Sequence record: MN871449.1
Length of the DNA: 64,000 nt
Strand: one strand, 5' to 3'
Shown: positions 1 through 64,000 of the stretch, piece by piece
Layout: every line of letters begins with the position of its first letter
Position numbering within the stretch: the stretch's first letter is position 1
Notes under the pieces: generated by a model
The model's database searches: none
What the model saw: the letters and a program-made list of their open reading frames with translations, nothing else
What the model was told of the DNA's origin: nothing
Made by a program: the position numbers and the translations under genes

Positions 1-31
1 TTTTTTTTTTATTTTACGTCGTTAACTAGTT

Positions 32-35
32 TATG
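32..35 (+). promoter_or_regulatory. Candidate TATG-type (phiKZ-like nvRNAP) promoter, TTATGAAC, upstream of gene 74-841
   Basis: TTATGAAC also occurs at 2572 and 4855, and TTATGAAAC occurs upstream of the capsid gene (48871). TATG is the published phiKZ late promoter core. Confidence 0.4.
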
Positions 36-73
36 AACAAACTTTATTTTCACTCTTATCGTAAGGAAATCAA

Positions 74-841
74 ATGGCTAAGTTACACGAAGTATTGGCA
101 GCAGAACCCACTCGCACCAAACAAGTGCAAGTCCTGATCGAAGACGCCAGTAAAAAATTCAATAAATCGGCTGAATATTTCAGCGGGTTTGATAAAACCC
201 TGAAACTGCACGAAGACAACGACGCCAACGCCGCGATCGAAAAAAGCGAAAGTACCAGCAAGGCAGTGATCACCACTGTTGCCGAAACGTTGCAGTACCT
301 CTTCGAATATTTCGCCACCGCAGAAGATCTTCGTCTGCAAAAAGCCCTGACTAACCAGGTCGCAAAAGCAGACATCATGTTCAAAGGCGAAGTCCTCGTT
401 TCTGGAGTGCCGGTAGATGAACTCCTGGGCCTGGAAAAACGCCTGGCGGAACTGCGCAAACTGATCGCCGCGGCCCCTACTCTGGATTCGTCCAAACAAT
501 GGGAACGCGATAGCAACAGCACCTACGGATTCCGTACCGTGACGGACGAAGTCACGACGAAAACCGAGAAAGTGCTCACTCCGGTTATCCTGGCGCCGGC
601 TACCGACCACCACCCTGCACAGGTGAAAGAATCGGAAAGCACCGTCGTAATCGGTAGCTTCACCCGTAAAAGCTATTCCGGCGCCTGCACCCCGATGCAG
701 AAAGCCAACGCACTGCGTGATATCGACGAACTGATCGTTGAAGTCACTAATGCACGTATGCGTGCAAACTGCACCGAAGTTGTTCAGGGTTCTATCGGCG
801 AAGTGCTGACCAACGTGATTCTGAAAAACTTCACTGCTTAA
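74..841 (+). CDS. Conserved hypothetical protein (255 aa; MAKLxxxxAxE...HPAQV family), candidate partner of the downstream structured RNA
   Basis: Clean ORF, AAGGAA RBS, strongly optimised codons (CTG/ATC/ACC/AAC). Motifs A-D-I...VPVxxLLxLEKRL and ATDHHPAQV resemble, from memory, a widespread uncharacterised bacterial/phage family. Confidence 0.85.
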   Translation: MAKLHEVLAAEPTRTKQVQVLIEDASKKFNKSAEYFSGFDKTLKLHEDNDANAAIEKSESTSKAVITTVAETLQYLFEYFATAEDLRLQKALTNQVAKADIMFKGEVLVSGVPVDELLGLEKRLAELRKLIAAAPTLDSSKQWERDSNSTYGFRTVTDEVTTKTEKVLTPVILAPATDHHPAQVKESESTVVIGSFTRKSYSGACTPMQKANALRDIDELIVEVTNARMRANCTEVVQGSIGEVLTNVILKNFTA

Positions 842-850
842 TGTGTTAGT

Positions 851-1110
851 AATGGGTATTCTCACGAGTGCCCATTGATAATAAAGATTGAGGCCAACTT
901 TATCTTTATTGTTAGTCCGTGTTGCAGGTGTGATGACCCCACTGGAAGTTCGACTCTTTCTTCTCCCACCAAACTATGGGAGAATGGCGGAATTGGTAGA
1001 CGCAGTCATCAATGCACCCATAATGCGACCCGGATGGTTAGTGTTAACTTTATCTTATCGCCTCACACGCTTAAAGATAAAGAGTAAACAGTAAAATAGC
1101 GGACTGAACT
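851..1110 (+). ncRNA. Structured RNA domain containing circularly permuted tRNA-like module 1 (931-1011)
   Basis: T-arm GGAAG-TTCGACT-CTTTC (944-960), TTCTCCC-A-CCA (961-971), linker AACTAT, GGGAGAA (978-984, perfect complement), D-arm GCG-GAATTGGTAGA-CGC, then GTCATCA (1005-1011) pairing with TGATGAC (931-937). Confidence 0.8.
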
Positions 1111-1124
1111 TTCTTTCTCTTACG

Positions 1125-1245
1125 GAAAGAATTCTAGAGGTCGCGGATTCGAATTCCGCTCTGCCTACCTGGACACATTCACAGAGTGTTTCTTGGAGGC
1201 AGATAGCTCAGCCGGTAGAGCACTAGATTATAAAATAAAACTTCC
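1125..1245 (+). ncRNA. Circularly permuted tRNA-like module 2 (1133-1227)
   Basis: TCTAG-AGGTC-GCGGA-TTCGAAT-TCCGC-TCTGCCT-A (1133-1167), ~29-nt hairpin linker, then AGGCAGA-TA-GCTC-AGCCGGTA-GAGC-A-CTAGA (1197-1227). Acceptor and anticodon stems are perfectly complementary in permuted order. Confidence 0.8.
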
Positions 1246-1393
1246 AATCTTATTCTTAGATAGGTCGCGCTAAATTCTGTTTATAGCTGAATGGCTATGG
1301 GCGGTGTTGGGGATGGTTATATCCTTACCTCCGCCCTTCTTACCACAAAAGTTTCTTTTTCAAAGAGATCACTTTTTGATAAATAAATTAATC

Positions 1394-1432
1394 GAGAGAG
1401 GAGGGAATTCCCTCCTCTCTCCTATGCTTTTT
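1394..1432 (+). terminator. Intrinsic terminator-like hairpin ending the gene+RNA unit, followed by TATG
   Basis: GAGAGAGGAGGG-AATT-CCCTCCTCTCTC, then CTATGCTTTTTT. Confidence 0.75.
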
Positions 1433-1480
1433 TACGGTAAACTGTTTTAATGTAGAAGACACTTTTTAATTGAGGAATTT

Positions 1481-2368
1481 ATGGATAACTCAACCGTTGT
1501 CATTATTTTGACGTTGAGCCATAGGCTCCGTAAATCAATGACTACACTGGCTAATGAGAATAGCGATTGGATGATTCTCTCCCATTGCCTATTGGAATGG
1601 TCGGTGCAACAATTTGTTTCACGTAAACCGGTAGAATTGATCCCTATCTTCAAAGATCTCTACGAACGCTTTCTCAAAGAGCACGAAGAGGAATTTTTTA
1701 AGGTTCGGATGGGTTACGGGTTACAAAAAGCAGAATGGAAAGACGGTACGGTTTGGTTACACTTTGCAAATCGTGACCCTAAACATTTCCCGGATTGGAC
1801 TATCATTAACGGATTGAAGATTCCCGACGTTAATGATAAGACGATAGAGGGCGTTGTAGTTTACCATCCGAAAGACTCCGCGGTGTACTATAGTGAAGTC
1901 AGTCGAATGCCAAGGCACGCAGTAGTACAAACAGAAGAATTTCTTCGCCTGGGTATTCACAGTAGCAAAGTCCTTCAGAACGCTTTTGATGCTACCCCTG
2001 TCAATTTACTGGCGTCACGATTCTTGTTAGTGAATGACCATGAGAAATGCTGGGCAGTTTCAAAAGGTTTCTCTATGTGGTGGAAAGACACTCGTCAAGG
2101 TTACCCTACGGTTACTGAAGATCATAGCGACGACTACGGACAGGAAAGAAAAACCAAACCAGTTTGGCGTGATAAATTCGCCGAGTCTCGTCAGAAACCA
2201 AAAAGTAAAAATCCGAATAACCCTGATTACAAGCGAAGAGTGAAAGTAGGTAAGAAAGAGTACCAAAACGCTTTCAAATGCTCTCAGGGAGAATCTATTC
2301 AACCGAGAGAAGTTTACGCCCGTTGCTATTCTAAACGACCAGAATGGGCAGAGTGGAACTTTATTTAA
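1481..2368 (+). CDS. Hypothetical protein (295 aa, basic C-terminus)
   Basis: Long ORF with GAGGA RBS; no recognisable motif. Confidence 0.7.
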   Translation: MDNSTVVIILTLSHRLRKSMTTLANENSDWMILSHCLLEWSVQQFVSRKPVELIPIFKDLYERFLKEHEEEFFKVRMGYGLQKAEWKDGTVWLHFANRDPKHFPDWTIINGLKIPDVNDKTIEGVVVYHPKDSAVYYSEVSRMPRHAVVQTEEFLRLGIHSSKVLQNAFDATPVNLLASRFLLVNDHEKCWAVSKGFSMWWKDTRQGYPTVTEDHSDDYGQERKTKPVWRDKFAESRQKPKSKNPNNPDYKRRVKVGKKEYQNAFKCSQGESIQPREVYARCYSKRPEWAEWNFI

Positions 2369-2391
2369 TTCCCTTCAAGGAGGGACAGGTT

Positions 2392-2547
2392 ATGAAAAAG
2401 CATCACGAATACGAATGCAAAAATTGCTTGACCTCCCCAACAGATAAGCAGTTAAAGGAATTTAAACTGCAAGATAAACCGCTACTCTGTAAAAATTGCG
2501 GCTCGGATGATTTCCAGCAAACTCCTTTACCTGAAGACTCGAATTGA
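2392..2547 (+). CDS. Small zinc-ribbon protein (51 aa)
   Basis: GGAGGG RBS before ATG 2392; CKNC...CKNC (two CxxC). Confidence 0.7.
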   Translation: MKKHHEYECKNCLTSPTDKQLKEFKLQDKPLLCKNCGSDDFQQTPLPEDSN

Positions 2548-2572
2548 TCAAAAAATACTCTGCTCAGTCATT

Positions 2573-2990
2573 TATGAACCCAACCTTCAGGTTCCTTTTC
2601 ACGGTAGTAAACCCCCTGTCGTTGCGAATGAACGCCAAGGGAATCACAACAACTCTTTTATCTCAATGCGGGCTGGCTGGTAAGATAAACAGGTGATTCC
2701 TTTTCAAGGTTCTTTCCATGAATGGAGAGACGACGACACTTCTTCACCGACGCAGACGCCTAGCTAATTCAGGCGCCTGTCTTTTTACAATAGATGATAT
2801 CTACAGATAAGGCTGACCTTAAATCGGCATAATTCAACTTACTCCTACTGTGGCCCGGAATCCAAAGATAGGAAAGCTGAAAGTTTGTAGATGTCATCGC
2901 CCCTTTTGAGGGGCTGACTTGCAACTAACTTAATCTTAAACCCTTACAGGTAGCACGAAACAAAGGCGCCTCTTTATTCCGTGACATGAT
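2573..2990 (+). ncRNA. Structured non-coding region or long 5' leader upstream of the TAXI gene
   Basis: TATG at 2573. Helices 2637-2647/2693-2703, 2657-2663/2683-2689, 2799-2805/2886-2892, 2899-2914. Hairpin plus T-run at 2754-2786. Confidence 0.4.
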
Positions 2991-3082
2991 TAATGCACAT
3001 GTTGGGCCAACTTGTCAGCCCCTCAAATTCACTGTGGCGGTTATGCCGCTTGACACCCATACTTTCCTTAAAGGGAATGCAA

Positions 3083-3940
3083 ATGAAGAAACTTGCTTTT
3101 GCCGTGATTTCGGTAGCGTTACTTTGCATGAGTGCTGGCGTATCCGCGGCCGATGGCAAAATTGTTATTACCACCGGTCAACAAGGTTTAACTTATAACG
3201 CCGTTTATGGCGTAAACTTAGCCAGTGCTCTGAGCGAGTACGGTTACCAGACTTCGGTTGTCCCTTCTAAAGGCTCGCTCGATAACCTTGATCGTGTAGC
3301 CTCTGGAGAAGCCACTATCGGGTTTACCCAAGCTGATGCCTATCAGTTCTGGCGTTCGCGTCATGCCAACGAAGCACAGAACGTTGATATCATTGGCGAA
3401 CTGGCCAGTGAGTGCGTCTTTGTCGCCGTCAAGAAAGACGGTAAGGTCACCGGTAAAGGTGATCTAAAAGAAGGCACTAAAATCGCTGTGGGTGAACCTA
3501 CCTCTGGATCTTACGCTTCGTGGCAGTATCTCCAGACATTGGAGAAAAACTACGCGAAAGTTGAAACGTATGCCAAAGGCGGTATCCGTTCTTTGGCTAA
3601 AGTGAATACTGGCGAATACGACGCGTTCCTTTGGGTTTCTGCACCCGACCGGAATAATAAATTCCTGGACGCAGTCATGCAAAAAGACTCGGGACTCGAG
3701 ATCATTGATTTCAACTCCTGGAATGCTGATGCAAAACTGCCGAACGGTAAAGCGGTGTACACGATCGAAAAAGCAACAACCGATTCGGGTATCATTTTCA
3801 ATTCGACCGTAAAAGTCCCTTGCACTAAAACCCTGGTGGTAGCGAATACCTCAGGTGACAGCGACCAGTTCCTTGAAGATGCCTCTACAATTCTTCTGAA
3901 GAACTCTGCGCGCGTTCAGGGTACAGCGTCAGGAAAATAA
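3083..3940 (+). CDS. TAXI-family TRAP transporter solute-binding protein (secreted)
   Basis: Signal peptide MKKLAFAVISVALLCMSAGVSA. TAXI-like motifs ITTGQQGLTY, SKGSLDNL..V.SG...IGFTQAD, IAVGEPTSGS. True start is probably 3083 (AAGGGA RBS), not 2993. Confidence 0.8.
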   Translation: MKKLAFAVISVALLCMSAGVSAADGKIVITTGQQGLTYNAVYGVNLASALSEYGYQTSVVPSKGSLDNLDRVASGEATIGFTQADAYQFWRSRHANEAQNVDIIGELASECVFVAVKKDGKVTGKGDLKEGTKIAVGEPTSGSYASWQYLQTLEKNYAKVETYAKGGIRSLAKVNTGEYDAFLWVSAPDRNNKFLDAVMQKDSGLEIIDFNSWNADAKLPNGKAVYTIEKATTDSGIIFNSTVKVPCTKTLVVANTSGDSDQFLEDASTILLKNSARVQGTASGK

Positions 3941-3943
3941 GTT

Positions 3944-4108
3944 ATGCTGAAAAAGATCGGCTGGTTAATATTACTGGCCGTCATCTTTTTGGTGTTGTTT
4001 CGAATGGCAGGTGTATTGATTGATATTGTCCTGCTTATTATTCTCGCTGGTGCAATTGCCGTTTATGTGCAGCTTGCTTTCAGAAAGAAAAAGAAACAAT
4101 CGAGCTGA
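3944..4108 (+). CDS. Small two-TM membrane protein (54 aa)
   Basis: MLKKIGWLILLAVIFLVLFRMAGVLIDIVLLIILAGAIAVYVQLAFRKKKKQSS; starts 3 nt after the TAXI stop. Confidence 0.75.
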   Translation: MLKKIGWLILLAVIFLVLFRMAGVLIDIVLLIILAGAIAVYVQLAFRKKKKQSS

Positions 4109-4159
4109 CGGTATTTTACAAAGGGTACATTTATGTGCTCTTAATAAAACATCGTTTTC

Positions 4160-4235
4160 GGGTCCATAGCTCAGTGGTTAGAGCAGGCGACTCATAATCG
4201 CTTGGTCGCAGGTTCAAAACCTGCTGGACCCACCA
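4160..4235 (+). tRNA. tRNA-Ile2 (CAU)
   Basis: Cloverleaf, anticodon arm GGCGA-CT-CAT-AA-TCGCT, encoded CCA. D and anticodon arms match recalled enterobacterial ileX. Confidence 0.9.
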
Positions 4236-4240
4236 TATTT

Positions 4241-4325
4241 GCCCGGGTGGTGAAATCGGCAGACACAAGGGATTTAAAATCCCTCGCTTAATCGCGTGCG
4301 GGTTCGAACCCCGCCCCGGGCACCA
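4241..4325 (+). tRNA. tRNA-Leu (UAA)
   Basis: AGGGA-TT-TAA-AA-TCCCT, long variable arm, CCA. Confidence 0.95.
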
Positions 4326-4330
4326 TCTAC

Positions 4331-4405
4331 GTCCTCTTAGCTCAGCAGGATAGCAGCAACGGCCTTCTAAGCCGTAGGTCACTGGTTCGAATCCAGTAGA
4401 GGACA
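4331..4405 (+). tRNA. tRNA-Arg (UCU)
   Basis: ACGGC-CT-TCT-AA-GCCGT; acceptor GTCCTCT/AGAGGAC; CCA not encoded. Confidence 0.9.
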
Positions 4406-4484
4406 CTTCATTATATTCACCCACAGTTTTTGTTGGTCTTCCTATTTCGGTTTAGACCACTAACTTGTATAAGGTAAAAGTAAA

Positions 4485-4826
4485 ATGAATGACGTAACAT
4501 TTGCACACAGTCAAGAAGACATTGATCATATTTCTTATCGTCTTCCTTTAGCCTCTGATCGAACGATTAACGATCCGGCTTATTTGATTAAGTCGAAAGA
4601 CGTTTTCGATATGATCAGGGGAACAGAAGAACTTAATAAGATTGAGAGTTCGAATAATACACGGATAATACATCACTCTCAGATTTACCAGGGCCACTGG
4701 AAAGACCAATTTTTATCGCTGATCAATGCGGCCGCTAAACGCAACGGTTGGAATACCGTCACCCAATATGGCGGACAAATTCTTTTGGTTGCTGATATCT
4801 GGTTATCTGTAGGGAAATTCCGGTAG
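4485..4826 (+). CDS. Hypothetical protein (113 aa)
   Basis: ORF with AAGGT RBS between the two tRNA clusters. Confidence 0.65.
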   Translation: MNDVTFAHSQEDIDHISYRLPLASDRTINDPAYLIKSKDVFDMIRGTEELNKIESSNNTRIIHHSQIYQGHWKDQFLSLINAAAKRNGWNTVTQYGGQILLVADIWLSVGKFR

Positions 4827-5023
4827 GCAATCAAAATTTAAGTAATTCAATATCTTATGAACAAAGATTGTAACTTTCTCTCCGGAATGTTAAGACAACA
4901 ATCAACCTGTTCAAATATTGCGCAAGTCTCAGAGGGAAACCATACGCCCTGAGAAGAAACTAATAGTGCTCCTTGGCCCGAGAGTAAAGAATGCAGCGCT
5001 GAAATAATCGGGTCCCAAATTCA

Positions 5024-5107
5024 GGGGAAGTTCCAGAGTGGTCAAATGGGTCAGACTGTAAATCTGCTGCTTCGGCTTCGGTAGTTCGAATCTACCCTTC
5101 CCCACCA
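5024..5107 (+). tRNA. tRNA-Tyr (GUA)
   Basis: TCAGA-CT-GTA-AA-TCTGC, long variable arm, CCA. Confidence 0.93.
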
Positions 5108-5114
5108 GTTTTAT

Positions 5115-5189
5115 AGAAGCGTAGCCAAGCGGTTAAGGCCCCGGGCTTTGATCTCGGTACCCCTAGTTCGAATCTAGGCGCTTCTGCCA
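5115..5189 (+). tRNA. tRNA-Gln (UUG)
   Basis: CCGGG-CT-TTG-AT-CTCGG; acceptor AGAAGCG/CGCTTCT; G73; CCA. Confidence 0.92.
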
Positions 5190-5194
5190 TTAGC

Positions 5195-5270
5195 GCAAGT
5201 ATAGCTCAGTCGGTAGAGCGATGTCCTTCCAAGTCATAGGTCGCGAGTTCGAACCTCGCTGCTTGCTCCA
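5195..5270 (+). tRNA. tRNA-Gly (UCC)
   Basis: ATGTC-CT-TCC-AA-GTCAT; U73; CCA. Confidence 0.92.
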
Positions 5271-5277
5271 GATACAA

Positions 5278-5379
5278 TGTTCTCGTAGCTCAACTAGGTA
5301 GAGCGCCTGCATCGGCGGCCACTGCGCCGCCAACTGCTTAGCAGGAGGTTGCCGGTTCAAATCCGGAAGGGAACAACCA
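5278..5379 (+). ncRNA. tRNA-like RNA with an extended anticodon arm (30-nt structured loop)
   Basis: Acceptor TGTTCTC/GGGAACA, A-CCA, D-arm GCTC/GAGC, T-loop TTCAAAT. CCTGC/GCAGG encloses ATC-GGCGGC-CACTGC-GCCGCC-AACTGCTTA. Confidence 0.8.
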
Positions 5380-5386
5380 AACAAAA

Positions 5387-5461
5387 GGTGCTATCGTCTA
5401 GCGGAAAGGATACCTCCCTGTCACGGAGGAGACCGGAGTTCAATTCTCCGTAGCACCGCCA
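5387..5461 (+). tRNA. tRNA-Asp (GUC)
   Basis: CCTCC-CT-GTC-AC-GGAGG; G73; CCA. Confidence 0.93.
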
Positions 5462-5467
5462 AATAAT

Positions 5468-5541
5468 GACTCTTTAGTTCAGTTGGTTAGAACGGCAGCC
5501 TGTTAAGCTGTAGGTCCCAGGTTCAAGTCCTGGAAGAGTCG
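5468..5541 (+). tRNA. tRNA-Asn (GUU)
   Basis: GCAGC-CT-GTT-AA-GCTGT; acceptor GACTCTT/AAGAGTC; G73; CCA not encoded. Confidence 0.9.
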
Positions 5542-5550
5542 CATTTTAAT

Positions 5551-5640
5551 AGAGAGTTGGATGAGCGGTTTAAGTCGCTCCCCTGCTAAGGGAGTGTATC
5601 CGAAAGGGTACCGAGAGTTCGAATCTCTCACTCTCTGCCA
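5551..5640 (+). tRNA. tRNA-Ser (GCU)
   Basis: CTCCC-CT-GCT-AA-GGGAG, long variable arm, G73, CCA. Confidence 0.95.
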
Positions 5641-5893
5641 AATAATGACATCTTACTTAGACTAAAGGCAGGGGTTAACCAGGCGACTTAATGTTGCGGA
5701 GAGTTAATCTTGGCCTAAGGCAAAAGTTGACCTCGGCGTGCTGAGGGGGATGTCTCCTTGTTATCCCTACGTAAATCATCGACGAATAAATGAGCCGTTA
5801 AATACGACCCATTTAAGCATAATTGCATCTCGGCTAAACACCGGGCGCTGCTGGTGTAGATGATACTCATTGAGTGCTAGGGAACCTATTCAA
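5641..5893 (+). ncRNA. Unclassified structured RNA within the tRNA array
   Basis: Nested helices 5765-5769/5878-5882, 5775-5780/5859-5864, 5793-5797/5831-5835, 5798-5803/5811-5816, 5838-5844/5851-5857; hairpin 5731-5746. No ORF of 60 aa or more. Confidence 0.55.
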
Positions 5894-6001
5894 TGATAGG
5901 CTAGCTTAAAGGTAAAGCGCGGGCATTAGGCCCCCTCTCATACGAGGGGCGCCTTAACATGGGAGCCTGAGATAGCCGTTCGATTCGGTACCTATCAACC
6001 A
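5894..6001 (+). ncRNA. tRNA-like RNA with an extended anticodon arm (40-nt structured loop)
   Basis: Acceptor TGATAGG/CCTATCA, A-CCA, D-arm GCTT/AAGC, T-loop TTCGATT. CGGGC/GCCTG encloses ATT-AGGC-CCCCTC-TCATAC-GAGGGG-C-GCCT-TAACATGGGA. Confidence 0.8.
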
Positions 6002-6005
6002 AAGT

Positions 6006-6703
6006 TGGACTTAAAAGAGAGAGTGCGAGTTAATGGGTCGCACAACGCCACTAGGCGAGACACCGGAGTCAGTGGTGGCGCTAGTAGAAGAAGTCAGTTA
6101 CCGGTATGCGGCCGCAACAAATTAACTGATACCCATTCTACACTTTTAAAGTCCACGTAACCTTTACAATACTGCTCTAGTCAAGTGATATTGTTTACAG
6201 AGAGTGCAGGTTCGACTCCTGCTCGGTAGTAGAGGCTCGGTAGGAAGGGAGTTCGGAATCGTATCCGAATGATTTGTCCAATAAGCAATAACTTATTGGT
6301 AACTCTCGTGAGACAAAGACTTCGGCGACCCGCCGGTTAAACGCGCCGCGGAATCGGCCGAGGGGTACTAATTATGACGCCTGTCAATTTCGGCGGCCTA
6401 CGCCTTAGAGCGAAAATAGGCGGCCATAGACCATAGACCTCAGCCGGGGATTCCGGCGAAAGAGGTGCAAGGAGCCGGCAAAAATGTCCGGGGGCGTCAC
6501 CCTATTCGATCCATTTCTCCAACGTAGAAGGGATCGGGTATTAAAAATCTGGAAATTAAGCTAACTCGTATAGCCGAGAATAAACATGTTTCGGTGGCGA
6601 CCTTAACATGAAAAGGATGATGTGCGATAAGTCATTTATGAGCTAAACACTGAGATCCTTTTGACTATTAGTCAGTACGAGAGAGGGTCGAAAGACCCTC
6701 TCT
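6006..6703 (+). ncRNA. Large unclassified structured RNA region (one or several RNAs)
   Basis: Closed domain 6006-6155, isolated T-arm 6206-6222, many helices from 6252 to 6662, terminal hairpin 6680-6703. No ORF of 60 aa or more in ~700 nt. Confidence 0.6.
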
Positions 6704-6708
6704 TTATG
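6680..6708 (+). terminator. Hairpin ending the RNA array
   Basis: AGAGAGGGTC-GAAA-GACCCTCTCT followed by TTATG. Confidence 0.7.
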
Positions 6709-6764
6709 CTGTTAATTTTATGAACCATACATTTTCTTTTTCATCAATTGAAGGCGCAAAAAAA

Positions 6765-6917
6765 ATGATCGGTACTATTCTCGGTGTAGTAGTAGTTGCA
6801 ATTATTGCGATCTTTGTTTATCGTAAACACAAAGCTAAAATGGATCCGGCGCTGGACAAAGTAGCGGAAAAATTTAACGAAGTGAAAGACAAAGTTAGCG
6901 ATAAACTGGGCAGCTAA
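6765..6917 (+). CDS. Small single-pass membrane protein (50 aa)
   Basis: MIGTILGVVVVAIIAIFVYRKHK...; GAAGG RBS before ATG 6765. Confidence 0.75.
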   Translation: MIGTILGVVVVAIIAIFVYRKHKAKMDPALDKVAEKFNEVKDKVSDKLGS

Positions 6918-7114
6918 TTTAAATTAACAGTGGTGACCCGTTATTATGTAAACAGCACCACCTGTTAACCGAATCGCGATGCCAGCGCGGTAGCTTCGTC
7001 TGAGAAATCAGCGTGGCAACAATACGACTTTGCTTGTCGTGAGACATTCAAATAATCGGGCTAAGGGGAGGGCGGAAGCTCTTCCCTCTATGCCATCAAT
7101 TCAGGAGAGAAACT

Positions 7115-7591
7115 ATGGAATTTGTTTTATTACTGGGTCCTGAAGATCCAGAAGCTATCAAGTATGAAAAAGAACTTTTAGACATGTTTCATGTCATGGA
7201 TAAAAACGAAGCGACTTTATGGAAATCGAGAAGTAATCTCGACATCCTCACTAACGAGTTAAAAACAGAAAGACTCATTGATCGTTGGACTGACCAAACT
7301 AACATTCTTCTGGTAATAGATAAAGAGAATGTCGTAGGGTTTGTTGAGTATATACCACCTGTCGTAAACGGAAGTGTTACATGGATGTCGATTAATTATC
7401 TGTACATCAAACGACATTATCGAAAAATGGGCTACGGGAAGGCACTGGTAAAACAAGTTAGAATGTTTGCTAAGCACCTCTCAGTTGACCAAGTTAGCCT
7501 GTCTGTCCACGTCTCTAACGTAAATGCCCAGAAATTCTATGAGTCTCAGGGTTTCCTGGAACAAACCAAATACATGTGCGTAAAACCATGA
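7115..7591 (+). CDS. GNAT-family N-acetyltransferase
   Basis: Motif A LYIKRHYRKMGYGKAL and motif B VHVSNVNAQKFYESQGF; AGGAG RBS. Confidence 0.9.
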   Translation: MEFVLLLGPEDPEAIKYEKELLDMFHVMDKNEATLWKSRSNLDILTNELKTERLIDRWTDQTNILLVIDKENVVGFVEYIPPVVNGSVTWMSINYLYIKRHYRKMGYGKALVKQVRMFAKHLSVDQVSLSVHVSNVNAQKFYESQGFLEQTKYMCVKP

Positions 7592-7776
7592 CGTTCCAGT
7601 GGACCGGGATGGATTGCCCTATGTGCCAAGCTATGCACTGCTCTCAAGTATACGATGAGGACGACAATGAAATAACTTGGGAATGTAGGGAATGTAAACA
7701 TTTTTGGCTAGAACCTATCGATGCTGAAAAACCGACCAGAACAGAATTAAACCAAAGGAGGAATCATGTTCGCTAA
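7588..7776 (+). CDS. Small zinc-ribbon protein
   Basis: CPMC...CREC; ATGA overlap with the GNAT stop. Confidence 0.7.
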   Translation: MTFQWTGMDCPMCQAMHCSQVYDEDDNEITWECRECKHFWLEPIDAEKPTRTELNQRRNHVR

Positions 7777-7883
7777 GAACGCACTTACTATTTTTATCGG
7801 GATGCAAAGATTAAATCTGTTTTCTGTAGTTACAGCTAACCCGTATGAAAATACTCAGTTCAAGATAAAAGAGAGACCGAGCC

Positions 7884-8385
7884 ATGAACTTAACCGAACA
7901 CTTGCTCGAACGTCATTACGACGTAAACCGCTACCCGACTAATTGGTTAACGGAAACCAGCCTTACCGTACCTTTGTTTGGTTTCGATTATAAACTGCGC
8001 GGTTATCAGGTTTATACCCCCGACGCCCCTAAGAAAACAAAGAACCCAAAAGAAGCCCGTTATTTCACGAGACTTCTCGGTAATGTTGGTGTTTTTGGTT
8101 TAGAAATTAGAACTGAAACCCGGTCCCGTATTCTTAACGGAGTCTGTCTTTAAATCAGCCAGTCTTCATGCCCTGGGCTTAAATAGCTGGAGCGCATTAG
8201 GTTCTGACCTTTCCCCTCAACTAAAACAACAGTTATTGTTACTTCCTTACGAATTTGTTTGTTTGGGAGACGATGATAAGGCGGGTGAGAAGTTTAGTCG
8301 TAACTTCCGCAGAGGGTCGACTAGTCGAGATTTAGACGAACTAACAGAAGAAGAAAGATGGGCGGTATTAAAACCTTACTTATAA
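7884..8385 (+). pseudogene. TOPRIM (primase-like) gene split by a +1 frameshift near 8106
   Basis: The 7884 frame (LRGYQVYTP..KK.KNPKEARYFT..GVFGLE) stops at 8153. The +1 frame from 8107 reads LELKPGPVFLTESVFKS...GDDDKAG...DLDE... to TAA 8385, which are TOPRIM E and DxD motifs. Confidence 0.75.
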
Positions 8386-8467
8386 CTGACAGATTGGAGA
8401 CATCAGTCTCCAATCTGTTTTGTGTATATATCACTGTAATGAATAACATAATTCGGAGGATTAAATT

Positions 8468-9022
8468 TTGAACGATAAAATTTATTTCGTTACAATACTT
8501 GTCAAGCAGTTCAGTAAATTGCTCTATGAGATCGAAACTCAGCTTTTATTAGCGCGTATATATTCGACAGAATCGGTTAATAAGAAACAATTACAAATAA
8601 CGATACGGAGAGCAGAATGGTGTTATTTATTACTCGTTAGACTGCGAGGATTCAGTTATGGACTTACCGGGTCGTTGCTGGGCGTAGGTCATCAGGCGGT
8701 TAGAGAGCGCACAAGGAAAGGAGCGCGATTCTTCTGTAATTTAAGTTTCCCGGGAAACCGAGAAAAAAGAGATCAATTTTTTACATTTCTCGATGGGCAA
8801 GCTTATTGCAAGGATAGCCAGATCCCAACAGCAATAAAACAGTTTAATGAAGATCAGAAACTGTTAAAAGGTTACCAAGAAGCTTATTACTCTATCTGGC
8901 CGATGTATAATGCCCCTAATACTTTTAGTAAAACAAAAGAAATTTTATCGGATAAATCGACTGTGATGAAAGAATTGGAAAAAATTATCACGATAAAAAG
9001 TGCGCTGTTGAGAAAGCTATAG
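8468..9022 (+). CDS. Hypothetical protein with a sigma-70 region-4-like HTH
   Basis: TTG start after GGAGG; RGFSYGLTGSLLGVGHQAVRER resembles the region-4 HTH pattern. Confidence 0.65.
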   Translation: MNDKIYFVTILVKQFSKLLYEIETQLLLARIYSTESVNKKQLQITIRRAEWCYLLLVRLRGFSYGLTGSLLGVGHQAVRERTRKGARFFCNLSFPGNREKRDQFFTFLDGQAYCKDSQIPTAIKQFNEDQKLLKGYQEAYYSIWPMYNAPNTFSKTKEILSDKSTVMKELEKIITIKSALLRKL

Positions 9023-9075
9023 CGAAAGGCGAAATAACAAATAAAGTTAAATCAGATATTACGAAAGTACGTCGA

Positions 9076-9345
9076 ATGTTTGCTACACTGGCCAGAGCTA
9101 AAGGCGCAACGTTTGCAAAGATCGGATTGGCTTTAGACATCACTAATGAACGTGCTCGCCAACTGGATGCATTCGGGTACCGAGATTTTAAATATCCGCA
9201 TTATATCGATGAGAAGGGTATTGAACGAAGAATTAATGAGGTCAGTAATCGGAACCGTAAAGAAAGTTTATGTTCTGAAACTGAATTGAACGAAGAAGGC
9301 GCCCTGATAAAAAGCTATTTCAAAAAATTAAATGAGGTAAAATAA
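9076..9345 (+). CDS. Sigma-70 region-4-like HTH protein (5' end uncertain)
   Basis: GATFAKIGLALDITNERARQL. The frame is open back to 8956 with no canonical start codon or clear RBS. Confidence 0.6.
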   Translation: MFATLARAKGATFAKIGLALDITNERARQLDAFGYRDFKYPHYIDEKGIERRINEVSNRNRKESLCSETELNEEGALIKSYFKKLNEVK

Positions 9346-9881
9346 TGAACACTGTCCTGACAGAAGACCAAGTTAAGAAACATGTTGAACTCGCCGCAAA
9401 AAGATTTTTATCTGAGAACGTCACAGCGTGTAATTTTTATTACACTGACATGTACGACTTTAAGTTCCAATCGACGTCTGTACCAACCCCAGGTGAAAAG
9501 ACACCTTGGGAAAACTTTCTTTACCACCTTAATCTCATCGGCGTCAAAGGTTTCAGTTACTGTTTTGACCGCAACGAACTTTACTTTATCAGCCCGATCA
9601 TTAGCGAAGCTCCGTCACATCGAGTTAATACAACCGCGATAATTACGATACGGGAACTATTCACCGAACCATATCTTCGTAATTGTGCCGCGAGTCATTT
9701 CGATATCACAGAACAGCAGCGGCTATTCTACAAAGAGTTCTGTCCACAGCGCTACGCTTCTGCGACCGAATTTGCTCACGCTCTCGGTGAAAGGTTTGAT
9801 ACTTTAACATATTTCGAAGCGCTTAAAGCGGCCAGTCTCTATCGTGATCTTGGTATCACTTCCATCGAGTACAATGGCTAA
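9345..9881 (+). CDS. Hypothetical protein, paralog of 9956-10501
   Basis: GAGGT RBS; LTE..v.KhVe..AK.FL......CNF.Y and F.Y......LYF..PII shared with the next gene. Confidence 0.8.
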   Translation: MNTVLTEDQVKKHVELAAKRFLSENVTACNFYYTDMYDFKFQSTSVPTPGEKTPWENFLYHLNLIGVKGFSYCFDRNELYFISPIISEAPSHRVNTTAIITIRELFTEPYLRNCAASHFDITEQQRLFYKEFCPQRYASATEFAHALGERFDTLTYFEALKAASLYRDLGITSIEYNG

Positions 9882-9955
9882 GTTTCCGGTCAAAGTGAAA
9901 TTTATTTTTCATTTAGTGAATATAAACAAACTAAACTAATATTAAGGAATTTAAA

Positions 9956-10501
9956 ATGCGGATTAAATTAACTGAAGTCGTAATCGAAAAATATGTTGAA
10001 GCGTGTGCAAAAATATTTTTGGGGTCAGAGATTAAAGACTGTAACTTTCTTTACAGTAAGGGTATTGAATACAAATTTTGTCCGACGCACACGTATCGTG
10101 AAAACAATGAAAATGAACATTGGGGTCACTTCTTAAAATTTTTAGAAGCACTTGGCGTCCAAGCCTTTAGCTATGGCATCAATGACGGAACGTTGTATTT
10201 TGTCGGACCTATCATCACTGAGACTAGTAGCTACGATACTGACGCGCTGGCGGCGAGTGTAATTAAGGAACTTTATTCCGACATTATCGATTCTGTTTTG
10301 CCCCTTAAACCTGATTACGTTAACGACCCGGATGCAGGTAAAGTTAATTTTAAAACCTTCAACGTGAAAGACTATGAAAACATTGATGGTTTAACCATCG
10401 ACATGGTTCGTACGTTTGAACATTCAAGTTACGCTAACTGTAAAAAGTTGGCTGAAATAATTTTAGAACTTGGCATGGTTAATTTCGCCGTTAGTATTTA
10501 A
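9956..10501 (+). CDS. Hypothetical protein, paralog of 9345-9881
   Basis: AAGGAA RBS; visible alignment with the upstream gene. Confidence 0.8.
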   Translation: MRIKLTEVVIEKYVEACAKIFLGSEIKDCNFLYSKGIEYKFCPTHTYRENNENEHWGHFLKFLEALGVQAFSYGINDGTLYFVGPIITETSSYDTDALAASVIKELYSDIIDSVLPLKPDYVNDPDAGKVNFKTFNVKDYENIDGLTIDMVRTFEHSSYANCKKLAEIILELGMVNFAVSI

Positions 10502-10542
10502 ACATCCCCTCCTACTTACTTCAGTCAATAAGGAATTCATAA

Positions 10543-10926
10543 ATGAAAAACATTTTTATCGCGTTGATTCTCTCCGTCATTTCCGCCACCTCCTTTGCAG
10601 CAGAAGGATACGCATCGCCTGATGTTAAATATGCTAAACCGTGTGTCGCGGAAGCCAAACAAAAAGCGGCGATCATGCTCAAGACATACGCGGCGATGGG
10701 AGAATGGAATTACGATCAGGTTGATAACCTTCCCCCAGCGTTCCCTAAAGCGTTCAAGAACCCGGTTCGTCCAGAGCAATACATTCACCCTATCGAGTTT
10801 ACCGCGGCCGTCTCACGATTCAATGATACGCGTATACGGGTCATGTACGCTAACTCTTCGACCACTGACCCTTCTCTCTGTGTTTTCATGGGAATTGAAT
10901 TCCTTGATCTGACAGACGCAAACTAA
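10543..10926 (+). CDS. Secreted/periplasmic hypothetical protein
   Basis: Signal peptide MKNIFIALILSVISATSFA; two Cys; AAGGAA RBS. Confidence 0.8.
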   Translation: MKNIFIALILSVISATSFAAEGYASPDVKYAKPCVAEAKQKAAIMLKTYAAMGEWNYDQVDNLPPAFPKAFKNPVRPEQYIHPIEFTAAVSRFNDTRIRVMYANSSTTDPSLCVFMGIEFLDLTDAN

Positions 10927-10930
10927 TATA

Positions 10931-10987
10931 AGTTTCCCTACTGCCTAGTGGCAGTAGGGAAACTATCCGCTATATTCTTTTTTTTTG
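10931..10987. terminator. Bidirectional terminator between convergent genes
   Basis: AGTTTCCCTACTGCC-TAGT-GGCAGTAGGGAAACT followed by a T-run. Confidence 0.8.
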
Positions 10988-12952
10988 CTACGTGTATTGC
11001 GGAATGGCTTCAAGTGACCAAGCTTCCAGGGCTACCGCCTCCTCTTTCACACCAAGTATTTGGTTCACTTGTTCTTCCGACCAGGTTAAGATATCAAGTG
11101 TTCGACTACTGATGTTAGGTTCCGATGTCTCCAAATAGAATTTAAAGACATAAGTTTGGGCGCTTTGGTTAATACGGTCGATACGACCGATAGCCTGTTC
11201 CATGATGTAATCGCGGAATGGCGCGTTGATGGCTAAAATAACGTTCGCTGCGATCAAGGGAACCGAAGTAGACAAACTTTGATAGGTTGCAATCAATGGG
11301 TTGATGCTACTGTCATCAAAGAACCGTTTCACTTGTTTGGTTAAATCTTCACCTTCTCCGTAAACGGTTACAGGTTTGAATCCTTTCGATACCAGATAGT
11401 TTTCTGTCATTTCTACCGCTTTCACGTAGCTAGTAAAAATGATAGTTTTCTTCTCTGCCGCTTTAATGTATTTAGGAAGATCACACTCCGCGATTAAAGC
11501 AAGTGTAACTTCTTCTCTGCGCTTCCCTACGACGTTACCTAAACACTCACCACGAACTTTTAACGGTAAATATTTGATCACTGATTTGTAACTGCGGAAA
11601 TTCTTTAACTCTTCCCCGCGCAGTAAAGGCTCGATTAAATTCTTTTCAAACTTATTACAGAACATCATCTCTTCTTTCACCATTTGGTAATCGGTGGTTT
11701 TAGAGATTTGCTCAACAAAACGTCGGTATTGTTTTAATTGAGCTTCCTGTTCTTTAGTTTTAACCGTACGGGCGTATTTGTCTACGCCGGAATAGTAACC
11801 CAACTTAACTTGCGGTTCGAGTTTTTTCCAATACGCAATGCGTTCCAGAATATAATCTTTCATGTCCATTTTCAACGTAGACAATAAAAACTTCTCTGGG
11901 TCTTTCAGTTTGACCGGAACGTTCTCGATGATTGGGTTGGATTTAACCACCTCCACTTTAAATGTTACATTACCCATACGATGACGAATGATGTCGAAAC
12001 ATTTCTTACTTGACTTGCCGTACAGTTTCTTAAAGGCTTCCATAGCCTCTAACGTCATCATCTTATCAAATGTCGCCAGCATCGGGATGGCTTCAGAGCC
12101 ATATGCTTTGATAGGCGTAGCAGAAGCCCATAGTGTTGTAACAGGCTGAACACGTTTGCAGAATTGTAAAATATCTTGCGTACGTTGAGAACTAAGTTCA
12201 TTTAGTTTGTGGGATTCGTCGAGGATTAACGCAACTTTCTTACCAGTGAATCGCCCGGAATCTTCCAGTAATTTACCAATGGCTTCCATGTGGTAGATTA
12301 AATACTTCGGTAATGTTCCAGAGGGTAATGACCCATCACGCGCCTGAATCCAATATTCAGGTGTCTTTTTGTAATCGTTTTGCATCGCATCTTCCCAGAC
12401 ACGATAAATAGATGCCTTTAATGATATCATGACAATAATGTCAACGTTGAGCATTTCTGCAATCATTAGCGACGAGAGAGTTTTTCCGGAGCCGGTCCCC
12501 ATTGCAAGGCAGTACCCATTTAACTGCCATTTAGGAACGATGTCGTCATAGAGGTCGATGAATTCCATTTGATGACGAAGCGGGCTTTTGGTAAACAGGC
12601 TCAGTTTGCTCCGATCCAAAATAGGATCGTGATCTACCTGAGTAGACCTCATCCAAGTATTAGTGAGAATACCTTCTTTCACTTGTTTCAATGTTTTCTT
12701 CGCAATCATACTTCGCCCCTGTTTGGCGATAATCTGATCGAGAATGTAAACAAACTCTACCGCGAAGAAACTGTAAAATTCGATACTGTAAGGCGTAATC
12801 TTAGTGAACATACTTTGTTCGATACGAGAGGTACGCCAGGTATTATAAATTTCCCCTAAAGCGTCCTTAGAACGAATAGCGGTGATCTTAATCTTTCCGT
12901 TCGCTTCTTCTACTTCAACCATTCCAAACGCGGCTTTGGCAAAATTAAACAT
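10988..12952 (-). CDS. Superfamily-2 (SNF2/DExH-like) helicase, phiKZ gp75-like
   Basis: Walker A MGTGSGKT, motif II LILDESH, motif III SATP, motif VI QAIGRIDR. Confidence 0.9.
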   Translation of the reverse strand: MFNFAKAAFGMVEVEEANGKIKITAIRSKDALGEIYNTWRTSRIEQSMFTKITPYSIEFYSFFAVEFVYILDQIIAKQGRSMIAKKTLKQVKEGILTNTWMRSTQVDHDPILDRSKLSLFTKSPLRHQMEFIDLYDDIVPKWQLNGYCLAMGTGSGKTLSSLMIAEMLNVDIIVMISLKASIYRVWEDAMQNDYKKTPEYWIQARDGSLPSGTLPKYLIYHMEAIGKLLEDSGRFTGKKVALILDESHKLNELSSQRTQDILQFCKRVQPVTTLWASATPIKAYGSEAIPMLATFDKMMTLEAMEAFKKLYGKSSKKCFDIIRHRMGNVTFKVEVVKSNPIIENVPVKLKDPEKFLLSTLKMDMKDYILERIAYWKKLEPQVKLGYYSGVDKYARTVKTKEQEAQLKQYRRFVEQISKTTDYQMVKEEMMFCNKFEKNLIEPLLRGEELKNFRSYKSVIKYLPLKVRGECLGNVVGKRREEVTLALIAECDLPKYIKAAEKKTIIFTSYVKAVEMTENYLVSKGFKPVTVYGEGEDLTKQVKRFFDDSSINPLIATYQSLSTSVPLIAANVILAINAPFRDYIMEQAIGRIDRINQSAQTYVFKFYLETSEPNISSRTLDILTWSEEQVNQILGVKEEAVALEAWSLEAIPQYT

Positions 12953-13054
12953 AATCTGACCCTTCGTGATAAATTGATCTCATAACAAAAAATACGTACC
13001 CACAGCTACTATGAGCCCGCTAGGAGGCTCTAACAAAGAAAAGGTACGGTCAAG

Positions 13055-14011
13055 ATGAACCATCAAGTAAAAATTGTAAGTAACGACTCCATGATCGTTT
13101 ATTTCTCATTGCAGGATGTTGCTAAAGCCTGCCTGCTGCCCATTGATAAAGTAGCCCAGGTAATAAGCGCCGTAAAACAAACTACTCCGCCTATTTTGGC
13201 TTATGTTTCCGTTGTGTCTCGTGAAGAAGCTAAAGATAAAAATAACCAAATGGATTATTTCCCTTCTTTATCCGAAGCCAAATTCACCCTAAATACCCAT
13301 CAGCTTCAGGGCGATCTTTCCGGAACAATTTATTCGGTCAAAATCACATTACTGAACCCCAATACCCCACACGAACATTTCCTCCAGTATGCAAACGGAT
13401 TACGTGACGGTGAATTCAGTTTTTATCCACGTTTATCCGTCAATGGGCGTTATATTTATCCTACATTAGACACGAGTAAAGAAGCCGAGGGAAATAATGG
13501 TAATGTTAACATTACCGGATTCGATCTTATTTTTAATGGATATATCAACGACCAATTGGAAATTGCCCCTCAGCCAACCCATGAAGAACATATTACTGAA
13601 AAAATCAATGATATTTTTGGTAAATGTAAATCCCTAGATCTTTCATCGTATCGCACACCGCAATTCACGGTAACTGGGTTAATACCAAACGACCGCCCTG
13701 ATCCGAGTTTTACACCCACCCCAGTAAATGAAAGCTCGCGAAATAAGTATGTGATAGATCTTAATGACCCTGCTGAACTGAATTTTTTGACAGAAAAATT
13801 CATTAATATCAATTCACCTCTTATTGACCTCTCTCTGACTAATCCAGATGAGATAAAACGTCGTGTCGCTCTCCTCGCCCCTGATTACGATAATAAAAAA
13901 GAAGTCGTCGTAAAAGACCTTATTTATTTCTTTTTGGGAGATGGTCTTAACCAGACCCAAAAAGAAAAGTTGGTAGACCTTATTCTGTTGGAATGGGATA
14001 AAACGAATTAA
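13055..14011 (+). CDS. Hypothetical protein (318 aa)
   Basis: Long ORF ending at hairpin 14028-14066. Confidence 0.75.
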   Translation: MNHQVKIVSNDSMIVYFSLQDVAKACLLPIDKVAQVISAVKQTTPPILAYVSVVSREEAKDKNNQMDYFPSLSEAKFTLNTHQLQGDLSGTIYSVKITLLNPNTPHEHFLQYANGLRDGEFSFYPRLSVNGRYIYPTLDTSKEAEGNNGNVNITGFDLIFNGYINDQLEIAPQPTHEEHITEKINDIFGKCKSLDLSSYRTPQFTVTGLIPNDRPDPSFTPTPVNESSRNKYVIDLNDPAELNFLTEKFININSPLIDLSLTNPDEIKRRVALLAPDYDNKKEVVVKDLIYFFLGDGLNQTQKEKLVDLILLEWDKTN

Positions 14012-14069
14012 TTGAAATAACATATATTCTCCCCTCTTCCCGTAAACACGGGAAGAGGGGAGTTATAAC

Positions 14070-14708
14070 TTAACCGCTGATCGCCTTCACGAATTCAATC
14101 AGACGCTCACGGTAATCCGGTTTAGCGAATTCTGCCGCTCGTGCCAGGTTGTAACGCTGAATGATAGTTTTACGCACTGCGGGGGTAGCAAAGGCGCAAA
14201 CCATATCGACGAACGCAATGTATTTGTCGAGTTGTTTATCACCCTTCGCTAAAAGGCTCAGTCGACGGAAACGCATATTAGGCGCAAAGGCCCCGTCTTC
14301 GTATTTGCGAACCAGCGCAAACAGACGTTTCATGCAGACCGCAAAATCCGCAACATTGTCCAGATTAACCAGTTGCTCCAGTGTCCGATAGAGCACACTC
14401 TGATTTTCTTTCAGTGAAGATTCAGTCTGCGCTTTTTCCGGTGCCATTTTCAGAACGTAGTCTTCGAGGTGTGCAATGATCAATTTGACCGCATCACTTT
14501 CCCCGGCGTAAACATCGGCCGAAGTTTTAGCCGCAGTTTCAGAGACCGTGCTTACTTTCACGCTACCGCCTACCGCAGACTCGGTTGCCACGGTTGCTGC
14601 AACAGGAGCGTTGTCGTTCTCACCCGAAGCAGCCGTTTCTGCTACCGCATCTGCTGCGTCAGAGAGTTCCTGAGATTTCTTTTGGATTTTATCAAACTTA
14701 TTGGCCAT
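14070..14708 (-). CDS. Conserved hypothetical protein with an Ala/Thr-rich disordered N-terminus
   Basis: ORF with GAAGGA RBS, overlapping the upstream gene's stop, in the phiKZ-core block. Confidence 0.8.
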   Translation of the reverse strand: MANKFDKIQKKSQELSDAADAVAETAASGENDNAPVAATVATESAVGGSVKVSTVSETAAKTSADVYAGESDAVKLIIAHLEDYVLKMAPEKAQTESSLKENQSVLYRTLEQLVNLDNVADFAVCMKRLFALVRKYEDGAFAPNMRFRRLSLLAKGDKQLDKYIAFVDMVCAFATPAVRKTIIQRYNLARAAEFAKPDYRERLIEFVKAISG

Positions 14709-15084
14709 GGCCTTTTTCCTTCATCATTTGAACGTTAGGGACCGTAATACCCTGTTGGGAAAGTTGTGCCTCTAACTCTTTCGTTTCTTCCGATTTAGCA
14801 TTGACTTCTCGTTCACGCCACCGAATAGAAGTGTTGATTTGCTTTTCAACCATATCATTAGGTTGACTCACCCAATCCGTAAACGTAAAGTTGAAGTAAT
14901 CTTTAATCTGGTGCGTGTGATATTTTTCGAGTAACTCATCCCATTTCCCTTTGTTTGCAGCCGCTTCAGGTTCATGCATCGCAATAAGAGAGAATGGGAC
15001 TTTGGCATCTACTGCTTCAGAGTAAATCCCGTTATCGAGGTCGTACGCCCTGCGCAACGCCACTTTGGCGGAAAGGTTCCCCAA
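14698..15084 (-). CDS. Conserved hypothetical protein (128 aa)
   Basis: TTG start; in an operon with 15102-16826. Confidence 0.7.
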   Translation of the reverse strand: MGNLSAKVALRRAYDLDNGIYSEAVDAKVPFSLIAMHEPEAAANKGKWDELLEKYHTHQIKDYFNFTFTDWVSQPNDMVEKQINTSIRWREREVNAKSEETKELEAQLSQQGITVPNVQMMKEKGHGQ

Positions 15085-15101
15085 TCCGCCTGTCTTCTCA
15101 A

Positions 15102-16826
15102 TTAACCCTGAGCCTCGCTGGCCGATACCTTGGATAGCAAACCGGTCAGACCTAACGTCATTAAATTCGTCAGTGGCTCCGACCCCGCTTCCGTAATCTT
15201 GTGTTGCGCAAGGATAAAAAAACCCACAGCAGGGTTAAACGGAACAATGATTGTCGCTTCCCCGGTCTTCGAGAGATAGAACTTACCACAGGCCGGGCAA
15301 TTGACGTTAGGGAAACCAATGATAGTGCAGATGGCGTCATTGATGAAATCATTGATTGCCACGATTAAACCGTCACTGGCTTCGAAGTCACCCGAAATAT
15401 AACGCATGATATCGAGGATAGCATGGGAATCGGTAACAATCCCGTAGTTATCCGGGTTACCTTTTTCGTTGGTGTTCGGGATACGAATCTCACGAATGAA
15501 GTGCATGAACCGCGCTGTCTCTTCCGTGTTAAGAATTGACTTCATGCTCTGACCACGACGATAGTCATCGGTGATATCATCGCGCAGCGTTTCGGTTAAC
15601 GCACGGGAAACCGAAGTGATATACTCTCGACCTGACGTTAAGTACTCTTCGATCGTCGGCGAACGGAAGGTGAAGGTACGTTTGTTCCATTCCCATTTCT
15701 GGGTATTGAGGATTTGGAACTCTTCTTTGTATTTCTTCAGTTCTTCCAGCGTTGTCTTATGGCTAATCCCTTTGGCCATCTGACGGATCTGAACCTGCGT
15801 CAAACGCGACTCATCAACGAAACGCATACGGAGAAGGTTTGCTTTGACGTGACTCACACCACGGCAGCTCGGGCACGGAATGGCGATCTCACAACCGTCC
15901 GGGAATGCTGCTAATGCCATACCCCAGATCAGGTTGTCGATATCAAAGAAGTCAATAACCTCTTTTAATTCCATCGGGGATTTCGCAATCGGGATATTGG
16001 TTTCTACAACGAGTTTCAACGCCGCGTCAACGAGAATCTCGTCAAAGATCAAACGGTCATTGGCCCCAATCGCCCCAAAGACTTCCAGACCCAGCTCTTC
16101 ACGCGAGAAGGCTAAGGCACGGTCGATATCCGCTAAGAATGCAGCCGACGGTGCACGGAGTTTCACCCAAAAACCAGAGTGCCACAGCGGTACCGTGACA
16201 GGACGACCCAGGTTAGTTCCGGCAGTGAACATATCGATCGCATCGATACCTGAAACTTTGGTCGCCGGCTGATCAAAGATCTTATACGCACTGCGGTAAT
16301 CGCAAAGCGGAATTGCTGTCGTCGGGTTCTCGATCTGAGTCTTCCACTTTGCTCCGTTACGGATCGCCGCTTTCAGAAGACCGTTTCCGGGATACGCTGA
16401 ATCCGTCGCGTTACGAGTCGAGAGAATCCATTCAAGGTCTTCGTTAGTGACGTTATTCAAACTTTCTTCAAACGTCTCTGCGTCAGCACGCGTCGTGGGT
16501 AATACACTTAACGCTGCAATGCCGCGTTGATTAGGATCGATCCTGACAAAGATAGGGCGAGTCGGATCAATCACGATTTTATTCGGTTCGACGTCAAAGA
16601 GAAGATGTTCTTCTTCTTCTTTCTCTTCCGTCTCTTCTTCCGGTTTGGTTTCTTCTTCCGCCGGAGTGACAGTGTCTTCCTGAACAGTCTCATCGGAGAC
16701 TGCTACCGGTGCTTCCTCAAACACGTCGTCAGTGATAACGTGTTTGGTGACCGGAATACCTACACCCGTGGTAGGGATAGTAGGGGTTTCTTCAGTACCG
16801 GACTGTTCGTTTTCAAAATCAGACAT
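15102..16826 (-). CDS. Conserved phiKZ-like protein (gp77-like position), possible baseplate/tail assembly chaperone
   Basis: Acidic N-terminus, CPSC and CPAC zinc pairs. Function inferred from a loose resemblance to hub assembly chaperones only. Confidence 0.6.
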   Translation of the reverse strand: MSDFENEQSGTEETPTIPTTGVGIPVTKHVITDDVFEEAPVAVSDETVQEDTVTPAEEETKPEEETEEKEEEEHLLFDVEPNKIVIDPTRPIFVRIDPNQRGIAALSVLPTTRADAETFEESLNNVTNEDLEWILSTRNATDSAYPGNGLLKAAIRNGAKWKTQIENPTTAIPLCDYRSAYKIFDQPATKVSGIDAIDMFTAGTNLGRPVTVPLWHSGFWVKLRAPSAAFLADIDRALAFSREELGLEVFGAIGANDRLIFDEILVDAALKLVVETNIPIAKSPMELKEVIDFFDIDNLIWGMALAAFPDGCEIAIPCPSCRGVSHVKANLLRMRFVDESRLTQVQIRQMAKGISHKTTLEELKKYKEEFQILNTQKWEWNKRTFTFRSPTIEEYLTSGREYITSVSRALTETLRDDITDDYRRGQSMKSILNTEETARFMHFIREIRIPNTNEKGNPDNYGIVTDSHAILDIMRYISGDFEASDGLIVAINDFINDAICTIIGFPNVNCPACGKFYLSKTGEATIIVPFNPAVGFFILAQHKITEAGSEPLTNLMTLGLTGLLSKVSASEAQG

Positions 16827-17247
16827 TGACAGTTTCCTTTTGGTTAATGCGTTTTTCTACAATCTCCGCGATCTCTGCCATCGGCGCAATCACGTCTTCA
16901 GTGATCATTGAAATAAATTCAGCAGCACGTCCAACCAAATCGGCGAAGTGCTCTTCTTCCTTTTTACCCGGTGTCGCAACCAGCGTTTCGAAATCGGTTT
17001 TCAGTTCTTCGAGCGTCGTTCGAATAGAGGGTGCTTTCTCTGCGATCTTCTTGATCTCTTCTTTCCCTTTCAGGATTTCCCCTAAAGAAAGAGTTTTTTC
17101 ATCTAAGGCGTCGAACTGCACTACTATAGTGGCGGCTTCGGAGAGTAACTTCGGTGATTTCCGAATAATGTCATTGATGTATTGAAACCCGTGTAACTTC
17201 ATGTAACCGGGCTTTTTAGTGGGTTTCTTCTTACGTGCTTTAGACAT
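16819..17247 (-). CDS. Hypothetical protein (basic N-terminus MSKARKKK, helical)
   Basis: GAGG RBS before ATG at 17247; overlaps the next gene's start. Confidence 0.75.
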   Translation of the reverse strand: MSKARKKKPTKKPGYMKLHGFQYINDIIRKSPKLLSEAATIVVQFDALDEKTLSLGEILKGKEEIKKIAEKAPSIRTTLEELKTDFETLVATPGKKEEEHFADLVGRAAEFISMITEDVIAPMAEIAEIVEKRINQKETVNV

Positions 17248-17325
17248 GTCATTTGCCTCAGTTAGAAAAAGATTTTCATTCAAATTACGCTTACTGTGAA
17301 TTAAAATTTACATAAGGGCTCAATA

Positions 17326-18165
17326 ATGCTGATCGACAATTTACTCAACTATCTGACACGTACGGTGTCAGAAGCCAGAGTTTCAACATATAAAGTTGTA
17401 CTGCCGTTTTTGTATCGTTTAGACCCGGGTACGTTCGAGCTACAATTTAACCAGTTTACCACCTACCTCGATGAGTTTACGACGGTAGACAACGTCGCGC
17501 AATTCGATCAGATCGTCACCGACCTGTTGGCAGAAGGCATTGAGGAGTTCGGTCTATATCTAAGCGACGACCAGCCGCTTTACGGTAAACTCGAGCTCCT
17601 CGCAAAGATTTGTCAAGCGTTATACCACGTCGATTCACACGAGGATCTTCAGTCGGTTAAATACGCATTAGAAATCGCTGAAGACCCCAAAGAAAAAATC
17701 GCCGAAGTACTGCACGTGGTGGATAATACACTTGATCCTAATCAGATTCTTGAACTTACCGCCGAAGTCTCACCTTCATTGCTTTATCGCCTCCGAGATT
17801 ATCTCAACGAAATGACCTATCGCTTCCCCGAAGACGATTCGATTGACACCGCTCTGGTTGAAAGAACAAAGAACGCCCTGAATTTCTACGGAATCGAACG
17901 AGCAGTGCGTTTCTTCAAAGACGGCGGTAGTGTAGGTGAGCCATTAACTAATTTCCTGGATTATTACTTTTCAGAGGAAAAGAATACACCGGAGGTTATC
18001 GGTAAGTTAGCGGTTTTCTCTGCGATTGCTGCTGGTATTCCGAACGATAAAATCAAAGAGCGTATTGGCGAAGAACTGCCGCATTATTTCATCGACCCAA
18101 AAACGCTATTAACAATTTCAAGAATTGTGACTAAATTACCACTCCCGGAGTTTGACCATGCTTAA
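17326..18165 (+). CDS. phiKZ gp79-like virion-associated protein
   Basis: 279-aa ORF coupled directly to the vRNAP beta' gene, as in phiKZ-like synteny. Confidence 0.65.
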   Translation: MLIDNLLNYLTRTVSEARVSTYKVVLPFLYRLDPGTFELQFNQFTTYLDEFTTVDNVAQFDQIVTDLLAEGIEEFGLYLSDDQPLYGKLELLAKICQALYHVDSHEDLQSVKYALEIAEDPKEKIAEVLHVVDNTLDPNQILELTAEVSPSLLYRLRDYLNEMTYRFPEDDSIDTALVERTKNALNFYGIERAVRFFKDGGSVGEPLTNFLDYYFSEEKNTPEVIGKLAVFSAIAAGIPNDKIKERIGEELPHYFIDPKTLLTISRIVTKLPLPEFDHA

Positions 18166-19525
18166 ACGCGATTATTTATTAACTGCTCTGAACTACGGCA
18201 GTTTCCTTTATAAAGGATGGGTCATCGATGCTTTTGGTATCGTCAACTACCCGGAGAAAGACCCTGAGCGCAGACCGAACGGGAAGTACCCGCTTTACTT
18301 TAAAGATGAACCCCGTCGCGAAGATTTCGAGGAATACCCCTTTCAACTTTTCCAGGAAGACGGTCAGGTAGTCTTCTTTAATCCCTTCAGTAAAGAATGG
18401 GAAGTTCTTCAAGGTGCTGAACCAGGTATCGCCCCTTTCCGGTTCAAAGACAAAATTGATTTAGAACCAGGCGACCTCGTCAACGTAAAAGAGAAAGTCA
18501 CTACGCTTGTAGGGAATGTCATGGTTAACCAAACGGTACTTTGTTACCCTTTCAAAGACCGTATTCCTTTTATAGCGGGTGAGATCAAAATAGGCAAGAT
18601 CGAAGATAAGATTGCTGAACTGTTAGAAACACCCCCGGAAGACCCCAGTGAACGCGATCCACAGAAGATCTATACTGATGAACTGGAAAGTAAATACTAT
18701 CCGGCCGCTTTCTCTTTAACGGGCTGGTGTCAGCTCGCAACACCCGCTGCAACACCCTACACGATCGTTACTGCCCCTGACATGGCAAAACGCCGTACGG
18801 CACTGTACGAACAGTATAAGGACCAACTTGACGATCCTGCGATTGTCGCCAAAATCATGTCCGAACTGATCAAGTACGATATCGAATTCCAGTCCCAAGA
18901 CCCCGAGAAAGGATTCCTGAGACCCGGTTCTAAAGACTTCGATGTCGTCCGTGCTAAGGCTTATATCTCCCACGCTATCGAATACGACTTTGAAAACCGA
19001 AACAAAATCACGGTTATTCAAAACCCGCTGTCAGAGCAATGGGATATCAATAAACTTCCGGAGATGGCGAACTCCCTTATCGACGGTTCCTTCAACCGAG
19101 GCGCTATGACCGCCTTAGGGGGCGAGGCCGCTAAGTTCATTGGTCGCTTCTTCATGAACACGGCTATTGCAGAAGACGATTGCGGTTCCAGACTTGGGCT
19201 GGAGCACACGGTAACGAAAGAGAATGAGGAAGGTTTTCATTGGTCTTACTTCTTTGATGAGAAGAACGTACTCACTCTCATGACGCCAGAGATCGCTGCT
19301 GCCTCACACGGGAAACGTTATTTGTTCCGCTCACCGCTTTTTTGCCACACGACCGACGGTAACTTCTGCGTGAAGTGTATCGGGAAACGTTTCGAGAATA
19401 CGAAGACCGCTTTAGGGGCATTGGCTACGGAGGTCGGATCGATAATAATGGGTATCCAGATGAGTGCGATGCACGGTCGATCTTTAAAAGTGGAGAAGTT
19501 TGACTGGAAGAGTGCATTGAAGTAA
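18152..19525 (+). CDS. rpoC: Virion RNA polymerase beta' subunit fragment (phiKZ gp80-like)
   Basis: beta' motifs AEDDCGS, RSPLFC..., FCVKCIG and GALATEVGSIIMGIQMSAMHG (cf. [21 protein letters not shown]). Confidence 0.9.
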   Translation: MTMLKRDYLLTALNYGSFLYKGWVIDAFGIVNYPEKDPERRPNGKYPLYFKDEPRREDFEEYPFQLFQEDGQVVFFNPFSKEWEVLQGAEPGIAPFRFKDKIDLEPGDLVNVKEKVTTLVGNVMVNQTVLCYPFKDRIPFIAGEIKIGKIEDKIAELLETPPEDPSERDPQKIYTDELESKYYPAAFSLTGWCQLATPAATPYTIVTAPDMAKRRTALYEQYKDQLDDPAIVAKIMSELIKYDIEFQSQDPEKGFLRPGSKDFDVVRAKAYISHAIEYDFENRNKITVIQNPLSEQWDINKLPEMANSLIDGSFNRGAMTALGGEAAKFIGRFFMNTAIAEDDCGSRLGLEHTVTKENEEGFHWSYFFDEKNVLTLMTPEIAAASHGKRYLFRSPLFCHTTDGNFCVKCIGKRFENTKTALGALATEVGSIIMGIQMSAMHGRSLKVEKFDWKSALK

Positions 19526-19572
19526 ACCCGCAATAGAAAGACGATTCTTTGTCGATACTAAAGACACAATCG

Positions 19573-19604
19573 CTACTGGAACCCCGTTAAGGGTTCCAGT
19601 AGCC
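19573..19604. terminator. Bidirectional hairpin terminator
   Basis: GCTACTGGAACCC/GGGTTCCAGTAGC between convergent genes. Confidence 0.75.
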
Positions 19605-19634
19605 TCTCTGTGCCGTTACTTTTCTTTTTTGATA

Positions 19635-21371
19635 TCAATCCTCAAGTTTAATTCCCTTCGCCTTACAGAAGCGCTGAAGCATCTGTAATTGAGTAGGCGC
19701 TTTACAGAGCTTTGTCACAATTTCGACGGAGTTGACCCTCCCTGCACACAAGTTCAACCCTGCCCGTCTTTGTTCCTCGAAATCGACCCCAATGATTTTA
19801 CACATCGCCCGTTTCGTGGTTTCTTGCGACAGGTTCATCCATACCCCAGTAGAAGGATAGGAAGACTTAACGTCGATGTCCAATACCCACTTAACGATCT
19901 TAGTGAATGTACCCGGGTGCTCTTTAAGGACTTTGTTCCCCATCTCTTCGTGGATAAGATGCGCTGCTAACGTAGAGATCCAACCATCGAGTGGAACCAG
20001 ATGCTTGTCGAGCTCTTTCTCCATCTTATCGGACGTACCCGTTAAGACGTACCCTTTCTCTAAGAGATCAAAGTAAAAGTCATCAGCAAGTTTACGACCT
20101 TGAGAACCGTACGACTGCAGTTCACTGAATCCGCATTGAGCAGGAAACGTAGAACGTAAGTCTTCTGTTTTCTCGTCGAGGAGTTGGGCACCGATGTTAT
20201 CGAACATGTTGTAAACGCAGTAGAAAACTTTTTCTTCGCGCTGCATGTGTTTGTGCCAGTCGATCCCGGTGGAACGAACGCCCTTATCGCCTTTCAACTT
20301 ACCAAAACCCAATTCCTTGTACAGAATGTCGCCTAAGGCATAAGAGGGTTCTTTGTTCAGGTGTTTACGAACAGCACGACGAACAGACATCTGGTCAACC
20401 CAGAAGAAGTGCCCTGGAGATTGAACACGGTGCCAACGGTCACATGGGTCTTTTGATTCCCCTACGCCGTTCGCGTCAAAGATCTTCGCTTCGCCTTCTT
20501 TGAGGTTAAAGAACTTAAACTCGTCAGGGATAGAAGGATCATTGAAAACGTACTCACGTGGGATATTCCTCCGGTCTAATGCCTGCATCATCTTTTTGGT
20601 ATCGTAAGGTAGGTTCCAAATCGATAGCATATCAGGTTTTAAGACATTGTGGAGAATATTAAAGATCCATTGTACCGCATCAGCTTCGTCAGCGGCTTCG
20701 TAGATTTCGAGGTCAAAATGGTGATGAATCTTTTTATCTTTAAACTGCTTTATCTTCTGATCGACTTCGCGAAGGATAGGGACAACTTCCCTTTCGTAGC
20801 ACTGTTTGACTTTCTCAACGAAATCAATACTCGTTCCGATATAGGCTTTAGTGATCGCTTGAAAGACACGGTCACCACAGGACACCGAGATCATGTTGAT
20901 ACTGTTCGTTCCGTCGACCACGTCAAATTCAATATCGAGATGCGCGACACGGTATAAACTTTTAAGGTGCGGGAATTTCGTCATGTACTGATGTTTGATC
21001 AGAACAGAACTAGTGATATCAGTACCAAAAAGATATGGGTTGCGATTGAGTGTTTTTACGCCGCCTCTACCGGTTTTTAATTTGCGTTGAATATCAGAGG
21101 CTAAGGATGATTGCGTGCACTCGTAACGGCGCAGATTATCAAGGCTTTCCCAAACACGTTTTTCTTTGTACTTACGTTGGCTCTCACGAGTAACGTAATA
21201 AGGACGTTTAAAATCTTTGATAAAACGAAGATTAGGGACTTGTTCTTTATTTTTAAGATGAATAATTTCTTTAACGACTAATAGGTCGCTTCCAGGCGTA
21301 TTGGCAGACTGAACAAAAAAGGAGTTTTTAAACTCATAACCTTCAATGTCATCGCGCTTAATATTTTTCAT
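19635..21371 (-). CDS. Family-B DNA polymerase part (3'-5' exonuclease plus motif A), phiKZ gp82-like
   Basis: ExoI HLDIEFD, ExoII WNLPYD, ExoIII YNMFD, Pol motif A LDIDVKSSYPS; no KxY or YGDTD motifs in this ORF. Confidence 0.88.
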   Translation of the reverse strand: MKNIKRDDIEGYEFKNSFFVQSANTPGSDLLVVKEIIHLKNKEQVPNLRFIKDFKRPYYVTRESQRKYKEKRVWESLDNLRRYECTQSSLASDIQRKLKTGRGGVKTLNRNPYLFGTDITSSVLIKHQYMTKFPHLKSLYRVAHLDIEFDVVDGTNSINMISVSCGDRVFQAITKAYIGTSIDFVEKVKQCYEREVVPILREVDQKIKQFKDKKIHHHFDLEIYEAADEADAVQWIFNILHNVLKPDMLSIWNLPYDTKKMMQALDRRNIPREYVFNDPSIPDEFKFFNLKEGEAKIFDANGVGESKDPCDRWHRVQSPGHFFWVDQMSVRRAVRKHLNKEPSYALGDILYKELGFGKLKGDKGVRSTGIDWHKHMQREEKVFYCVYNMFDNIGAQLLDEKTEDLRSTFPAQCGFSELQSYGSQGRKLADDFYFDLLEKGYVLTGTSDKMEKELDKHLVPLDGWISTLAAHLIHEEMGNKVLKEHPGTFTKIVKWVLDIDVKSSYPSTGVWMNLSQETTKRAMCKIIGVDFEEQRRAGLNLCAGRVNSVEIVTKLCKAPTQLQMLQRFCKAKGIKLED

Positions 21372-21497
21372 AACGGGCTGGTTCCTGAGTCAAACTTTCA
21401 AGGTCTACAGGAATAGATAGCGTCTTCTTTTTGGAGCGTGTCGCTTTCTTGTGTAACCCTTCCTTTATGGTAGCGCTTTCCCCTGAGGAGCCACGAA

Positions 21498-22799
21498 ATG
21501 TTAGATGAAAAAATTACCCGACTCTCACTGCCTGCATTTGAGTCAATTGACTTTCAGGGCTACGACCCTGTTTGTAAGAAACTGATCATTACGATAGAAG
21601 ACTACCGTACAGAGAGTAACGGTGAGGTAAATGAAAAAGTAAACAAAGCATTCTGCACGATTTTTCAACGAATCCTGAGAGACCGTTTCAAACTGAAAGG
21701 ACTCACGTTCCAAATAATCCCGGAAAGAGGTTTCAACGCCATCGCCCAAACCCCGTCTATTGTTAAAAACAGCGTGATGGTCAGAACGTACAGCAATCAA
21801 CTTGGTCACGCGGGTGCCGGTAAAGCCGCAATAGATAAGAACCTCAATAATGGGGTAGGTTGGGTGAACCGTGCCACAGCGACAGTAGGCGGGTTTTTCC
21901 AGGAAATGCCGTGTTCGGTGATGGTGACCCAAGAGTTAATCTCTAGCCCGGATGTTAACCCAGACGAAGTGGTCGCTATCATTCTCCATGAAGTCGGTCA
22001 CATCTTTACGTATCTCGAGACCCTGGCTTATACTTTCAGTACCTGCTTTATCCTTGTTGATACAGTTAAACGTCTTGAGAAATCGAATTCACCAGAAGAA
22101 AAAGTCAAAATTCTGATGAGCGTGGAAAACTTCTCCGGGATTAAAATCAGCAATCTTGATGTCGTCGCCGAGGAAGACATCAATCCTGACGTATTGGCCA
22201 TTTCGATTTTCTCTGATATTTACGACCAAACGAAGTCTGAATTCGGTGCCAGCATTTACGACATGCGATCATGGGAGAGTCTGTCCGACCAATTTTCTTC
22301 CCGTATGGGTTTGACCGTACCGCTGGCCACTGGGTTGGATAAAATCCAAAAGAACATGACCGAGAAAACACTCAAAGATCATTTCCAGTTATGGGGAATG
22401 AAAATTATTCGGTTCTTCTTCATTCTTGGTTTTGCGGTAAACAAGTTCGGTTTTAACTTCCGTAAATACATTGAACTACTGGTACTTTTAATCAAACCCG
22501 TAGATCGCGTTTACGATAAAGCAGACGAGCGTTTAGAAAGGCTACGTCAGGATATTATCCAACGGATGAAAGAACCTGGTCTTCTGCCTGAAGAACGTGT
22601 GGAGCTGAGTCAGAATATCGATGTTATTGCCAATCTGAAAAGTAATCTCGATGAAGAAAGCTATTATGAAAAACTCTGGTTGTTCTTCTCGAGTAAGTTA
22701 CGCGACCAAAAAGAAAAACGTATCTTACTGCAAGATCTCCAAGCCGTGGCGAATAACAATCTCTTCGCTGCTGCGAATTTACTCAACACGTTGAAATAA
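21498..22799 (+). CDS. Virion head protein with a zincin-like HExxH motif (phiKZ gp84-like)
   Basis: AIILHEVGH; N-terminal AFE putative cleavage site; first gene of the head cluster. Confidence 0.7.
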   Translation: MLDEKITRLSLPAFESIDFQGYDPVCKKLIITIEDYRTESNGEVNEKVNKAFCTIFQRILRDRFKLKGLTFQIIPERGFNAIAQTPSIVKNSVMVRTYSNQLGHAGAGKAAIDKNLNNGVGWVNRATATVGGFFQEMPCSVMVTQELISSPDVNPDEVVAIILHEVGHIFTYLETLAYTFSTCFILVDTVKRLEKSNSPEEKVKILMSVENFSGIKISNLDVVAEEDINPDVLAISIFSDIYDQTKSEFGASIYDMRSWESLSDQFSSRMGLTVPLATGLDKIQKNMTEKTLKDHFQLWGMKIIRFFFILGFAVNKFGFNFRKYIELLVLLIKPVDRVYDKADERLERLRQDIIQRMKEPGLLPEERVELSQNIDVIANLKSNLDEESYYEKLWLFFSSKLRDQKEKRILLQDLQAVANNNLFAAANLLNTLK

Positions 22800-22805
22800 G
22801 GATTA

Positions 22806-23267
22806 ATGATGAATCGTCAATTCGTCCAAGACATCGTTGAACCGCTGACTAAAGTGGTTGGTGTCGACAAAGTCAGACTTTCTCTGGCACTGGCTATCGG
22901 TTTGGGGTACGCCTTACCTTTACCTAATGCCGCCGTTGAAAACCCGGCAGTTTGGTACCAGGAACAATACCGTTGGAAGGTCACCCAGTTTGTTTCTGAA
23001 TTTAACGAACGTTTCTTGGTGGATATTAATCTGGTACAGGCCGGCGTTCACGAAGTGTGGTTAGGACGCTACCGTGCCTGTCATGTCCATACCCAAGCCG
23101 AGGTGGAAGCGGTACTGACCGGTAATACGCCTGCTGCGGTATTCCTGGCGCAATACGCAGGTGACGGGATGGACTACTCGGTTGTTGCAAATGCCGCCTT
23201 CTTATTGAAGGACAAGATCACCCCGGTTATTCTCGATATGTCGCGTCCGGGAGCGGCAGTGAAATAA
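22806..23267 (+). CDS. Virion structural protein (phiKZ gp85-like position)
   Basis: ORF in the head operon; assignment by synteny. Confidence 0.6.
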   Translation: MMNRQFVQDIVEPLTKVVGVDKVRLSLALAIGLGYALPLPNAAVENPAVWYQEQYRWKVTQFVSEFNERFLVDINLVQAGVHEVWLGRYRACHVHTQAEVEAVLTGNTPAAVFLAQYAGDGMDYSVVANAAFLLKDKITPVILDMSRPGAAVK

Positions 23268-23279
23268 GGGTTTAAAAAG

Positions 23280-24299
23280 ATGACCATCACTACGTTGGAA
23301 TATCAGCGCCCGCATTTCCCTCCTGGTCTTCGTTGTCGAATCGCGGAGATGGTCAGTGATAAATCTACGGATACTGAAGCGCAATCGAGCGCTTCAGTGC
23401 TCGATGTCTTTTTACCGAAGATACATTACGTAGATGAGGGACTTGCGTTATTCTTTAGCGCCAAGAAAGCACTCGATAATCTTATCGAACAGAATACCTT
23501 AATCAATGATTGTCTGGTGTACATGCGAACGGTTCGCCCGCATACGCCGATTGATGATCCGGGTTTAAAAGTTGCGATTCAGGCACTCAATGCGAAACGC
23601 ACTGGGTTCACTGATCAATTTTATCGTAACGGTGTTTTGGTTGAAGAGTATTTTTCGGCCGTTAAAACGATCTACATGGATCTCCCTGACCTTATTCAAG
23701 GAACACGAAGTTTTTCTTCCGGGGTAATCCATCCGTTACTCGATAACGACCCAGAACTCATTGCGGAAACCTTCTCGAATTTAGAGAAATGCCGCGACCA
23801 GAATTACCACAAACATTTTGATTTACATTGCCGTCAATTACGGAACCGTGACGTCAGCGAATCGCTTCTCCCTACTATCGAAGAAAACTTCATCCCAACC
23901 TCAGGTAACGAAGTCTGTTGGCCAAACAGTTATTTGACCAATGACCCTATTCAGAACCTCAGAGAGTTTATCCCGGAAGTTATTCGAGAAGGCGTAGATG
24001 AAGTTAAATCCCAGGTTTTGGCGCTTCGTTTCAATATTGTAAAAAACACGCTAATTAAAACTTTACTGGCCGAAGCGAAAACACCGTTGCTCCAAGCTTG
24101 GACACGGACAGCCGAACAGATTCGTCTTTTAATGTTCCTTTTGGATACGCACCTTTCTGTCCAAGAGAGCGCTCTAACGATCCAGCGTCAATATCTAAAA
24201 TTACAATTAGATGCAGAGAAAGATACCGCTCTAAAAGCCGTCATTATGATTAAGCTGAAACCCATTTTAAGCGAGAACCAAGACAATGGAAACGAATAA
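23280..24299 (+). CDS. Virion structural protein (phiKZ gp86-like position)
   Basis: ORF in the head operon; assignment by synteny. Confidence 0.55.
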   Translation: MTITTLEYQRPHFPPGLRCRIAEMVSDKSTDTEAQSSASVLDVFLPKIHYVDEGLALFFSAKKALDNLIEQNTLINDCLVYMRTVRPHTPIDDPGLKVAIQALNAKRTGFTDQFYRNGVLVEEYFSAVKTIYMDLPDLIQGTRSFSSGVIHPLLDNDPELIAETFSNLEKCRDQNYHKHFDLHCRQLRNRDVSESLLPTIEENFIPTSGNEVCWPNSYLTNDPIQNLREFIPEVIREGVDEVKSQVLALRFNIVKNTLIKTLLAEAKTPLLQAWTRTAEQIRLLMFLLDTHLSVQESALTIQRQYLKLQLDAEKDTALKAVIMIKLKPILSENQDNGNE

Positions 24300-25521
24300 T
24301 CAAATTGTGAAGCCGGTACCCGGCGTATTCACGTTTGTCGGTGAGGACGGTAAAAATCTCCGCGATATCGTCATGGAGTTAAATAACCAGTGGTCGTTTT
24401 ACATGGTGAAACGTGTGGGTGACGATGCGCAACTTGAGGCACTGGAAGAGACACTCGAAGATGTGGAGAAGAACGGTGTTGATCGTGCCAGTATGGCGGC
24501 AGTGGAAGCTCTGAATATTCTCCCCTTCCCCGATCATTACCCGACTAACTCTTATACCCTGAAGCGTTCCAAAACACAACAGAACGTCGCCTGTGAAGAG
24601 ATCATTAAACAGATCGGTCATTCCATTTTAAGCATGATCAAACGGGCGTTAAAATGGGTGGGTGAGAAAATCAAAGCCTTTGGTGAATTTTTTAACAAGG
24701 CAATCGGGAAGGTCAAACGGGAAGAGACTGATGCGTTTCTGAAAAAGGTTGACGAACTGGGCTTCCAATTTAAGATGCGCAGCAAAGAAGAAATCGTTAA
24801 CGACGAAAAGCTTTCCCCTATCGCTGCTGCCATCAACGATAACTACAGCCAATATAGCGCCAGGGCGATCACGGATACAAACTTGCACAAAGCACTCGGT
24901 GCCTTTATTAGACATCCGGGTAAAATCGTTGACTATCTCGAGACGAACGTGGACCGCCTTGAAGCGTTAGTGAAGGCTGTAGTAACTGGGAAGTGGGACG
25001 AGGGTCACGAGATCACTTCCGCAGAGAGCACCGGGTTTAAGTCAACGGATCTCGAGAAGATCTTTAAGTTGTTGAACGCAGAAGGCGACAGCACACTGGA
25101 AAAAATCAAAAGTGGTTATCAAACATTGGCCGATCTTAAAGAAGTCGCCGTCAATAATGATATTGCTTTTGACAGCACCAAGATCGCCGACCTTTGTAAA
25201 CATGCGTACGATAACTTAAAAGTCGAAACCTCCCTGTTACTGTTCAGCGATGCCGATGGTGATCGAATCATTGCGGTTTCAAAGCGGGTACATGCTTCAT
25301 TGTCAGCGACCGAGAAGTTAGTTGAGCAGTCGAAATATAACGACCGTGATAAAACCGTTGTTCAGCAGATCCGTCACGTCAGTGAACACGTCCATGAATG
25401 TTTGACCATTCTGCAATTTGTGACGGACGTCTCGCTGGACTTTTACGATGACAACCGCCGCTGGTTGAAACGACTTTACATCTACATGGTTAGTGCACAA
25501 CCCGAATCTACCGATGCGTGA
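24286..25521 (+). CDS. Internal head/ejection protein family member
   Basis: ALE/AVE/ACE protease-type sites followed by the 'EEIIKQIG..ILSMIKRALKWV.EKIKAF' helix typical of phiKZ-like inner-head paralogs. Confidence 0.7.
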   Translation: METNNQIVKPVPGVFTFVGEDGKNLRDIVMELNNQWSFYMVKRVGDDAQLEALEETLEDVEKNGVDRASMAAVEALNILPFPDHYPTNSYTLKRSKTQQNVACEEIIKQIGHSILSMIKRALKWVGEKIKAFGEFFNKAIGKVKREETDAFLKKVDELGFQFKMRSKEEIVNDEKLSPIAAAINDNYSQYSARAITDTNLHKALGAFIRHPGKIVDYLETNVDRLEALVKAVVTGKWDEGHEITSAESTGFKSTDLEKIFKLLNAEGDSTLEKIKSGYQTLADLKEVAVNNDIAFDSTKIADLCKHAYDNLKVETSLLLFSDADGDRIIAVSKRVHASLSATEKLVEQSKYNDRDKTVVQQIRHVSEHVHECLTILQFVTDVSLDFYDDNRRWLKRLYIYMVSAQPESTDA

Positions 25522-25524
25522 TAA

Positions 25525-25556
25525 ATAGACTGAGAGGCGAATGCCTCTCAGTCTAT
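25525..25556. terminator. Bidirectional hairpin terminator
   Basis: ATAGACTGAGAGGC-GAAT-GCCTCTCAGTCTAT. Confidence 0.75.
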
Positions 25557-25561
25557 GTGCT

Positions 25562-28468
25562 TTAGTTACTTACCGTATGGTTTTTAAACAGAAACTCAAT
25601 GTTTTCTTTCACGGCGTATTTACCGTCCTCGGTGTATTCAATCACCCGATCAATGGTAGGTTGAACCGATGCGTCAGAAAGCGTGAAGGTGGTCATCTCC
25701 GTCCCTTGTGCGTACATGTTGATATCAAAGCCGACTACGTTCTCATCGAGCTGTGGTTTCAACAACGTAACCAGTGTTGAGACAGAAACGGTTTCGTTTC
25801 GGATACCATCGTTCAGAATCTTCGCGGCCAACGTCTGCAACGCAGCCCGATAGTCCATATCACGATACGCCGTCCCAGTTAAATAGAACTTCACGGAAAA
25901 GGTCAGTGACGAGTCAATAACTTTCTCCACCCCATCATCAACGACAACCGAAATTGGACCGAAGCCGCGTTTCGGGTAGAGGTAGATATTGGTTTTCTCC
26001 AGGACTGCGTTTCCTAATTCCGCTAATTTCTCGAGTTGCGTATTAGCCAGATTATTTGCTGTCCATTTCAAATCTGTCAAATCCGTATCCTGAGAGACGT
26101 AGGCGTAGTTACCGTCAAAGATCAAGAGATCGATGAGACGAAGCACTGGTCTTGCGGATACGGGAACCGGATTACCGCCACTGTCTAAAACGGGGTCGCC
26201 TGCCTTATGTAAGACAATCGGGTTACCCGAACTATCCACTTTTTGATCCCCTGCTTTGTGAGCATAAGAGATCACTGGTTGACCATTTTCAATGACAAAG
26301 ACCGGGACACCGTTTGCATCGTATTCCGGGATGTCTGCGGTGTAATAATCGTAGACGTCACTTGCGTAGGTCTGATATACGTAAGAACCGGCTACGTTAC
26401 GCGCACCGTGCCAGAGTCGCTCTAACGCTGTACCGAATTTCAGCGTAACAAACTCTTGCGAGATCCCTTTCGTGTCGTCAGGGAGTAAAAACTCACCGAG
26501 CAATCCGTCGATCGCCGAATACTGATAACCGTCGTCAACATCACCGCTGACCGCATGTAATAACATAAACTCCGTTTCTAACGGCAATGCCAGTTTACGC
26601 GGTTCTTCCTCAAAGATACTGAAGTTGGTGATAATGAGATTGTTGTCGCTGTCCAGATCGAAGTTGGTTTTAAAGTCAAACGCCCAGACTGCCGTTTTCC
26701 CGGTAATCCCCATAAAGGTTCCGTTCAGATAAGCATAAGCGTTTTCCCCGGCAGGGATAAAGGCCAACTGAACATGACGATTACTTGCCTCGATGTTTAA
26801 GTAACTCTGTCCCACTGTGCAAGCAATGGTCAGTCGGTAGCCTGTCGTCGTACGGGTGATGTTGAAACCGGTTGTACTGACATCAATCAGCAGCGTGGCG
26901 TTGTCACGGATAAAACGGCGTTTGGTTTGTTCCGGGTTTTGCAGGTAATACGGTCGTAATGAGAACGCATTCGAACTCGTATCTAATACGTAATGGAACG
27001 GAGTAAACGCGTAGTTCGCTTGGTTGATTCCGTTGACAAACGTTTCCGGGGTTTTATACAGTACTTCCGGTCGCATGTTATTATCGACCAGTGATAACAC
27101 CCCGTTCGTTAACGAGAATAGCACTTCCGGCGATAACGTAATACGATCACCGTTATCGTAAACACCCTGGACTTTCGTTAACTTTTCAATGCTGGTTTGA
27201 AGCGTCGTCATCGCTGCGGGAATCCCTGCATTGAGAATTGATTCCGGTGCAGTAGGCATATTCGTGGTCGCCAGATAAAGACGATCAACAATATCATCTC
27301 TGGATTTGACAATATCAAACCCTAATAGATTCAAGCGCGCAGAAATTTGTGCCGGGGTAATAGGGGTATTATCCACACTATTGGAAACGTTAAAAATACT
27401 TCTTTCACGAAGTTCCTCAAACGTCAAACCGTCTGATCCCCCAGTGATCGCTTCTGTTGACGTCCACGCATAAGGGAGGTTAGGGATACTCGATGAGTAG
27501 TTGTCGAGATCGGGAATCTCGGCGTCTTTCCCCCAGGTGATCTGAAACTTCTCGGTTGCGAAGTTGGTCAGGTCTTCGTAGATCTCGCCTTGCGTAGTAT
27601 AAACGTCGATGCGAAGGTTACCAGAGACTAAGCCCGCTGTGTAATAGATAGGCGGAATCGTAACGTTAAGAACCCCGTCGCCTACTTGCAATACCGCCGT
27701 GGGAGACGATGCGTCGTAAACCTGAAGAGAGTGCGTAGTGCCGAGTTCTTTCCAATTTCCGCTTGTTCCCTGGAAAACACGGGCGTAGTAATATTTGTCA
27801 GTGAACGGTACCGCGAAACGAGAGTTACCGTCGGAGATCTGTTCGATGATACTGTTCCTGGCCAACTGGAACATGGGGATCTCAATTTGCAAATAAGTTG
27901 CTTGATCGCCCGTGGCGTCTTTTAAGAACTGCCAGTTCAGAACGTTATCAGTCAAAGTTTGAATCGGACTGGTCTCGTCGGTGTTGAACACCACCTGTAA
28001 ACCGTCATGCGGGAGCTGTCGAATCTCAATCGGGTAGAGAAGCGTTAACGGATAATCACCGCCTGGTCTGACTTCGGTGTAACGCGGAATCACCACGCGT
28101 TTCAGGTTGGTGTCAGGAACCTCAATCATGCTGGCGATAATGTCATCGTAGCTCACAGTGTAGCGCATGGTGACTTTCCCCGGTGAACTAAAACGGCCGA
28201 GGTAATCAACGTCAGAAAGATGGCCATAAAGGTCCATGTAGTTCTGCGCAAGTAAACGATAATGGCGACGGTCTAACGCAAAGTTTTCTTGGATATGATA
28301 AGCCGCCATCGAACTGCTCGCTTCGAGCAAGTGAATGGCGGGCGCATTTACATCCACTAACGAGTCACCGTTCAATTTGCTCGTCAGGAATTCGATCCCT
28401 ACACGCTGAAAGGATTCCGGGTTAATCGGTGCGCGCGCTAACGCCGCACTAACGTCGTAATCAGACAT
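25562..28468 (-). CDS. Baseplate wedge-type structural protein (phiKZ gp87-like)
   Basis: 968 aa; GGSDGLTFEELRERSIF resembles the Baseplate-J/T4 gp6 'GG.d.Es.e.lR.R' motif. Confidence 0.75.
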   Translation of the reverse strand: MSDYDVSAALARAPINPESFQRVGIEFLTSKLNGDSLVDVNAPAIHLLEASSSMAAYHIQENFALDRRHYRLLAQNYMDLYGHLSDVDYLGRFSSPGKVTMRYTVSYDDIIASMIEVPDTNLKRVVIPRYTEVRPGGDYPLTLLYPIEIRQLPHDGLQVVFNTDETSPIQTLTDNVLNWQFLKDATGDQATYLQIEIPMFQLARNSIIEQISDGNSRFAVPFTDKYYYARVFQGTSGNWKELGTTHSLQVYDASSPTAVLQVGDGVLNVTIPPIYYTAGLVSGNLRIDVYTTQGEIYEDLTNFATEKFQITWGKDAEIPDLDNYSSSIPNLPYAWTSTEAITGGSDGLTFEELRERSIFNVSNSVDNTPITPAQISARLNLLGFDIVKSRDDIVDRLYLATTNMPTAPESILNAGIPAAMTTLQTSIEKLTKVQGVYDNGDRITLSPEVLFSLTNGVLSLVDNNMRPEVLYKTPETFVNGINQANYAFTPFHYVLDTSSNAFSLRPYYLQNPEQTKRRFIRDNATLLIDVSTTGFNITRTTTGYRLTIACTVGQSYLNIEASNRHVQLAFIPAGENAYAYLNGTFMGITGKTAVWAFDFKTNFDLDSDNNLIITNFSIFEEEPRKLALPLETEFMLLHAVSGDVDDGYQYSAIDGLLGEFLLPDDTKGISQEFVTLKFGTALERLWHGARNVAGSYVYQTYASDVYDYYTADIPEYDANGVPVFVIENGQPVISYAHKAGDQKVDSSGNPIVLHKAGDPVLDSGGNPVPVSARPVLRLIDLLIFDGNYAYVSQDTDLTDLKWTANNLANTQLEKLAELGNAVLEKTNIYLYPKRGFGPISVVVDDGVEKVIDSSLTFSVKFYLTGTAYRDMDYRAALQTLAAKILNDGIRNETVSVSTLVTLLKPQLDENVVGFDINMYAQGTEMTTFTLSDASVQPTIDRVIEYTEDGKYAVKENIEFLFKNHTVSN

Positions 28469-29643
28469 TAATTGTCTCCTGATTTCGTGAGGTCAAGGGT
28501 ATCCCAAACATTAGACTGATAACCGGTATAAGTGTCATCGGTGTCGTTAGGGAGTGCGTTATAGTCGTAGTTAGGAACAGCGTAATTGTTCGCCATGATT
28601 AAGTCATAAATCGGTTTCTCGATAAACCAGCAGAGTTCTCGAGTATATGGATGAATGAGAGGGTAGCAATAATAGTTCAGGTACTCTCGTTGATCGGGAG
28701 TGACACGGTAATAGTTGTTACTCTTCACCGCGATATTACTTTTGTTTAAACTGGTTTCATTGATGATACGCAGATCCGGGTTAAACATGGCCACGACTTT
28801 ATTAAATTGACGAATCAATAACGGGTCGTCATAAATCGCACCGTAAGCGTCAAACTGAATGGAAATCAGATCCGTACTGCGGTCGTAGTTATCGTCCGCG
28901 TCAAAGTTCATGACACCACCACGTGGGTTAGTGATAGGGAACGCGTAACCGGTGGCCCCAATCTGCTGAACAAAGCGGCGACCAGGGTCCAATATCAGAC
29001 GATAAATACGCGTGGTGTAATCCATTCGATTACGGTAAATATTTCGGCTCCACGGCTTCATCTTTTTGGTGCGGATATTTTCCATATAGCGTTCCCAGAC
29101 ATCGAAGAGTCTGAGAACCGGGGAACCGTCAACGTTAGCGAATGAAGCTGTCAATTGATAGTTACCACGGATGTTGTAATAACCGTCCGCCATCCCCCAT
29201 TGTTCACCGGCAATCCCTTCATTACTGGTGTATTTACCAATGGCGTTGTCAGGGAAACCTGAAACGCTTTTTAAGGTATTCGTTAAAACGCACATGAAAG
29301 GGTTACGCGGATTGACCAGCTTACAACTGTAATCAAAGTTAGGATCACTTGAGCCCACGGGGTCGAGAATCGCACGAATCGCACGAGGATACGTGATCTC
29401 GTCAGTGGAAATCAAATCGGTCAGCGTCCTATCTTGTGTAACGTTGTCCCTGTGTAAGTTCAGGTCTGGACGAGTAAAAAATGTGAGACCTACCTGATCT
29501 CGTTGCGCCGGAACGACCTGTCCTCTTGCTCGATAATTTAACCCGAACAACATTTCATAGGCCGCAGCACGACGAGAACCCAGACCACCCGCACGAAAAA
29601 CGAGGTCCAGGTTGTCTTGCATGATTTGGTTATATGAAGCCAT
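28468..29643 (-). CDS. Baseplate/tail-tube-related structural protein (phiKZ gp88-like)
   Basis: GLTFFTRPDLNL motif; coupled to the wedge gene. Confidence 0.65.
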   Translation of the reverse strand: MASYNQIMQDNLDLVFRAGGLGSRRAAAYEMLFGLNYRARGQVVPAQRDQVGLTFFTRPDLNLHRDNVTQDRTLTDLISTDEITYPRAIRAILDPVGSSDPNFDYSCKLVNPRNPFMCVLTNTLKSVSGFPDNAIGKYTSNEGIAGEQWGMADGYYNIRGNYQLTASFANVDGSPVLRLFDVWERYMENIRTKKMKPWSRNIYRNRMDYTTRIYRLILDPGRRFVQQIGATGYAFPITNPRGGVMNFDADDNYDRSTDLISIQFDAYGAIYDDPLLIRQFNKVVAMFNPDLRIINETSLNKSNIAVKSNNYYRVTPDQREYLNYYCYPLIHPYTRELCWFIEKPIYDLIMANNYAVPNYDYNALPNDTDDTYTGYQSNVWDTLDLTKSGDN

Positions 29644-29678
29644 TACTCCACTCCTTTATTTAACACAGAGGAAACTAG

Positions 29679-30920
29679 ATGAAACTGTCAGTAGAAAGTA
29701 TTGCCATTCCTACTATGAATGCAGTGATGAATGCAGTGAGTAGTAACTGGAAGGCAGAAGCCAAAAATAACCGAGCCAGTGATGTTTTTTCTGATTCACT
29801 CATTGAATACACTCAGCCGACCCGTATTGAGCCGCTCACGTTAGTAGAGCAAAATCTCTGGCGTGAACCGTATATGGAAGATCTGATGCAGACCCTGCTC
29901 AACATCTTCTCTGGGTATTACATGCAGGCTGTCGCCCTTGCTGCCGAAATCAAAGGGATCTCGGTAACCAAACGTTTAGAACGTTTTAATCCGAAACGTG
30001 ATCCGTTGAACAACCTTGCTGACGCCGTCATCGGTGCTGTCGCGCTTGAGGACGGTACCAAGTTTGGTTTGCCGTCTTTAGAGAACATGAATGTCTTGGC
30101 TAAGGCCAATCAAGTCGGGGCCATTAACTGGTCGGTTCATAGTACCGAGGCAATGCGCGTCGGTCACAACCCTAATCCGATGAGTAATGAGGGTATCGAC
30201 GAACAAAACGATAAACCAGCCCGCGGCGCTAAACCTATTTCCGCTGAACTGGTGTCGAAAGAAACTCTCCAGGCGTTACGTGACAACAGTAACCTGGCAG
30301 TGGGTAAAATGCTCGAAGTCACTGTGGCAGTTGACGAGAGCCAAATAAAAGTTCCGGTCAACGTTCGTCTGCAGACTGTCCCGGTCCCCACGCGCAGCAT
30401 GACTCTCTTCCTGACCGCTGGCGCCCAGAACCGCAGCCTCAAAGAACGCTGGTACGAATTCAAAGCGGATAAACTGACTTTCTTCGCTGACCTGATTGGC
30501 GTCCGCGATCTGTTAGACGAGCACCGTAAAAACATCATTAAAGATGAAACCGGTCTTTACCTGAAACAGATTCAGCAGAAGCGTAAGAACACCATGGCTG
30601 GTCTGATCTCCGGTCGTCCGTCCGTTGCCTCCGCTTCAAACATCGTGGTCATCACAGAGGAACAGCGCGTAATCCTGGAACGCGAACTGAACATTAAACT
30701 CTCCACTTTAGCAGGTCGCCGTACGCTCGAACGTAACTCCGGTATTATGTTATTGGTCGTCGTTGATCGGAGTTTCGAACAAGTTGAAATCTTCCACCGC
30801 GGGATTGAAGGGTCTACTGAGCTGTCAATCAACGCCATGAAAAATGCCTCGAAGAATACCGGGCCAGACGTCATGAAGATTTTCGAGATGTACAAATCAA
30901 TGAAAGCGCCTACTTTCTAA
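29679..30920 (+). CDS. Inner-body/head protein (phiKZ gp89-like)
   Basis: YT...R.EP..LVE motif; ALE/SLE/STE/SNE protease-type sites; synteny. Confidence 0.7.
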   Translation: MKLSVESIAIPTMNAVMNAVSSNWKAEAKNNRASDVFSDSLIEYTQPTRIEPLTLVEQNLWREPYMEDLMQTLLNIFSGYYMQAVALAAEIKGISVTKRLERFNPKRDPLNNLADAVIGAVALEDGTKFGLPSLENMNVLAKANQVGAINWSVHSTEAMRVGHNPNPMSNEGIDEQNDKPARGAKPISAELVSKETLQALRDNSNLAVGKMLEVTVAVDESQIKVPVNVRLQTVPVPTRSMTLFLTAGAQNRSLKERWYEFKADKLTFFADLIGVRDLLDEHRKNIIKDETGLYLKQIQQKRKNTMAGLISGRPSVASASNIVVITEEQRVILERELNIKLSTLAGRRTLERNSGIMLLVVVDRSFEQVEIFHRGIEGSTELSINAMKNASKNTGPDVMKIFEMYKSMKAPTF

Positions 30921-30934
30921 GGGAGAGCAAAATC

Positions 30935-31840
30935 ATGTTGAAAGATTTTTTCAGATCACTGGTCCCTAACTTCGAGCGCTCGCGCATTATCGAAGAATAT
31001 GAGCTGGCCAGAAAGAGCCTTATTGAAGAAACCCTGCCGCCGTATAAAACAGCCGCAGAGAACAAACTCTTCATCGGGAACAACCCGTTTAAATCACCAG
31101 CGATCAAACGTATCAACGCTTTGTACGTTCGTGAAACGGGCGCGCGTTCTAATTTCGTGAATTCACTGGCGATGGTTATCAGTAACCTGGCTGAGGGGAT
31201 GCCGAATTTAGAGGCCGCTTTAGATTCGTCGTTTAAAACCGAAGCCATTATGAAAAATGGTCTGACGTACAACAAAATCTCATTGATGCGCGTTGTCAGT
31301 CTGATCAATTTCTTCAGTCTCTACTCGCGCCGGGTGTTACTGTACACTTACGGTAAAGAGATTCCGGAGCTGGGTAAAGATTATGGTGCTACGGTTGAAC
31401 CGTTTACCAAAGGCGAAGTGAAATGGCTCGAAGATCACCTAGTGAACTTCTGCCGTTGTGCGAAAGTCTTTGCGCAACCTATGCGTCAGGTTCTGAACAC
31501 CCTTGAGTCTGTGCCTGATATCGTTTACGATCCGGGTAAAGAAGACGACGTGAATGCGATGGTTGGGAAACAGAAAGTCGACCCGCTGCGTATGGGATTC
31601 GTCCCTGTTGTCTCTGACATCATCTGGTTCATCGGTTCCCATTACGTTGAGTACCAGGCCGAGAGCTTCAAACGTGCCAAAGAAGAACGTCGTGCGCTGG
31701 AACTTCGTCTGGCACAGATGATGGCAGCAAAACAAGGTCAAGGCGACGCTGCACAGGATAAAGTCATTGAAGTCACCGAACAACGGCTCCGTGACCTTAA
31801 CTATAAGATTTCCAAATGGGAACGCGAATACGGAGTGTAA
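30935..31840 (+). CDS. Inner-body/head protein (phiKZ gp90-like)
   Basis: Optimised codons, C-terminal coiled coil (ELRLAQM...), synteny. Confidence 0.7.
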   Translation: MLKDFFRSLVPNFERSRIIEEYELARKSLIEETLPPYKTAAENKLFIGNNPFKSPAIKRINALYVRETGARSNFVNSLAMVISNLAEGMPNLEAALDSSFKTEAIMKNGLTYNKISLMRVVSLINFFSLYSRRVLLYTYGKEIPELGKDYGATVEPFTKGEVKWLEDHLVNFCRCAKVFAQPMRQVLNTLESVPDIVYDPGKEDDVNAMVGKQKVDPLRMGFVPVVSDIIWFIGSHYVEYQAESFKRAKEERRALELRLAQMMAAKQGQGDAAQDKVIEVTEQRLRDLNYKISKWEREYGV

Positions 31841-31845
31841 GTACG

Positions 31846-32373
31846 ATGAACATTCAGTCTTACCAATTCAGTCCGATTGGCTTCCGCTCCCCCCTCTATG
31901 AGGGGGGTAAAACCGAACCGGAGCCGGATGACCTGATTACTACCGCATGGGAAAAGTTGACGACTGATCCGAAAGGTGAGGCCAACTCCTGGGAGTTTCG
32001 CCGTAAGGTCATTAACCGCGCGATGGATCTGTTCCGTTTCTTCCCTGAGTGGTTACAGGCGCAAGAAGAAAACCCAAAACTCACGCCCCATATGCGCGCC
32101 TTTTTAGAGGATACACTTTCCTTTATTAATACAGGCCGGCGCCGGATGGCAATCGTCTCTCGCGCCTACTGCCTACAGGCAGAACGAGAGTTACCGAACA
32201 AACCAAAATACCGCCGTGGTCGTTCAACGCCAAAACTTAAAATGATGTTGAATATCGACGGCAAAGATTATATGTATCATTGGTTGAAGCACGATAACGG
32301 CTTTGAAGACCTCTTGGCGACCGTCAACGTCATCTTCGGCGAAATAAGTCACGTCGCCGGTAGTAGCCGGTAA
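31846..32373 (+). CDS. Structural protein (phiKZ gp91-like position)
   Basis: GGAG RBS before ATG 31846; synteny. Confidence 0.6.
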   Translation: MNIQSYQFSPIGFRSPLYEGGKTEPEPDDLITTAWEKLTTDPKGEANSWEFRRKVINRAMDLFRFFPEWLQAQEENPKLTPHMRAFLEDTLSFINTGRRRMAIVSRAYCLQAERELPNKPKYRRGRSTPKLKMMLNIDGKDYMYHWLKHDNGFEDLLATVNVIFGEISHVAGSSR

Positions 32374-32398
32374 ACCCCCTCTCCAGGAGAATTTGTAA

Positions 32399-34657
32399 AT
32401 GAAATTATCTTACACTCAACGTGTTCTTTCACGTAAAGCAAGCCCAGCGCTTGAGAATGAGAACACGGAAGAAGTCGTCGATCAAGCAGTTATCGATGCC
32501 CAGCCGTCTGAAGATATTCCGGTATCCGATGACGTCGCCGTTGATGAAACGGTTGTTAGCGAAGACCCTGCCGAAGAAGTTGTGGAAGAAACCACCGTAG
32601 AAGAGCCAGTAGCGACTGATGTCCCGGTAGACGGTATTGAGCCGATCGAACCCCCGCAGGTGGTTCCGGTAACTGACTCAGGCGAAGCCACAGTTGATCA
32701 GGTTGAAGCCATCGCCGCAGGTGACCCAGAAGCAGCTGCTGAAGTTGTTGCAGAAGTCGACAACGCAGAAGGCGGTGACACCACTGCTGAAGAAGTGATC
32801 GAGGAAGCAGAAGAAGTCGAAGCGGAAGCACCGGCGGAAACCGACGAAGTCGATGTCACCCCAGAAGCCACCGAAGAACTGACCGAAACCGAAGAAGCGC
32901 CAGTTGACGTTGCTGACGTCACCCCAGAAGGCGAAGTCCCTTCAAGTGACGAAGTGGTTGGCGATACCGAAGAAGTTGTGGAAGAAGTTTCCTCTGAAGA
33001 TTGCGCGTGTGAATCTGACGGCATTAATCCGCCGAATGAAGGCGGTACCGGTGCGGGTGAACAGCATCTCCCGTCTGAACAGGTTGCAGTCGACGAAGGT
33101 AAAGGCGAAGAAGTTAAACCCGTCCAGGAAAAACCGGTAGACGAAGGCACCGGTGAATCCGATATCGAAGTCGACCAGGAAAAACCTGCCGCAGAAGGTC
33201 AGGGTGAAGAAACTCTGCCGTGCGAAAGTGAAGTGGTGGACGAAGGTAAAGGCGAAAACACGCACGATGGCGAAATTGTTTCCGCTGAAAGTGCTGAGGT
33301 TGTGGAAGAGCAGGTTGTTGATGCGCCGTCTGAAAACACCCCGGAAGAAGTTGCCGCTGTTGTGGAAGGCGAAGTCCCGGTAGTCGAAGAAGTCGTCACC
33401 GAGACTCCAGAAGCAGAGGCACCGGCAGCAGAAGCGCCAGCAGAAGGTGTTGTCGAAGCGGTTGCGGAAGAACCCGTTGATCTGTCACCGGAATCTGACG
33501 ACGGCGACCTGGTGATTGAAGATTTCACCACCGGCACCGAAGATGAAGAAAGTATCCTGACCGAAGCGCTGGACACCTATCCTCAGGTGGTTGACGTCCT
33601 GGAAAAATCCCTCGACGGTAAGGGTGTTTCTGTTGAAGCCATGATGATTCTGAACATCTTCATGAAACGCGACGGTAACCCGCTGCAGTCTGATGTCTCC
33701 CTGGAGAACTACAACTTCACTTCTCGTACCCAGACTCGCTTAGCGGTTGAGTCGATTCAAGAAGACATGAAAGTGTGGTTCGAACGTATTATCGCGTTCA
33801 TCAAAGACAAAATGGCCAAAGGGAAAGAATTCATCCGTTCCGCCTTTAGCCGGACTGACATCCTGATTCGTAAGGCAGAAGCGCTGAAAGGTCTCGACCA
33901 GGGTAAAACACCGAACGGGTCTGTTTCAGGCGAGTTCCTTTCTCAGTTAACTACCGGCGGGAAAGTCGACGGTAACTTCGCTAAAGCGTTCAATGAGTTC
34001 AAAAACAAATCAACCGGGATGATCGATACCGTAGGGTTTGTTATTGACGCATCGAACGAAATCCACAAAGCAGTTCGTCAGAACGTTCTTGATAAAGTCA
34101 TGAACGGTGAAGACTACAGTGGTAATGGCGGTACACGCGAAGTCCTGAGCTCTCTTTACGAGAAATACAGCAACGTACTTAAACGCGGACCGTTTGATGT
34201 CGATGGCGAAGGGTTTAAATACAGCGCTAATCTGTTAGGCGGTAACGTGTTTACTGTCATCGTCACCGGTCACGAGTGGGCGAAAGAACCTGCTTTCCGT
34301 GTCGCCACTGAAAGTAGTGAAGTCAAAGAAGCGCCCGCGCTTTCTGTGGCTGATATCAACGCCGTTGCCGAGAGCGCTATTGAGATTCTGAAGAAAATCA
34401 AAAACTCTTCTCTGGCAGACGATATCAGCAAAACTGAGAGTGCGCTGCTCCCCGACCTCGATCGTTTACTGAAACTGTCGAACAACGTTGAAGGGACCGG
34501 TGAAAACGTTAAACAGGAAATCACTGCGCTGCGCGCATATTTCCAAAACACCGTTAGTTTCTTGAACGCGTTCAGTTCTAGTACGGTCTCTCTGTCTATT
34601 CGTACAGTGAATGCAGCACTGAATTATGCTGTAGCCTCAGCGAAAACCGCTGCGTAA
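32399..34657 (+). CDS. Major internal head (ejection) protein with a very long acidic propeptide
   Basis: ~380 aa Glu/Val/Pro-rich N-terminus, then SLE/AVE sites and 'ESIQEDMKVWFERIIAFIKD' (SPN3US gp53/phiKZ gp93-family-like). Confidence 0.75.
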   Translation: MKLSYTQRVLSRKASPALENENTEEVVDQAVIDAQPSEDIPVSDDVAVDETVVSEDPAEEVVEETTVEEPVATDVPVDGIEPIEPPQVVPVTDSGEATVDQVEAIAAGDPEAAAEVVAEVDNAEGGDTTAEEVIEEAEEVEAEAPAETDEVDVTPEATEELTETEEAPVDVADVTPEGEVPSSDEVVGDTEEVVEEVSSEDCACESDGINPPNEGGTGAGEQHLPSEQVAVDEGKGEEVKPVQEKPVDEGTGESDIEVDQEKPAAEGQGEETLPCESEVVDEGKGENTHDGEIVSAESAEVVEEQVVDAPSENTPEEVAAVVEGEVPVVEEVVTETPEAEAPAAEAPAEGVVEAVAEEPVDLSPESDDGDLVIEDFTTGTEDEESILTEALDTYPQVVDVLEKSLDGKGVSVEAMMILNIFMKRDGNPLQSDVSLENYNFTSRTQTRLAVESIQEDMKVWFERIIAFIKDKMAKGKEFIRSAFSRTDILIRKAEALKGLDQGKTPNGSVSGEFLSQLTTGGKVDGNFAKAFNEFKNKSTGMIDTVGFVIDASNEIHKAVRQNVLDKVMNGEDYSGNGGTREVLSSLYEKYSNVLKRGPFDVDGEGFKYSANLLGGNVFTVIVTGHEWAKEPAFRVATESSEVKEAPALSVADINAVAESAIEILKKIKNSSLADDISKTESALLPDLDRLLKLSNNVEGTGENVKQEITALRAYFQNTVSFLNAFSSSTVSLSIRTVNAALNYAVASAKTAA

Positions 34658-34756
34658 TTAAACATGCATACTTCCAAACCTACCGTCCCTGGTGGACGGT
34701 AGGTTTGTATGACTTTTCTTCCTAACACGCCTTCTCCCGGGAAAGGAATACTTAAA

Positions 34757-36196
34757 ATGACCAAGATTAAAAACGTCCTCGCACGACGTCCACAAGTCTC
34801 GATTGAGTCCGCCGTTGTAGAACCAGAAAAACAATCCGTCGAATCGTTCGACGAACGTCCCATCGGCTTCGACTCCAATGAAAGCGAATTACCCGACGAA
34901 ATTGATAACGCTCTTGATCCGGTAGATGCCGACATCATGGGTTTGACGTCTTTGACTGAAACCACGAATAAATACCAAGCGGTTTACGACGCCATCGCGC
35001 CAGAGATCAATGCAGGGCAATCTCTCTCTACAGAAGCCGCCGTGATTCTGAATATTTTCTCGAACAGCATGGGTATCCAAACTGCCCGTGCCTTTGTCGC
35101 CAATGAGTCTGCGTCGCATATCACGCCGTATGAATCGAAAGTTGCACTGGAAGGGATTAAAGAAGTCCTTCGTGAATGGTGGCAGAAATTCTCCGCCTTT
35201 TTGAAAGAAGCCCGCAGTCGGTTCGGTCACTGGCTTGAAAACGCCTTTAACGGCGCTGAACAACTTAAGAGTTTAGCTGAACAACTCAAAGAAGAAGTCA
35301 CCCACGCCAGGCCCGGCTCTGGTGACATTGAATTCTCGGAGAAAGGTAAACTACTCATCGAGGGTAACTGGCCTAATGTTCCGAATGAAATGATGCGTCT
35401 GGGTCGTATCTCCGATATGGTATTGAACAATGTCATCGAAGATACCTACAGCAACGCACAGGCGGTAGCAAGCGCAATTGGTAGCTACCAGCCGGGCGGC
35501 GAAGCTTCGTTCAATCAATTGTTTAAAACGCTCGCCGAAAACGTAAAACATCCGTCCGAAGCGATTGCAGGTGAACTCACCATTCGTTTACCAGGCGATG
35601 CTAATGAAGTGTTACTCAAAGGCGACGATTCTGTTAATGCCGTCGTTGAAGCGTCCGAACCTTTCTTAGGTAACGCGCGATTAGCGGCAGTTGTGGTCAC
35701 CGTTAACCCGACAGAAAATCCGATCGAAGGAATCAGAGCGCTGGAAAAGGCGTATAAGTTCTCCAAGGTTATAGTAGTTGATCTGTCGGCAGAGAATAAA
35801 CTTTGGAACTCACGTAACCACCAGGTTGAGGACAAAGAAGTCTCACGCTGTTCCCCGACAGACGCCGCGAAGATCGCAGATGGTGCCTTGGCGGTAGCGA
35901 ACGCGATGTTAAAACTGAAGAACTCGGGAAGTAAGAAGTCCCAAGTCGATCGCGCTGTTGATCAGGCTGGCCAGAACATCGCTAACATGAACATTAACGA
36001 AACCAGCGAAGGCGGCGGCAGCATTTCCTCAGCGTTACGCTCCATCGTTTCTACCGTTGCAAGTATGCCATCCTCAGTGACCAGTAGCCTAGTGAGTTTC
36101 TTCGGCTCCACTTCGCGTGCTGCGTTGAAATACGCTAAAGCTTCCCTTGAAGGCGAGAAGCAAGACGAAAACGAAAATAGCCAGAAACCAAATTAA
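34757..36196 (+). CDS. Internal head (ejection) protein paralog
   Basis: AAGGAA RBS before ATG 34757; SIE/SVE/STE/ALE sites then 'EGIKEVLREWWQKFSAFLKE'. Confidence 0.75.
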   Translation: MTKIKNVLARRPQVSIESAVVEPEKQSVESFDERPIGFDSNESELPDEIDNALDPVDADIMGLTSLTETTNKYQAVYDAIAPEINAGQSLSTEAAVILNIFSNSMGIQTARAFVANESASHITPYESKVALEGIKEVLREWWQKFSAFLKEARSRFGHWLENAFNGAEQLKSLAEQLKEEVTHARPGSGDIEFSEKGKLLIEGNWPNVPNEMMRLGRISDMVLNNVIEDTYSNAQAVASAIGSYQPGGEASFNQLFKTLAENVKHPSEAIAGELTIRLPGDANEVLLKGDDSVNAVVEASEPFLGNARLAAVVVTVNPTENPIEGIRALEKAYKFSKVIVVDLSAENKLWNSRNHQVEDKEVSRCSPTDAAKIADGALAVANAMLKLKNSGSKKSQVDRAVDQAGQNIANMNINETSEGGGSISSALRSIVSTVASMPSSVTSSLVSFFGSTSRAALKYAKASLEGEKQDENENSQKPN

Positions 36197-36213
36197 TTCT
36201 TAAGGTAGAAAAA

Positions 36214-37473
36214 ATGAGCGAACAACTTTTAAAAGACTTAGCGGTTTACAGCGAAGTAAAGGTTTCTTTGGAATCCTGTCAGGTTATTCCTACCGATGCC
36301 CAAAAAATTCTGGGTATTTTCATGGGTGAGCGCTCAGAGGTTTCCGTCGAAGCCGACCGTGAATCCGTGACAATCGACGGGGATAAAAATAGCACGCTTG
36401 GTAAAATTTCGAGTAGAATCAAAGAAACACTCAAAAACCTCATCGAATGGGTCATGGAACGTTTCCGTGATTTCAAAGAGTGGGCCAGAACGTATCTGAT
36501 TGGCGTAGAGCAGGCGGAAAAAGAAATTGAAGCCGCAAAAGGTCTGCTGTCAGAGCATCGTAACTTTAAAACAGAAAAGATTACGTTATTGCCAACAGTG
36601 ACAGGGGCGTTAGCTGTGCAGGGCTCTTTAGATGAAAACTTCCCGAATAAGTTTGTAAATCTTCGCGGCGTACTTGAAATGATGGTTAACGTTCGCGATG
36701 GTTTGTCCGACTTGGCCGAGAACGCGATGGCGGTCGCTGAAAAATGGATTAACGCAGAGGATCATTTCACGGGCCAGGAATCGAAAGAAGCCGCCGCAGT
36801 CATTCAGAGCTACGCCAAAGTCGCTGAACCTATTTCGAGAGTGCTGACTCAACCTAATGAATCAAAAACATTTTCGGGCCCTAATCGCGCACATAACGAA
36901 GCTATCTTCGGCGGTAGAAACTTTGAAAAAGTACAAGACGTCGCATCCCTCCCATTACCGGGTGGTTATGCAGTGACTTCTATTTTAGTTAAAAAGATCA
37001 ACGGTCAAGGTTTTATGGGCATGGACGACTCTTTCGTTAATGCTGTTGATACATTAATAAAAATGCTCGATGGGCTCTCACCTAACCTTGTGAAAGTATA
37101 TCAAAGTGGAATTACTTTCTCCGGCGCACCGTTGAACGCCGCCAAAGCAAAAATTATTATTGACGAAGGGGTAAATTTACTCAATATCGTAAAAAACAGC
37201 CGCGAAAGTTCAGGTAGCTACGATAAAGTAGAAAAACAGTTTAAAGCTATTATTCAGACTCTGGAAGACAAGAAAAGTCAAACCAGTATTAATATCGCTC
37301 GACTGGGTTCTTTAATGCGTTCTTCGGTGAAACTGATCGAAGGCGACCGTTTTAAAACCTACCGTTACGTTGTTAAAACAGTAAGGGCTTCGCTCCGGTA
37401 TATTTCTGCCTCTGTTGAGTCTACTGCGCCAGAGACAGTCTCATCTTCGATGCGCCTGAACGCGCCAGCGTAG
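36214..37473 (+). CDS. Internal head protein paralog
   Basis: SLE/SVE sites then 'IKETLKNLIEWVMERFRDFKEW'. Confidence 0.72.
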   Translation: MSEQLLKDLAVYSEVKVSLESCQVIPTDAQKILGIFMGERSEVSVEADRESVTIDGDKNSTLGKISSRIKETLKNLIEWVMERFRDFKEWARTYLIGVEQAEKEIEAAKGLLSEHRNFKTEKITLLPTVTGALAVQGSLDENFPNKFVNLRGVLEMMVNVRDGLSDLAENAMAVAEKWINAEDHFTGQESKEAAAVIQSYAKVAEPISRVLTQPNESKTFSGPNRAHNEAIFGGRNFEKVQDVASLPLPGGYAVTSILVKKINGQGFMGMDDSFVNAVDTLIKMLDGLSPNLVKVYQSGITFSGAPLNAAKAKIIIDEGVNLLNIVKNSRESSGSYDKVEKQFKAIIQTLEDKKSQTSINIARLGSLMRSSVKLIEGDRFKTYRYVVKTVRASLRYISASVESTAPETVSSSMRLNAPA

Positions 37474-37485
37474 CCGGGAGGTAAA

Positions 37486-38715
37486 ATGCAAGATCAATTT
37501 AGCGCTCCTTCTCTTGAGGAGGAGATCACCGCTGCCGAAGGCAGTGTTGAAACCCGCCGTGATCTTGATGAGATTGATTCTGAAATAAGCGAAATACGTG
37601 AACGCGAAGAACTGGGTCAACGTTATTTGACCCAGGAAGAACAGAAGGGGCGGTTACAAATCGCCCCTGAGGAAATTACCCAAGAAGAAATGGATATTAT
37701 CCTCGCATTCACTGAATCCCTTGCTGAAGGCACCGGTGCACAGTACGCCGCCGTGATGCCTTCTTCAGAATCGGCATTATCGGGTCACCCTGCATTAGAG
37801 TCACTGAATTCATTACTCTCGGAGCTCTTGAAAGCCGCCGCTGCTTTACTCGATACGCTCTGGGGGAAACTCACAGATTATTGGGAACACCACCGTATTC
37901 GTATTCGCGGTATGATTAACCTCTCTACCGCCATTCGTAATATGGCAGAAGAGAAGATCGGTCGACCCTACTCTAATAAGAAATTGTCGATTGTTTCCGG
38001 TAAAACAATCCGTCACCTTTCTGTTGGCAATAATACGGTTAAGGATTTCGGTGCTGTCCGTAAGCAGTATAGTACCCTCCAAAAAACCATATTGGATATT
38101 CTCAAAGGGTGGTGTAAGGACGTCGCTGACCAAGGTGAAAAGTCTGTTGAAAAAATCACCAGTGAAGGCCACGAGAACGTACTGAACGCAATTGAGCACC
38201 AGAACGAACTCGCTAAGGAACTCTGGAAGAAACTCCCGCGTGAACTCCAGACGCCACTCTCGCTCTTAGGGGGTGTTTCGTTAGTCGTAGACCGAACGGA
38301 TGTTGTGGCCGCCTCTACGTTGGAACTCGCAAAAGAACTCCAACGACAGAAAGTGATCATGATCTCTGACCCCGATTATATCGATAAAGAAAAGATCGCC
38401 TTTACGCCTTTCCAACCGCAAGAGGTAATCGATTTGATGGACGACGTGAAGTCGGTTGGGTTATCGGTACTCGGTTTTATCGAGGATCAACACTTCACTG
38501 GGTTAGAGCGTCGCGTGAAACAATTTACGAAAGACGCGTACCGGAAACTAGACGGTCTTCAGGAACCGAGGAACGTTCGGCTAAGTACCCTGATCGATTA
38601 TCCGATCGCTTATAGTCGCTGGGTCAAAACACCGGCTGTAGAACTGTCGAGTTTACTGCTCGATGTTTCCCGCACCTTGCAACAGCTTGCAAAAGAGTCA
38701 CTATTAAAAGCATAA
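37486..38715 (+). CDS. Internal head protein paralog
   Basis: SLE/ALE sites then 'LLKAAAALLDTLWGKLTDYW'. Confidence 0.7.
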   Translation: MQDQFSAPSLEEEITAAEGSVETRRDLDEIDSEISEIREREELGQRYLTQEEQKGRLQIAPEEITQEEMDIILAFTESLAEGTGAQYAAVMPSSESALSGHPALESLNSLLSELLKAAAALLDTLWGKLTDYWEHHRIRIRGMINLSTAIRNMAEEKIGRPYSNKKLSIVSGKTIRHLSVGNNTVKDFGAVRKQYSTLQKTILDILKGWCKDVADQGEKSVEKITSEGHENVLNAIEHQNELAKELWKKLPRELQTPLSLLGGVSLVVDRTDVVAASTLELAKELQRQKVIMISDPDYIDKEKIAFTPFQPQEVIDLMDDVKSVGLSVLGFIEDQHFTGLERRVKQFTKDAYRKLDGLQEPRNVRLSTLIDYPIAYSRWVKTPAVELSSLLLDVSRTLQQLAKESLLKA

Positions 38716-38795
38716 GCAGAAGGACCGTTAGGTCCTTCTGTTATTTTTGACTTTTTATCAGTTTAATTTGACACGTCGTTCAATAAGGAAACACT

Positions 38796-39695
38796 ATGTA
38801 TATTGTTATTCACTTTATCGCCGCTCCCTTTGAGCAATCGTTTTCCTACGAAGGTACCATCGAGGAATTCCAAAGGGGGATTTACACTATCCGTAATTTG
38901 GTCAACGTCGACAAAGCCGGGGAAAACATCTTTAACGTTACTCCGTCAGGCATCTCCACTGAGTTTGGTGTGAGTGGGTCGGCGCTGTACAAGAAACTGT
39001 TCGACCTGGTTAGTAAAGCTGATCCTCGTCTTCTTCGAATTAAGAACGACCAGTTCGAAGGAAACACCAGCGTAGATAACGGCCTTTATACGTACCAGTT
39101 CAAAGTTGGCGGGATCGATTCATTTACCTGTCAAGTCAATTCGCAGAACTCTGTCGATCATGTCCTGAATTATATCAGAGGTTCTCGAGCGATGTTTGAG
39201 ATCTTTGAGCAATTCCTGATCTCCGTTCGTAACGATTTCCCTGCGGACACCGCTGTGCCCCCGGTACCAAAAGAAGCACCGGCAGCAGAACCTCTCTTCA
39301 TTCCTGAGACTGAAGTCGCGCCTCGTGTGCCGGTGGAAGTAAAAAACGGTCGCCCTGTTGTCGCCGCTCAACGCGAAGAGAAAATGCAGGAATTAGGGAT
39401 TCTGGTTTGTCGGATCGGAAACCCTATCATTGAAGTTGTGCTGCGTTCCCCTATCGCACATCGTCTTCAGACCACTGCATTCGCTGAGACACTAAAAGGG
39501 TATCTCGATCAGAACGGTGTCCTCACCACGGCCGATAACGGACGTCGTCTGTTGGCAGTCTCTGAGGCACAAGCGTCCCGTTTCGAGGATTTGATCCGTT
39601 CCGCAGTACAAGACCACAACGCGCTGGAAGGCACCGAGTTTGGTCGGGAAGAATATCTCCCAGGAAAAGAAGTCCCAGGCCGTATCTACCTCTAA
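38796..39695 (+). CDS. Hypothetical protein (299 aa)
   Basis: AAGGAA RBS; flanked by hairpins 38718-38741 and 39703-39731. Confidence 0.75.
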   Translation: MYIVIHFIAAPFEQSFSYEGTIEEFQRGIYTIRNLVNVDKAGENIFNVTPSGISTEFGVSGSALYKKLFDLVSKADPRLLRIKNDQFEGNTSVDNGLYTYQFKVGGIDSFTCQVNSQNSVDHVLNYIRGSRAMFEIFEQFLISVRNDFPADTAVPPVPKEAPAAEPLFIPETEVAPRVPVEVKNGRPVVAAQREEKMQELGILVCRIGNPIIEVVLRSPIAHRLQTTAFAETLKGYLDQNGVLTTADNGRRLLAVSEAQASRFEDLIRSAVQDHNALEGTEFGREEYLPGKEVPGRIYL

Positions 39696-39763
39696 GAAAC
39701 CCGGAATGCAAGGCTTCTGGCCTTGCATTCCTATGACTTTTTCGGGCCCCAGAGGGAAGAATA

Positions 39764-41305
39764 ATGCCACGTTTCACATATGAGTTACCTGACGTTGACG
39801 TCATGATTACCCGCCCAATCGTGATGGCGGTCACTCGCTCGATCATCGGTGTAACCGGTATGCCCGAAGACACCTTTATCGAATACGCGGGCGATGAGCG
39901 AGGAATCCCCACTTGGCGAACCACGCTCAATCAACAAGAATGGGATCCTACCGATACCGCAAGGTTTGGGTTCTACGGGAAGGTAAAGGTCGCCTACAGC
40001 GAAGAACCAGAACCAGATAACATTCTAACCAGTGCGTACTATTACCCGGACAACAACATTGTTTGGGCGGATCCCAAAATCAACACGTACCTGACCACCT
40101 TCCGTGAACCGGTTAAAGCACGCCTGACGTTTACTTACCGAACTAAAGATAAAAACGAAGCCAAGAATTGGCAAAGTAGAATGCGTAAGTTAATGCGTAA
40201 CCATTTTATCGATCAATCGTTCTACGCCGATTTTAATTACGTATTACCGTACACACTGTTTGACTTCTTCGATCTCTTTTACAAAATGCGAGAAAGAGTC
40301 GAAGGTTACGGCGACAGCTTTAGCGAGTGGTTCAAACAAGGACTACTGGCTGACAACACCGTACTGGTTACGCAAGGGGCTGAAAAACCTCAGTTCGTTT
40401 TCCGTGAGACCCAGCTCGATATCTTAGGGAACTTTGAGTTTGATACCCCACCCATTGAAGATAAGGTCGATGACGGTACCGCGTACGAAATCGAGTTCAG
40501 TTATCGATTTGGTTTTGACCGCCCTATCGGCTTTATGATGAAACACCCGTTAGTTATCCACAATCAAATTGTTCCGAGAACCCATCGGACTCAAACTTCG
40601 TGGTATGACGCAGATCCTCTAACGGGTCGCGGGTCAATCAGTTCGACGCGTTACCGCAAATTGTTCCAGGAGCAGTATTTCTACAAGAATTTAAACAGAG
40701 GGAACATTGTCCCTTCGTTTGACGACTGGATGCCGACACAGGTGGCTGCCGATACCGCGAACCTGACCCAGTTCCTGATTCAAGTCGATACCACGAATCG
40801 GAAGAAGGTTTTGTCACTCACAGATCTCCCTAAGATGTCTTTTGATCCGCTACTGGTCGAATACATGAAGGAAACTCGTGCGTATTTAACCAAACGTACG
40901 GGTAGTTGGGTCCATGTCGCTGTCTATCAAAACGACCGCCCTTTAGATCCTCGTTCAATAACGATTGATGAAGACCTGACTATCTGGGTAGACACAGACC
41001 TTGATTTAAGGTCCCTGTATCACGTCAGAATCGGTTTATTTACACAATTGATGTCATTACAGCCTTTTGCTGTAGATCTTCTTAGAAAACGTCCTGAGTA
41101 CCTTAAAATGGCCATTGATGGCCTTGACCCAGAGTACGGTAAGAAATATAGCTACCCGACGGCAAAACCGGGGAGATTGGTATCGAAACTGGACTACGTT
41201 GACGCCGCCCGTAATTTGGCCGTCACCGCCAGAAGATTCTACTCGCCAAAATACCGGTACATTCTTCTCCCGACTCAACTCAACACTTTATTCACAGTTC
41301 AATAG
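39764..41305 (+). CDS. Virion structural protein (phiKZ gp98-like)
   Basis: 513-aa ORF starting the conserved gp98-101-like operon; synteny. Confidence 0.65.
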   Translation: MPRFTYELPDVDVMITRPIVMAVTRSIIGVTGMPEDTFIEYAGDERGIPTWRTTLNQQEWDPTDTARFGFYGKVKVAYSEEPEPDNILTSAYYYPDNNIVWADPKINTYLTTFREPVKARLTFTYRTKDKNEAKNWQSRMRKLMRNHFIDQSFYADFNYVLPYTLFDFFDLFYKMRERVEGYGDSFSEWFKQGLLADNTVLVTQGAEKPQFVFRETQLDILGNFEFDTPPIEDKVDDGTAYEIEFSYRFGFDRPIGFMMKHPLVIHNQIVPRTHRTQTSWYDADPLTGRGSISSTRYRKLFQEQYFYKNLNRGNIVPSFDDWMPTQVAADTANLTQFLIQVDTTNRKKVLSLTDLPKMSFDPLLVEYMKETRAYLTKRTGSWVHVAVYQNDRPLDPRSITIDEDLTIWVDTDLDLRSLYHVRIGLFTQLMSLQPFAVDLLRKRPEYLKMAIDGLDPEYGKKYSYPTAKPGRLVSKLDYVDAARNLAVTARRFYSPKYRYILLPTQLNTLFTVQ

Positions 41306-41316
41306 GAGCACGGTAA

Positions 41317-42690
41317 ATGTCCTTGTTTAACGAAGAAGACGATGCACCGTCACAGCCCCTTCCCCAGTTTAAAGCGAACAAAACCCCGTATCGGGATATT
41401 GCCATCGATACCGCCTATACGCCCGTAGGAACAATCCTGACGACGATAGAAGGGAAACGTTGGCCGGTGACGTGGTACAGTCAAATTCTGAACGGCGATA
41501 ACGCGCCAGCGGGCTTACAGGTTTCTCGTCTTGAAATCAACCAACAGTACAAGAAGATCAATAACCTTGAACTGAAAGTAACAGAACCTATTCAAGTCAG
41601 TCCAGAATTCCGACCAGAAATCCAGGAATTCACTGTTCGTGGTGGAGCGAACATGTACCCGGGCGTACGGCCAAACGTGGGAGACCTTTTCACGGCAACC
41701 CTGTTGGACGGACGTGTAGGGATTTTCCAGGTGTCAGCGCCACCGGAGCAACGCTCTATCTACATGCAGTCCACGTACCGCATTGAATACGTCATGCGGG
41801 ATTTCCTTAACGCTGATTACGCAAAGAAGCTCGTTGACAAAACGGTCGAAGAATACTTCTTTATTCCCAGCTTCCTGGATTCCGGGATTAACCCCGTTAT
41901 TTCAGATTCTGCGCATGGCGACTACCAAAGTCTGATGGAATGGCGAGAAAAGATCCCGATGTTCCATCTCAGCAAGTTCTACGATAAGGAATACGCCACG
42001 CTGACCTTACCGGGTCAAGGACGGAATATCATTTACGATCCTTTCCTGACCACCTTTGTAGCGGCGCTCTGGTCCCATGAAAATATCGGCTCGTTTCACG
42101 GGATGGCTTTCCTTAACGTGATGGACGGTACCATCAGAGAGATCAAAACCGTATTCGATGCGCTATTAGATCAAGAAGATATCATGATGGATATCGTCGA
42201 GACGAAGATCCCTGCCGTCGCCTCAAACTTCTTTTTGAATGATCCGTTCTTTCGTGGCCCACAGTACATGGGTATCCCGTATGTCTGTTTCCCTAATCGG
42301 TCTGACCGGTATCGGAACAGTTGGGAGGTGAAACCGAAAGCAGTTTCGTTGAAACAAGGCTACCGTACCCGACCAAAAGTACGTTATACCCTTGAGCAGT
42401 ATTTCCCGGAAGGGGTGCTCATTCCGTATTCCCAGGGATGGAACAAAGGGATCAAAGACGTTACGATTGACGATTACTACATTTTTAGTGAAGACTTCTA
42501 CGGACGTCGGACAGGGGAACTTTCCGTTCTCGAAACGTTAGTTTGGCAGGCCATCGAAAAAGGACAAGTATCGGCACAGGACGTTATGGCGTTGTTTAAC
42601 GACGCACGCAATTGGGACGACTTGAATCAGTTCTATTACTTGCCGATCCTTTACGCGTTGATCCCTGCCGCTTTAAGAGGGTTATCGTAA
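41317..42690 (+). CDS. Virion structural protein (phiKZ gp99-like, possible neck)
   Basis: GxRWPVTWY and PNVGDLF motifs; synteny. Confidence 0.65.
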   Translation: MSLFNEEDDAPSQPLPQFKANKTPYRDIAIDTAYTPVGTILTTIEGKRWPVTWYSQILNGDNAPAGLQVSRLEINQQYKKINNLELKVTEPIQVSPEFRPEIQEFTVRGGANMYPGVRPNVGDLFTATLLDGRVGIFQVSAPPEQRSIYMQSTYRIEYVMRDFLNADYAKKLVDKTVEEYFFIPSFLDSGINPVISDSAHGDYQSLMEWREKIPMFHLSKFYDKEYATLTLPGQGRNIIYDPFLTTFVAALWSHENIGSFHGMAFLNVMDGTIREIKTVFDALLDQEDIMMDIVETKIPAVASNFFLNDPFFRGPQYMGIPYVCFPNRSDRYRNSWEVKPKAVSLKQGYRTRPKVRYTLEQYFPEGVLIPYSQGWNKGIKDVTIDDYYIFSEDFYGRRTGELSVLETLVWQAIEKGQVSAQDVMALFNDARNWDDLNQFYYLPILYALIPAALRGLS

Positions 42691-43313
42691 TGACGACAAC
42701 CGTGGTCATTGAAACCGCACGCACCAAACCAAAAACTGCAGGTCAAATTATTTTTGACAAAATGTTTAGCGTGAGGATGTCCGTTGTGGACGCCATGGAC
42801 GAAAACGATGTTCATTCACGCGGGATGTTTACAACCGGTTATGCGGATATTGATGCACAGGCAGCAAAACGTCCTACCGTGGTCTGGCGAACGATTGCGG
42901 AGATGGTGGAGTTATGGCATGACGGCGTGGCGATGGAGTTGGTCAACGGTATGGTTGATGCCGAGAAGATCAACAAAATCATACAGGAACATTTAGCGGA
43001 CTGTACGCGTTGGCACCAATCGCAGCAGTACGGTCTTCGCAGAGAAGACCCAAGTGTCACACAGCAGCGTTTAGAAGATCTTCGTAAGATGGACGAATTC
43101 GCTCGCCAGATTTACAACAAAGTCCGTCAACACGGCAAAGACGATAACGTCACTGGATTGGCTAAGGTTATCAAGAGTGCTGCACCCGCGATTGGTCTCG
43201 ATCCTTTCGGTCAAAAAGCGGTGGTCTCTAAACGCAGTGCGGCGGATTATATCCCTATCGAAGAACGTATCGATTACGACGTCCTCAAGAAACGTAAGAG
43301 GTACCGTTCATGA
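42690..43313 (+). CDS. Conserved hypothetical protein (phiKZ gp100-like)
   Basis: ATG overlaps the upstream TAA at 42690; synteny. Confidence 0.65.
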   Translation: MTTTVVIETARTKPKTAGQIIFDKMFSVRMSVVDAMDENDVHSRGMFTTGYADIDAQAAKRPTVVWRTIAEMVELWHDGVAMELVNGMVDAEKINKIIQEHLADCTRWHQSQQYGLRREDPSVTQQRLEDLRKMDEFARQIYNKVRQHGKDDNVTGLAKVIKSAAPAIGLDPFGQKAVVSKRSAADYIPIEERIDYDVLKKRKRYRS

Positions 43314-44653
43314 ATACCCAATTACTTCGCCAGCAAATCATGACATTGGCGGCGAGTGGCGCCAACCCTCGTTACCAACTCCGGGCAATCTTTACGGTAC
43401 AAGGCGTTCAGTACCCCGTAAAGGCTGTTATCGGGAAACGAATCCGATCGGAGTACGGTGAGCGTTTTTGTTCGAATATCACCCTTGAGATTGCCATGAT
43501 TACAAAAGACTTTAACCAGCTCTTTGCAGTCAGAGACAATCTCTACCTGACACTGTTCCAGGAACAGGTGGATGCGGTGTCCGAAGTGAAGTTCAGTAAT
43601 GGCCTTACTATTCAGACGACATACCGGGCATTCTTTTCGAATAACGAAATCGCCTCATTAGGCGGGACACCCGGATTACAATCGACGCCTTATACAGACG
43701 GTTCTGATGATCTCCGAATCTTTCATGTGCAGTTAGTCGACCCGATCGCATTGAGCATGTCGGCTAAATCGGCACAGGGTGTATTCCGCTTCAGTACCGC
43801 CAGTGACGTTCTACGGGCGTATATCATTGCGAAAACGAACGAGGACAAGCAAGCGGGTCTTCCGCCGCTCTTAGGGCTGGAGATGGTTGATGCTGACGTC
43901 ACCGGAGAAAGCGCGATCCGTGAACAGATTATTGTTGACCATCAAGTGAAGATGACGAGTTTACCGCATTATCTTCAGGCGAAAGAGGGCGGGTTGTATA
44001 ACCACGGTATCGGTTCGTTTATTGAGAATCAGCGCTGGTTTATTTTCCCGTTGTACAACACGCAACGGTTTACTAAAACCGAAAAACGCCTCTCGGTCTT
44101 TGTGGCGGATTCGCTAAAACTCCCCACGGCAGATTGCACGTATAAGTGGGAAGGGTCAACGTTAAAGGTCATCGCCACCGGCGGCGCAAAGACGCAAGAT
44201 ATCTCTGTCTCCGGTAACGTGTCGTCTGGTAACGGTGTTCACTTCCAGAAAGCCAGTAATTTCTTTGAGAGTCCGGTGGTGGTTGATGGCGATAACCGCG
44301 CGGTTTACAACCGTGAAGCGGTCTCTGTCGATATCATGCGCAAGCCCCGTAGTGACGGGTTAACAATTGCTCATGTTTCAGATAATCCTATTACGGATAA
44401 CCTGGCGAGAGAACAATCGCGTATCGCTGCGTACGACGGGCTGATCATGGCAGTGAAATGGGAGCGGTCTGACATCCGGTTACTTACCCCCGGAATGCCA
44501 GTTCGCGTTTACTACGACAATGGGTCAGTGACAACGATCCTTGAAGGTACACTTATACGGGCAGAAGAACAGTGGAACACGGAAACTCCAGGACTGATGC
44601 AAAAATTACAAGTATCAGCCGCTTTACTCACCTTTTTCCTGGCGAAACCTTAA
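43310..44653 (+). CDS. Virion structural protein (phiKZ gp101-like, possible baseplate hub)
   Basis: ATGA overlap; C-terminal LLTPGMPVRV motif; synteny. Confidence 0.62.
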   Translation: MNTQLLRQQIMTLAASGANPRYQLRAIFTVQGVQYPVKAVIGKRIRSEYGERFCSNITLEIAMITKDFNQLFAVRDNLYLTLFQEQVDAVSEVKFSNGLTIQTTYRAFFSNNEIASLGGTPGLQSTPYTDGSDDLRIFHVQLVDPIALSMSAKSAQGVFRFSTASDVLRAYIIAKTNEDKQAGLPPLLGLEMVDADVTGESAIREQIIVDHQVKMTSLPHYLQAKEGGLYNHGIGSFIENQRWFIFPLYNTQRFTKTEKRLSVFVADSLKLPTADCTYKWEGSTLKVIATGGAKTQDISVSGNVSSGNGVHFQKASNFFESPVVVDGDNRAVYNREAVSVDIMRKPRSDGLTIAHVSDNPITDNLAREQSRIAAYDGLIMAVKWERSDIRLLTPGMPVRVYYDNGSVTTILEGTLIRAEEQWNTETPGLMQKLQVSAALLTFFLAKP

Positions 44654-45207
44654 CCGAACTACAGGTAGAGCACAGGGTAATAAATCCAGACGAAGAATTT
44701 AATTTAAACGGGAGTGAACTCGCCCAGCTGAATAAACTCACGTCGGAACTACAACAGCATCTTAATAAAGTCAATTGTCATCGGTTACAAATCCAGACGT
44801 TTACTGAAGCCGTACTTGAGGTGATGGACGTCCATCAGAAATCGGTTGAATTATGGCTACTGCGCGATGGCGGAAGAGTCGTCGGGTATGCAGTCAGTTT
44901 GATTGATCAACACCCCGTCATCGACACATTGATCATCGGTCAAAAATATCGAGGACAGGGATTAGGAACTAAATTACTCCAATCGATTCGAGCGGCGAAA
45001 AAGAATCACGCAATCAAGTTAATCGTTGTGCGCAAAGACAAGGTTGCTTTAGGGTTCTATCTCGCCCAAGGTGGCTTCGTTGACTTTGATCATCTTTCTC
45101 GTTTTACGCACTTAATCATTTTCCCGCCTTTGTCGTCAGACAGGAGTCTTTATGCTTTATCCCGAGAACCAGAAATGGGTACCGAAGGTCAAGGAATGGA
45201 TTACTGA
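44572..45207 (+). CDS. GNAT-family N-acetyltransferase (start uncertain)
   Basis: IDTLIIGQKYRGQGLGTKLL and ALGFYLAQG motifs. The 5' part overlaps the upstream gene, so the true start is probably later. Confidence 0.75.
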   Translation: MEHGNSRTDAKITSISRFTHLFPGETLTELQVEHRVINPDEEFNLNGSELAQLNKLTSELQQHLNKVNCHRLQIQTFTEAVLEVMDVHQKSVELWLLRDGGRVVGYAVSLIDQHPVIDTLIIGQKYRGQGLGTKLLQSIRAAKKNHAIKLIVVRKDKVALGFYLAQGGFVDFDHLSRFTHLIIFPPLSSDRSLYALSREPEMGTEGQGMDY

Positions 45208-45979
45208 CTCCTTGGCCCGAACCAAGACGTACAATCAACGCCAGCTTCTCACTATCGACGAAGTACTGAATCCGTGTTTTAGCGACCCGTGGGGACACAA
45301 CACGATCAATTACGCGATTTCATTAGTCGATGGCTATATCATGCCGAAGTTTCCAAAGGACGGGGTCTACGAACCTTTACTTGATCGTTACCCTATGGCT
45401 ATCGAAGCCACGCAAGAAATTGTTAACTTTTTGGAGACCGTCAGTTTTGATACCGATCAAAGCGATGAACTCATTCGTACCCATATTCAAAAACTCTTTT
45501 CATGGCTCTATGCGTGGAATACGGAGTTGATCTGGGTAGACAAAGTTCATCCGGAAGATATCTGTGTCAAAGTGCTATTCGGTAACGATCCGCCCACTTA
45601 CGCGGAACGTGCCGCGTTAGTGAATAATGAATCCCCGGATTTCTTTTTACGCGGGAAGGATTATTATGAAATTGAAACGTGGTTAACGAAGATCGATGAT
45701 TGGTCGGCTTTTGCCGTCAATCGTTTCCCGTATCAGGAAGAAAGCTTCAGTCTTTACTTCCCAGGACAAGGTTATAGTTTCGGTAAAGAACGTGCTGCAT
45801 TTGAAATGCAGTCGCAGGCCAGAGGCATCGCTTATTCGCTTTATGGGGTAATGGCGAAAGCCTTAACCGATAAAACGAAATTGACAAAGCAATTCTGGTC
45901 ACGGCGTTTAGCAGTATTGACCGATGCGGCAGTTTACTGCAATCCTGTTCTGTCGTATATCCTACGTTTCGACTTCTGA
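45152..45979 (+). CDS. Hypothetical protein (275 aa)
   Basis: ORF with AGGAG RBS. Confidence 0.7.
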   Translation: MLYPENQKWVPKVKEWITDSLARTKTYNQRQLLTIDEVLNPCFSDPWGHNTINYAISLVDGYIMPKFPKDGVYEPLLDRYPMAIEATQEIVNFLETVSFDTDQSDELIRTHIQKLFSWLYAWNTELIWVDKVHPEDICVKVLFGNDPPTYAERAALVNNESPDFFLRGKDYYEIETWLTKIDDWSAFAVNRFPYQEESFSLYFPGQGYSFGKERAAFEMQSQARGIAYSLYGVMAKALTDKTKLTKQFWSRRLAVLTDAAVYCNPVLSYILRFDF

Positions 45980-46060
45980 TGAGATTAGAAACCATTTGGT
46001 TACACTGGTGAGGGTTTCCTCACCAGTGGACTTTTTATTTCTTAATGAGGAATCACGAGA

Positions 46061-46234
46061 ATGAGCGATAATAAGGTATCTTACCATATCGACGCTGGCG
46101 GTGAGGTTGAACTCTCTCCACGTGCCTACCAGGAAACCGTGTTACAGTATCGCTTCGGTTATACCGAAGCTCAACTGGCCAATATGTCTGACAATCAAAT
46201 CGCACAACGGTATGCAGAACTAACTGAAGGATAA
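46061..46234 (+). CDS. Small hypothetical protein (57 aa; not in the ORF track)
   Basis: GAGGAA RBS; MSDNKVSYHIDAGGEVELSP...ELTEG*. Confidence 0.7.
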   Translation: MSDNKVSYHIDAGGEVELSPRAYQETVLQYRFGYTEAQLANMSDNQIAQRYAELTEG

Positions 46235-46237
46235 TCT

Positions 46238-46600
46238 ATGGCTGACTTGATTAATCTTGGCGAACGTCGTATGGAACGTATGACAACAACAGAACAGATA
46301 GAACACGTCTACCGACTCATCGATAAAATAGATCATTTCGTGATCAAGTCGGCCAGTGAAATGTTAGAACTGCTCAAATACAAACATCAACAGCAGGACA
46401 GTACCGCCGCTATCTGTCTCCATCTGATCTACGTCGGTTTCTTTACGGGAGACGAAGGTGCGGACTATACCGGCGATGAATTACTGAAGTTGGTGGAGGA
46501 TAACCTGACACGGTATAAAGGATGTCTTTACCGCAAGCTCAAACAGCAGTACCCGTGTAACCCCGAAGTAGACAAACTGAATCCGCTAAAAAGCGTATAA
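46238..46600 (+). CDS. Hypothetical protein (120 aa)
   Basis: AAGGA RBS, coupled to the upstream gene. Confidence 0.7.
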   Translation: MADLINLGERRMERMTTTEQIEHVYRLIDKIDHFVIKSASEMLELLKYKHQQQDSTAAICLHLIYVGFFTGDEGADYTGDELLKLVEDNLTRYKGCLYRKLKQQYPCNPEVDKLNPLKSV

Positions 46601-46610
46601 GCTAAAAAGC

Positions 46611-46642
46611 CTCCCATGGATAGCTTTCGCTATCCATGGGAG
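46611..46642. terminator. Bidirectional hairpin terminator
   Basis: CTCCCATGGATAGC-TTTC-GCTATCCATGGGAG between convergent genes. Confidence 0.75.
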
Positions 46643-46682
46643 CGGCACTATGCCGTTATTGAGTGAAAAGGTTATGAATGAA

Positions 46683-48242
46683 TTAGTTGAGTACGAAATC
46701 GTTGAGTTGGTCGTTAGTCTGGAACCAAGCTGCACCCCCACCCTGTCCTGCGGTCTGGGCACCTGGTTTTTTCATCGATTGGTCTTCGGTGTAAATGTCA
46801 TCAGGAATCCCAATGTCCGTAAAGCGGTAGGTACAACGTTGATCCTGAATTGGTGTGTTATCTACCCCACGGTGTTTACCGCGCCCCAAGTTTAAATACG
46901 CGACGCCATCGACAATTTGTTTTTGGATATTGACTTCAAAGTCTACTTCCTGAGCGATGGTTTTACATTCGTTATAGTAAGCTCGGTTAAGTATCTCATT
47001 AAGGAACTGCCCAGGGCGATCACGTTCGATGCTCAAGGCTTCAGTTGACAACTGGTGAGGCGTGATAAACAGAACATGACGCATGACCATAAAGTTACGG
47101 GTGCGTTTAAACATGGCTTGTTTCTCACGTCCAGTGATTCCACCGTTATCAAAACCTTTACTGGACATCATCGCCAAATAGTCGAACGTCATGACGACAA
47201 TTTCGTAACCGTCTGCTTCGAGACCTAACGTCAACGATTGCAGTGAAGAGAAAGTGAATTCATCCGGGTTAATGCGGAACATCAAGAAATGCCAACCATT
47301 CTCGGCAAACTTCTCTTTCATGAACTGTGCTGCAATATTAGGATCAATTTCGTTCTTCTTAATCTGACGTCCTAACGTCGGTTCAACACATTGCTTATAC
47401 ATGGTTTGCATGTTGATCGGCAGGTCGTTCTCAGACGATATCAGTACGATTGCCGGTTTCTTCGTCGGGTCTTTTAATTTAGGGATATTATAAAGTGCTG
47501 CGCCCCGAGTCATCATCATTGTCAGACCCGATTTGAAATGGTGTTGTAAACCACCGACTAAAACCATCTCACCACGACGACCACCCATTTGCTCACCAAA
47601 CATCCGATTGAGTCCCTGAAGACCAAACTTGATAATCTCGTCCGGAGAGATCTGATCACGAGCTCGAGTGAAGATTGCTTTCAGGGATTCTTCATCGTTG
47701 AAGTCAACGAAATCCATAACGCCTGGCGTATGTTCAGGCTTATCGCTTTTATCGTGCGCATAACCTTCAAAATGTGTGATCATGCTTCTGGCGACTTCGT
47801 TCAGCTGAAATTCTCCGTCGCCGTAAAGCACATCTTTACTGAATTCCTGGAAGCGTTTGCGAAACTCTGCTTTACGTATGACGTCGTTTAACTCCTGAAT
47901 CAGGAGACGACAATGGTTTTTGATGGCGGCTTCATCTAAGTGTAAATCGAGTGCTCCTTCAACAATGTCGACAACGTAAGGTTCATCCGCTGCAATCATT
48001 CTGACGTTCTGTACAATGAGTTCTCTATTCTTACAAAGATCCTGACGTGACGTCATCTTAAGAATGAGAACTTGTAACCCTTCGTAAATTTCTTTTACTC
48101 TGTCATTGTCGGTGGAGTTTTTACCGGGGTTAGCATACTGCATGATATTCTTGACGAGTGCCTTACTATCGCTTCCTGAACTAATCTGGTTTTCCCAGAA
48201 CAACAGCGCCAAGGCGTTCACAATCGTCATTTTATAATTCAT
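46683..48242 (-). CDS. dnaB: DnaB-like replicative helicase (phiKZ gp118-like)
   Basis: GGRRGEMVLVGGLQHHFKS (variant Walker A), ISSEN, TFDYLAMM, ITPHQLS, GKHRG; divergent from the capsid operon as in phiKZ-like phages. Confidence 0.85.
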   Translation of the reverse strand: MNYKMTIVNALALLFWENQISSGSDSKALVKNIMQYANPGKNSTDNDRVKEIYEGLQVLILKMTSRQDLCKNRELIVQNVRMIAADEPYVVDIVEGALDLHLDEAAIKNHCRLLIQELNDVIRKAEFRKRFQEFSKDVLYGDGEFQLNEVARSMITHFEGYAHDKSDKPEHTPGVMDFVDFNDEESLKAIFTRARDQISPDEIIKFGLQGLNRMFGEQMGGRRGEMVLVGGLQHHFKSGLTMMMTRGAALYNIPKLKDPTKKPAIVLISSENDLPINMQTMYKQCVEPTLGRQIKKNEIDPNIAAQFMKEKFAENGWHFLMFRINPDEFTFSSLQSLTLGLEADGYEIVVMTFDYLAMMSSKGFDNGGITGREKQAMFKRTRNFMVMRHVLFITPHQLSTEALSIERDRPGQFLNEILNRAYYNECKTIAQEVDFEVNIQKQIVDGVAYLNLGRGKHRGVDNTPIQDQRCTYRFTDIGIPDDIYTEDQSMKKPGAQTAGQGGGAAWFQTNDQLNDFVLN

Positions 48243-48299
48243 GGTTCCATCTCACTCAAATTTTATGTTAAAAAATATTTTTCACCCACAGGGGCCGTT

Positions 48300-48860
48300 A
48301 TGAAGATCACACCAATAAAACGTCTTCGTGTCGCGGTGGTTCCGAGTTGGTTGGATGAGGTAGTCACCGCATCCCCGGACCTCAGCTATCAAGATCTTCT
48401 TTGCTTTTCTAAATTGTTGGAGACGAAGTCTTCTATATTATCAGAGGAGCAAGTCATTATTTATGCGCTGACGCAGAATTTCGTGAATGCCTTCACGGAT
48501 CGCGCTTTCGAAGATATTCCTTCTATTGCTTCGACCGATGCCAACGCACTGTTCCTCGCCGATCGCAGTAAAAAGGTTGAGAACGTGCGTATCTCTGTTA
48601 ATGTGTCAGACGCTCTAGCCGAAAAGAACGAATCGCCGCTCTCATTCCAGGCAACGGGTTTGATGGCGAAAGAGTATTACCTGCCGTTACTGGTGGATTC
48701 CGATACATTAGTTCTTATAGGGAGCCGTGTCCCGGTTTTTCAGGATGAGCGTGCTTTCTTCAATGCTTTATTGGAAACCGTCGGTGGTAAATTGGAGTAC
48801 GGGGAATTCAAACAATACGAATTCTTTAAACGTTACCTTCGTGTAGCGGTATCCGGCTAA
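48300..48860 (+). CDS. Head-associated protein (phiKZ gp119-like position)
   Basis: ORF immediately upstream of the major capsid gene; synteny. Confidence 0.65.
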   Translation: MKITPIKRLRVAVVPSWLDEVVTASPDLSYQDLLCFSKLLETKSSILSEEQVIIYALTQNFVNAFTDRAFEDIPSIASTDANALFLADRSKKVENVRISVNVSDALAEKNESPLSFQATGLMAKEYYLPLLVDSDTLVLIGSRVPVFQDERAFFNALLETVGGKLEYGEFKQYEFFKRYLRVAVSG

Positions 48861-48974
48861 TTGTAGTATATTATGAAACATTACTGCATTCGTGTTTATT
48901 GAATCATATGACAATTTCTTGACAGCGCTGTCGAGAGAGTTTCTAAAATAACGTTATTAAAGGAACGTAATAAA

Positions 48975-51260
48975 ATGGCACGTCCTAAAAAAGGTCTACT
49001 GGGCGCCGGCGCTGCTGGTGCTATTAAATCACTGGTCGACAGCGTTCGCCAGTCCGTTGAAAAGAACCACACCCTGCTGCCGCAGGGCGCTGCCGCTGGT
49101 GTCATGTCTGTTGCGCTGGAAAGCTACGGTGAACTGGGCGTAAACCCGGAAGAAGTAGAATCCACCCTGGAAGCGGTCAAAGAGTCCCTGAACGACGCGG
49201 TCGATCAGATCAGCTCCATCACCGAATCTGCTGATGCAGTAGACGGCGAAGGCGAAGGCTTTGTTGACGGCGGTGAAGAACTGCGTGAACACCAGAAAGA
49301 AGTTGCGGTTGAAGCAGCTGCTGTCCTGGCGATGTCTCACAACGCACCGCGCGCTTACTACCGTGACGGTTACAGCATTCCGTCCTTTGAAAACGACGTT
49401 CGTGTTAACGAATTCGTTTCTGCGGGTGCTAACGGTTCCATTGCGACCCTGCCGGCCGGTTCCCTGCCGTCTCTGGAATCTTTCGACGAGAAAGAAACCG
49501 AAAAATGGCGTGAACACTCCTACGCGATCAACATGATCGTAGCGAAACAGCACGAGTTCGCTGAACTGTTCTATCGCACCTATATCGTGACCCCGGACCA
49601 GGCTGGCTTCCAGCTGTCTATCCGTCGTAACATGGTGTGGGAAGGCTGGACCGGTGAAGGTCTGGGCGGCGAGAAACAAGAAATCATCAAGCGTAACATC
49701 CTGCAGGGCCTGCTGGATTACACCACTCTGGAAACCAACAGCACTGAGCTGATCCCGGTTATCCAGTCTGGCGAAAACGACGACCAGTTCATCGCCCCGT
49801 CGGTTCTGGCTGCGCAGACCGTGAAACAGGGTAAAGACACCTTCGATACCAACTTCCTGAAATTCAGCGAAAACGGCGAAGGCTTCAACCTGCTGATGCT
49901 GGCGCAAACGCCGTCCCGTCTGAAAAAAGGTTCCATGACCTTTACCGACTCCCTGGACAGCCGTATTGCCCTGAAACAACTGCTGGTCTCCGTCACCAAA
50001 GGCGGCACCACTGAACTGCTGGCGCTGGACGTTAACCAGAACCAGTACGCTGCGTACACCGCGACCCGCGAATACAACTTCCGTCAGATGCAGCTGAAAT
50101 TCCATACCGCTATCGGTCTGGGCGATCAGACTCGTCTGGTGAACGGCGCTGAATCTACAATCTTCGGTTCTCTGTTCGATCAGGGTTATCGCGTTGAGCT
50201 GGACGTGAAAATCGACGGCGAAATGAACGTTGAAAACGGTAACGGCGACACCTCTCTGCGTTCTCTGCGCGTTGCTCGCGTCTTCGACAAAGACGGTAAA
50301 GAAATCGCGCTGACCGATTCGCGCGTTGCTGCGGTACTGTCCGGTCTGGAAGTGAAAGGCGAAGGCTATAGCCTGGAAGCTCGTCTGACCAACATCAACC
50401 AGCTGGAAATGGGTCTGCTGATTGACTCCGACGTACAGAAACAAGGTTTCATGATCCCGACTCTGCCGCCGCTGGTTATCGTTAAACCGGCCATGGTTGA
50501 AGACGACAAAACCTATCCGCGCCTGGAAGCTCTGACCACCGCGTATCGTATCCAGATGCGTAACAACGCCGTAACCACCCTGCTGAACCGCGCAGACACC
50601 CTGAAGTCCTATCTGGGCGTTGGCGTTCCGCACCCGATCGAGTCCAACCTGGGTCTGGAAGGTGTTGGTCAGTACTACGTGCGTCCGTACTTCAACGAAG
50701 CGACCATCGATGTTCTGAACGATCTGAACAGCCTGACCTCTGCTGCAAAACAGAGCGATATTCAGGGCCTGATCGTGTCCAAGATCAACGAAATGGTTTA
50801 CACCGCAGATCAGCTGACCGGTTACACCGCTGCTCTGGAAGCTGCCTTCTCTGGCCGTTCTCCGAAGCCGCACGTAGCTATCGGTACTGACATGCGTCTG
50901 CCGCAGTACATCCAGATCAACGGCGACGACCGCACCGTGGGTATCGGTTACGATTACACCATCGCGCGTATCTCCGATCTGCGTATGAAAGACAAGATCG
51001 TCATGACTTTCATCCTGCCGAACGAGTCTGAACCGCATCCGCTGCAGCACGGCGTTCTGGGCTTCATCCCGGAATACCTGGTTGATTTCAACATGATCCG
51101 TAACCAACGTATCGGTAAAGAAATCCGCCTGACTCCGCGCTACCGCTATTTCAACTTCCTGCCGATCATGCTGGTCATCAACGTGATCAACCTGGAAGAA
51201 GCGATCGCACAGCGTACCTCGCTCGACGTTAACGAAACTCAGGTTGTTCCTGCGTCCTAA
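48975..51260 (+). CDS. Major capsid protein precursor (phiKZ gp120-like)
   Basis: 761 aa, extreme high-expression codon bias, propeptide ending ...PSLESFDEKE, AKQHEFAELFYRT motif, strong terminator after it. Confidence 0.93.
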   Translation: MARPKKGLLGAGAAGAIKSLVDSVRQSVEKNHTLLPQGAAAGVMSVALESYGELGVNPEEVESTLEAVKESLNDAVDQISSITESADAVDGEGEGFVDGGEELREHQKEVAVEAAAVLAMSHNAPRAYYRDGYSIPSFENDVRVNEFVSAGANGSIATLPAGSLPSLESFDEKETEKWREHSYAINMIVAKQHEFAELFYRTYIVTPDQAGFQLSIRRNMVWEGWTGEGLGGEKQEIIKRNILQGLLDYTTLETNSTELIPVIQSGENDDQFIAPSVLAAQTVKQGKDTFDTNFLKFSENGEGFNLLMLAQTPSRLKKGSMTFTDSLDSRIALKQLLVSVTKGGTTELLALDVNQNQYAAYTATREYNFRQMQLKFHTAIGLGDQTRLVNGAESTIFGSLFDQGYRVELDVKIDGEMNVENGNGDTSLRSLRVARVFDKDGKEIALTDSRVAAVLSGLEVKGEGYSLEARLTNINQLEMGLLIDSDVQKQGFMIPTLPPLVIVKPAMVEDDKTYPRLEALTTAYRIQMRNNAVTTLLNRADTLKSYLGVGVPHPIESNLGLEGVGQYYVRPYFNEATIDVLNDLNSLTSAAKQSDIQGLIVSKINEMVYTADQLTGYTAALEAAFSGRSPKPHVAIGTDMRLPQYIQINGDDRTVGIGYDYTIARISDLRMKDKIVMTFILPNESEPHPLQHGVLGFIPEYLVDFNMIRNQRIGKEIRLTPRYRYFNFLPIMLVINVINLEEAIAQRTSLDVNETQVVPAS

Positions 51261-51293
51261 GTTAACGCGCGTAAGTTAGTTGACTAACTCTTA

Positions 51294-51325
51294 GCCCAGT
51301 CTCCCGCTTCGGCGGGAGACTGGGT
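51294..51325 (+). terminator. Terminator hairpin after the capsid gene
   Basis: GCCCAGTCTCCCGC-TTCG-GCGGGAGACTGGGT. Confidence 0.8.
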
Positions 51326-51454
51326 CTATGTCCGTCAAATCGAAAAATGTTCAGACCTATATTACCTTATTGAGAGTGTATAGAAGGATCCTTGAGAAAG
51401 ATCCAAACTGACCGGAACGAAAGTTCCATTTCAATTCACTAACAGGAAGTACGG

Positions 51455-52453
51455 ATGGTCTATAAGAGAGATAATCCTCGAAAAGAAAAGATGCCCCATG
51501 AGTTTCTAGTGATGGCAAATGATTACCGTACAGGGAATTGTGATTTATCCGTTACCATGGAGATCACTAACAACTATCGGTACGATCTTGCTGTACAGAA
51601 ATCCGATGGGACTGACAATGTTGTATTTTCTCACGGAACGGCAAAGTTACGTGGGTATTTGATCATCCACCTTACCGTACTCTATTGCACTGATACGGTC
51701 AATATTGACGACCCGAAGAATAATTATGCTGAGGCGAGCTTCGGCCTTTATGATGCTGTCAAAGGTAACTGCATGGTGCACTTTGACGAGGACCTACGTT
51801 GTTCGAGAAACCATTACAAATACCGTATGGTGTTCTTGATAGACGAAAGCGATTTCGATACGTTAGGGTCGGAGATTAGCGTCCCGGGTTTAGGGATGCG
51901 GATTTCTAAAGCGTCATTGGTTGATCGTGAAGAAACCATTCACGATATTGTCCAGGATGATATCGGGTGTAAAATCAGTAAGGTGTCAGGTATTGTCGTG
52001 AGTGCTGTCGACAAAGAACGATTTGTCGAAGGGCTTTATTATACCATCGGTAACCAGGTATTGAAAGTCAATATCTCTCGTGCGTCTAACGAGCCCGATG
52101 GCGTCACTGTTCAAAACTACGGCAAAATTAAGGAGGGACTTCGCTTATTAGCGACCAAAAGCTTCTTTTCTTTCGAAGATGCAATATCGGGAAACAATCC
52201 GTTAGGGATTAAGTTCCATACGTCCCGAGAAGCAGCTTTGAAAGAACTTGAGATGGAAAAGGCGTCGTTAAAGGAAGGGAAGCAAAGCGAAGATAAAGAG
52301 AAGAAAGCGAAAGTGGTCTCAGCCTGGATTAAAGCCGGCGGAGAATTTATTAAATCCATTCTACCGACTATGATGAAAGCCGGAAAATGGTTACTGTCTT
52401 TCTTGACGAAGAAGGCGGTGTTGGGTGCGACCGCGGCCGCGGTTGTGTTATAG
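51455..52453 (+). CDS. Conserved hypothetical protein (phiKZ gp122-like position)
   Basis: 332-aa ORF with an amphipathic/hydrophobic C-terminus, between the capsid gene and the nvRNAP subunit. Confidence 0.65.
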   Translation: MVYKRDNPRKEKMPHEFLVMANDYRTGNCDLSVTMEITNNYRYDLAVQKSDGTDNVVFSHGTAKLRGYLIIHLTVLYCTDTVNIDDPKNNYAEASFGLYDAVKGNCMVHFDEDLRCSRNHYKYRMVFLIDESDFDTLGSEISVPGLGMRISKASLVDREETIHDIVQDDIGCKISKVSGIVVSAVDKERFVEGLYYTIGNQVLKVNISRASNEPDGVTVQNYGKIKEGLRLLATKSFFSFEDAISGNNPLGIKFHTSREAALKELEMEKASLKEGKQSEDKEKKAKVVSAWIKAGGEFIKSILPTMMKAGKWLLSFLTKKAVLGATAAAVVL

Positions 52454-52476
52454 TTGATTGAAATAAGGATGCATGT

Positions 52477-54093
52477 GTGGCTGATATAGCATTGTTTAAT
52501 GACATTGTTGAACCGTTACCCAAGTTCAACAAAGACATTGCCGGTGGATTTGCTGTTAAGGATTTAGAGGATGCCGAACAGTATATCGATCGAATTGCGC
52601 ATTGTGCGGCACAGGACTTTCCTCCCGATGTCGAATACCTGGGGATGCGTAGACTGACGCCCTACGAAGAGTCTCAGGCGATCATTAAAGGGAATGAAAA
52701 GGCGGAACGTCGCGGGGAAGTTGATATTGCGCAAACTGACGCGGTGATGTCGGAAATGAAACTGCGTTTTCAGAAAATCCACATCCTACCACGGAACATC
52801 AATATTCCGTTTGTCAGGGAAGCAGGGACGTTATGGTTAGGCGGCTCACGTGCAACAATTCATCCGATCCTGGCGGATTTGGTTTTCTCGGTAGCCGGGA
52901 ATGATTTGTTCACGATCCTCTTCCGAGCGAAGTTCACTTTGAAACGGAGTATTTACAGTGTCCTACAAGACGGCGAATCAATCCCGTCCTTTGTAGTCTA
53001 CGGAAATATCTATCAAGGTAAAACAGGGAACGAAGGGAAGAAATCGTCGTTTAATTCGACGCTGGGTCATTACCTGTTCTGTAAGTATGGCGTAACGGAA
53101 ACCTTTAAACGTTTCTACGACATTGACGTCGTGATCGAAGAGAACCGTCACAACTTACGTGAGGATTACCCAGAGCAAGACTACGTGATCTTTACCACGC
53201 AAGGGTTACCGCCGCCGGAACGCCGCCGCGCAATCAGCGATTGGAAACCCACGAACCTGGCGTTGATCATTCCGCGTGAAGCGGTGTTGAACAACATAGG
53301 TGTTCAGTTACTGGCGACGCATTTCTTCTACGTCGTCGATCGTTACCCGCAACGCTTCAATTTGCAGTACATCGATATGCCAGACACGTGGCGCATTATC
53401 ATGGGTTTTATTCTGCATCAGGGGAACGAGAACGAAGGGAAACTGCTCAACAAGGTTGATCTCCATCTTAAGTCGCTCGACTCTTACGTCGATGGCGAGA
53501 CGAAGAAAAATCTTCGTCAAGAAGGGATCATGGCCAATGACCTTTACGAGTTGTTTATCCATATCCTTGAAACAATCCAGGATCGACTGAAAGACGATAA
53601 TTCGGGTAACATGTGGGGGAAATATCTCCTGGTGAAACGGTATGCGTTATCGGGCATCACGGAGAGTATCTTTAACTTTACCTGGCAGTTAGAAAAAGAA
53701 CAGAAAACGCTGCGACTGAAGCGGTTAACATGGAAGCTGTCTAGTTTCCTAACCACTAACGCATTCCTCGGTATCCAACGGGGACACGGCGAACTTAACT
53801 CTGTTCAGTACCCAGGCGATAACATGATTTTCAAACATACATGTATCGCTATCCGTCAAGTCAATGCTGTTATCGGTAAAGGTAAGACAAAAAGTTTCAA
53901 ACCTAACGAAACGGCTTACCACCTGCATTCAAGTATCATGGAATGTGGTTCAGTGTGCAACTTTGCGAAAGGTATCCCCGACGGCCGTGGACGTCTAAAC
54001 GTTTACGCCCACACCGACGACGCCGGGAAATTTATTCGTAATCCGAAAAACATTGAACTCCTCGATATGGTACAGCGGGAAATTACCGAATAA
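52477..54093 (+). CDS. Non-virion RNA polymerase beta subunit N-terminal part (phiKZ gp123-like)
   Basis: 538 aa, GTG start, LGHYLFCKYG motif, conserved position downstream of the capsid gene. Confidence 0.75.
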   Translation: MADIALFNDIVEPLPKFNKDIAGGFAVKDLEDAEQYIDRIAHCAAQDFPPDVEYLGMRRLTPYEESQAIIKGNEKAERRGEVDIAQTDAVMSEMKLRFQKIHILPRNINIPFVREAGTLWLGGSRATIHPILADLVFSVAGNDLFTILFRAKFTLKRSIYSVLQDGESIPSFVVYGNIYQGKTGNEGKKSSFNSTLGHYLFCKYGVTETFKRFYDIDVVIEENRHNLREDYPEQDYVIFTTQGLPPPERRRAISDWKPTNLALIIPREAVLNNIGVQLLATHFFYVVDRYPQRFNLQYIDMPDTWRIIMGFILHQGNENEGKLLNKVDLHLKSLDSYVDGETKKNLRQEGIMANDLYELFIHILETIQDRLKDDNSGNMWGKYLLVKRYALSGITESIFNFTWQLEKEQKTLRLKRLTWKLSSFLTTNAFLGIQRGHGELNSVQYPGDNMIFKHTCIAIRQVNAVIGKGKTKSFKPNETAYHLHSSIMECGSVCNFAKGIPDGRGRLNVYAHTDDAGKFIRNPKNIELLDMVQREITE

Positions 54094-54135
54094 ACCATTT
54101 TAAATAATTAACTAATCTCGCAGGAGTAATTCTAC

Positions 54136-56355
54136 ATGTATAACCGTCGTCGTAATGAGATGGATTTTAACGATCGCAACCTGGCTGCTTTCCTGGATGA
54201 ACGCATCAGCGAACTGTCCCGTGACGATCCGTTCTTCGAATACCTTGACGATGCGATTCGTCGCAGTCGTCAGACCCGTGAAAACTTAATCAACTTCGTT
54301 TTCGACTCCATGGAAATGTTAGTTGACCTCCGTAAAGAACCAGATGACCTTTGGGAAGGAGCAATTGAACTCGCCTCATTTTTTGCCGGGGCGCTGATCA
54401 AAGAAGACCGTAGTGTCGATATCCCCGATCGCCGTACAGAAGACGACATGCTGTTTTTGGCTGACAATGCTAATAAACTGCGTCGTGCACTGGAAGAGTA
54501 TGCGGAAGAAGCTGATCGTGGTCGCCGCTTTGGTGACCGTGGACGCGACGACCGCCGTGGTGGTTTTGGTCGTAGCAGTGGCGGCTTCGGCCGTGGGCGC
54601 GAAGAAGAGCGTCGTGGGCGTTATGAAGGCCGTGGTCGTGATGAACGCAGAGGTCGTTACGAAGATCGCGATGATCGTGGACGGAATTCCGGTGGTTTCG
54701 GTTCTCGTCCAGGCCGTTACGAAAGCGCTATCCCTACTCGTGGTCGTGCTGACTCTCGTCGGGAACCTGCGGTAGATATTAATGCTGCCCGTAACAATCG
54801 TCGTCGTGTTAACCCGTATGTCGCCACCGCCCGTATGCGCGAACAAGCAAACGGGAATGAAGTGAATCGTGACGAACGTGACGATTTCGAAATGCCAGAC
54901 CCACGCACCGCGAACGCCGCGCCGGCGTACGAGCGAGTAGAACCGCATGAAGTCACTCGTCCCGCTTCATTCAGTAAAAAGAAAGCCGCGCCGGCTGAAC
55001 CTGCACCGGGTTACTCGTCAAAAGGTAACCGCTTAGCGAATCGTCCTATTACCCGTGAAGACATTGAATCGGGTCTGATCAAATTAGACGATTACGAAGT
55101 GGTCATGTCTATCCCGCTCCATCCGAACGAAGTGAATAACCACCGTCCAATCGCATGGGAAGTGGACTCTGTTCGCCCTGTATGGGACATCACCAGTGAC
55201 GGTTATCGTTACATGGCGTTTGAACCGTTAACCGCTGAAGAGGTAAAAGAAGTGGATCGTAAAATTCACGAACTGAACGTCATCGGCGCAAAAGAAGCCG
55301 ATAATCGTTATCACCCGAAAAACGCCGAGATCCGTAAAGCGATCGCCGGCCCACGTTTTAACGTGAAAGCTAACCGCGAACTTCGTGACCAGGACCGTCA
55401 GGAGTACGAAGCCGTGGTTGCCAGTATCAAGGAAGAAAACAGCGCACTGCCGCCGGAAGAACAGAAAGTGGTTCCTGAAGCCCCGAACGCGGGAACAATC
55501 TCGTTCGAGAATATTCTCCGTTCAGATGAAACGGTGAAGGGGTTCGGTCTGGGTCATATCCGTATGCAGGAAATGTCTCGTACCGAAGAAATGACCAACG
55601 ATCAGAACGGTCACCTGCACACCAACTTCAATGCGTTCCAAACCGCCGCGGAATCCTACGAGCCGATTTACACTTGCGCTACGCCGGAAGAAGCACGGTT
55701 CACGCTGCGTCAACTGGAGATGACGGGTCTCAACTTCAATGACAATATTGAACTGAGCTATATTCAGGATATCCACGATAACCTGAAGCGTGTCATCGAT
55801 CGTGTTCCTGTTGCGCTGGTAGTGGCTGCGAAACGCCATATCGTCGAACTGGTGAACTCTATCTTCCGTCTGGAAATGGGTTGCGGTCTGCGCATTGAAA
55901 GCTTTGAAGATCTGGCGACGTTGGCGGATGACGTCACTAAAGCACGTGGCGCTGAGTTTGCGAAGAAACTGGCTGGCGCGTTCTCGTTCCACCTGGCTAA
56001 CTTCCAGATGTTTAAATTGGGTTCAGGGATTATTGGTGCCGGTGTCAACGAAACCACCGATGCGCGTACCATCTATGTGGTAAAACGTATCAATATGGTT
56101 ATCGCCCCGATGCTGGTTAACGACCTGAAACTGAGAATCAGTGCTGATGCTCAGCCGGGTGAAATCTTCTTCGTGTCCCAAGAAACCTCACCTAAACTGC
56201 ATAACGCGCTGAAAGCCATGAACTTTAATGCCGGTAGCGATATCGCGTGCCTGAACTATATCTGGTTCGCCGATAACAGCTGGTTAGAAGTCCGCAAAGA
56301 TTATCAGGATGCTAAATCCGATAGCTTTGTACTGGCTCTGCGTCGTCAAGACTAA
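54136..56355 (+). CDS. Conserved hypothetical protein with an Arg/Gly/Asp-rich disordered segment
   Basis: 739 aa, AGGAG RBS, RG/RGG-rich tract at about aa 125-200. Confidence 0.8.
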   Translation: MYNRRRNEMDFNDRNLAAFLDERISELSRDDPFFEYLDDAIRRSRQTRENLINFVFDSMEMLVDLRKEPDDLWEGAIELASFFAGALIKEDRSVDIPDRRTEDDMLFLADNANKLRRALEEYAEEADRGRRFGDRGRDDRRGGFGRSSGGFGRGREEERRGRYEGRGRDERRGRYEDRDDRGRNSGGFGSRPGRYESAIPTRGRADSRREPAVDINAARNNRRRVNPYVATARMREQANGNEVNRDERDDFEMPDPRTANAAPAYERVEPHEVTRPASFSKKKAAPAEPAPGYSSKGNRLANRPITREDIESGLIKLDDYEVVMSIPLHPNEVNNHRPIAWEVDSVRPVWDITSDGYRYMAFEPLTAEEVKEVDRKIHELNVIGAKEADNRYHPKNAEIRKAIAGPRFNVKANRELRDQDRQEYEAVVASIKEENSALPPEEQKVVPEAPNAGTISFENILRSDETVKGFGLGHIRMQEMSRTEEMTNDQNGHLHTNFNAFQTAAESYEPIYTCATPEEARFTLRQLEMTGLNFNDNIELSYIQDIHDNLKRVIDRVPVALVVAAKRHIVELVNSIFRLEMGCGLRIESFEDLATLADDVTKARGAEFAKKLAGAFSFHLANFQMFKLGSGIIGAGVNETTDARTIYVVKRINMVIAPMLVNDLKLRISADAQPGEIFFVSQETSPKLHNALKAMNFNAGSDIACLNYIWFADNSWLEVRKDYQDAKSDSFVLALRRQD

Positions 56356-56365
56356 TCGGTAATAA

Positions 56366-56427
56366 CCCTCCCACAGAGAGCTTTCGCTCTCTGTGGGAGG
56401 GAAGAGGGTTTGTGCCCTCTTTTTTTT
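56366..56427. terminator. Tandem bidirectional hairpins plus T-run
   Basis: CCCTCCCACAGAGAGC-TTTC-GCTCTCTGTGGGAGGG, then AAGAGGG/CCCTCTT and a T-run. Confidence 0.8.
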
Positions 56428-59221
56428 ATTCAGGTCCGTTTGTTTCTTCTGGTGTAGCGAAAGGATCTGCTTCCTCTTCAGTGGAAGTTTCTCCTCCTTC
56501 TAACTCGTCCGTGGCGAAAGGATCTTCCTCGGTATCTTCGAAGGAACCGAAGTCGCCACCGCCAAAGGCGTCGCCACCACCGGAATCGTTGTTGTCCCAA
56601 TCGTTTCCGGAACTGCCATTGTCCCAACCGCCGCCAGCGTCATTATTGGCTGTAAGGATCTCATGCTGTTTCGGGTTCTCTACTTCCATCCGTTTCAGTA
56701 ACGCGTCACGGGTGGCCGCCAATGCCGAGCTGAAATCGCCAAAGTTATGCAGCATATTGACAATGTCGGTAGTAAAGACTTTGATCATATCCAGCGACGG
56801 ATCTTCTTCCGTGACCGGCGACAGGATTTTCACAAAGCCCATATCGAAGCCTTGACTCTGTAACCAGTCGCGTTTCAGGTACGCTGTCATGTGTGCCCTG
56901 AGCATATCGATCTTAGATTGATCTTCCGGTGCAAATGCCCCCAGAAGTTCGCTTGAGATATAACAGTCGACAATGTCGTCAATCATATCTTTCACTTTGT
57001 CGAATTCTTCTTTTTGTTTCTCAATCCGGTTATTTTCCGGACGAGGTAACTCAAGGTAGAATGCGTCAAAATAAGCGTCGATCGCATCGAGGTATTTTAA
57101 ATCTTCCGGGATATGACTTTCTTTATCGAGACGATATTCTTCAGGGAGTTTATCGTTGTTCTCGGCAAAGATCTTCTGAATACGCCCGATTAAAACACCG
57201 TCCGAGTTCACGTATGATCTGACGAGCTTCTTCCCGTGCTTACAGGTGTCGTCTTGAATCATCATGATACGTTTAGCGTAGAGCTGGTTAGACGTCCAAC
57301 GGGTGATAGCAAAGTCTGCCTCGTCAGTCATGTCCACCATCGCCGGTGTAACAAAGAGACCCATATACTGTTGACGACGAAGATCATTGGTAAAGTTCTC
57401 ATCAATGATCTGTTTCTGAGATTGGTACTCATTAATGTCCACAGTAGTATTCGGGATACGTGGGTTACCCTGTACTTCAATCGTCGTCCCCATCATTCTG
57501 AGTACGCGGAACATTTCCGCCGAAGAACTGACATCCGTAGGAGTAACGGTGCTGGTCATTCGTTGATACTCATCAATCAAGATCGCATAAGCTTTCTCGG
57601 GGTCAGGTGTACGCGGGTCGATGTTCATCGTTACTTTGGTTCGTCCTACCGCATTCTTCACGCCCGCCATAAAGTTAGCGAAGGTGGTCATGGCTCGCAG
57701 TGCAGAGACCTGTTTGATGTCATCAAGCAACGATTTCCCCATCCCGTTACTGTCGTAGTCGTAAGCGAAATACGCGACTTGTTCAGCAGGGACAAAGACG
57801 AGGTTAGTACGTTGGTTCGCAAACTGACGGAACATCATGATACGCATGATATCTTCGTTCCAGGCCATCTTCACGTTACGACCGATCAAACCGTTTTTAA
57901 TACGGTTGAGGATGTTTTCCTCTAAGACCTGGTTATAGACGCGAATACGTTCTTCCGCCGCCATTTTGTCGGTATCCATACAGATACCGTTCTGCGCAAT
58001 GCGGGTTTGCTGGATCAAACTGGAGGTCATGTCCAGTTGTTGCTGAGCACCCATTGTACCGATCTGACCATTAGTGGCTGCCTGGTTCAGTTCATCGGTT
58101 AAGTTGATCGGGTTACCCAGCTCATCCAGGACAATGACGTAACCGATGTGGTTTCGCTCATCGCCTTTCGGGTAACACGGAATCACCGATTCTGAGGGAC
58201 ACTTAATGACCAGCGGATGACCAATACTGCTTCTGCTGGCTTCTGAGGCCGCAGGAATGACTTTAACAGGGTTAACGCTAGTTTGACCAGACCGTGAGTT
58301 GTAAAGCGTTCTCGCGACCGTCGAGACGTTGTTATGACCGTTTCTTGACCGGTACGCCTCCATCCCTGCTCCGCTACGTCCGTAGCGGTATTTGTTTCTC
58401 AAACGCTCTTCATTAATCTGGTTACGGATATGGCTCAAACCCATAATTCCGAGGTTATCGGTGATGGTGGCACTGTCATTAATACGAACCTGATTAGGGT
58501 TCATAACCGGCATGGAGAACATGCTTTCTAAAGACGGTGCCGGTGCACTACTGCGAATGTTCTTTTTACCTTTATTCGCATCACGGATTTCCTGATCGGT
58601 AATTCCTGGGTCACCTAAGATCCCGACAGACTTTAAGGTTCCGTCAACGAAATGCGTTTTCAGTTTCTCATTGAAACTTTCCGTGGCCAGATAACTGCCG
58701 ACTTCGCGAAGGTTGATGATGTCATCGATAACAGCTTCCGGGACAATTACACCGACCCACGCACCTGTTTCAAATAACGCCTCTCCGATGATCTCAGGGA
58801 GTTTATCGCGTAAGGGGTAGTATGACTCAAAATGATCCCGTATGACCTCTGTGACTTGATTGAGGACGCTTGGCGGGATCTCTGACGCCTCGGTTTTAAA
58901 TCCTAACTCTCCTTGGGTCATATCGACCGGAGAAAGGGTAGTGGAAACAATCATCTGTTTAATCAATTTAATGTCGGGCGCTAAAGAGATGATTGTTTCT
59001 GCGTCCAGGTTCTTTCTGGCGCGACGACTGACGAGACGGTCGAAAATCGTTGGGTCGGGAACATCGACACCATTTCCAGGTGTAGTCGTACGATGTACCG
59101 CATCCTGAACCAGTTTCGACATAATTGCCGTAGCCGAAGGGGTGCGTTGGAGCCAATCCTGTGGACGACTGGAAACTTTGATCCCGGTAGGATTCACCGT
59201 TTTCTTTTCGTAACTATTCAT
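56426..59221 (-). CDS. Portal protein (phiKZ gp129-like)
   Basis: 931 aa; HPLVIKCPSESVIP..., AYFAYDYDSNGMGKSLL motifs; acidic C-tail; ATE/SLE/GME sites; divergent from a baseplate gene as in phiKZ-like phages. Confidence 0.8.
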   Translation of the reverse strand: MNSYEKKTVNPTGIKVSSRPQDWLQRTPSATAIMSKLVQDAVHRTTTPGNGVDVPDPTIFDRLVSRRARKNLDAETIISLAPDIKLIKQMIVSTTLSPVDMTQGELGFKTEASEIPPSVLNQVTEVIRDHFESYYPLRDKLPEIIGEALFETGAWVGVIVPEAVIDDIINLREVGSYLATESFNEKLKTHFVDGTLKSVGILGDPGITDQEIRDANKGKKNIRSSAPAPSLESMFSMPVMNPNQVRINDSATITDNLGIMGLSHIRNQINEERLRNKYRYGRSGAGMEAYRSRNGHNNVSTVARTLYNSRSGQTSVNPVKVIPAASEASRSSIGHPLVIKCPSESVIPCYPKGDERNHIGYVIVLDELGNPINLTDELNQAATNGQIGTMGAQQQLDMTSSLIQQTRIAQNGICMDTDKMAAEERIRVYNQVLEENILNRIKNGLIGRNVKMAWNEDIMRIMMFRQFANQRTNLVFVPAEQVAYFAYDYDSNGMGKSLLDDIKQVSALRAMTTFANFMAGVKNAVGRTKVTMNIDPRTPDPEKAYAILIDEYQRMTSTVTPTDVSSSAEMFRVLRMMGTTIEVQGNPRIPNTTVDINEYQSQKQIIDENFTNDLRRQQYMGLFVTPAMVDMTDEADFAITRWTSNQLYAKRIMMIQDDTCKHGKKLVRSYVNSDGVLIGRIQKIFAENNDKLPEEYRLDKESHIPEDLKYLDAIDAYFDAFYLELPRPENNRIEKQKEEFDKVKDMIDDIVDCYISSELLGAFAPEDQSKIDMLRAHMTAYLKRDWLQSQGFDMGFVKILSPVTEEDPSLDMIKVFTTDIVNMLHNFGDFSSALAATRDALLKRMEVENPKQHEILTANNDAGGGWDNGSSGNDWDNNDSGGGDAFGGGDFGSFEDTEEDPFATDELEGGETSTEEEADPFATPEETNGPE

Positions 59222-59285
59222 AAATTCAGAATCCTTCTCTCACTCTGAAAAGGGGAATCGATTGTTCTATTGAGGAGACTGCTCG

Positions 59286-61730
59286 GTGGATACCACGCAG
59301 AAGTTATATTTAGATAGCGTTATGGCATTGGCACAGACATTGACGATTAAATTTCCTGCCGCCGCCACGATGCGTAACGAATACCTTTCACTTATCGGGT
59401 ATAACGTCGACCCAAGTGCACCTAGCACATGGGCGTACTATATGAATCTGGCAGGACAATACCATGCCAGCGATACCCCAATGACGGTTGTTTCTTTAGA
59501 TACACTCGAGACGATCGAGTTCACATATGATAACTTACTATTACACCGCGCCACGCGTAAAGCCTACGCGTACGGGACAAGTTATTATCAGAATCTGCTC
59601 TCCCGTTACCCTAATCAAGAAACGCTGATACGTGGGATTCTCAACCCGGTTCCCATGGAGACGATTCTGAGCGCGAAGAGTTGGGAAATCCTCTATTACG
59701 ATTCAGAGCACGTTGAGTCACAAGAGGTGTATTTAATCAGCGACCTGCAAGAGTGGATTAATAATTTTACCAACCGCTGGTACATGCCGCTCCCTGCTCG
59801 TGTACAACTGCAATATCCGGCGACCTTTTTTGGTTTAATGTTTTCTCACCTTCCTGGCGAAATTATTAATATCCGAAATCGGTACGTAAGAACGCCCCAA
59901 GTGCACAGTTATCATCTTTGGTGTTATCTGGGGTCGCATGGCCGACTCAATAAATTCAAAGACTACACGAGTCTCAAACAGGCGCTGTATCTGTACCGTA
60001 ACATTGAATACATCGAGGCGCACGCCGGGAAAACCAGTACCTTTGTTGATCTTATCGCGAATATCCTGACGGAGCGACGTATCCCGCTCACCGCGTACGA
60101 ATTACAACAAGATACGTCAAGTATCGGCGAAGGGATTTACAGCACTGGTACCGTGGCTAAGATCCCGCAGAATACCTTGGCTGAATCTGTCAGCGGTATT
60201 CAGTATATCACGATCGAAGACGCGTTAGAGAATGAAGTCGACTCTGCAAAAGATAATGCCGATTATCTTGAGACGCAAAAATCTACCGTGCCGGATATGG
60301 TTAAAAACGCGATCACCAACATACTCCCCACGAAAGTACTCGAATCGGTTATGGTCGACCAGTCTGATGCCATGCCGCGGAAGCTGACCGATACGTTATT
60401 AACGGAATGGATCTACCTCGCCTCTCACGGGAAGTACACTGCCAATATTATCTTAACTGACCCTATTTCGCAGGAAGCGATGTCAATGTCAGTGAAGGAG
60501 GCATTGGTACTTTGGGTCTACGCGGTGATGCAGCAGTTTGAAATAACGCTCACGGACATTCCTAAACTGACCGCTTTCTTCGCGCAACGTATTCCAAGTC
60601 CAACGTTCTCAGAGCTGCGTAAAGCAACGCAGAAAACGTACGTGACAGAACTCGGGATACAAGTGGCAATGACAGAGACGACCTCAGTAAGTACGATCAT
60701 CTCTACGGAAGCCTTTTATTCCACGGCAGTCGCTATACAAGGGAACTTGTCAGCCCACCGGATGATGTATACGTCAATGGAAGATCTTTACCAACGTGGT
60801 GAGTGGGAAGTCCTCTGTCGGAAATTCTATTGTGACGAACCTTGTACACTGGTCGATCAACCGACAACATACGCGACGTGGTTTAAAGAAAAGAACTGGA
60901 CATTGTCCATGTCAACCCCGCAGGAATGGTCAGATTTTGCACTGAGTATATTCACTATTGCGACAGGTTCAGATCTCCGGTCGACAATCAGTATCTCGGA
61001 TATTCACAGCGCAATGATCGGGATCATGACTCAACTTTCTTCTTACGGCGTTCAGTACGTCCACAAAACGATCGCTGCTCCAGGTATTGTTTTAGACAAC
61101 CTGGCGGTCCGTTACGGTAAAGTGGAAAGTAAGGGGTACGGTAAAGTTCAGCTGCCTTCGCGTGTAGAGGTCATTGACCAAAAACAGAAAGGAAAAAGTA
61201 GTACGGTGCTCCCGCCGTTTAAAGCGGTTGATCTCAACGTTAAAGAGATCTACGCTAACTACTATTACCGACTGGATTGGGGTATCGGATTACTTTGCGA
61301 TACAGCGATCAAAACGATTCATCGAATCCCGATTGCCGAGGTACGCTTTAAAGGAAGTCTGACAGAAGATATCACTATTGACGTGAAGAACACCGAACTC
61401 AATGGGTTGTGGCTGTACCACGTCGATTACCGTCCTCTTGACGACATCATTAAAACATTGGCGCTCCCCGGTCTTTGGGTTTACCCACCAGAAGCCGACG
61501 ACCTGCTTCAAACGGAAGTCCTCGTTCGAAATCTGGACGGTCTCTGGGTGAAAAAGATCGAACGTGATCCTGAGATTGTTTTAGGGGAAACGACTCTCGA
61601 CGGTATATGGGTAAGGAAGATCCCGCGTGTTCAGTTGTGGCAAGTTATGCCAGATAGACTCTTGGGGTTCACTGAGCCGCTGTTACTTAATGAGTTTTTC
61701 CCGACGTCGGTTTTATTGCCTTTCGAATAA
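59286..61730 (+). CDS. Baseplate-type structural protein (phiKZ gp130-like)
   Basis: WAYYMNLAGQYH.SD..M.V.SLDT.E.I.F motif; GTG start after GAGGAG; synteny. Confidence 0.7.
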   Translation: MDTTQKLYLDSVMALAQTLTIKFPAAATMRNEYLSLIGYNVDPSAPSTWAYYMNLAGQYHASDTPMTVVSLDTLETIEFTYDNLLLHRATRKAYAYGTSYYQNLLSRYPNQETLIRGILNPVPMETILSAKSWEILYYDSEHVESQEVYLISDLQEWINNFTNRWYMPLPARVQLQYPATFFGLMFSHLPGEIINIRNRYVRTPQVHSYHLWCYLGSHGRLNKFKDYTSLKQALYLYRNIEYIEAHAGKTSTFVDLIANILTERRIPLTAYELQQDTSSIGEGIYSTGTVAKIPQNTLAESVSGIQYITIEDALENEVDSAKDNADYLETQKSTVPDMVKNAITNILPTKVLESVMVDQSDAMPRKLTDTLLTEWIYLASHGKYTANIILTDPISQEAMSMSVKEALVLWVYAVMQQFEITLTDIPKLTAFFAQRIPSPTFSELRKATQKTYVTELGIQVAMTETTSVSTIISTEAFYSTAVAIQGNLSAHRMMYTSMEDLYQRGEWEVLCRKFYCDEPCTLVDQPTTYATWFKEKNWTLSMSTPQEWSDFALSIFTIATGSDLRSTISISDIHSAMIGIMTQLSSYGVQYVHKTIAAPGIVLDNLAVRYGKVESKGYGKVQLPSRVEVIDQKQKGKSSTVLPPFKAVDLNVKEIYANYYYRLDWGIGLLCDTAIKTIHRIPIAEVRFKGSLTEDITIDVKNTELNGLWLYHVDYRPLDDIIKTLALPGLWVYPPEADDLLQTEVLVRNLDGLWVKKIERDPEIVLGETTLDGIWVRKIPRVQLWQVMPDRLLGFTEPLLLNEFFPTSVLLPFE

Positions 61731-61804
61731 AAAGATTGTGTTACGGAAAAGGCGGGTCACCGCCTTTTTTGTTATGACATAACAGTTTTCACTTGGAGTC
61801 TATA

Positions 61805-62647
61805 ATGGCCACACCGAACGGTTACTACAATAAACCCACCGACGAACTCGTCTTTGATTTGATCAAAGAAGCGAACCCAGAAAGCGACTTTACGCAAGAT
61901 CAGGTGCGCCTGACCAATTTTACCGAAAATACAAACGGGGATCCCAAGCGCAACACCGCGGGTAAACTCGTTGCGATCTTAGGGATGGGCCGCGAAGGGG
62001 AAATCGCCCTGACCTGGAACCGTCCAGATATCGCTGAAATCTTTGCTGAAGTTGACGTTTATGTCTCTGCCAGCAACAAGTTTAAGAAATCCGATCTGTT
62101 AGCGGAGATCAATCTTAACTTTGGTTTTCAATTAGCCGCAGAAGACATTTACGACGAAGTACTCAACCTCAGCATCGTTCCGACTGTGACCCAGATTCGT
62201 ATTCGCCCAACCTGTCCGGCGTTTACGGGGATTCTGGAAGTCAACATCGGCGATCCGAAAAAGGCCATCGATACGGTTATTCGGAACAAAGACCTCGACG
62301 GTTTAGCTTACCCGACAAACCAGTCGGTGAAGATTCAGGGCCCGCTCTACCTCTATGCTCAGGATTACACTTACGACGCCGATAACATGCAGCGGTTTGG
62401 CTACGGTGATTTGATCGAGGGGGAACTCCTCACTATCCTCAACCGTAAGTCTCCAGAAGCCTGGATTAATACTCCAACCCCCGCCGCATGGAACATGGCT
62501 GGCGCCACCGTGTACTTTAACGGACTAACAACCTCTGCTCCCGTTTACGTCAACACTAACTACGAGCGTTGCGTCGTGATCCATTTAGACAGTACCTTAT
62601 GTACTAATGTTGCAGGACATTTAATTCTGCACTACAATTTAAGTTGA
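61805..62647 (+). CDS. Tail-associated virion protein (phiKZ gp131-family-like)
   Basis: GGAG RBS before ATG 61805; C-terminal WNMAGATVYFNG...LHYN domain typical of this family. Confidence 0.6.
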   Translation: MATPNGYYNKPTDELVFDLIKEANPESDFTQDQVRLTNFTENTNGDPKRNTAGKLVAILGMGREGEIALTWNRPDIAEIFAEVDVYVSASNKFKKSDLLAEINLNFGFQLAAEDIYDEVLNLSIVPTVTQIRIRPTCPAFTGILEVNIGDPKKAIDTVIRNKDLDGLAYPTNQSVKIQGPLYLYAQDYTYDADNMQRFGYGDLIEGELLTILNRKSPEAWINTPTPAAWNMAGATVYFNGLTTSAPVYVNTNYERCVVIHLDSTLCTNVAGHLILHYNLS

Positions 62648-62666
62648 TCAAAGAGGAAAATAAACG

Positions 62667-63203
62667 ATGGCGGTCTCATTAGATTTAACGAAAACCCCCA
62701 AAGCGGCCTTCTATGATTTATTGACTAAATCAACCACTGCTCTCCCTGAGGGTGAAGTATTCACTGACGCCGATTTGACCGCGTCCAATATCACCGCCGT
62801 TTCTGGACGTGAAGATGGCGCGAACACATCAGTACTGTTAACCCCGGTGGCCAGTTCAACGCTGGTTTACGGTGAAGCGAAAACGGTGTATTACCTCCGT
62901 AAAGATATCGCGGGTTACGCTATTGAAAAGGCGATCACTGATGACCTGGCTAATTGGGACGAAGCTGATGCCGCCGCCAGTGCGTTAGCGTACCTGGTCG
63001 ATAAATTTTCCTCTTCAATGGTAGCGAGTGACATTGTCGTCGACGCGCCGGTCACCAATGAAGATAGTACCGTTTCCGTTAAAGTGACGATGGCTGAAAA
63101 CCACCTGACCCTTTTCGGTACGATCACTCTGACCATCACCGCCGCTGAAACGCGAATGAACACCACCGACATCCCTGGTACCCAGGATGGCTTTGGTAGC
63201 TAA
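62667..63203 (+). CDS. Putative tail-associated virion protein
   Basis: GAGGA RBS; Thr/Ala-rich beta-type composition; in the tail operon. Confidence 0.6.
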   Translation: MAVSLDLTKTPKAAFYDLLTKSTTALPEGEVFTDADLTASNITAVSGREDGANTSVLLTPVASSTLVYGEAKTVYYLRKDIAGYAIEKAITDDLANWDEADAAASALAYLVDKFSSSMVASDIVVDAPVTNEDSTVSVKVTMAENHLTLFGTITLTITAAETRMNTTDIPGTQDGFGS

Positions 63204-63319
63204 TTAAGAAAAAGATACGGAAGGAGAGCGCTTAGCGCTCTCCTTCGCTTTTTATGACATTCGCCGTCCTGAGTCGGCGTACCTTCTTCTCGATTGAATT
63301 TTTCGCATAGGACTTAAAC

Positions 63320-64000
63320 ATGAGTGCCAGCACAAATACGAATCTCATCGCCCGGACGGCGTTAAGCGGACTGCTCCAGACCCATCTGTTAGCGGGCCTG
63401 CCGTTGACTGCATTAAAGTACACCACGCTAAACGAAAGACTCGCGGTAAATAGCGATGCCCAAATTGCTACCACTGATCGTCCTACGTTTGCTTACTACT
63501 GTATCGGTGATAAAGGACATTATAACGTCCCGACCGCCGATAACGAAATCATTATCGAACCTGCGCAACACACCGCCGCCGACTTTGGGCCGTTCAACAT
63601 GATCCCGTTTGTCATGCGTCTGGAAACCAATGATCTCTCTGTTGCTGAACGGGCGAACTACGGTCTCCGTAAATTAGAGAATCTGAACGGCGTGAACTAT
63701 TTTTCTTACTATTTGAAAAAGGTTGATCTCTCTGCTGCGAAACCGACCTTGCGCCATACCGTTGTAGTGGACGGGGAAGCAACCACTACCGAATTTGTCC
63801 CGAACTCATCGAACCTGTTCCCGACCCGCCCAACGCTGACCTCTGCCCAGGCGACCACAACGAACTCTGAGTACCTGACTGCCAGTATGGAAGTTGACGT
63901 ACCTTTCGACGAGAACGATGTTGCGGAACTGAATAATGTCGCCAGCATTCTCTACGGTTCACAGAAGCGTGCGATTATCTCGGAGATCGGTTTGGTTTCC
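63320..64000 (+). CDS. Virion structural protein, partial (runs off the window; phiKZ gp139-like)
   Basis: AGGA RBS, ATG 63320, open to the end: ...YYCIGDKGH...PFNMIPFVMR..NDLS..ERANYGLRK....GVNYFSYYLKK...ISEIGLVS. Confidence 0.7.
   Translation, partial: MSASTNTNLIARTALSGLLQTHLLAGLPLTALKYTTLNERLAVNSDAQIATTDRPTFAYYCIGDKGHYNVPTADNEIIIEPAQHTAADFGPFNMIPFVMRLETNDLSVAERANYGLRKLENLNGVNYFSYYLKKVDLSAAKPTLRHTVVVDGEATTTEFVPNSSNLFPTRPTLTSAQATTTNSEYLTASMEVDVPFDENDVAELNNVASILYGSQKRAIISEIGLVS

Follow-up and report, generated by a model that had tools for sequence, protein, structure and literature searches.

In hundreds of phages and bacteria unrelated to one another, a gene for a protein of the Pfam family DUF7873 is paired downstream with one circularly permuted tRNA-like module or with two, and at the start of the genome of the Klebsiella jumbo phage KpXa_1, that is, in the 64,000-nt stretch analyzed here (record MN871449.1; "the window"), such a gene is followed by a structured RNA with two of them. 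We propose that gene and modules may specify a Ro-independent, Y-RNA-like protein-RNA complex, made up of DUF7873 and one or two YrlA-type tRNA-mimic RNAs, an explanation that rests on sequence comparison and to which we give roughly an even chance of being correct. It draws on the anatomy of the RNA, on covariation within it, on its conserved linkage to the gene, and on the absence of any detected Ro gene.

The DUF7873 gene (74–841; plus strand, as are all features described below) starts with ATG and encodes 255 residues, of which 1–251 are covered by Pfam PF25283 (243.8 bits against a gathering cut-off of 27; E = 2.7e-72), a family to which 2,281 representative clusters of the protein library belong. 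The codon bias noted in the initial annotation is confirmed by counting: the major-codon share is 0.76, compared with 0.55 and 0.59 in the two flanking ORFs, with a GC3 of 0.58 and CTG at 16 of 24 Leu codons, and the sole ORF with a higher share is a 761-aa ORF (48975–51260; 0.89) that is probably the capsid gene. An AF2 model of the protein (pLDDT 89) gave no Foldseek match at E ≤ 0.001 in the PDB and BFVD, and the sequence gave none in PHROGs, NCBIfam, PADLOC or PDB sequence profiles; DUF7873 thus has no detectable structural or sequence relative and no recognizable RNA-binding fold. Alignment to the phage Ro-like protein with hhalign returned a probability of 0.3%, i.e., the two are unrelated. 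Conserved polar residues are present, and these are also compatible with an enzyme.

The region downstream of the gene (842–1432) has a fold energy of −210 kcal/mol (z = −9.0 relative to dinucleotide shuffles) and contains two circularly permuted tRNA-like modules, exactly as first described. In both, the order is T-arm, acceptor 3′ strand, linker, acceptor 5′ strand, and D-arm, with a long helix closing the module, and either one folds in isolation into the permuted tRNA-like form. The initial annotation had taken the region for one RNA of ~550 nt; the two modules stand, though more as self-contained units with accessory hairpins than as parts of one RNA, and many relatives have a single module only. 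It had also seen no convincing ORF in 842–1393: small ORFs of 70, 68, 48, and 31 aa do exist there, most of them beginning at TTG or GTG, but they recur solely in near-identical relatives.

Module 1 (915–1035) scores 58.1 bits with model R1 (E = 4e-18) and folds alone as a four-way junction. Its closing helix pairs 915–937 with 1005–1035 over about 22 bp, with bulges on the 3′ strand, and leads via a variable loop (938–943) to the T-arm (944–960; 5-bp stem, loop TTCGACT) and the acceptor hairpin (961–984), in which the 3′ strand (961–967) and the 5′ strand (978–984) form seven of seven pairs. The linker consists of ACCA (968–971) and a spacer (972–977) that ends with T at −1; of 33 short-linker modules, 29 have NCCA and 23 have T at −1. 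The segment 985–1003 comprises U8, G9, and a D-arm (987–1003) of the tRNA-Leu type, with a 3-bp stem and an 11-nt loop with GG, and positions 973–1003 match the tRNA-Leu genes of 4,908 E. coli genomes at 87%–90% identity.

Module 2 (1084–1284; 40.5 bits with R1) also folds alone (z = −5.4) and has two outer helices (1084–1091 with 1277–1284 and 1097–1105 with 1262–1270), an inner hairpin (1111–1131), and a junction helix (1133–1137 with 1223–1227). Its tRNA-like part comprises the T-arm (1143–1159), the acceptor (1160–1203; 3′ strand 1160–1166, 5′ strand 1197–1203), and U8, A9, and the D-arm (1204–1221; D-arm proper 1206–1221, 4-bp stem, 8-nt loop with GG). Its linker is a hairpin (1167–1196) that starts with ACC and bears the motif CAUUC...GAGUG. 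A search of E. coli genomes with module 2 found no match. The possibility that the modules are copies of KpXa_1's own tRNAs was rejected, as their halves are merely about 60%–80% alike.

Two hairpins (852–875 and 876–914 in the minimum-free-energy folds; z = −6.2 for 852–914) lie between the stop codon and module 1, another (1048–1082) lies between the modules, and three more (1285–1296, 1299–1335, and 1350–1389) follow module 2; the alignment with phage FBKp24 shows the last three (z = −7.7 jointly with the terminator) to be less well conserved than the modules are. The strong terminator claimed for the end of the region is indeed there (1394–1432): a stem-loop at 1394–1421, with a 12-bp stem that includes 8 G-C pairs and shows compensatory changes in FBKp24 and Centimanus, precedes a run of T residues. 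The sequence TTATGAAC, proposed as a start signal, found no support, with 5 copies in unrelated contexts where 2.8 are expected. The 11-mer AACTTTATYTT, which may be a promoter or a processing element, precedes the gene and each module, its only exact copies in the 64 kb starting at 40 (40–50, 24 nt 5′ of the start codon), 896 (896–906, within hairpin 876–914), and 1046 (1046–1056, overlapping the inter-module hairpin); with one mismatch allowed, there are 13 copies versus 4.5 expected. Because of this repeated 11-mer, and because the FBKp24 record carries a promoter predicted after the stop codon, in the region that matches 852–914, separate transcription of the RNA is allowed for, although in our reading gene and RNA would be co-transcribed from upstream of the gene.

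The permuted fold is maintained by compensatory change. In the T-arm and acceptor, 99.6% of alignment cells are paired, compensatory changes are found at 12 of 12 pairs, and the covariation score is 0.98, as against 0.21 in shuffles. A D-arm is found in 108 of 112 module matches versus 14% of shuffled tails; it is conserved as a full D-arm, and the elbow nucleotides are conserved too. A helix of at least 5 bp in the register of the tRNA anticodon stem is present in 63% of cases versus 9.6% in cross-module controls; beyond position 26, the bulged helix extends over about 20 bp without a 7-nt loop, so that no anticodon loop can form. [quoted passage not shown]

The initial annotation had named in advance, as evidence against its reading, homologs of the protein that lack a comparable downstream RNA. 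The opposite was found, and decisively: a strict scanner places one or two modules a short way downstream of the DUF7873 gene, in the orientation of the gene, at 87 of 93 phage loci and at no fewer than 66 of 80 bacterial loci, with several further bacterial loci in which a misplaced gene end masks the modules. The module is weak or absent at about 5 of the 93 phage loci and at some bacterial ones. The median distance from stop codon to T-arm at the phage loci is 147 nt, and module matches number 109 on the strand of the gene and 1 on the opposite strand; all 112 of the R1 matches at E ≤ 1e-10 are on the gene's strand. It should be noted that R1 also scores the junctions of adjacent normal tRNA genes at 20–30 bits, and only matches of about 35 bits or more were therefore counted; likewise, a DNA pattern scan of viral contigs gave, among the matches listed, mostly ordinary tandem-tRNA junctions, along with a Ro-like locus (L188) that serves as a comparator below.

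Gene and RNA thus prove to be a conserved unit across phages and bacteria. The phage carriers include Gram-negative, actinobacterial, and cyanobacterial phages (among them cultured phages of Ralstonia, Rhizobium, Arthrobacter, Gordonia, Rhodococcus, Vibrio, and Pseudanabaena), the bacterial carriers belong to many phyla, and DUF7873 as such ranges from Streptosporangiales and cyanobacteria to nucleus-forming jumbo phages. No other neighboring gene is common to more than 8 of the 93 phage loci or 11 of the 80 bacterial loci. In bacteria, the neighbors of the cassette are unrelated housekeeping genes; in phages, the cassette sits within or beside a tRNA gene cluster. Two distinct types of module, a tRNA-Leu-like one with discriminator A and a class-I-like one, have been retained next to each other in different phyla; CCA is often absent from the bacterial modules, and NCCA and T at −1 are features of the phage versions.

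We envisage a self-contained cassette of two parts, with the gene of an abundant protein, DUF7873, in front and one YrlA-type tRNA-mimic RNA or a pair of them behind it. In each of these RNAs, a linker closes the acceptor stem of a tRNA body, and the long bulged helix, through which the RNA enters and exits the module, takes the place of the anticodon arm. Gene and RNAs would be transcribed together from upstream of the gene; the strong codon bias and the small number of terminator-like hairpins between gene and module (8 of 74 loci, versus 25 of 74 directly past the last module) count as hints about expression. The modules would then be recognized by host tRNA enzymes and excised, with RNase P cutting before the acceptor 5′ strand, by analogy with the M. 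smegmatis YrlA, and with the 3′ side trimmed to, or completed as, NCCA, to give a stable two-piece tRNA-like RNA. DUF7873 would bind this RNA, probably at the long bulged helix, and would fill the position that belongs to Ro60 in Y-RNA complexes, with the tRNA-like head recruiting or occupying a tRNA-binding enzyme. Given the location of the phage cassettes in or beside tRNA clusters, the role in phages would probably be in tRNA handling or RNA surveillance during infection. A more far-reaching version, which we hold more tentatively and judge somewhat short of probable, is that DUF7873 is the core of an ancient second family of Ro-independent Y-RNA-like RNPs common to tRNA-rich phages and a wide range of bacterial phyla, that the RNA is matured by RNase P and CCA addition and is possibly chargeable, and that the complex steers a tRNA-binding enzyme in surveillance, tRNA maturation, or tRNA protection during infection.

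The same data can be read with the modules acting in cis, such that RNase P cleavage leaves a highly expressed DUF7873 mRNA with a tRNA-like CCA 3′ end, protected from exonucleases and paired to the small downstream piece, and no independent RNA is made. Modules that are always downstream, on the gene's strand and near the stop codon, would fit this, as would the codon bias of the gene, the lack of enrichment of terminator-like hairpins between gene and module, and the NCCA and T at −1 of the phage modules. However, a mere end-protector would have no need for a full D-arm and conserved elbow nucleotides, nor does it account for two distinct module types retained side by side across phyla; in the window, moreover, 74 nt with two hairpins separate the stop codon from module 1, and YrlA RNAs of the same build are stable and protein-bound (PMC4201824). 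We consider a cis role unlikely.

Alternatively, the modules could be independent RNAs that serve as decoys or sponges and tie up tRNA-binding enzymes or tRNA-directed defense nucleases, with DUF7873 unrelated to them and merely sharing a strong promoter. They retain every feature that tRNA enzymes read, the phage cassettes are located in tRNA clusters, and KpXa_1 has other counter-defense genes (Tad3 and NAD salvage). Yet the same pairing is found among housekeeping genes of bacterial chromosomes, where a phage counter-defense role is inapplicable; modules that have no anticodon loop cannot decoy anticodon nucleases; and promoter sharing alone hardly explains linkage to one protein family over such distances. 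This explanation, too, seems improbable to us.

Still less credible, and in our view very unlikely, is that the modules are working permuted tRNA genes, or relatives of two-piece tmRNA devoid of a coding sequence, that, once processed and aminoacylated, work on the ribosome or donate amino acids. The permuted halves, the encoded NCCA, the 7-bp acceptor stem, and, in module 1, the tRNA-Leu-type D-arm and discriminator A are what one would expect of such molecules, and there are local Rfam matches to two-piece beta tmRNA that include the intervening hairpin (beta_tmRNA positions 86–150 align to the acceptor region of module 2, with 24.8 bits versus a threshold of 84). Against this stand the helix of about 20 bp in which no anticodon loop can form, a D-arm that is full, unlike that of tmRNA, and the frequent lack of CCA in bacterial versions; ARAGORN calls neither a tmRNA nor a tRNA in the RNA region, and both window modules have G-C at 3:70, where just 2 of 100 unique modules have G-U. 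The published reading as an ordinary suppressor tRNA or a decayed tRNA pseudogene (tRNA-Sup-TTA or tRNA-Stop(tta), as called by tRNAscan-SE and ARAGORN for the FBKp24, LPKP23, and Centimanus records at the equivalent of window positions ~1086–1169) is refuted by the comparative data and deserves practically no credence, since compensatory changes preserve the permuted arrangement from phylum to phylum, the T-arm used in the annotated call belongs to module 2, and neither ARAGORN nor the Rfam tRNA model has a match within 842–1432.

A literature search on DUF7873, on permuted tRNAs in phages, and on Ro-like proteins with tRNA found no description of the pairing, and a recent preprint on tRNA mimics deals with motifs other than the DUF7873-linked modules. 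To our knowledge, the definition of a bacterial Y RNA has until now rested on its Ro60 neighbor. Here, a YrlA-type tRNA-mimic RNA is tied to a different, uncharacterized protein family of about 2,300 representative clusters; if our proposal is true, the tRNA-like RNA rather than Ro is the common denominator, and there is a second, independent system for asking what tRNA mimicry serves. The linkage also provides a first context for Pfam DUF7873, corrects the published "suppressor tRNA" annotation, and explains a recurrent unannotated gap of 400–500 nt that many phage genomes show in their tRNA regions.

The permuted tRNA genes of Cyanidioschyzon merolae and some archaea resemble the modules in that the 3′ half precedes the 5′ half and a linker spans the acceptor end, but their transcripts circularize at a bulge-helix-bulge in the anticodon region to give normal tRNAs, and the modules have no such motif. 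Two-piece tmRNA is likewise permuted, has an excised segment between CCA and the 5′ end, is processed by tRNA enzymes, as we propose for the modules, and in its beta-proteobacterial form shares CAUUC...GAGUG of the intervening segment with the phage linker hairpin; it differs in its tag reading frame and G3:U70, which the modules lack, in a D-arm reduced to a loop, and in its partner SmpB, and the modules score far below its Rfam threshold.

The closest counterpart is YrlA, and the modules are thus not the new class of tRNA-mimic RNA suggested at the outset: the architecture is that of YrlA-type Y RNAs, and R1 matches RNAs linked to Ro-like genes. YrlA and the DUF7873-linked RNAs share a T-arm, closed acceptor stem, and D-arm within a helix of the RNA's two ends; tandem pairs of RNAs adjoining the protein gene are frequent in both the YrlA/Ro60 (Rsr) and the DUF7873 systems, and the M. 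smegmatis type of YrlA has the same 7-bp acceptor stem. [quoted passage not shown] In Rfam, no family is assigned to the RNA at gathering score, and YrlA (RF02553) is the best match, at 31–39 bits with relatives included (threshold 69); module 2 scores 37.6 bits at 1127–1254, and module 1 has no match to YrlA. The Ro-binding motif GNCGAAN0-1G occurs close to 8 of 112 modules, roughly as often as chance predicts (0.12 per 170 nt), but the RNAs beside the DUF2828 Ro-like gene likewise lack it, and it therefore defines canonical Rsr partners only.

What differs is the protein, DUF7873 of about 250 aa with no recognized fold in place of the TROVE/vWA ring of Ro60. The 30 large ORFs of the window contain no Ro60/TROVE, SmpB, or RtcB, as initially stated; Pfam TROVE, DUF2828, and vWA are absent from 79 of the 85 large KpXa_1 ORFs (30 in the window of at least 270 aa and 49 elsewhere in the genome of at least 400 aa, with six very long ORFs left out), and tblastn of two Ro-like proteins against the whole KpXa_1 genome gave nothing at E ≤ 1. 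A Ro-type gene was not found in the genome of phage Ronaldo either, and with two complete DUF7873 phages without it, DUF7873 and the Ro-like protein look like alternatives. The phage "Ro-like RNA binding protein" (Pfam DUF2828 + DUF7788 + vWA; 711 phage records, with examples in cluster L mycobacteriophages and Felixounavirus) is itself followed by one or two YrlA-like modules, which score as high with R1 as the DUF7873-linked ones (55 and 51 bits for those of L188), and its cassette, too, can be located at a tRNA cluster (L260).

The DUF7873 gene (74–841) encodes a 255-residue protein (Pfam match E 2.7e-72) and, as the initial annotation held, is codon-optimized in a manner unlike its neighbors: major codons make up a share of 0.76, whereas the flanking ORFs reach 0.55 and 0.59 (the probable capsid gene, 0.89), and its codon bias ranks second among the ORFs compared. 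The DUF7873 family comprises 2,281 representative clusters, every one single-domain and ~250 residues long, and no relative of any kind was found in the sequence, profile, and structure libraries searched. The conserved polar residues (N94, D100, E121, D138, K166, H180, Q183, S202, R228, and N232 in the window protein) leave open the possibility that DUF7873 is an enzyme acting on the adjacent RNA. At a Streptomyces cellostaticus locus (L320), one in-frame stop codon lies inside the DUF7873 match, and the downstream module is still there; the stop marks a pseudogene or else is an error of sequencing.

The two permuted tRNA modules first proposed for the RNA downstream of the gene are both present in a structured segment (842–1432; −210 kcal/mol, z = −9). 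Module 1 (915–1035) has a short linker with ACCA at its start, and module 2 (1084–1284) has a 30-nt hairpin linker with ACC at its start. A module runs through the closing helix, a 4–6-nt variable loop, T-arm, acceptor 3′ strand, linker, and acceptor 5′ strand, followed by U8 and one further nucleotide, the D-arm, position 26, and the closing helix again. The strong terminator that had been proposed to close the region was also found, with compensatory changes in relatives. The related phage FBKp24 matches the window at 87% identity; from 842 to ~1240 the RNA differs between the two phages at roughly 10 per 400 positions, with the whole locus only 87.5% identical. No module other than these two was found in the whole 304-kb KpXa_1 genome.

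A clean Rfam assignment, which the initial annotation had allowed for, was not obtained: no family reaches its gathering score on 842–1432, the best match being YrlA, a tRNA-like bacterial Y RNA, on module 2 (37.6 bits, threshold 69), followed by a local match to the beta-proteobacterial two-piece tmRNA (24.8 bits, threshold 84) that covers the tRNA-like part and the intervening hairpin. ARAGORN calls nothing in this segment. In the records of close relatives, "tRNA-Sup-TTA" or "tRNA-Stop(tta)" is annotated at the site equivalent to window ~1086–1169 (4092–4171 in L001, 4087–4170 in L002, and 4085–4168 in L003), and the FBKp24 paper treated this tRNA as a suppressor. We reject a suppressor tRNA here because the call uses the T-arm that belongs to permuted module 2, and the annotation is very likely a permuted module misread.

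A purely mechanical scanner was applied to 80 IMG/VR loci whose DUF7873 homologs reach as low as 33% identity; it detected 109 permuted modules with the same orientation as the gene and 1 on the opposite strand. With gene ends mapped and modules sought up to 1.6 kb downstream, a strict scanner found at least one module in 87 of 93 phage loci and two in 33, at a median distance of 147 nt from stop codon to T-arm; the downstream RNA that the initial annotation expected beside homologs does accompany them. R1, a covariance model trained on 25 short-linker modules and containing T-arm and acceptor pairs only, scores true modules at 35–76 bits, and at E ≤ 1e-10 all of its 112 matches lie on the same strand as the gene. 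The pair occurs in cultured phages of widely differing kinds, namely Ralstonia RSL1, Rhizobium RHph_Y65, Arthrobacter Racecar, Gordonia Ronaldo and Phendrix, Rhodococcus NiceHouse, Vibrio K479, and Pseudanabaena PA-SR01, where the modules occupy an otherwise unannotated 400–500-nt gap, mostly within or adjoining a tRNA gene cluster. The sole cultured phage with no clear module is Microcoleus phage My-WqHQDG, in which the protein match is partial, and ~5 metagenomic loci have weak matches only (15–22 bits).

Some phages carry three or more modules, and extra modules (50–57 bits) lie off the usual position at L052 (162–236 and 317–401), L024 (3846–3918), and L057 (4804–4880); in L024, an extra module is immediately upstream of the DUF7873 gene. 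Rfam also recognizes a full tmRNA (89 bits) in Gordonia phage Phendrix (L091, 470–998), which has no feature in the record and shares the tRNA region with the cassette.

When a single genome was scanned for each species, at least 557 bacterial DUF7873 loci came to light; they belong to Actinomycetes (Nonomuraea, Actinomadura, Streptosporangium, Nocardia, Streptomyces, and Glycomyces), cyanobacteria (Microcoleus, Nostoc, and Anabaena), Chloroflexota (Herpetosiphon), Myxococcota, Abditibacteriota, Acidobacteriota, Planctomycetota, a Saccharibacteria MAG, and others. By the strict scanner, one or two modules lie 3′ of the gene in 66 of 80 bacterial loci, a count that omits several module loci masked by a misplaced gene end, and the opposite strand of the 80 loci contains none. 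Bacterial linkers are mostly 6–8-nt loops, some NCCA-like and many otherwise, and the neighboring genes include protein kinases, ClpP, DnaJ, an ABC ATPase, and CysZ. When neighboring ORFs were clustered, the DUF7873 gene alone was common to the loci (the next cluster occurs in 8 of 93 phage and 11 of 80 bacterial loci), and conserved gene order therefore cannot account for the adjacency.

The module structure is under selection. In an alignment of 112 sequences, 99.6% of cells are paired, with double changes in 12 of 12 pairs (459 cells), and the covariation score is 0.98, compared with 0.21 in shuffles and at most 0.19 with slid partners. Features outside R1 are present as well: a D-arm with GG (108 of 112 matches versus 14% of shuffled tails) and U8 (105 of 106). 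A helix of at least five contiguous pairs, starting one nucleotide past the D-arm and with a 4–5-nt variable loop, is found in 63% of modules and in 9.6% of controls that combine flanks from different modules; there is no anticodon loop, since the helix runs on with bulges. Short linkers contain NCCA and an A/T-rich spacer (29 of 33) and T at −1 (23 of 33), by sequence the context of a putative RNase P substrate whose 3′ end is encoded; Mycobacterium smegmatis YrlA, which has an acceptor stem of 7 bp, is cleaved by RNase P and acquires CCA in vivo (PMC4201824). Hairpin linkers lengthen the acceptor helix, and many retain N-CC followed by a CAUUC...GAGUG stem that is conserved (window 1167–1196, and many phage loci, L009, L011, L013, and L086 among them). 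In Rfam, this hairpin is matched with the beta-proteobacterial two-piece tmRNA at its intervening segment (model positions 86–150, up to 39.8 bits), and it may be a processing signal common to both RNAs. The D-arm of first modules is frequently of the tRNA-Leu type (3 bp, 11-nt loop), with A as the discriminator. E. coli tRNA-Leu genes match module 1 of the window in its 5′ half, and G3:U70 is rare (2 of 100 modules).

The exact 11-mer AACTTTATYTT occurs at three sites only in the 64 kb, ahead of the gene (40–50) and of each module (896–906 and 1046–1056), and could be a phage promoter or processing element. Of 74 unique phage loci, 8 have terminator-like hairpins separating the gene from its first module and 25 have them within 250 nt past the last module, a distribution that leans towards co-transcription.

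MN871449.1 (304 kb), whose bases 1–64000 are the window at 100% identity, is titled "Serratia phage KpXa_1," a label at odds with its host, Klebsiella pneumoniae. Because internal head proteins and a major capsid protein of phiKZ type are among the large ORFs of the window, and the remainder of the record (L255–L259) encodes a chimallin homolog, RNA polymerase of phiKZ type in split pieces, Tad3 (an inhibitor of Thoeris), and the NAD-salvage genes NAPRTase/NAMPT, we take KpXa_1 to be a distant phiKZ-like and probably nucleus-forming jumbo phage. Downstream of the cassette, ARAGORN calls nine ordinary tRNAs; two further Rfam tRNA matches that it leaves uncalled (5279–5375, 97 nt, 38.9 bits; 5895–5997, 103 nt, 34.4 bits) may be atypical or interrupted genes of the phage tRNA cluster. 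Between cassette and cluster lies an ORF (2993–3940) with an NMT1_3/TAXI-type TRAP solute-receptor domain (phrog_6856).

YrlA was defined by Chen et al. through a search within 400 bp of genes for Ro60, its protein partner (PMC4201824). Phages have a Ro-like setting of their own: a DUF2828 + DUF7788 + vWA protein is found in 711 phage records, and mycobacteriophage annotations name it "Ro-like RNA binding protein." At one such locus (L188), the gene for this protein (484 residues; 4644–6098) is followed by two modules (6357–6436 and 6805–6880; R1 55 and 51 bits), and in a Felixounavirus (L260) the gene (1501–2916) stands at the head of a tRNA cluster, with a module 1 kb downstream (3968–4037). 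As R1 also finds the modules beside Ro-like genes, the RNA is of the same kind in both settings, and it is the adjacent protein that differs; no relationship was found between DUF7873 and the phage Ro-like protein. The absence of Ro60/TROVE from the window, stated at the outset, extends to any detectable Ro-type gene in the whole KpXa_1 genome, as searched by tblastn with Ro-like queries and by Pfam on 79 of its 85 large ORFs, and none was detected in Gordonia phage Ronaldo. DUF7873-linked modules show no enrichment for GNCGAAN0-1G, the Ro-binding motif, in their vicinity; the RNAs beside the phage Ro-like genes (L188 and L260) also lack it.

The best-supported reading is that the cassette encodes a Y-RNA-like ribonucleoprotein independent of Ro. 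DUF7873 would be produced in quantity, tRNA enzymes would mature the adjacent tRNA-mimic RNA or RNAs, DUF7873 would bind the RNA, most plausibly at the bulged closing helix, and the tRNA-like head would serve to engage an enzyme that binds tRNA. It is also possible that the modules form a cis-acting mRNA end, are free decoys, or are chargeable two-piece tRNA-like RNAs. The initial annotation had proposed a new tRNA-mimic class with a dedicated protein; the pairing is real and wider than could be seen at first reading, and the RNA is a YrlA-type variant. The kind of RNA is known; DUF7873 as the adjacent protein and the breadth of the pairing appear undescribed in the literature searched. The cassette resembles Ro operons in that one or two Y-like RNAs come after a protein gene, and it differs from Ro systems in that the protein adjoining the RNA is DUF7873, which is unrelated to the Ro-like protein.

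What the first reader, a model, noticed from the sequence alone, without database searches (positions are those of the whole stretch)
911..1036. Circularly permuted tRNA-like module 1 with an internal encoded CCA
The 3' half comes first: T-arm 944-960, then acceptor strand TTCTCCC-A-CCA 961-971. After a 6-nt linker come the perfectly complementary GGGAGAA (978-984) and a Leu-type D-arm. The anticodon stem is replaced by a long interrupted helix: GTCATCA/TGATGAC, 3-nt bulge, CACC/GGTG, 5-nt bulge, TGCGAC/GTTGCA. Inference: RNase P cleavage at 978 and trimming to the CCA would give a two-piece, potentially aminoacylatable tRNA mimic with no anticodon. There is no G3.U70 pair, so it is not Ala-charged like tmRNA. 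Both bulges lie on the same strand, so this is not a canonical BHB splice motif.
Basis: partly seen in the sequence, partly recalled or inferred. Interest (0 to 1): 0.88.

Follow-up and report, generated by a model that had tools for sequence, protein, structure and literature searches.

The report
Permuted tRNA-like RNA beside DUF7873
The feature is a real, conserved small RNA built like a tRNA turned inside out, and it belongs to a large, apparently undescribed set of such RNAs that always sit just after one unknown-function gene (DUF7873) in many phages and bacteria.

Summary
Window 915-1035 (+) folds into a T arm, a 7-bp acceptor helix closed by the loop ACCA-AACUAU, a tRNA-Leu-type D arm, and a 22-bp interrupted helix made by the two ends.

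It is not a chance match or a tRNA pseudogene. A model-free scan finds only two such modules in the whole 304-kb phage genome, at 944-1003 and 1143-1221. Both lie directly after the DUF7873 gene (74-841).

The same pairing recurs widely. Modules follow the gene, always on its strand, in 65 of 69 distinct viral-contig loci and 73 of 80 bacterial loci. All three helices covary. Short-linker members keep NCCA (25/28) and A-2/U-1 before the 5' acceptor strand, which fits RNase P cutting and a functional CCA end.

The architecture is that of YrlA (bacterial Y RNA tRNA mimics). However, the Rfam score, the Ro60-binding motif and a neighbouring Ro60 gene are all missing.

Module 1 carries every known E. 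coli LeuRS determinant (A73, A15-U48, G18G19). Leucylation is therefore plausible but untested. The cellular role is unknown, and DUF7873 is the likely protein partner.

The parts
74..841 (+). DUF7873 (PF25283) gene, 255 aa. It is the conserved upstream neighbour and candidate protein partner of the RNA modules.
   Evidence: Pfam E = 2.7e-72. It is the only protein family conserved around the modules in 82 viral-type loci and 80 genome loci. AF2 model pLDDT 94.9 with no fold match in PDB or BFVD.
875..910 (+). Leader between the gene and module 1, with hairpin AUAAAGAU...AUCUUUAU. A promoter is predicted here in the FBKp24 record.
   Evidence: 100% conserved in FBKp24 and Centimanus. FBKp24 carries a 'promoter' feature at the equivalent position. 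This is weak evidence. In relatives the gap from stop codon to T arm can be as short as 41 nt, which favours co-transcription with the gene.
915..937 (+). 5' strand of the long interrupted closing helix (GUCCG, GUUGCA, GGUG, UGAUGAC). It occupies the position of the anticodon stem.
   Evidence: MFE fold. Compensatory 923/1027 change and the G.U change at 933. A closing stem of at least 5 bp is present in 66/91 family members, against 27 +/- 4 after shuffling.
938..943 (+). Variable-loop equivalent CCCACU. U943 corresponds to U48, the Levitt partner of A15.
   Evidence: Sequence. U48 is present in 17/17 Leu-type modules against 24/74 of the others.
944..960 (+). T arm (GGAAG UUCGACU CUUUC).
   Evidence: Helix 1 is paired in 99.9% of cells, and all 5 pairs covary.
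961..971 (+). 3' acceptor strand UUCUCCC, discriminator A968 and encoded CCA 969-971.
   Evidence: NCCA follows the stem in 25/28 short-linker relatives. The discriminator is A in 14/17 Leu-type modules.
972..977 (+). Linker AACUAU. The predicted RNase P site lies between U977 and G978.
   Evidence: In short-linker relatives, -2 is A in 26/28 and -1 is U in 18/28. Cleavage is inferred, not shown.
978..984 (+). 5' acceptor strand GGGAGAA.
   Evidence: 7/7 complementary to 961-967. All 7 acceptor pairs covary across the family, with 88.7% of cells paired against about 45% when the partner is slid.
985..1004 (+). U8 G9, tRNA-Leu-type D arm (GCGG AAUUGGUAGA CGC) and A26.
   Evidence: blastn matches annotated tRNA-Leu genes in E. 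coli.
1005..1035 (+). 3' strand of the closing helix, with the AUG and CAUAA bulges.
1097..1271 (+). Module 2, a second permuted tRNA-like RNA. Its parts are an outer helix (1097-1105 with 1260-1271), a hairpin (1119-1135), a closing stem (UCUAG 1133-1137 with CUAGA 1224-1228), a T arm (1143-1159), an acceptor helix (1160-1166 with 1197-1203), an ACC-hairpin linker (1167-1196) and a D arm (1206-1222).
   Evidence: Rfam YrlA 37.6 bits (gathering score 69) and beta_tmRNA junction 24.8 bits. Fold z = -4.06. Found by the strict scan.
1297..1335 (+). Long hairpin downstream of module 2. It appears to keep pairing through several substitutions in FBKp24 and Centimanus.
   Evidence: read by eye from the alignment rather than counted formally.
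1394..1432 (+). Intrinsic terminator (12-bp GC-rich hairpin plus a U run), the likely 3' end of the gene-plus-RNA transcription unit.
   Evidence: The hairpin is retained with changed sequence in FBKp24 and Centimanus.

Best explanation
Module 1 is a structured non-coding RNA. It belongs to a large, uncatalogued family of circularly permuted tRNA-like RNAs that are encoded one or two at a time directly downstream of a DUF7873 gene, on the same strand.

The likely pathway is as follows.
1. The RNA is made together with, or just after, the DUF7873 mRNA, on a unit that ends at the terminator at 1394-1432.
2. Its two ends pair into a long bulged helix. This helix stands where the anticodon stem would be.
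3. The centre folds into a tRNA elbow: T arm, 7-bp acceptor helix and D arm.
4. In this CCA-type member, host RNase P cuts between U977 and G978, and exonucleases trim back to the encoded CCA971.
5. The result is a nicked two-piece RNA. It is held together by the acceptor helix, the D/T-loop contacts and the closing helix.
6. This RNA presents a normal tRNA acceptor end with leucine identity (A73, A15-U48, G18G19) but no anticodon.
7. It acts as a tRNA mimic in a complex with DUF7873, in the way YrlA acts with Ro60.

Shown: the structure, its conservation and covariation, the link to the gene, and selection on NCCA and on positions -2/-1.

Inferred: transcription limits, RNase P cleavage, leucylation, binding to DUF7873, and the cellular target.
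For: Structure and conservation in this phage:
- The fold and all coordinates are confirmed.
- Close relatives conserve it, with one compensatory change and one G.U change.
- These are the only two such modules in the 304-kb genome, and both lie right after DUF7873.

Independent permuted Leu-type modules:
- Modules with different but 7/7 complementary acceptor strands occur in unrelated phage contigs and in phage phiM12.

Link to the gene in viral contigs:
- Model R1 hits cluster 20-400 nt after the DUF7873 stop codon in dozens of loci.
- The strict scan finds 93 modules on the gene strand and 0 on the other strand in 77 loci.
- 65 of 69 distinct loci have a module within 1.6 kb downstream, at a median of 161 nt from stop codon to T arm.

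Link to the gene elsewhere:
- The same holds in cultured phages of Proteobacteria, Actinobacteria and Cyanobacteria.
- It also holds in 73/80 bacterial genome loci, with 120 modules on the gene strand and 0 on the other.
- No other neighbouring protein is conserved.

Covariation:
- 94.6% of cells are paired, against 61.5% after shuffling and about 45% after sliding. All 15 pairs show two-sided changes.

Acceptor-end features:
- NCCA in 25/28 short-linker modules, A at -2 in 26/28, U at -1 in 18/28.
- A73 and U48 track the Leu-type D arm.

Precedents:
- LeuRS needs A73 and the elbow, not the anticodon or variable arm (PMC9976931).
- M. smegmatis YrlA has a 7-bp acceptor helix, is cut by RNase P and receives CCA in vivo (PMC4201824).
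Against: - There are no expression or end-mapping data for this phage or any relative.
- Most Leu-type relatives in the DUF7873 set have a long closed acceptor hairpin and no free CCA (NCCA 4/17). Cleavage and charging cannot be the shared function of the family.
- Permuted Leu-type modules also occur without a nearby DUF7873. Examples are phiM12, which has no DUF7873 at tblastn E <= 1e-5, and L023, L035 and L068. The protein is therefore not obligatory for the RNA.
- The gene-RNA link could reflect shared transcription rather than physical binding.
- The DUF7873 fold gives no clue to RNA binding.
- The covariation alignment was fitted to the model.
- ACCA and part of the D arm were imposed by the first pattern scans.
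Confidence: 0.6

Rival explanations
1. It is a genuine YrlA-type Y RNA that works through a Ro60 (Rsr) protein supplied by the host. The long end helix is the Ro60 site, and the tRNA-like part recruits other factors such as PNPase.
For: The order of elements matches YrlA: end helix, T arm, closed acceptor helix, D arm. Module 2 and relatives give sub-threshold YrlA hits of 34-45 bits. Phages with Ro60 are known to carry YrlA (PMC4201824). phiM12 has both module types within 4 kb of a DUF2828+vWA protein on the same strand.
Against: Module 1 gives no YrlA hit even at E <= 10. No module tested here (the window, L023, L046, L047 and ten DUF7873 loci) reaches the gathering score of 69. The GNCGAAN0-1G motif is absent from both 5' strands (read directly). 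No TROVE protein was detected by Pfam among the ORFs of at least 330 aa in the phage genome. In one search one of 26 matched families was not displayed. No homologue of the phiM12 DUF2828 protein is present. The conserved neighbour is DUF7873, not Ro60, in about 160 loci. Whether the Klebsiella host has Rsr was not tested.
Confidence: 0.12
2. It is mainly a cis-acting processing or stability element of the DUF7873 transcript. The tRNA-like fold recruits RNase P or other tRNA enzymes to define and protect the mRNA 3' end, and the released RNA has no function of its own.
For: The modules begin as little as 41 nt after the stop codon, are always on the gene strand and are almost never upstream. 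RNase P-defined 3' ends next to tRNA-like folds are known from MALAT1/mascRNA (my own knowledge).
Against: A stabiliser would not need an aaRS-type identity set, with A73 and U48 co-varying with the D-arm type. It would not need two different modules in tandem, nor a long closing helix of its own. Modules also exist without DUF7873 nearby.
Confidence: 0.15
3. It is a decayed remnant of tandem tRNA-Leu genes, or a dimeric-tRNA junction, with no function.
For: Tandem copies of one tRNA gene would give complementary acceptor strands in this order. The YrlA authors warn that tRNA dimers can mimic YrlA. Two ordinary tandem tRNA-Leu pairs did pass the 7/7 filter (L125 and L139).
Against: There is no 5' half upstream and no 3' half downstream. 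The flanks instead pair with each other over 22 bp. The element is conserved at 7 differences in 121 nt, all outside the core helices. Acceptor helices covary across roughly 200 independent modules. The scan finds 213 modules on the gene strand and 0 on the other strand.
Confidence: 0.02
4. It is a true permuted tRNA or two-piece tmRNA gene. Its product is matured by circularisation and ligation, or with a coding piece, into a translation-competent molecule.
For: The 3' half precedes the 5' half, with an excisable linker and an encoded CCA, as in two-piece tmRNA and Cyanidioschyzon permuted tRNAs (my own knowledge). There are weak Rfam matches to the beta_tmRNA junction. A few relatives have an anticodon-like hairpin after the D arm (L023, L135 and L042).
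Against: Module 1 has no anticodon loop, and no loop could be formed by joining the ends. It has no BHB motif, no tag reading frame or pseudoknots, and no G3.U70. ARAGORN finds no tmRNA. Only 2 of 91 family members have their own 5-bp/7-nt hairpin after the D arm.
Confidence: 0.03

Closest known systems
YrlA (Rfam RF02553), the bacterial Y RNA-like tRNA mimics bound by Ro60/Rsr. The closest single example is M. smegmatis YrlA (Chen et al. 2014, PMC4201824).
   Same: The two RNA ends form a helix. Within it lie a T arm, an acceptor-like helix closed by a loop, and a D arm, so the RNA is a circular permutation of tRNA without an anticodon. It is encoded next to its protein on the same strand, often with a second small RNA. 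M. smegmatis YrlA has a 7-bp acceptor helix, is cut by RNase P and ends in CCA.
   Different: The score is below the Rfam threshold, and module 1 gives no hit at all. The GNCGAAN0-1G Ro60 motif is absent. The conserved neighbour is DUF7873 (255 aa, unrelated fold), not Ro60/TROVE. The CCA is encoded rather than added. The D arm, A73 and U48 are of tRNA-Leu type, whereas YrlA has a near-invariant generic D arm.
Two-piece (permuted) tmRNA of Alpha- and Betaproteobacteria and cyanobacteria (Rfam RF01849, RF01850, RF04321).
   Same: The gene order is T arm, 3' acceptor strand, CCA, intervening segment, then 5' acceptor strand. From my own knowledge, maturation removes the segment to leave two base-paired pieces with a chargeable CCA end. 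The linker hairpin of module 2 and of many relatives aligns to the beta_tmRNA intervening segment.
   Different: There is no tag reading frame, no pseudoknots and no G3.U70 alanine identity. A full D arm is present. No SmpB link is evident. The scores are far below the thresholds.
Circularly permuted tRNA genes of Cyanidioschyzon merolae and some archaea (my own knowledge; no phage case was found).
   Same: The 3' half is encoded upstream of the 5' half, joined by a short linker that closes the acceptor stem. RNase P and 3' processing open it.
   Different: Those genes regenerate a normal anticodon loop through a BHB motif, a splicing endonuclease and a ligase. Here there is no BHB motif and no anticodon.
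Minimalist tRNA-Leu substrates of E. coli LeuRS (Larkin et al. 2002, cited in PMC9976931).
   Same: These are acceptor/T/D-arm RNAs that lack the anticodon and variable arms. They are still leucylated if A73 and the D/T-loop contacts are intact. Module 1 has the same determinants.
   Different: Those are laboratory constructs with continuous chains. This is a natural, permuted RNA that is probably nicked. Charging of it is untested.

Membership tests
YrlA (RF02553) | End helix enclosing a T arm, a loop-closed acceptor helix and a D arm, in that order. | tested here: met
   for module 1. for module 2.
YrlA (RF02553) | Covariance-model score at or above the Rfam gathering score (69 bits). | tested here: not met
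   Module 1 gives no hit at E <= 10. Module 2 scores 37.6 bits. Relatives score 34-45 bits.
YrlA (RF02553) | GNCGAAN0-1G Ro60-binding motif on the 5' strand of the end helix. | tested here: not met
   No CGAA occurs in 860-945 or 1037-1142 (read directly).
YrlA (RF02553) | Encoded within about 4 kb of a Ro60/TROVE gene on the same strand. | tested here: not met
   No TROVE hit was detected among the ORFs of at least 330 aa in the 304-kb genome. In one search one of 26 matched families was not displayed. No conserved neighbour other than DUF7873 was found.
YrlA (RF02553) | Bound by Ro60 in vivo. | not testable with these tools
   This needs immunoprecipitation. The presence of rsr in the host was not examined.
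Two-piece tmRNA | Permuted order with an encoded CCA and an excisable intervening segment. | tested here: met
Two-piece tmRNA | G3.U70 alanine identity, a tag reading frame and pseudoknots. | tested here: not met
   The pair is G3-C70. ARAGORN finds no tmRNA. Only partial sub-threshold beta_tmRNA matches were found.
Permuted tRNA genes (Cyanidioschyzon / archaeal type) | BHB motif at the transcript ends, and an anticodon loop restored after ligation. | tested here: not met
   Both bulges lie on one strand, with a 4-bp and a 6-bp helix between and beyond them. No anticodon loop can be formed.
Canonical tRNA (RF00005) | Detected as a contiguous cloverleaf. | tested here: not met
DUF7873-linked permuted tRNA-like RNAs (family defined here) | T arm, 7-bp acceptor helix made by a 3' strand lying upstream of its 5' strand, and a D arm, within 1.6 kb downstream of a DUF7873 gene on the same strand. 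| tested here: met
   for the window. The rule holds in 65/69 viral loci and 73/80 genome loci.
E. coli-type LeuRS substrate | A73, A15-U48, G18G19 in a Leu-type D loop, U54/U55/C56/A58, and a 3' CCA. | tested here: met
   All are present in the sequence. The determinant list comes from PMC9976931. Actual charging is not testable here.

The most novel reading that the evidence does not exclude
DUF7873 and its one or two permuted tRNA-like RNAs form a previously unrecognised, Ro60-independent ribonucleoprotein cassette. The cassette moves horizontally between phages and bacteria. In CCA-type members such as module 1, RNase P opens the acceptor loop. The resulting anticodon-less, two-piece RNA is then aminoacylated, here by LeuRS. 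This would make it a natural aminoacyl-RNA that works outside decoding, for example as a decoy, a sensor or an amino-acid donor.
Probability: 0.3. Interest if true: 0.9.

Novelty: new variant of a known kind. Interest (0 to 1): 0.78.

Why it matters
- It links an abundant unknown-function protein family to a specific RNA. The family has 335 confirmed viral-contig loci and at least 541 in species-representative bacterial genomes. It has no paper in the searched library and no PDB or BFVD fold match. The link gives DUF7873 its first testable functional hypothesis.
- It extends tRNA mimicry of the YrlA type beyond Ro60.
- Selection on an encoded CCA end and on aaRS identity nucleotides revives the open question, raised for M. 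smegmatis YrlA, of whether such mimics are charged.
- It corrects the published 'suppressor tRNA' of phage phiKp24 and similar annotations.
- It gives a simple rule for finding these RNAs, which current tRNA and Rfam tools miss.

Tried and rejected
- ARAGORN and Rfam at gathering thresholds found nothing at the locus.
- My first viral pattern had one N too many and found nothing. I corrected it.
- I looked for a phage Ro60. No TROVE hit appeared among the ORFs of at least 330 aa in the genome. In one search one of 26 matched families was not shown. There is no relative of the phiM12 DUF2828+vWA protein. That protein itself shows no sequence match to Ro60 structures, so calling it Ro60-like rests on domain architecture and my recollection only.
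- PHROGs, NCBIfam, PADLOC, a PDB sequence search and Foldseek (PDB, BFVD) gave nothing usable for DUF7873. The weak PUR-repeat fold hits (E about 0.3) are not evidence.
- Literature searches for permuted tRNAs in phages, for tRNA-like RNAs of jumbo phages and for DUF7873 found no prior description.
- RNAduplex on long flanks was uninformative. I replaced it with a direct closing-stem test.
- MAFFT on the raw modules split the 5' acceptor strand. I therefore built model R1 from sequences with linkers trimmed to 5 nt.
- I rejected the readings as a tRNA pseudogene, tmRNA, BHB-spliced permuted tRNA, permuted group I intron (the flanks are too short) or attachment site (the phage is a phiKZ-like lytic jumbo phage).

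Full report
**Source of the window.** The window is the first 64 kb of 'Serratia phage KpXa_1' (MN871449.1, 304 kb, host Klebsiella pneumoniae). The query 850-1450 matches that record at identical coordinates with 100% identity. The phage is a phiKZ-like jumbo phage, with Pfam hits to phiKZ internal head proteins, the phiKZ major capsid protein and chimallin. Twelve related records carry the same region at 91-100% identity.

**The observation.**
- T arm 944-960.
- UUCUCCC-A-CCA 961-971.
- Linker 972-977.
- GGGAGAA 978-984, which is 7/7 Watson-Crick with 961-967 and has G3-C70.
- A D arm 987-1003 identical in type to enterobacterial tRNA-Leu. blastn of 972-1012 hits annotated tRNA-Leu genes in every E. 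coli genome.
- The bulged helix 921-937 with 1005-1029, which extends by GUCCG 915-919 with CGGAU 1031-1035.

RNAfold reproduces the architecture without constraints, with z = -2.64. ARAGORN and Rfam at curated thresholds see nothing here.

**Close relatives.** FBKp24 and Centimanus are about 91% identical over the 601-base query (window 850-1450). They show seven changes within 915-1035, and none touches the T, acceptor or D helices.
- U923.G1027 becomes A-U, a change on both sides.
- A933 becomes G in FBKp24 only, giving G.U with U1009. That pair is acceptable only in the + strand RNA.
- G921 becomes A and breaks one pair next to an existing mismatch.

**Second module.** A second module lies at 1097-1271 and has the same permuted order (fold z = -4.06). 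With relaxed thresholds Rfam aligns it to YrlA, the bacterial Y RNA-like tRNA mimic, at 37.6 bits (gathering score 69). It also aligns to the permuted junction of beta-proteobacterial tmRNA at 24.8 bits (gathering score 84). Module 1 gives no hit at all.

**The YrlA precedent.** The YrlA paper (PMC4201824) describes this topology: an end helix that binds Ro60, a T arm, a loop-closed acceptor helix and a D arm. It reports that M. smegmatis YrlA has a 7-bp acceptor helix, is cut by RNase P in vitro, and is cleaved and CCA-tailed in vivo.

Three other defining features of YrlA fail here:
- The GNCGAAN0-1G motif is absent.
- No TROVE/Ro60 protein was detected by Pfam among the ORFs of at least 330 aa in the genome. 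In one search one of 26 matched families was not shown.
- No module tested here reaches the Rfam threshold.

**Independent copies elsewhere.** I scanned IMG/VR for the pattern T loop, 11 nt, ACCA, 9-30 nt, TGGCGGAA, and then counted acceptor complementarity. This gave 129 distinct sites. Their distribution centres on 3-4 pairs, as chance predicts, but with an excess of 12 sites at 7/7. Two of those are ordinary tandem tRNA-Leu genes. The rest are permuted Leu-type modules with unrelated acceptor sequences, in eight independent lineages. One lineage includes the cultured Sinorhizobium phage phiM12, where the module sits on a 16-bp perfect end helix. L023 and phiM12 also carry a YrlA-like module beside the Leu-type one, as this window does.

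**The unexpected result: a link to DUF7873.** BLASTP among ORFs of these loci showed that the gene just upstream of module 1 has homologues directly upstream of the module in L064 and L087, and 1.8 kb upstream in L042, at 28-40% identity. That gene is window 74-841, Pfam DUF7873, E = 2.7e-72.

I then fetched 80 viral contigs through a DUF7873 alignment. I searched them with a covariance model of the permuted core (R1). The best hits pile up 20-400 nt after the stop codon, on the gene strand.

A model-free scan confirms this. It required a 5/5 T stem with a TTCRANN loop, 7/7 acceptor strands 4-130 nt apart, and a D arm.
- It found 93 modules on the gene strand and none on the other strand.
- Of 69 non-identical loci, 65 have at least one module within 1.6 kb downstream. 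The median distance from stop codon to T arm is 161 nt. Twenty loci have two modules, and only one locus has a module upstream.

The same holds in other collections:
- Cultured phages of very different hosts: Ralstonia phiRSL1, Rhizobium RHph phages, Arthrobacter Racecar, Gordonia Keelan (67 kb), Vibrio K479 and Pseudanabaena PA-SR01.
- 73 of 80 loci from species-representative bacterial genomes, including Streptosporangiales, Nostocales, Myxococcota and Acidobacteriota. These hold 120 modules on the gene strand and 0 on the other.

In both sets DUF7873 is the only protein family conserved within 2.5-3 kb. The gene plus its RNA(s) therefore behaves as a self-contained cassette. In the whole KpXa_1 genome the scan finds only the two modules after DUF7873.

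**Structure support across the family.** On the 150 best matches, 94.6% of cells form standard pairs. This compares with 61.5% after shuffling and about 45% after sliding the partner by 1-3 columns. All 15 pairs show two-sided changes, including all seven acceptor pairs that join the upstream 3' strand to the downstream 5' strand. The alignment was fitted to the model, so these numbers lean towards the structure. The strict scan is independent of that bias. A closing stem of at least 5 bp, lying 3-6 nt before the T arm and right after the D arm, is present in 66 of 91 modules, against 27 +/- 4 after shuffling.

The scanner did not require CCA. Even so, in modules with linkers of 24 nt or less, the 7-bp stem is followed by NCCA in 25/28. 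The linker ends with A at -2 in 26/28 and U at -1 in 18/28. From my own knowledge, U at -1 is the base bacterial RNase P prefers at that position. Module 1 (ACCA AAC UAU | G) is a typical member of this class.

Among modules with a Leu-type D arm, the discriminator is A in 14/17 and position 48 is U in 17/17. In the other modules the figures are 16/74 and 24/74. The A15-U48 Levitt pair and A73 therefore travel with the D arm. According to the tRNA identity review (PMC9976931), these are the E. coli LeuRS determinants, together with G18G19 and the D/T-loop contacts. The anticodon and variable arm are dispensable, and truncated tRNA-Leu lacking the anticodon arm is still charged.

Leucylation of processed module 1 is thus a reasonable inference. 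It is not a general family property. Most Leu-type relatives continue the acceptor helix into a long closed hairpin and have no free CCA (NCCA 4/17). This parallels the difference between uncleaved Salmonella YrlA and cleaved M. smegmatis YrlA.

**DUF7873 itself.** A search of the protein collection found 232 relatives at E <= 0.001. The AlphaFold2 model is confident (pLDDT 94.9, pTM 0.71). It shows long helices and two long beta-hairpins. No PDB or BFVD structure matches it at E <= 0.001. There is no hit in PHROGs, NCBIfam, PADLOC or PDB sequences, and no paper in the library names it. Its role as the RNA's partner is inferred from genetic linkage only.

**Transcription unit.** The stretch 842-1480 has no credible ORF. 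A 12-bp GC-rich terminator hairpin with a U run lies at 1394-1432. It keeps its structure with changed sequence in FBKp24 and Centimanus. In relatives the RNA starts so soon after the stop codon that co-transcription with DUF7873 is likely. The promoter annotated in FBKp24 at the equivalent of 875-906 is only a prediction.

**Verdict.**
The RNA is a permuted tRNA mimic whose encoded CCA and RNase P context are under selection, and it has full leucine identity. Cleavage, the two-piece state and charging remain unshown.
- The feature is best filed as a new, DUF7873-linked variant of the YrlA kind of tRNA-mimic RNA. It is not a member of YrlA, tmRNA or the permuted-tRNA gene families, because defining features of each were tested and not met.

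Noticed in passing
window 1091-1170; L001 12242-12321 (FBKp24); L002 6237-6320 (Centimanus): The 'tRNA-Sup-TTA' published as a suppressor tRNA of phiKp24 is the 5' part of module 2: the hairpin 1119-1135, the T arm and the 3' acceptor strand. The same applies to 'tRNA-Stop(tta)' in Centimanus and 'tRNA-TERM' in LPKP23. No complementary 5' acceptor strand lies upstream, so this is most likely a mis-call. In KpXa_1 the loop has C at position 33, and ARAGORN does not call it.
   Followed up: yes
window 1167-1196, and linkers of many relatives (e.g. L163 4433, L165 3800, L239 3461): Long-linker modules share a hairpin with a loop of the form AUUC...GAGU, closing the acceptor helix after NCC. The ATTY..RAGT pattern occurs in 13/60 linkers against 1.5 expected. 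It aligns to the intervening segment of the Rfam beta-proteobacterial two-piece tmRNA model. This suggests a shared processing or binding signal.
   Followed up: partly
window 5279-5375, 5895-5997 and 5640-6700: A tRNA with an insert of about 25 nt scores 38.9 bits in Rfam and is missed by ARAGORN. A further tRNA-like match scores 34.4 bits. A GC-rich stretch of about 1 kb after the tRNA cluster has no ORF of 60 aa or more, carries a T-arm-like element at 6205-6221, and has no Rfam family.
   Followed up: partly
L181 591-800: A bona fide permuted (two-piece) tmRNA gene (RF04321, 73 bits, above the threshold of 47) lies 2.2 kb upstream of a DUF7873 cassette in a 76-kb viral contig.
   Followed up: no
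L023 9000-8200 (- strand): Several of the small RNA units read here, including a normal tRNA-Ile, are flanked by 5' GACAUAA-N5-UCC and 3' N5'-UC-GUC, where the 5-nt blocks covary. This suggests a flanking helix that may serve as a processing signal.
   Followed up: no
L046 (Sinorhizobium phage phiM12) 4948-5094, 6242-6306, 7627-9039: phiM12 has a Leu-type permuted module with ACCA, a YrlA-like module (35.2 bits), and a DUF2828+DUF7788/vWA protein on one strand within 4 kb. It has no DUF7873. DUF2828 may be a Ro60-like partner, but the homology was not established.
   Followed up: partly
L242-L321 (bacterial genome contigs): The DUF7873 cassette is common in bacterial chromosomes, with at least 541 loci. 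In most of the 80 loci examined the gene is followed by two modules about 140 nt apart. In Streptosporangiales the acceptor loops are mostly short and closed.
   Followed up: partly
L047 (Cronobacter phage GAP32) 4988-5096, and Erwinia/Serratia/Yersinia giant phages: Unannotated YrlA-like modules (44.7 bits in GAP32) lie in the tRNA regions of the roughly 355-kb GAP32-like phages.
   Followed up: no
window 1297-1335: A long hairpin between module 2 and the terminator appears to keep pairing through several substitutions in FBKp24 and Centimanus. This was read by eye from the alignment and not counted. Its role is unknown.
   Followed up: no

What the first reader, a model, noticed from the sequence alone, without database searches (positions are those of the whole stretch)
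5278..5379. tRNA-like gene whose anticodon loop is replaced by an internal loop plus a GC hairpin
It has intact acceptor, D and T arms and an encoded CCA, inside a tRNA array. The Ala-like anticodon stem CCTGC/GCAGG encloses 30 nt: ATC / GGCGGC-CACTGC-GCCGCC / AACTGCTTA. There is no G3.U70 pair. The insert is too short for a group I intron, and removing it does not give a normal YU-NNN-R loop. Inference: a non-decoding tRNA mimic, for example a decoy for anticodon nucleases (PrrC, RloC, PARIS AriB type) or for synthetases/T-box-like sensors.
Basis: partly seen in the sequence, partly recalled or inferred. Interest (0 to 1): 0.75.

Follow-up and report, generated by a model that had tools for sequence, protein, structure and literature searches.

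The report
Anticodon-less tRNA look-alike in phage
A Klebsiella jumbo phage keeps, inside its tRNA gene cluster, a strongly conserved tRNA-shaped RNA gene (and a second one 500 bases on) whose codon-reading loop is replaced by a hairpin. It almost certainly cannot read codons and probably acts as a tRNA mimic; what it binds is unknown.

Summary
Window 5278-5379 (phage KpXa_1, MN871449) is a tRNA-shaped gene: Rfam tRNA 38.9 bits against a gathering score of 29, missed by default ARAGORN. It has a 7-bp acceptor stem followed by A-CCA, a normal D arm, a 4-bp T arm and an Ala-type anticodon stem that encloses 30 nt (ATC / 6-bp GC hairpin / AACTGCTTA).

- **Sister element:** a second gene of the same plan (E2, 5894-6001) was not in the finding.
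- **Conservation:** both are 97-99% conserved in relatives whose flanking genes are only 76-82% identical. All five substitutions in the inserts fall in unpaired bases.
- **No decoding loop:** no single excision gives E1 a U33/purine-37 loop in any relative. There is no bulge-helix-bulge or group I signature, and no Ala, Ser or Pro identity set.
- **No ligase partner:** RtcB ligase is absent from this genome and from most E1 carriers.
- **Relatives:** Machinavirus phages carry other cloverleafs in the same region, one with its anticodon arm capped by UUCG.

Best reading: a non-decoding tRNA mimic. The partner is unknown and the decoy role is untested. Splicing is unlikely but not excluded, because no usable tRNA-seq exists.

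The parts
5278..5379 (+). E1: the whole tRNA-like gene (102 nt)
   Evidence: Rfam tRNA 38.9 bits. ARAGORN -i gives 5278-5379. Annotated 'tRNA-OTHER' at the same place in phage MJ359.
5278..5284 (+). Acceptor stem, 5' strand (TGTTCTC)
   Evidence: Pairs 7/7 with 5369-5375. G5285 faces A5368 as a G.A layer, which is G-C in Centimanus.
5288..5304 (+). D arm (GCTC / 9-nt loop with GG / GAGC)
   Evidence: Sequence, Rfam alignment, invariant in relatives.
5306..5310 (+). Anticodon stem, 5' strand (CCTGC)
   Evidence: Pairs with 5341-5345. Identical to the bacterial tRNA-Ala(UGC) stem (my own knowledge). Holds C28-U-G30.
5311..5313 (+). 3-nt 5' side of the internal loop (ATC; ACC in FBKp24)
5314..5331 (+). 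GC hairpin: 6 bp with a 6-nt loop CACTGC (CACTGT in Centimanus)
   Evidence: Fold. Unique in the window. The stem is invariant and the loop varies.
5332..5340 (+). 9-nt 3' side of the internal loop (AACTGCTTA; first base is C in all other phages)
   Evidence: ARAGORN takes its last 7 nt as the 'loop', CTGCTTA.
5341..5345 (+). Anticodon stem, 3' strand (GCAGG)
5346..5350 (+). Variable loop (AGGTT)
   Evidence: Rfam alignment.
5351..5367 (+). T arm: G.A + CCGG/CCGG stem, loop TTCAAAT
   Evidence: In Centimanus, 49-65 becomes A-T and the loop becomes ATCATAC, with positions 54 and 58 swapped.
5369..5375 (+). Acceptor stem, 3' strand (GGGAACA)
5376..5379 (+). Discriminator A and encoded CCA
   Evidence: In the sister element E2, conservation in relatives stops just after CCA.
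5894..6001 (+). E2: sister tRNA-like gene of the same plan. It has a 40-nt insert: ATT / 10-bp hairpin with one bulge / TAACATGGGA
   Evidence: Rfam tRNA 34.4 bits. ARAGORN -i. Cloverleaf as the minimum-energy fold. 97-100% conserved. 'tRNA-OTHER' in MJ359.
4160..5640 (+). Surrounding array of nine ordinary tRNA genes (Met/Ile2-CAT, Leu, Arg, Tyr, Gln, Gly, Asp, Asn, Ser)
   Evidence: ARAGORN and Rfam.

Best explanation
E1 is a functional, non-decoding tRNA mimic.

**Shown**
- It is a conserved gene for an RNA that keeps the whole tRNA body: acceptor stem with A-CCA, D arm with the elbow nucleotides, T arm and anticodon stem.
- Its anticodon loop is replaced by a three-part module: a 3-nt strand, a GC hairpin and a 9-nt strand.
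- A sister gene, E2, has the same plan.

**Inferred**
- It is transcribed with the tRNA array.
- It is cut out by RNase P and the 3' trimming enzymes like any tRNA, which gives a stable RNA of about 102 nt ending in CCA.
- It cannot be used by the ribosome because no 7-nt U-turn loop exists.
- It is probably not charged because no identity set is present.
- It therefore acts by occupying a protein that recognises the tRNA body or acceptor end.

**Best guess for the partner (low confidence)**
The partner may be a host tRNA-directed defence or toxin enzyme, for example one that cuts the anticodon stem or modifies the CCA end. In that case the remodelled arm makes the RNA a poor substrate but a good binder.
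For: - **tRNA body:** the tRNA model matches above threshold and the cloverleaf is intact.
- **E1 loop:** no excision gives U33 plus purine-37 in E1.
- **Relaxed tRNA rules:** FBKp24 has C at the candidate U33. Centimanus has an A54/T58 T loop together with two mismatch-to-pair changes, so the fold is kept while elongator rules are relaxed.
- **Conservation:** E1 is 98% and E2 97% identical in FBKp24, where flanking genes are 76-82% identical. That is 5 changes in 210 nt against about 38 expected.
- **Inserts are constrained too:** 4 changes against 12.6 expected, P=0.005. All 5 insert substitutions lie in unpaired bases.
- **Retention:** E1 is kept in all 13 records although Gly, Asp, Ser, Arg, Tyr or Gln are lost in some.
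- **Related phages:** syntenic regions of Machinavirus phages hold other cloverleafs with non-decoding anticodon arms. These include a 7-bp stem capped by UUCG, a 12-nt loop, and a CCCGGCG loop.
- **Unrelated viral contigs:** tRNA arrays on these also hold members with long anticodon arms.
- **No splicing partner or signal:** RtcB is absent from this genome.
- **RNA data:** metatranscriptome contigs carry E1 and E2 unspliced.
Against: - No direct data exist on the mature RNA, its 3' end or its charging. The RNA contigs cross tRNA borders, so they are precursor or DNA and say little about the mature form.
- E2 can formally be read as an interrupted tRNA with a canonical loop: TGG, or TAG with the break at 37/38.
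- All variable sites of E1 and E2 lie inside the 'introns' that ARAGORN proposes, as splicing would also predict, although the numbers are too small to count.
- No partner protein has been identified.
- A stoichiometric decoy is a weak defence against a catalytic nuclease.
- Loop-reading anticodon nucleases would not see this RNA.
Confidence: 0.5

Rival explanations
1. The tRNA body is only a chassis. It provides RNase P and 3' processing and gives stability, as in the engineered 'tRNA scaffold'. The active part is the inserted module: the hairpin plus the 9-10-nt single strand, acting as a small regulatory RNA seed or a protein aptamer.
For: - The inserts are as conserved as the body.
- The 3' single strands are almost invariant, with 1 change in 19 nt.
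- E1 and E2 share the same layout: a 3-nt strand, a hairpin with a 6-nt loop, and a 9-10-nt strand.
- E2 lies within a 1.1-kb conserved noncoding stretch, where a processing handle would make sense.
Against: - No target is known. The seeds are too short for a meaningful search.
- The payloads of E1 and E2 are unrelated in sequence.
- In Machinavirus relatives the anticodon arms differ completely while the acceptor and T parts persist. This points to the body rather than the payload.
Confidence: 0.2
2. E1 and E2 are interrupted tRNA genes. A protein endonuclease (host or phage) removes the insert and a ligase (RtcB or other) joins the halves to give a decoding tRNA.
For: - ARAGORN -i models them as Ser(gct) with a 23-nt intron and Pro(tgg) with a 33-nt intron.
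- E2 gives canonical loops, one of them at the classical 37/38 site.
- Some relatives encode RtcB: Pfam 402 bits in FBKp24.
- Observed variation lies inside the putative introns.
Against: - No excision gives E1 a purine-37 loop, and FBKp24 lacks U33 for most cuts.
- The proposed break points differ between E1 (31/32) and E2 (33-35). Neither lies in a bulge-helix-bulge, and the 37/38 site of E2 falls inside a helix.
- The body lacks the long arm needed for Ser. I judge the acceptor end to be unlike bacterial tRNA-Pro (my own knowledge).
- A true tRNA-Ser(GCT) is already in the array.
- RtcB is in only 5 of 13 carriers and not in this genome.
- No splicing endonuclease is known in bacteria or their phages (my own knowledge).
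- In 185,579 genomes, this body type with a large insert occurs only in archaea, always with the anticodon first and the intron after 37.
Confidence: 0.12
3. E1 is a decaying tRNA pseudogene that picked up a hairpin insertion and is carried along without function.
For: - Phage tRNA arrays turn over fast. Neighbours are lost and HNH genes inserted in relatives.
- The T stem and the base of the acceptor stem carry mismatches.
- Fold z-scores are unremarkable.
Against: - Conservation equals that of true tRNAs and far exceeds that of flanking genes.
- For the sister element E2, conservation ends sharply just after CCA.
- Mismatches are repaired to pairs in Centimanus.
- E1 is retained in all 13 records.
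- A second element of the same design exists.
Confidence: 0.08

Closest known systems
YrlA-type bacterial and phage Y RNAs (Rfam RF02553; PMC4201824)
   Same: Non-decoding RNAs with a domain that mimics the tRNA D arm, T arm and acceptor, and that tRNA enzymes handle. Two such modules appear to lie 4 kb upstream in this same window.
   Different: - YrlA is circularly permuted: the acceptor is closed by a loop and the ends lie in the 'anticodon' stem. It has no free CCA end.
- YrlA is defined by a Ro60 partner encoded within about 4 kb.
- E1 has normal tRNA topology and an open acceptor with CCA. No Ro60 gene was seen among the window ORFs tested.
Phage T4 species 1 and 2 RNAs (rnaC, rnaD)
   Same: Small stable RNAs of unknown function encoded at the end of a phage tRNA cluster. 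rnaC ends in a T arm plus an acceptor-like helix.
   Different: There is no sequence relation. The T4 RNAs are not cloverleafs and fail the tRNA model. E1 passes it.
tRNA genes with archaeal or eukaryal protein-spliced introns
   Same: A short insert (13-40 nt) in the anticodon loop that folds into a helix. ARAGORN reports both kinds in the same way.
   Different: True cases found here start with a normal Y-U-anticodon-purine and break after position 37, within a bulge-helix-bulge. E1 does neither.
Phage rescue tRNAs that escape anticodon nucleases (T5 tRNA-Lys against PARIS, PMC11464382; tRNA-Tyr against a retron effector, PMC11555353; phage tRNA-Thr against P2 Old, PMC12445682; loop mutations, PMC10264068)
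   Same: Phage-encoded, located in tRNA arrays, and altered in the anticodon arm. E1 keeps the paired CNG motif that P2 Old cuts.
   Different: Those are working tRNAs that replace the cleaved host tRNA. E1 cannot decode, so it could only act as a binder or competitor. No such case is reported in the papers I searched.
Non-translating pseudo-tRNAs and viral tRNA-like RNAs: Bacillus cereus tRNA-Other (PMC3399842), and murid herpesvirus 4 vtRNAs and mascRNA (my own knowledge)
   Same: tRNA-shaped RNAs, processed by tRNA enzymes, not used in translation, and with regulatory or handle roles.
   Different: They come from different organisms, are unrelated in sequence, and none carries a hairpin module in place of the anticodon loop.

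Membership tests
tRNA (Rfam RF00005), structural membership | Score at or above the curated gathering threshold, with all four arms aligned | tested here: met
   38.9 bits against 29, model positions 1-71. E2 scores 34.4 bits.
Decoding elongator tRNA | 7-nt anticodon loop with U33 and purine 37 | tested here: not met
   The loop is 30 nt. None of the 8 possible single excisions gives U33 plus R37 in any of 4 variants.
Decoding elongator tRNA | Identity elements for a synthetase (Ala G3.U70; Ser long variable arm; Pro G72/A73 with G35 and G36) | tested here: not met
   Position 3-70 is U-A. The variable loop is 5 nt. Position 72 is A or C depending on register. The rules themselves come from my own knowledge.
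Decoding elongator tRNA | Aminoacylation and ribosome use | not testable with these tools
   Needs charging assays or tRNA-seq.
tRNA with a group I intron | Self-splicing core of about 200 nt or more, inserted in the anticodon loop | tested here: not met
   The insert is 30 nt. No Rfam intron or ribozyme family was reported across 5200-5460 at E up to 1.
tRNA with a protein-spliced (bulge-helix-bulge) intron | Two 3-nt bulges separated by a 4-bp helix, with normally the anticodon first and the break at 37/38 | tested here: not met
   There is one 3-nt strand directly on the anticodon stem, facing 9 nt. No 4-bp central helix exists. Real examples are given for contrast.
tRNA with a protein-spliced intron | A splicing endonuclease and ligase available | tested here: inconclusive
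   No RtcB in this genome by tblastn. No endonuclease search was possible over the whole genome. Host enzymes were not examined.
YrlA / Y RNA | Permuted tRNA-like module closed by a long terminal stem, and a Ro60 (TROVE) gene nearby | tested here: not met
   E1 has normal topology. The only YrlA match near it scores 22.5 bits against 69 and straddles the Gly/E1 border. No TROVE hit in the 20 window ORFs scanned.
tmRNA | tRNA-like ends plus a tag reading frame | tested here: not met
   ARAGORN finds no tmRNA. A 30-nt insert cannot hold a tag frame.
tRNA-Sec | 8/5 acceptor/T helix, long variable arm, UCA anticodon | tested here: not met
   Centimanus E1 reaches 8+5 pairs, but there is no long arm and no UCA.
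Decoy for tRNA-directed defence nucleases | Binds or titrates the nuclease and protects the phage | not testable with these tools
   The only lead is the paired CNG at 28-30/40-42, as in P2 Old substrates (PMC12445682).

The most novel reading that the evidence does not exclude
Jumbo phages of enterobacteria carry a hitherto undescribed class of anticodon-less tRNA mimics, encoded among their tRNA genes. These keep the tRNA body and CCA end but replace the decoding loop with a stable hairpin module. They would serve as RNA anti-defence factors that jam host enzymes which attack or sense tRNAs through the body, anticodon stem or 3' end. The alternative would be equally new: these are the first protein-spliced tRNA introns in a bacterial virus.
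Probability: 0.25. Interest if true: 0.85.

Novelty: new variant of a known kind. Interest (0 to 1): 0.6.

Why it matters
Why phages carry tRNA genes is an old question, and the current answer is that they replace host tRNAs destroyed by defence nucleases. A conserved array member that cannot decode does not fit that answer. It points to a second use of the tRNA shape by phages: binding rather than decoding.

If E1 and E2 block a tRNA-directed defence or toxin, they would be RNA-based counter-defence factors. They would also be a ready probe for finding that enzyme in Klebsiella.

There is a practical point too. Such genes are silently dropped (FBKp24, Centimanus, KpLz-2_45), labelled 'tRNA-OTHER' (MJ359), or misread as suppressor tRNAs. 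Phage tRNA censuses therefore miss or mislabel them.

Tried and rejected
- **Splice-site enumeration.** I listed every single excision of the inserts. None is canonical for E1, and several are for E2, but so many cuts pass the U33/R37 test for E2 that it discriminates little.
- **Bulge-helix-bulge, group I and small ribozymes.** None fits. A Pistol match at 6564-6608 scores 19.5 bits against 34.5 and is taken as chance.
- **RtcB as a dedicated partner.** Rejected because it is present in only 5 of 13 carriers. Its neighbours in FBKp24 gave no Pfam or PHROG hit.
- **Mobile hairpin element.** The 18-nt hairpin occurs only once in the window. The hairpins of E1 and E2 are unrelated.
- **Closer or intron-less homologues.** blastn finds E1 and E2 only in the 13-record clade. 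A pattern with E1's own ends found nothing in JGI metagenomes.
- **Ala-type pattern.** It found only E1, one high-GC viral contig (L057) and archaeal intron tRNAs. The bacterial hits in the genome collection were coding sequence, not tRNA.
- **Upstream solute-binding gene as an anchor for relatives.** It returned mostly unrelated contigs at about 74% identity, probably a host-derived gene.
- **Public RNA runs.** Only assembled contigs from wastewater were available. They give presence but no information on the mature form.
- **Orthology of E1 to the pSal-SNUABM-04 element with loop CCCGGCG.** They share a leader and D arm, but the anticodon stem looks Pro-like rather than Ala-like. Left open.
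- **Literature.** I found no description of such elements.

Full report
**Source and setting**

The window is the first 64 kb of the 304-kb jumbo phage KpXa_1 (MN871449, filed as 'Serratia phage', host Klebsiella pneumoniae); bases 4000-6000 match it at 100% identity, with the same coordinates. It belongs to a clade of 13 records, 11 distinct phages, that includes FBKp24 (Maaswegvirus), KpLz-2_45 (Siatvirus), MJ359, LPKP23 and Centimanus. ARAGORN and Rfam find nine ordinary tRNA genes at 4160-5640. The finding lies between tRNA-Gly and tRNA-Asp, with the usual 7-8-nt spacers.

**The observation**

It is correct. Rfam's tRNA model matches 5279-5375 at 38.9 bits (gathering 29) and places about 28 extra bases in the anticodon loop. 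Default ARAGORN misses the gene, but with introns allowed it reports 5278-5379. Read from T5278:

- the acceptor stem is 7 of 7 paired and is followed by A and CCA;
- the D arm keeps A14, G18, G19 and A21;
- the anticodon stem CCTGC/GCAGG encloses ATC, a 6-bp GC hairpin with a 6-nt loop, and AACTGCTTA;
- the T stem has four Watson-Crick pairs plus a G.A, and another G.A sits under the acceptor stem.

There is no G3.U70. None of the eight possible single excisions gives a loop with U33 and a purine at 37, in any of the four sequence variants.

**A sister element**

MJ359's annotation lists two 'tRNA-OTHER' genes. The second corresponds to window 5894-6001, which I call E2. It scores 34.4 bits on the tRNA model and folds as a cloverleaf at minimum energy. 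It has the same design as E1:

- an acceptor stem that starts with T-A and is followed by A-CCA;
- a 4-bp T stem;
- an anticodon stem CGGGC/GCCTG enclosing ATT, a 10-bp hairpin with a 6-nt loop, and TAACATGGGA.

E1 is therefore not a one-off accident.

**Conservation**

Against FBKp24, the flanking protein genes are 76-82% identical and some adjoining noncoding DNA is absent. E1 is 98% and E2 97% identical, like the true tRNAs. That is 5 changes in 210 nt where about 38 would be expected at 18% divergence. Within the two inserts alone there are 4 changes against 12.6 expected, P=0.005.

All five substitutions seen in the inserts across the clade lie in bases predicted to be unpaired. One anticodon-stem G.U in E2 becomes G-C. 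In E2, similarity stops just after the CCA.

Centimanus has a cluster of changes in E1's T arm that turn the 49-65 and 7-66 mismatches into pairs. They also swap T54/A58 to A54/T58. The fold is preserved while elongator-tRNA rules are relaxed.

E1 is present in all 13 records, although Gly (FBKp24), Asp and Ser (Centimanus), or Arg, Tyr and Gln (KpLz-2_45) have been lost. A pseudogene is therefore unlikely.

**Is it an interrupted tRNA?**

ARAGORN's intron models are Ser(gct) with 23 nt removed at 31/32 for E1, and Pro(tgg) with 33 nt removed for E2. Several points argue against splicing.

- E1 never yields a purine at 37, and FBKp24 has C where most cuts need U33.
- The proposed break points differ between E1 and E2.
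- Neither RNA forms a bulge-helix-bulge.
- The bodies lack Ser or Pro identity features, and a genuine tRNA-Ser(GCT) is already present.
- In 185,579 species genomes and the JGI metagenomes, the same Ala-type body with an 18-45-nt insert occurs as a tRNA only in archaea. There it always starts with a normal loop and breaks after position 37. The only other cases are E1 itself and one high-GC viral contig, L057.
- FBKp24 does encode an RtcB ligase, at 402 bits on Pfam. But tblastn finds it in only five of the 13 E1-bearing records and not in KpXa_1.

Points that keep splicing alive:

- E2 can give canonical loops, one of them at the classical 37/38 site.
- All variation lies within the putative introns.

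The only RNA data available were Logan contigs of wastewater runs. Two metatranscriptomes cover the tRNA and ncRNA parts but not the intervening ORFs. They carry E1 (5283-5397) and E2 (5900-6038) unspliced, with no joint inside. These contigs cross gene borders, so they reflect precursor RNA or DNA rather than the mature form.

**Wider comparison**

Machinavirus jumbo phages (pSal-SNUABM-04, Erwinia phage Parshik) share the gene order of a solute-binding protein followed by a tRNA array. Their arrays contain further unannotated or oddly annotated cloverleafs:

- one whose anticodon arm is a 7-bp stem capped by UUCG (L211 4601-4676);
- one with a 12-nt loop that ends in ACCA (L211 4942-5019);
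- one of 103 nt that ends in ACCA (L211 4459-4561);
- one with loop CCCGGCG, whose Parshik counterpart instead has TTAATTA plus a long extra arm.

In these elements the acceptor and T parts persist while the anticodon arm is free to change. That is what a non-decoding role predicts.

A generic pattern scan of viral contigs mostly returned eukaryote-type tRNA-Tyr introns. It also returned about a dozen tRNA-like genes with long anticodon arms. Some sit inside arrays of up to 18 tRNA genes (L157, L158, L177), and one is a continuous helix capped by UUCG (L079).

**Mechanism**

What is shown is the anatomy, the conservation and the lack of a decoding loop.

What is inferred is the following. The RNA is matured like a tRNA and accumulates as an L-shaped molecule ending in CCA. 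It is invisible to the ribosome and probably to synthetases. It works by binding something that recognises the tRNA body, anticodon stem or 3' end.

One concrete lead concerns E1's stem, which carries C28-U-G30 paired with C40-A-G42. This is the pseudo-palindromic CNG pair that the P2 Old nuclease cuts on both strands, and tRNA-Ala is among Old's substrates (PMC12445682). E2 has such a pair shifted by one position. However, the motif is expected in roughly a fifth of random stems, and here it is inherited from the Ala-type stem. It is a lead, not evidence.

The rival that the tRNA body is merely a processing and stability chassis for the hairpin-plus-strand module cannot be excluded.

**Known relatives in kind**

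- YrlA-type Y RNAs (PMC4201824).
- T4 species 1 and 2 RNAs.
- Pseudo-tRNAs such as B. cereus tRNA-Other (PMC3399842).
- Working phage rescue tRNAs (PMC10264068, PMC11464382, PMC11555353).

E1 fails the defining features of each of these (see Membership tests). My literature searches found no description of such elements.

**Verdict**

This is a real, conserved and unusual gene. It is best described as a non-decoding tRNA mimic and as a new variant of a known kind. The decoy function remains a hypothesis. Interest 0.6.

Noticed in passing
window 5894-6001 (+): Second tRNA-like gene (E2) of the same design as the finding. It has a 40-nt anticodon 'loop' containing a 10-bp hairpin and scores 34.4 bits on the Rfam tRNA model. 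It is 97-100% conserved, and its apical loop changes from TCATAC to CCATGC in FBKp24 and Centimanus.
   Followed up: yes
window ~898-1085 and 1127-1254 (+): Two circularly permuted tRNA-like modules in the order anticodon-stem strand, T arm, closed acceptor hairpin, D arm, anticodon-stem strand. This is the YrlA (Y RNA) topology. The second scores 37.6 bits on Rfam YrlA (below the gathering score of 69). In the first, the acceptor hairpin loop begins ACCA. Both are at least 97% conserved in FBKp24 and Centimanus, and a strong terminator follows at 1394-1421. No TROVE/Ro60 gene was found among the window ORFs tested.
   Followed up: partly
FBKp24 46041-46120 (L058), equivalent to window ~1091-1170: The 'suppressor tRNA-Sup-TTA' reported for phiKp24 (also 'tRNA-Stop'/'tRNA-TERM' in Centimanus and LPKP23) is a weak ARAGORN/tRNAscan model with a mismatched acceptor and a poor D arm. 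It borrows the T arm of the second Y-like module and is probably a mis-call.
   Followed up: partly
window 5641-6719: A 1.1-kb stretch with no convincing ORF lies between the array and a terminator. It is conserved in the clade. It contains a perfect T-arm-like GCAGG-TTCGACT-CCTGC at 6207-6223 and a possible 132-nt acceptor/T module at 6098-6229. Wastewater metatranscriptome contigs cover 6300-6483. No Rfam family fits.
   Followed up: partly
window 6003-6159: This segment is absent in FBKp24 and Centimanus. A wastewater contig also skips it (joint 6000 to 6160). It is an indel directly after the CCA of E2.
   Followed up: partly
FBKp24 174955-176199 (L059), not in the window: An RtcB RNA ligase is present in only 5 of the 13 records of the clade (FBKp24 x2, KpSz_1, KpZh_1, KpZh_LPS_45) and absent from KpXa_1. 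Its nearest relatives are in Erwinia jumbo phages, at 71% identity. The neighbouring 563-aa protein has no Pfam or PHROG match.
   Followed up: partly
L057 5152-5244 (-) (IMG/VR 3300009095_000880; same contig as L203): A high-GC viral contig carries an Ala-type tRNA body (Rfam 58 bits, G3-C70) with a 27-nt anticodon 'loop' containing a CCCCC-GCGA-GGGGG hairpin. It is the only other non-archaeal case of this body type found.
   Followed up: partly
L211 4459-4561, 4601-4676, 4942-5019, 5025-5103; L212 4974-5067: Machinavirus phages (pSal-SNUABM-04, Parshik) have several unannotated or mis-annotated cloverleaf RNAs in the syntenic tRNA region. They include one with a UUCG-capped anticodon arm and two that end in ACCA. 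Parshik annotates a CDS (gp18) over part of this region.
   Followed up: partly
L079, L157, L158, L163, L166, L177 (IMG/VR contigs): Other viral contigs, three of them (L157, L158, L177) with several to 18 tRNA genes in the fetched stretch, contain tRNA-like genes whose anticodon arm is a long hairpin. L079 has a 5-bp anticodon stem extended by a 15-bp helix capped by UUCG.
   Followed up: partly
L003 1760-2221; L004 1925-2380: HNH endonuclease genes are inserted in the tRNA array of Centimanus (between Met and Leu) and KpLz-2_45 (replacing Arg, Tyr and Gln). The array is a hot spot of turnover.
   Followed up: no
window 2993-3940 (+): A solute-binding protein gene (Pfam NMT1_3; annotated 'TAXI family' in FBKp24) lies just upstream of the array. 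It has about 74% identical relatives on dozens of unrelated 'viral' contigs, so it looks host-derived. A homologue sits in the same position in Machinavirus phages.
   Followed up: partly
window 34709-36196 (+), 7115-7591 (+), 74-841 (+): Pfam hits seen while scanning: a phiKZ-like internal head protein, a GNAT acetyltransferase about 0.4 kb downstream of the ncRNA stretch (absent from MJ359 and Centimanus), and DUF7873.
   Followed up: no
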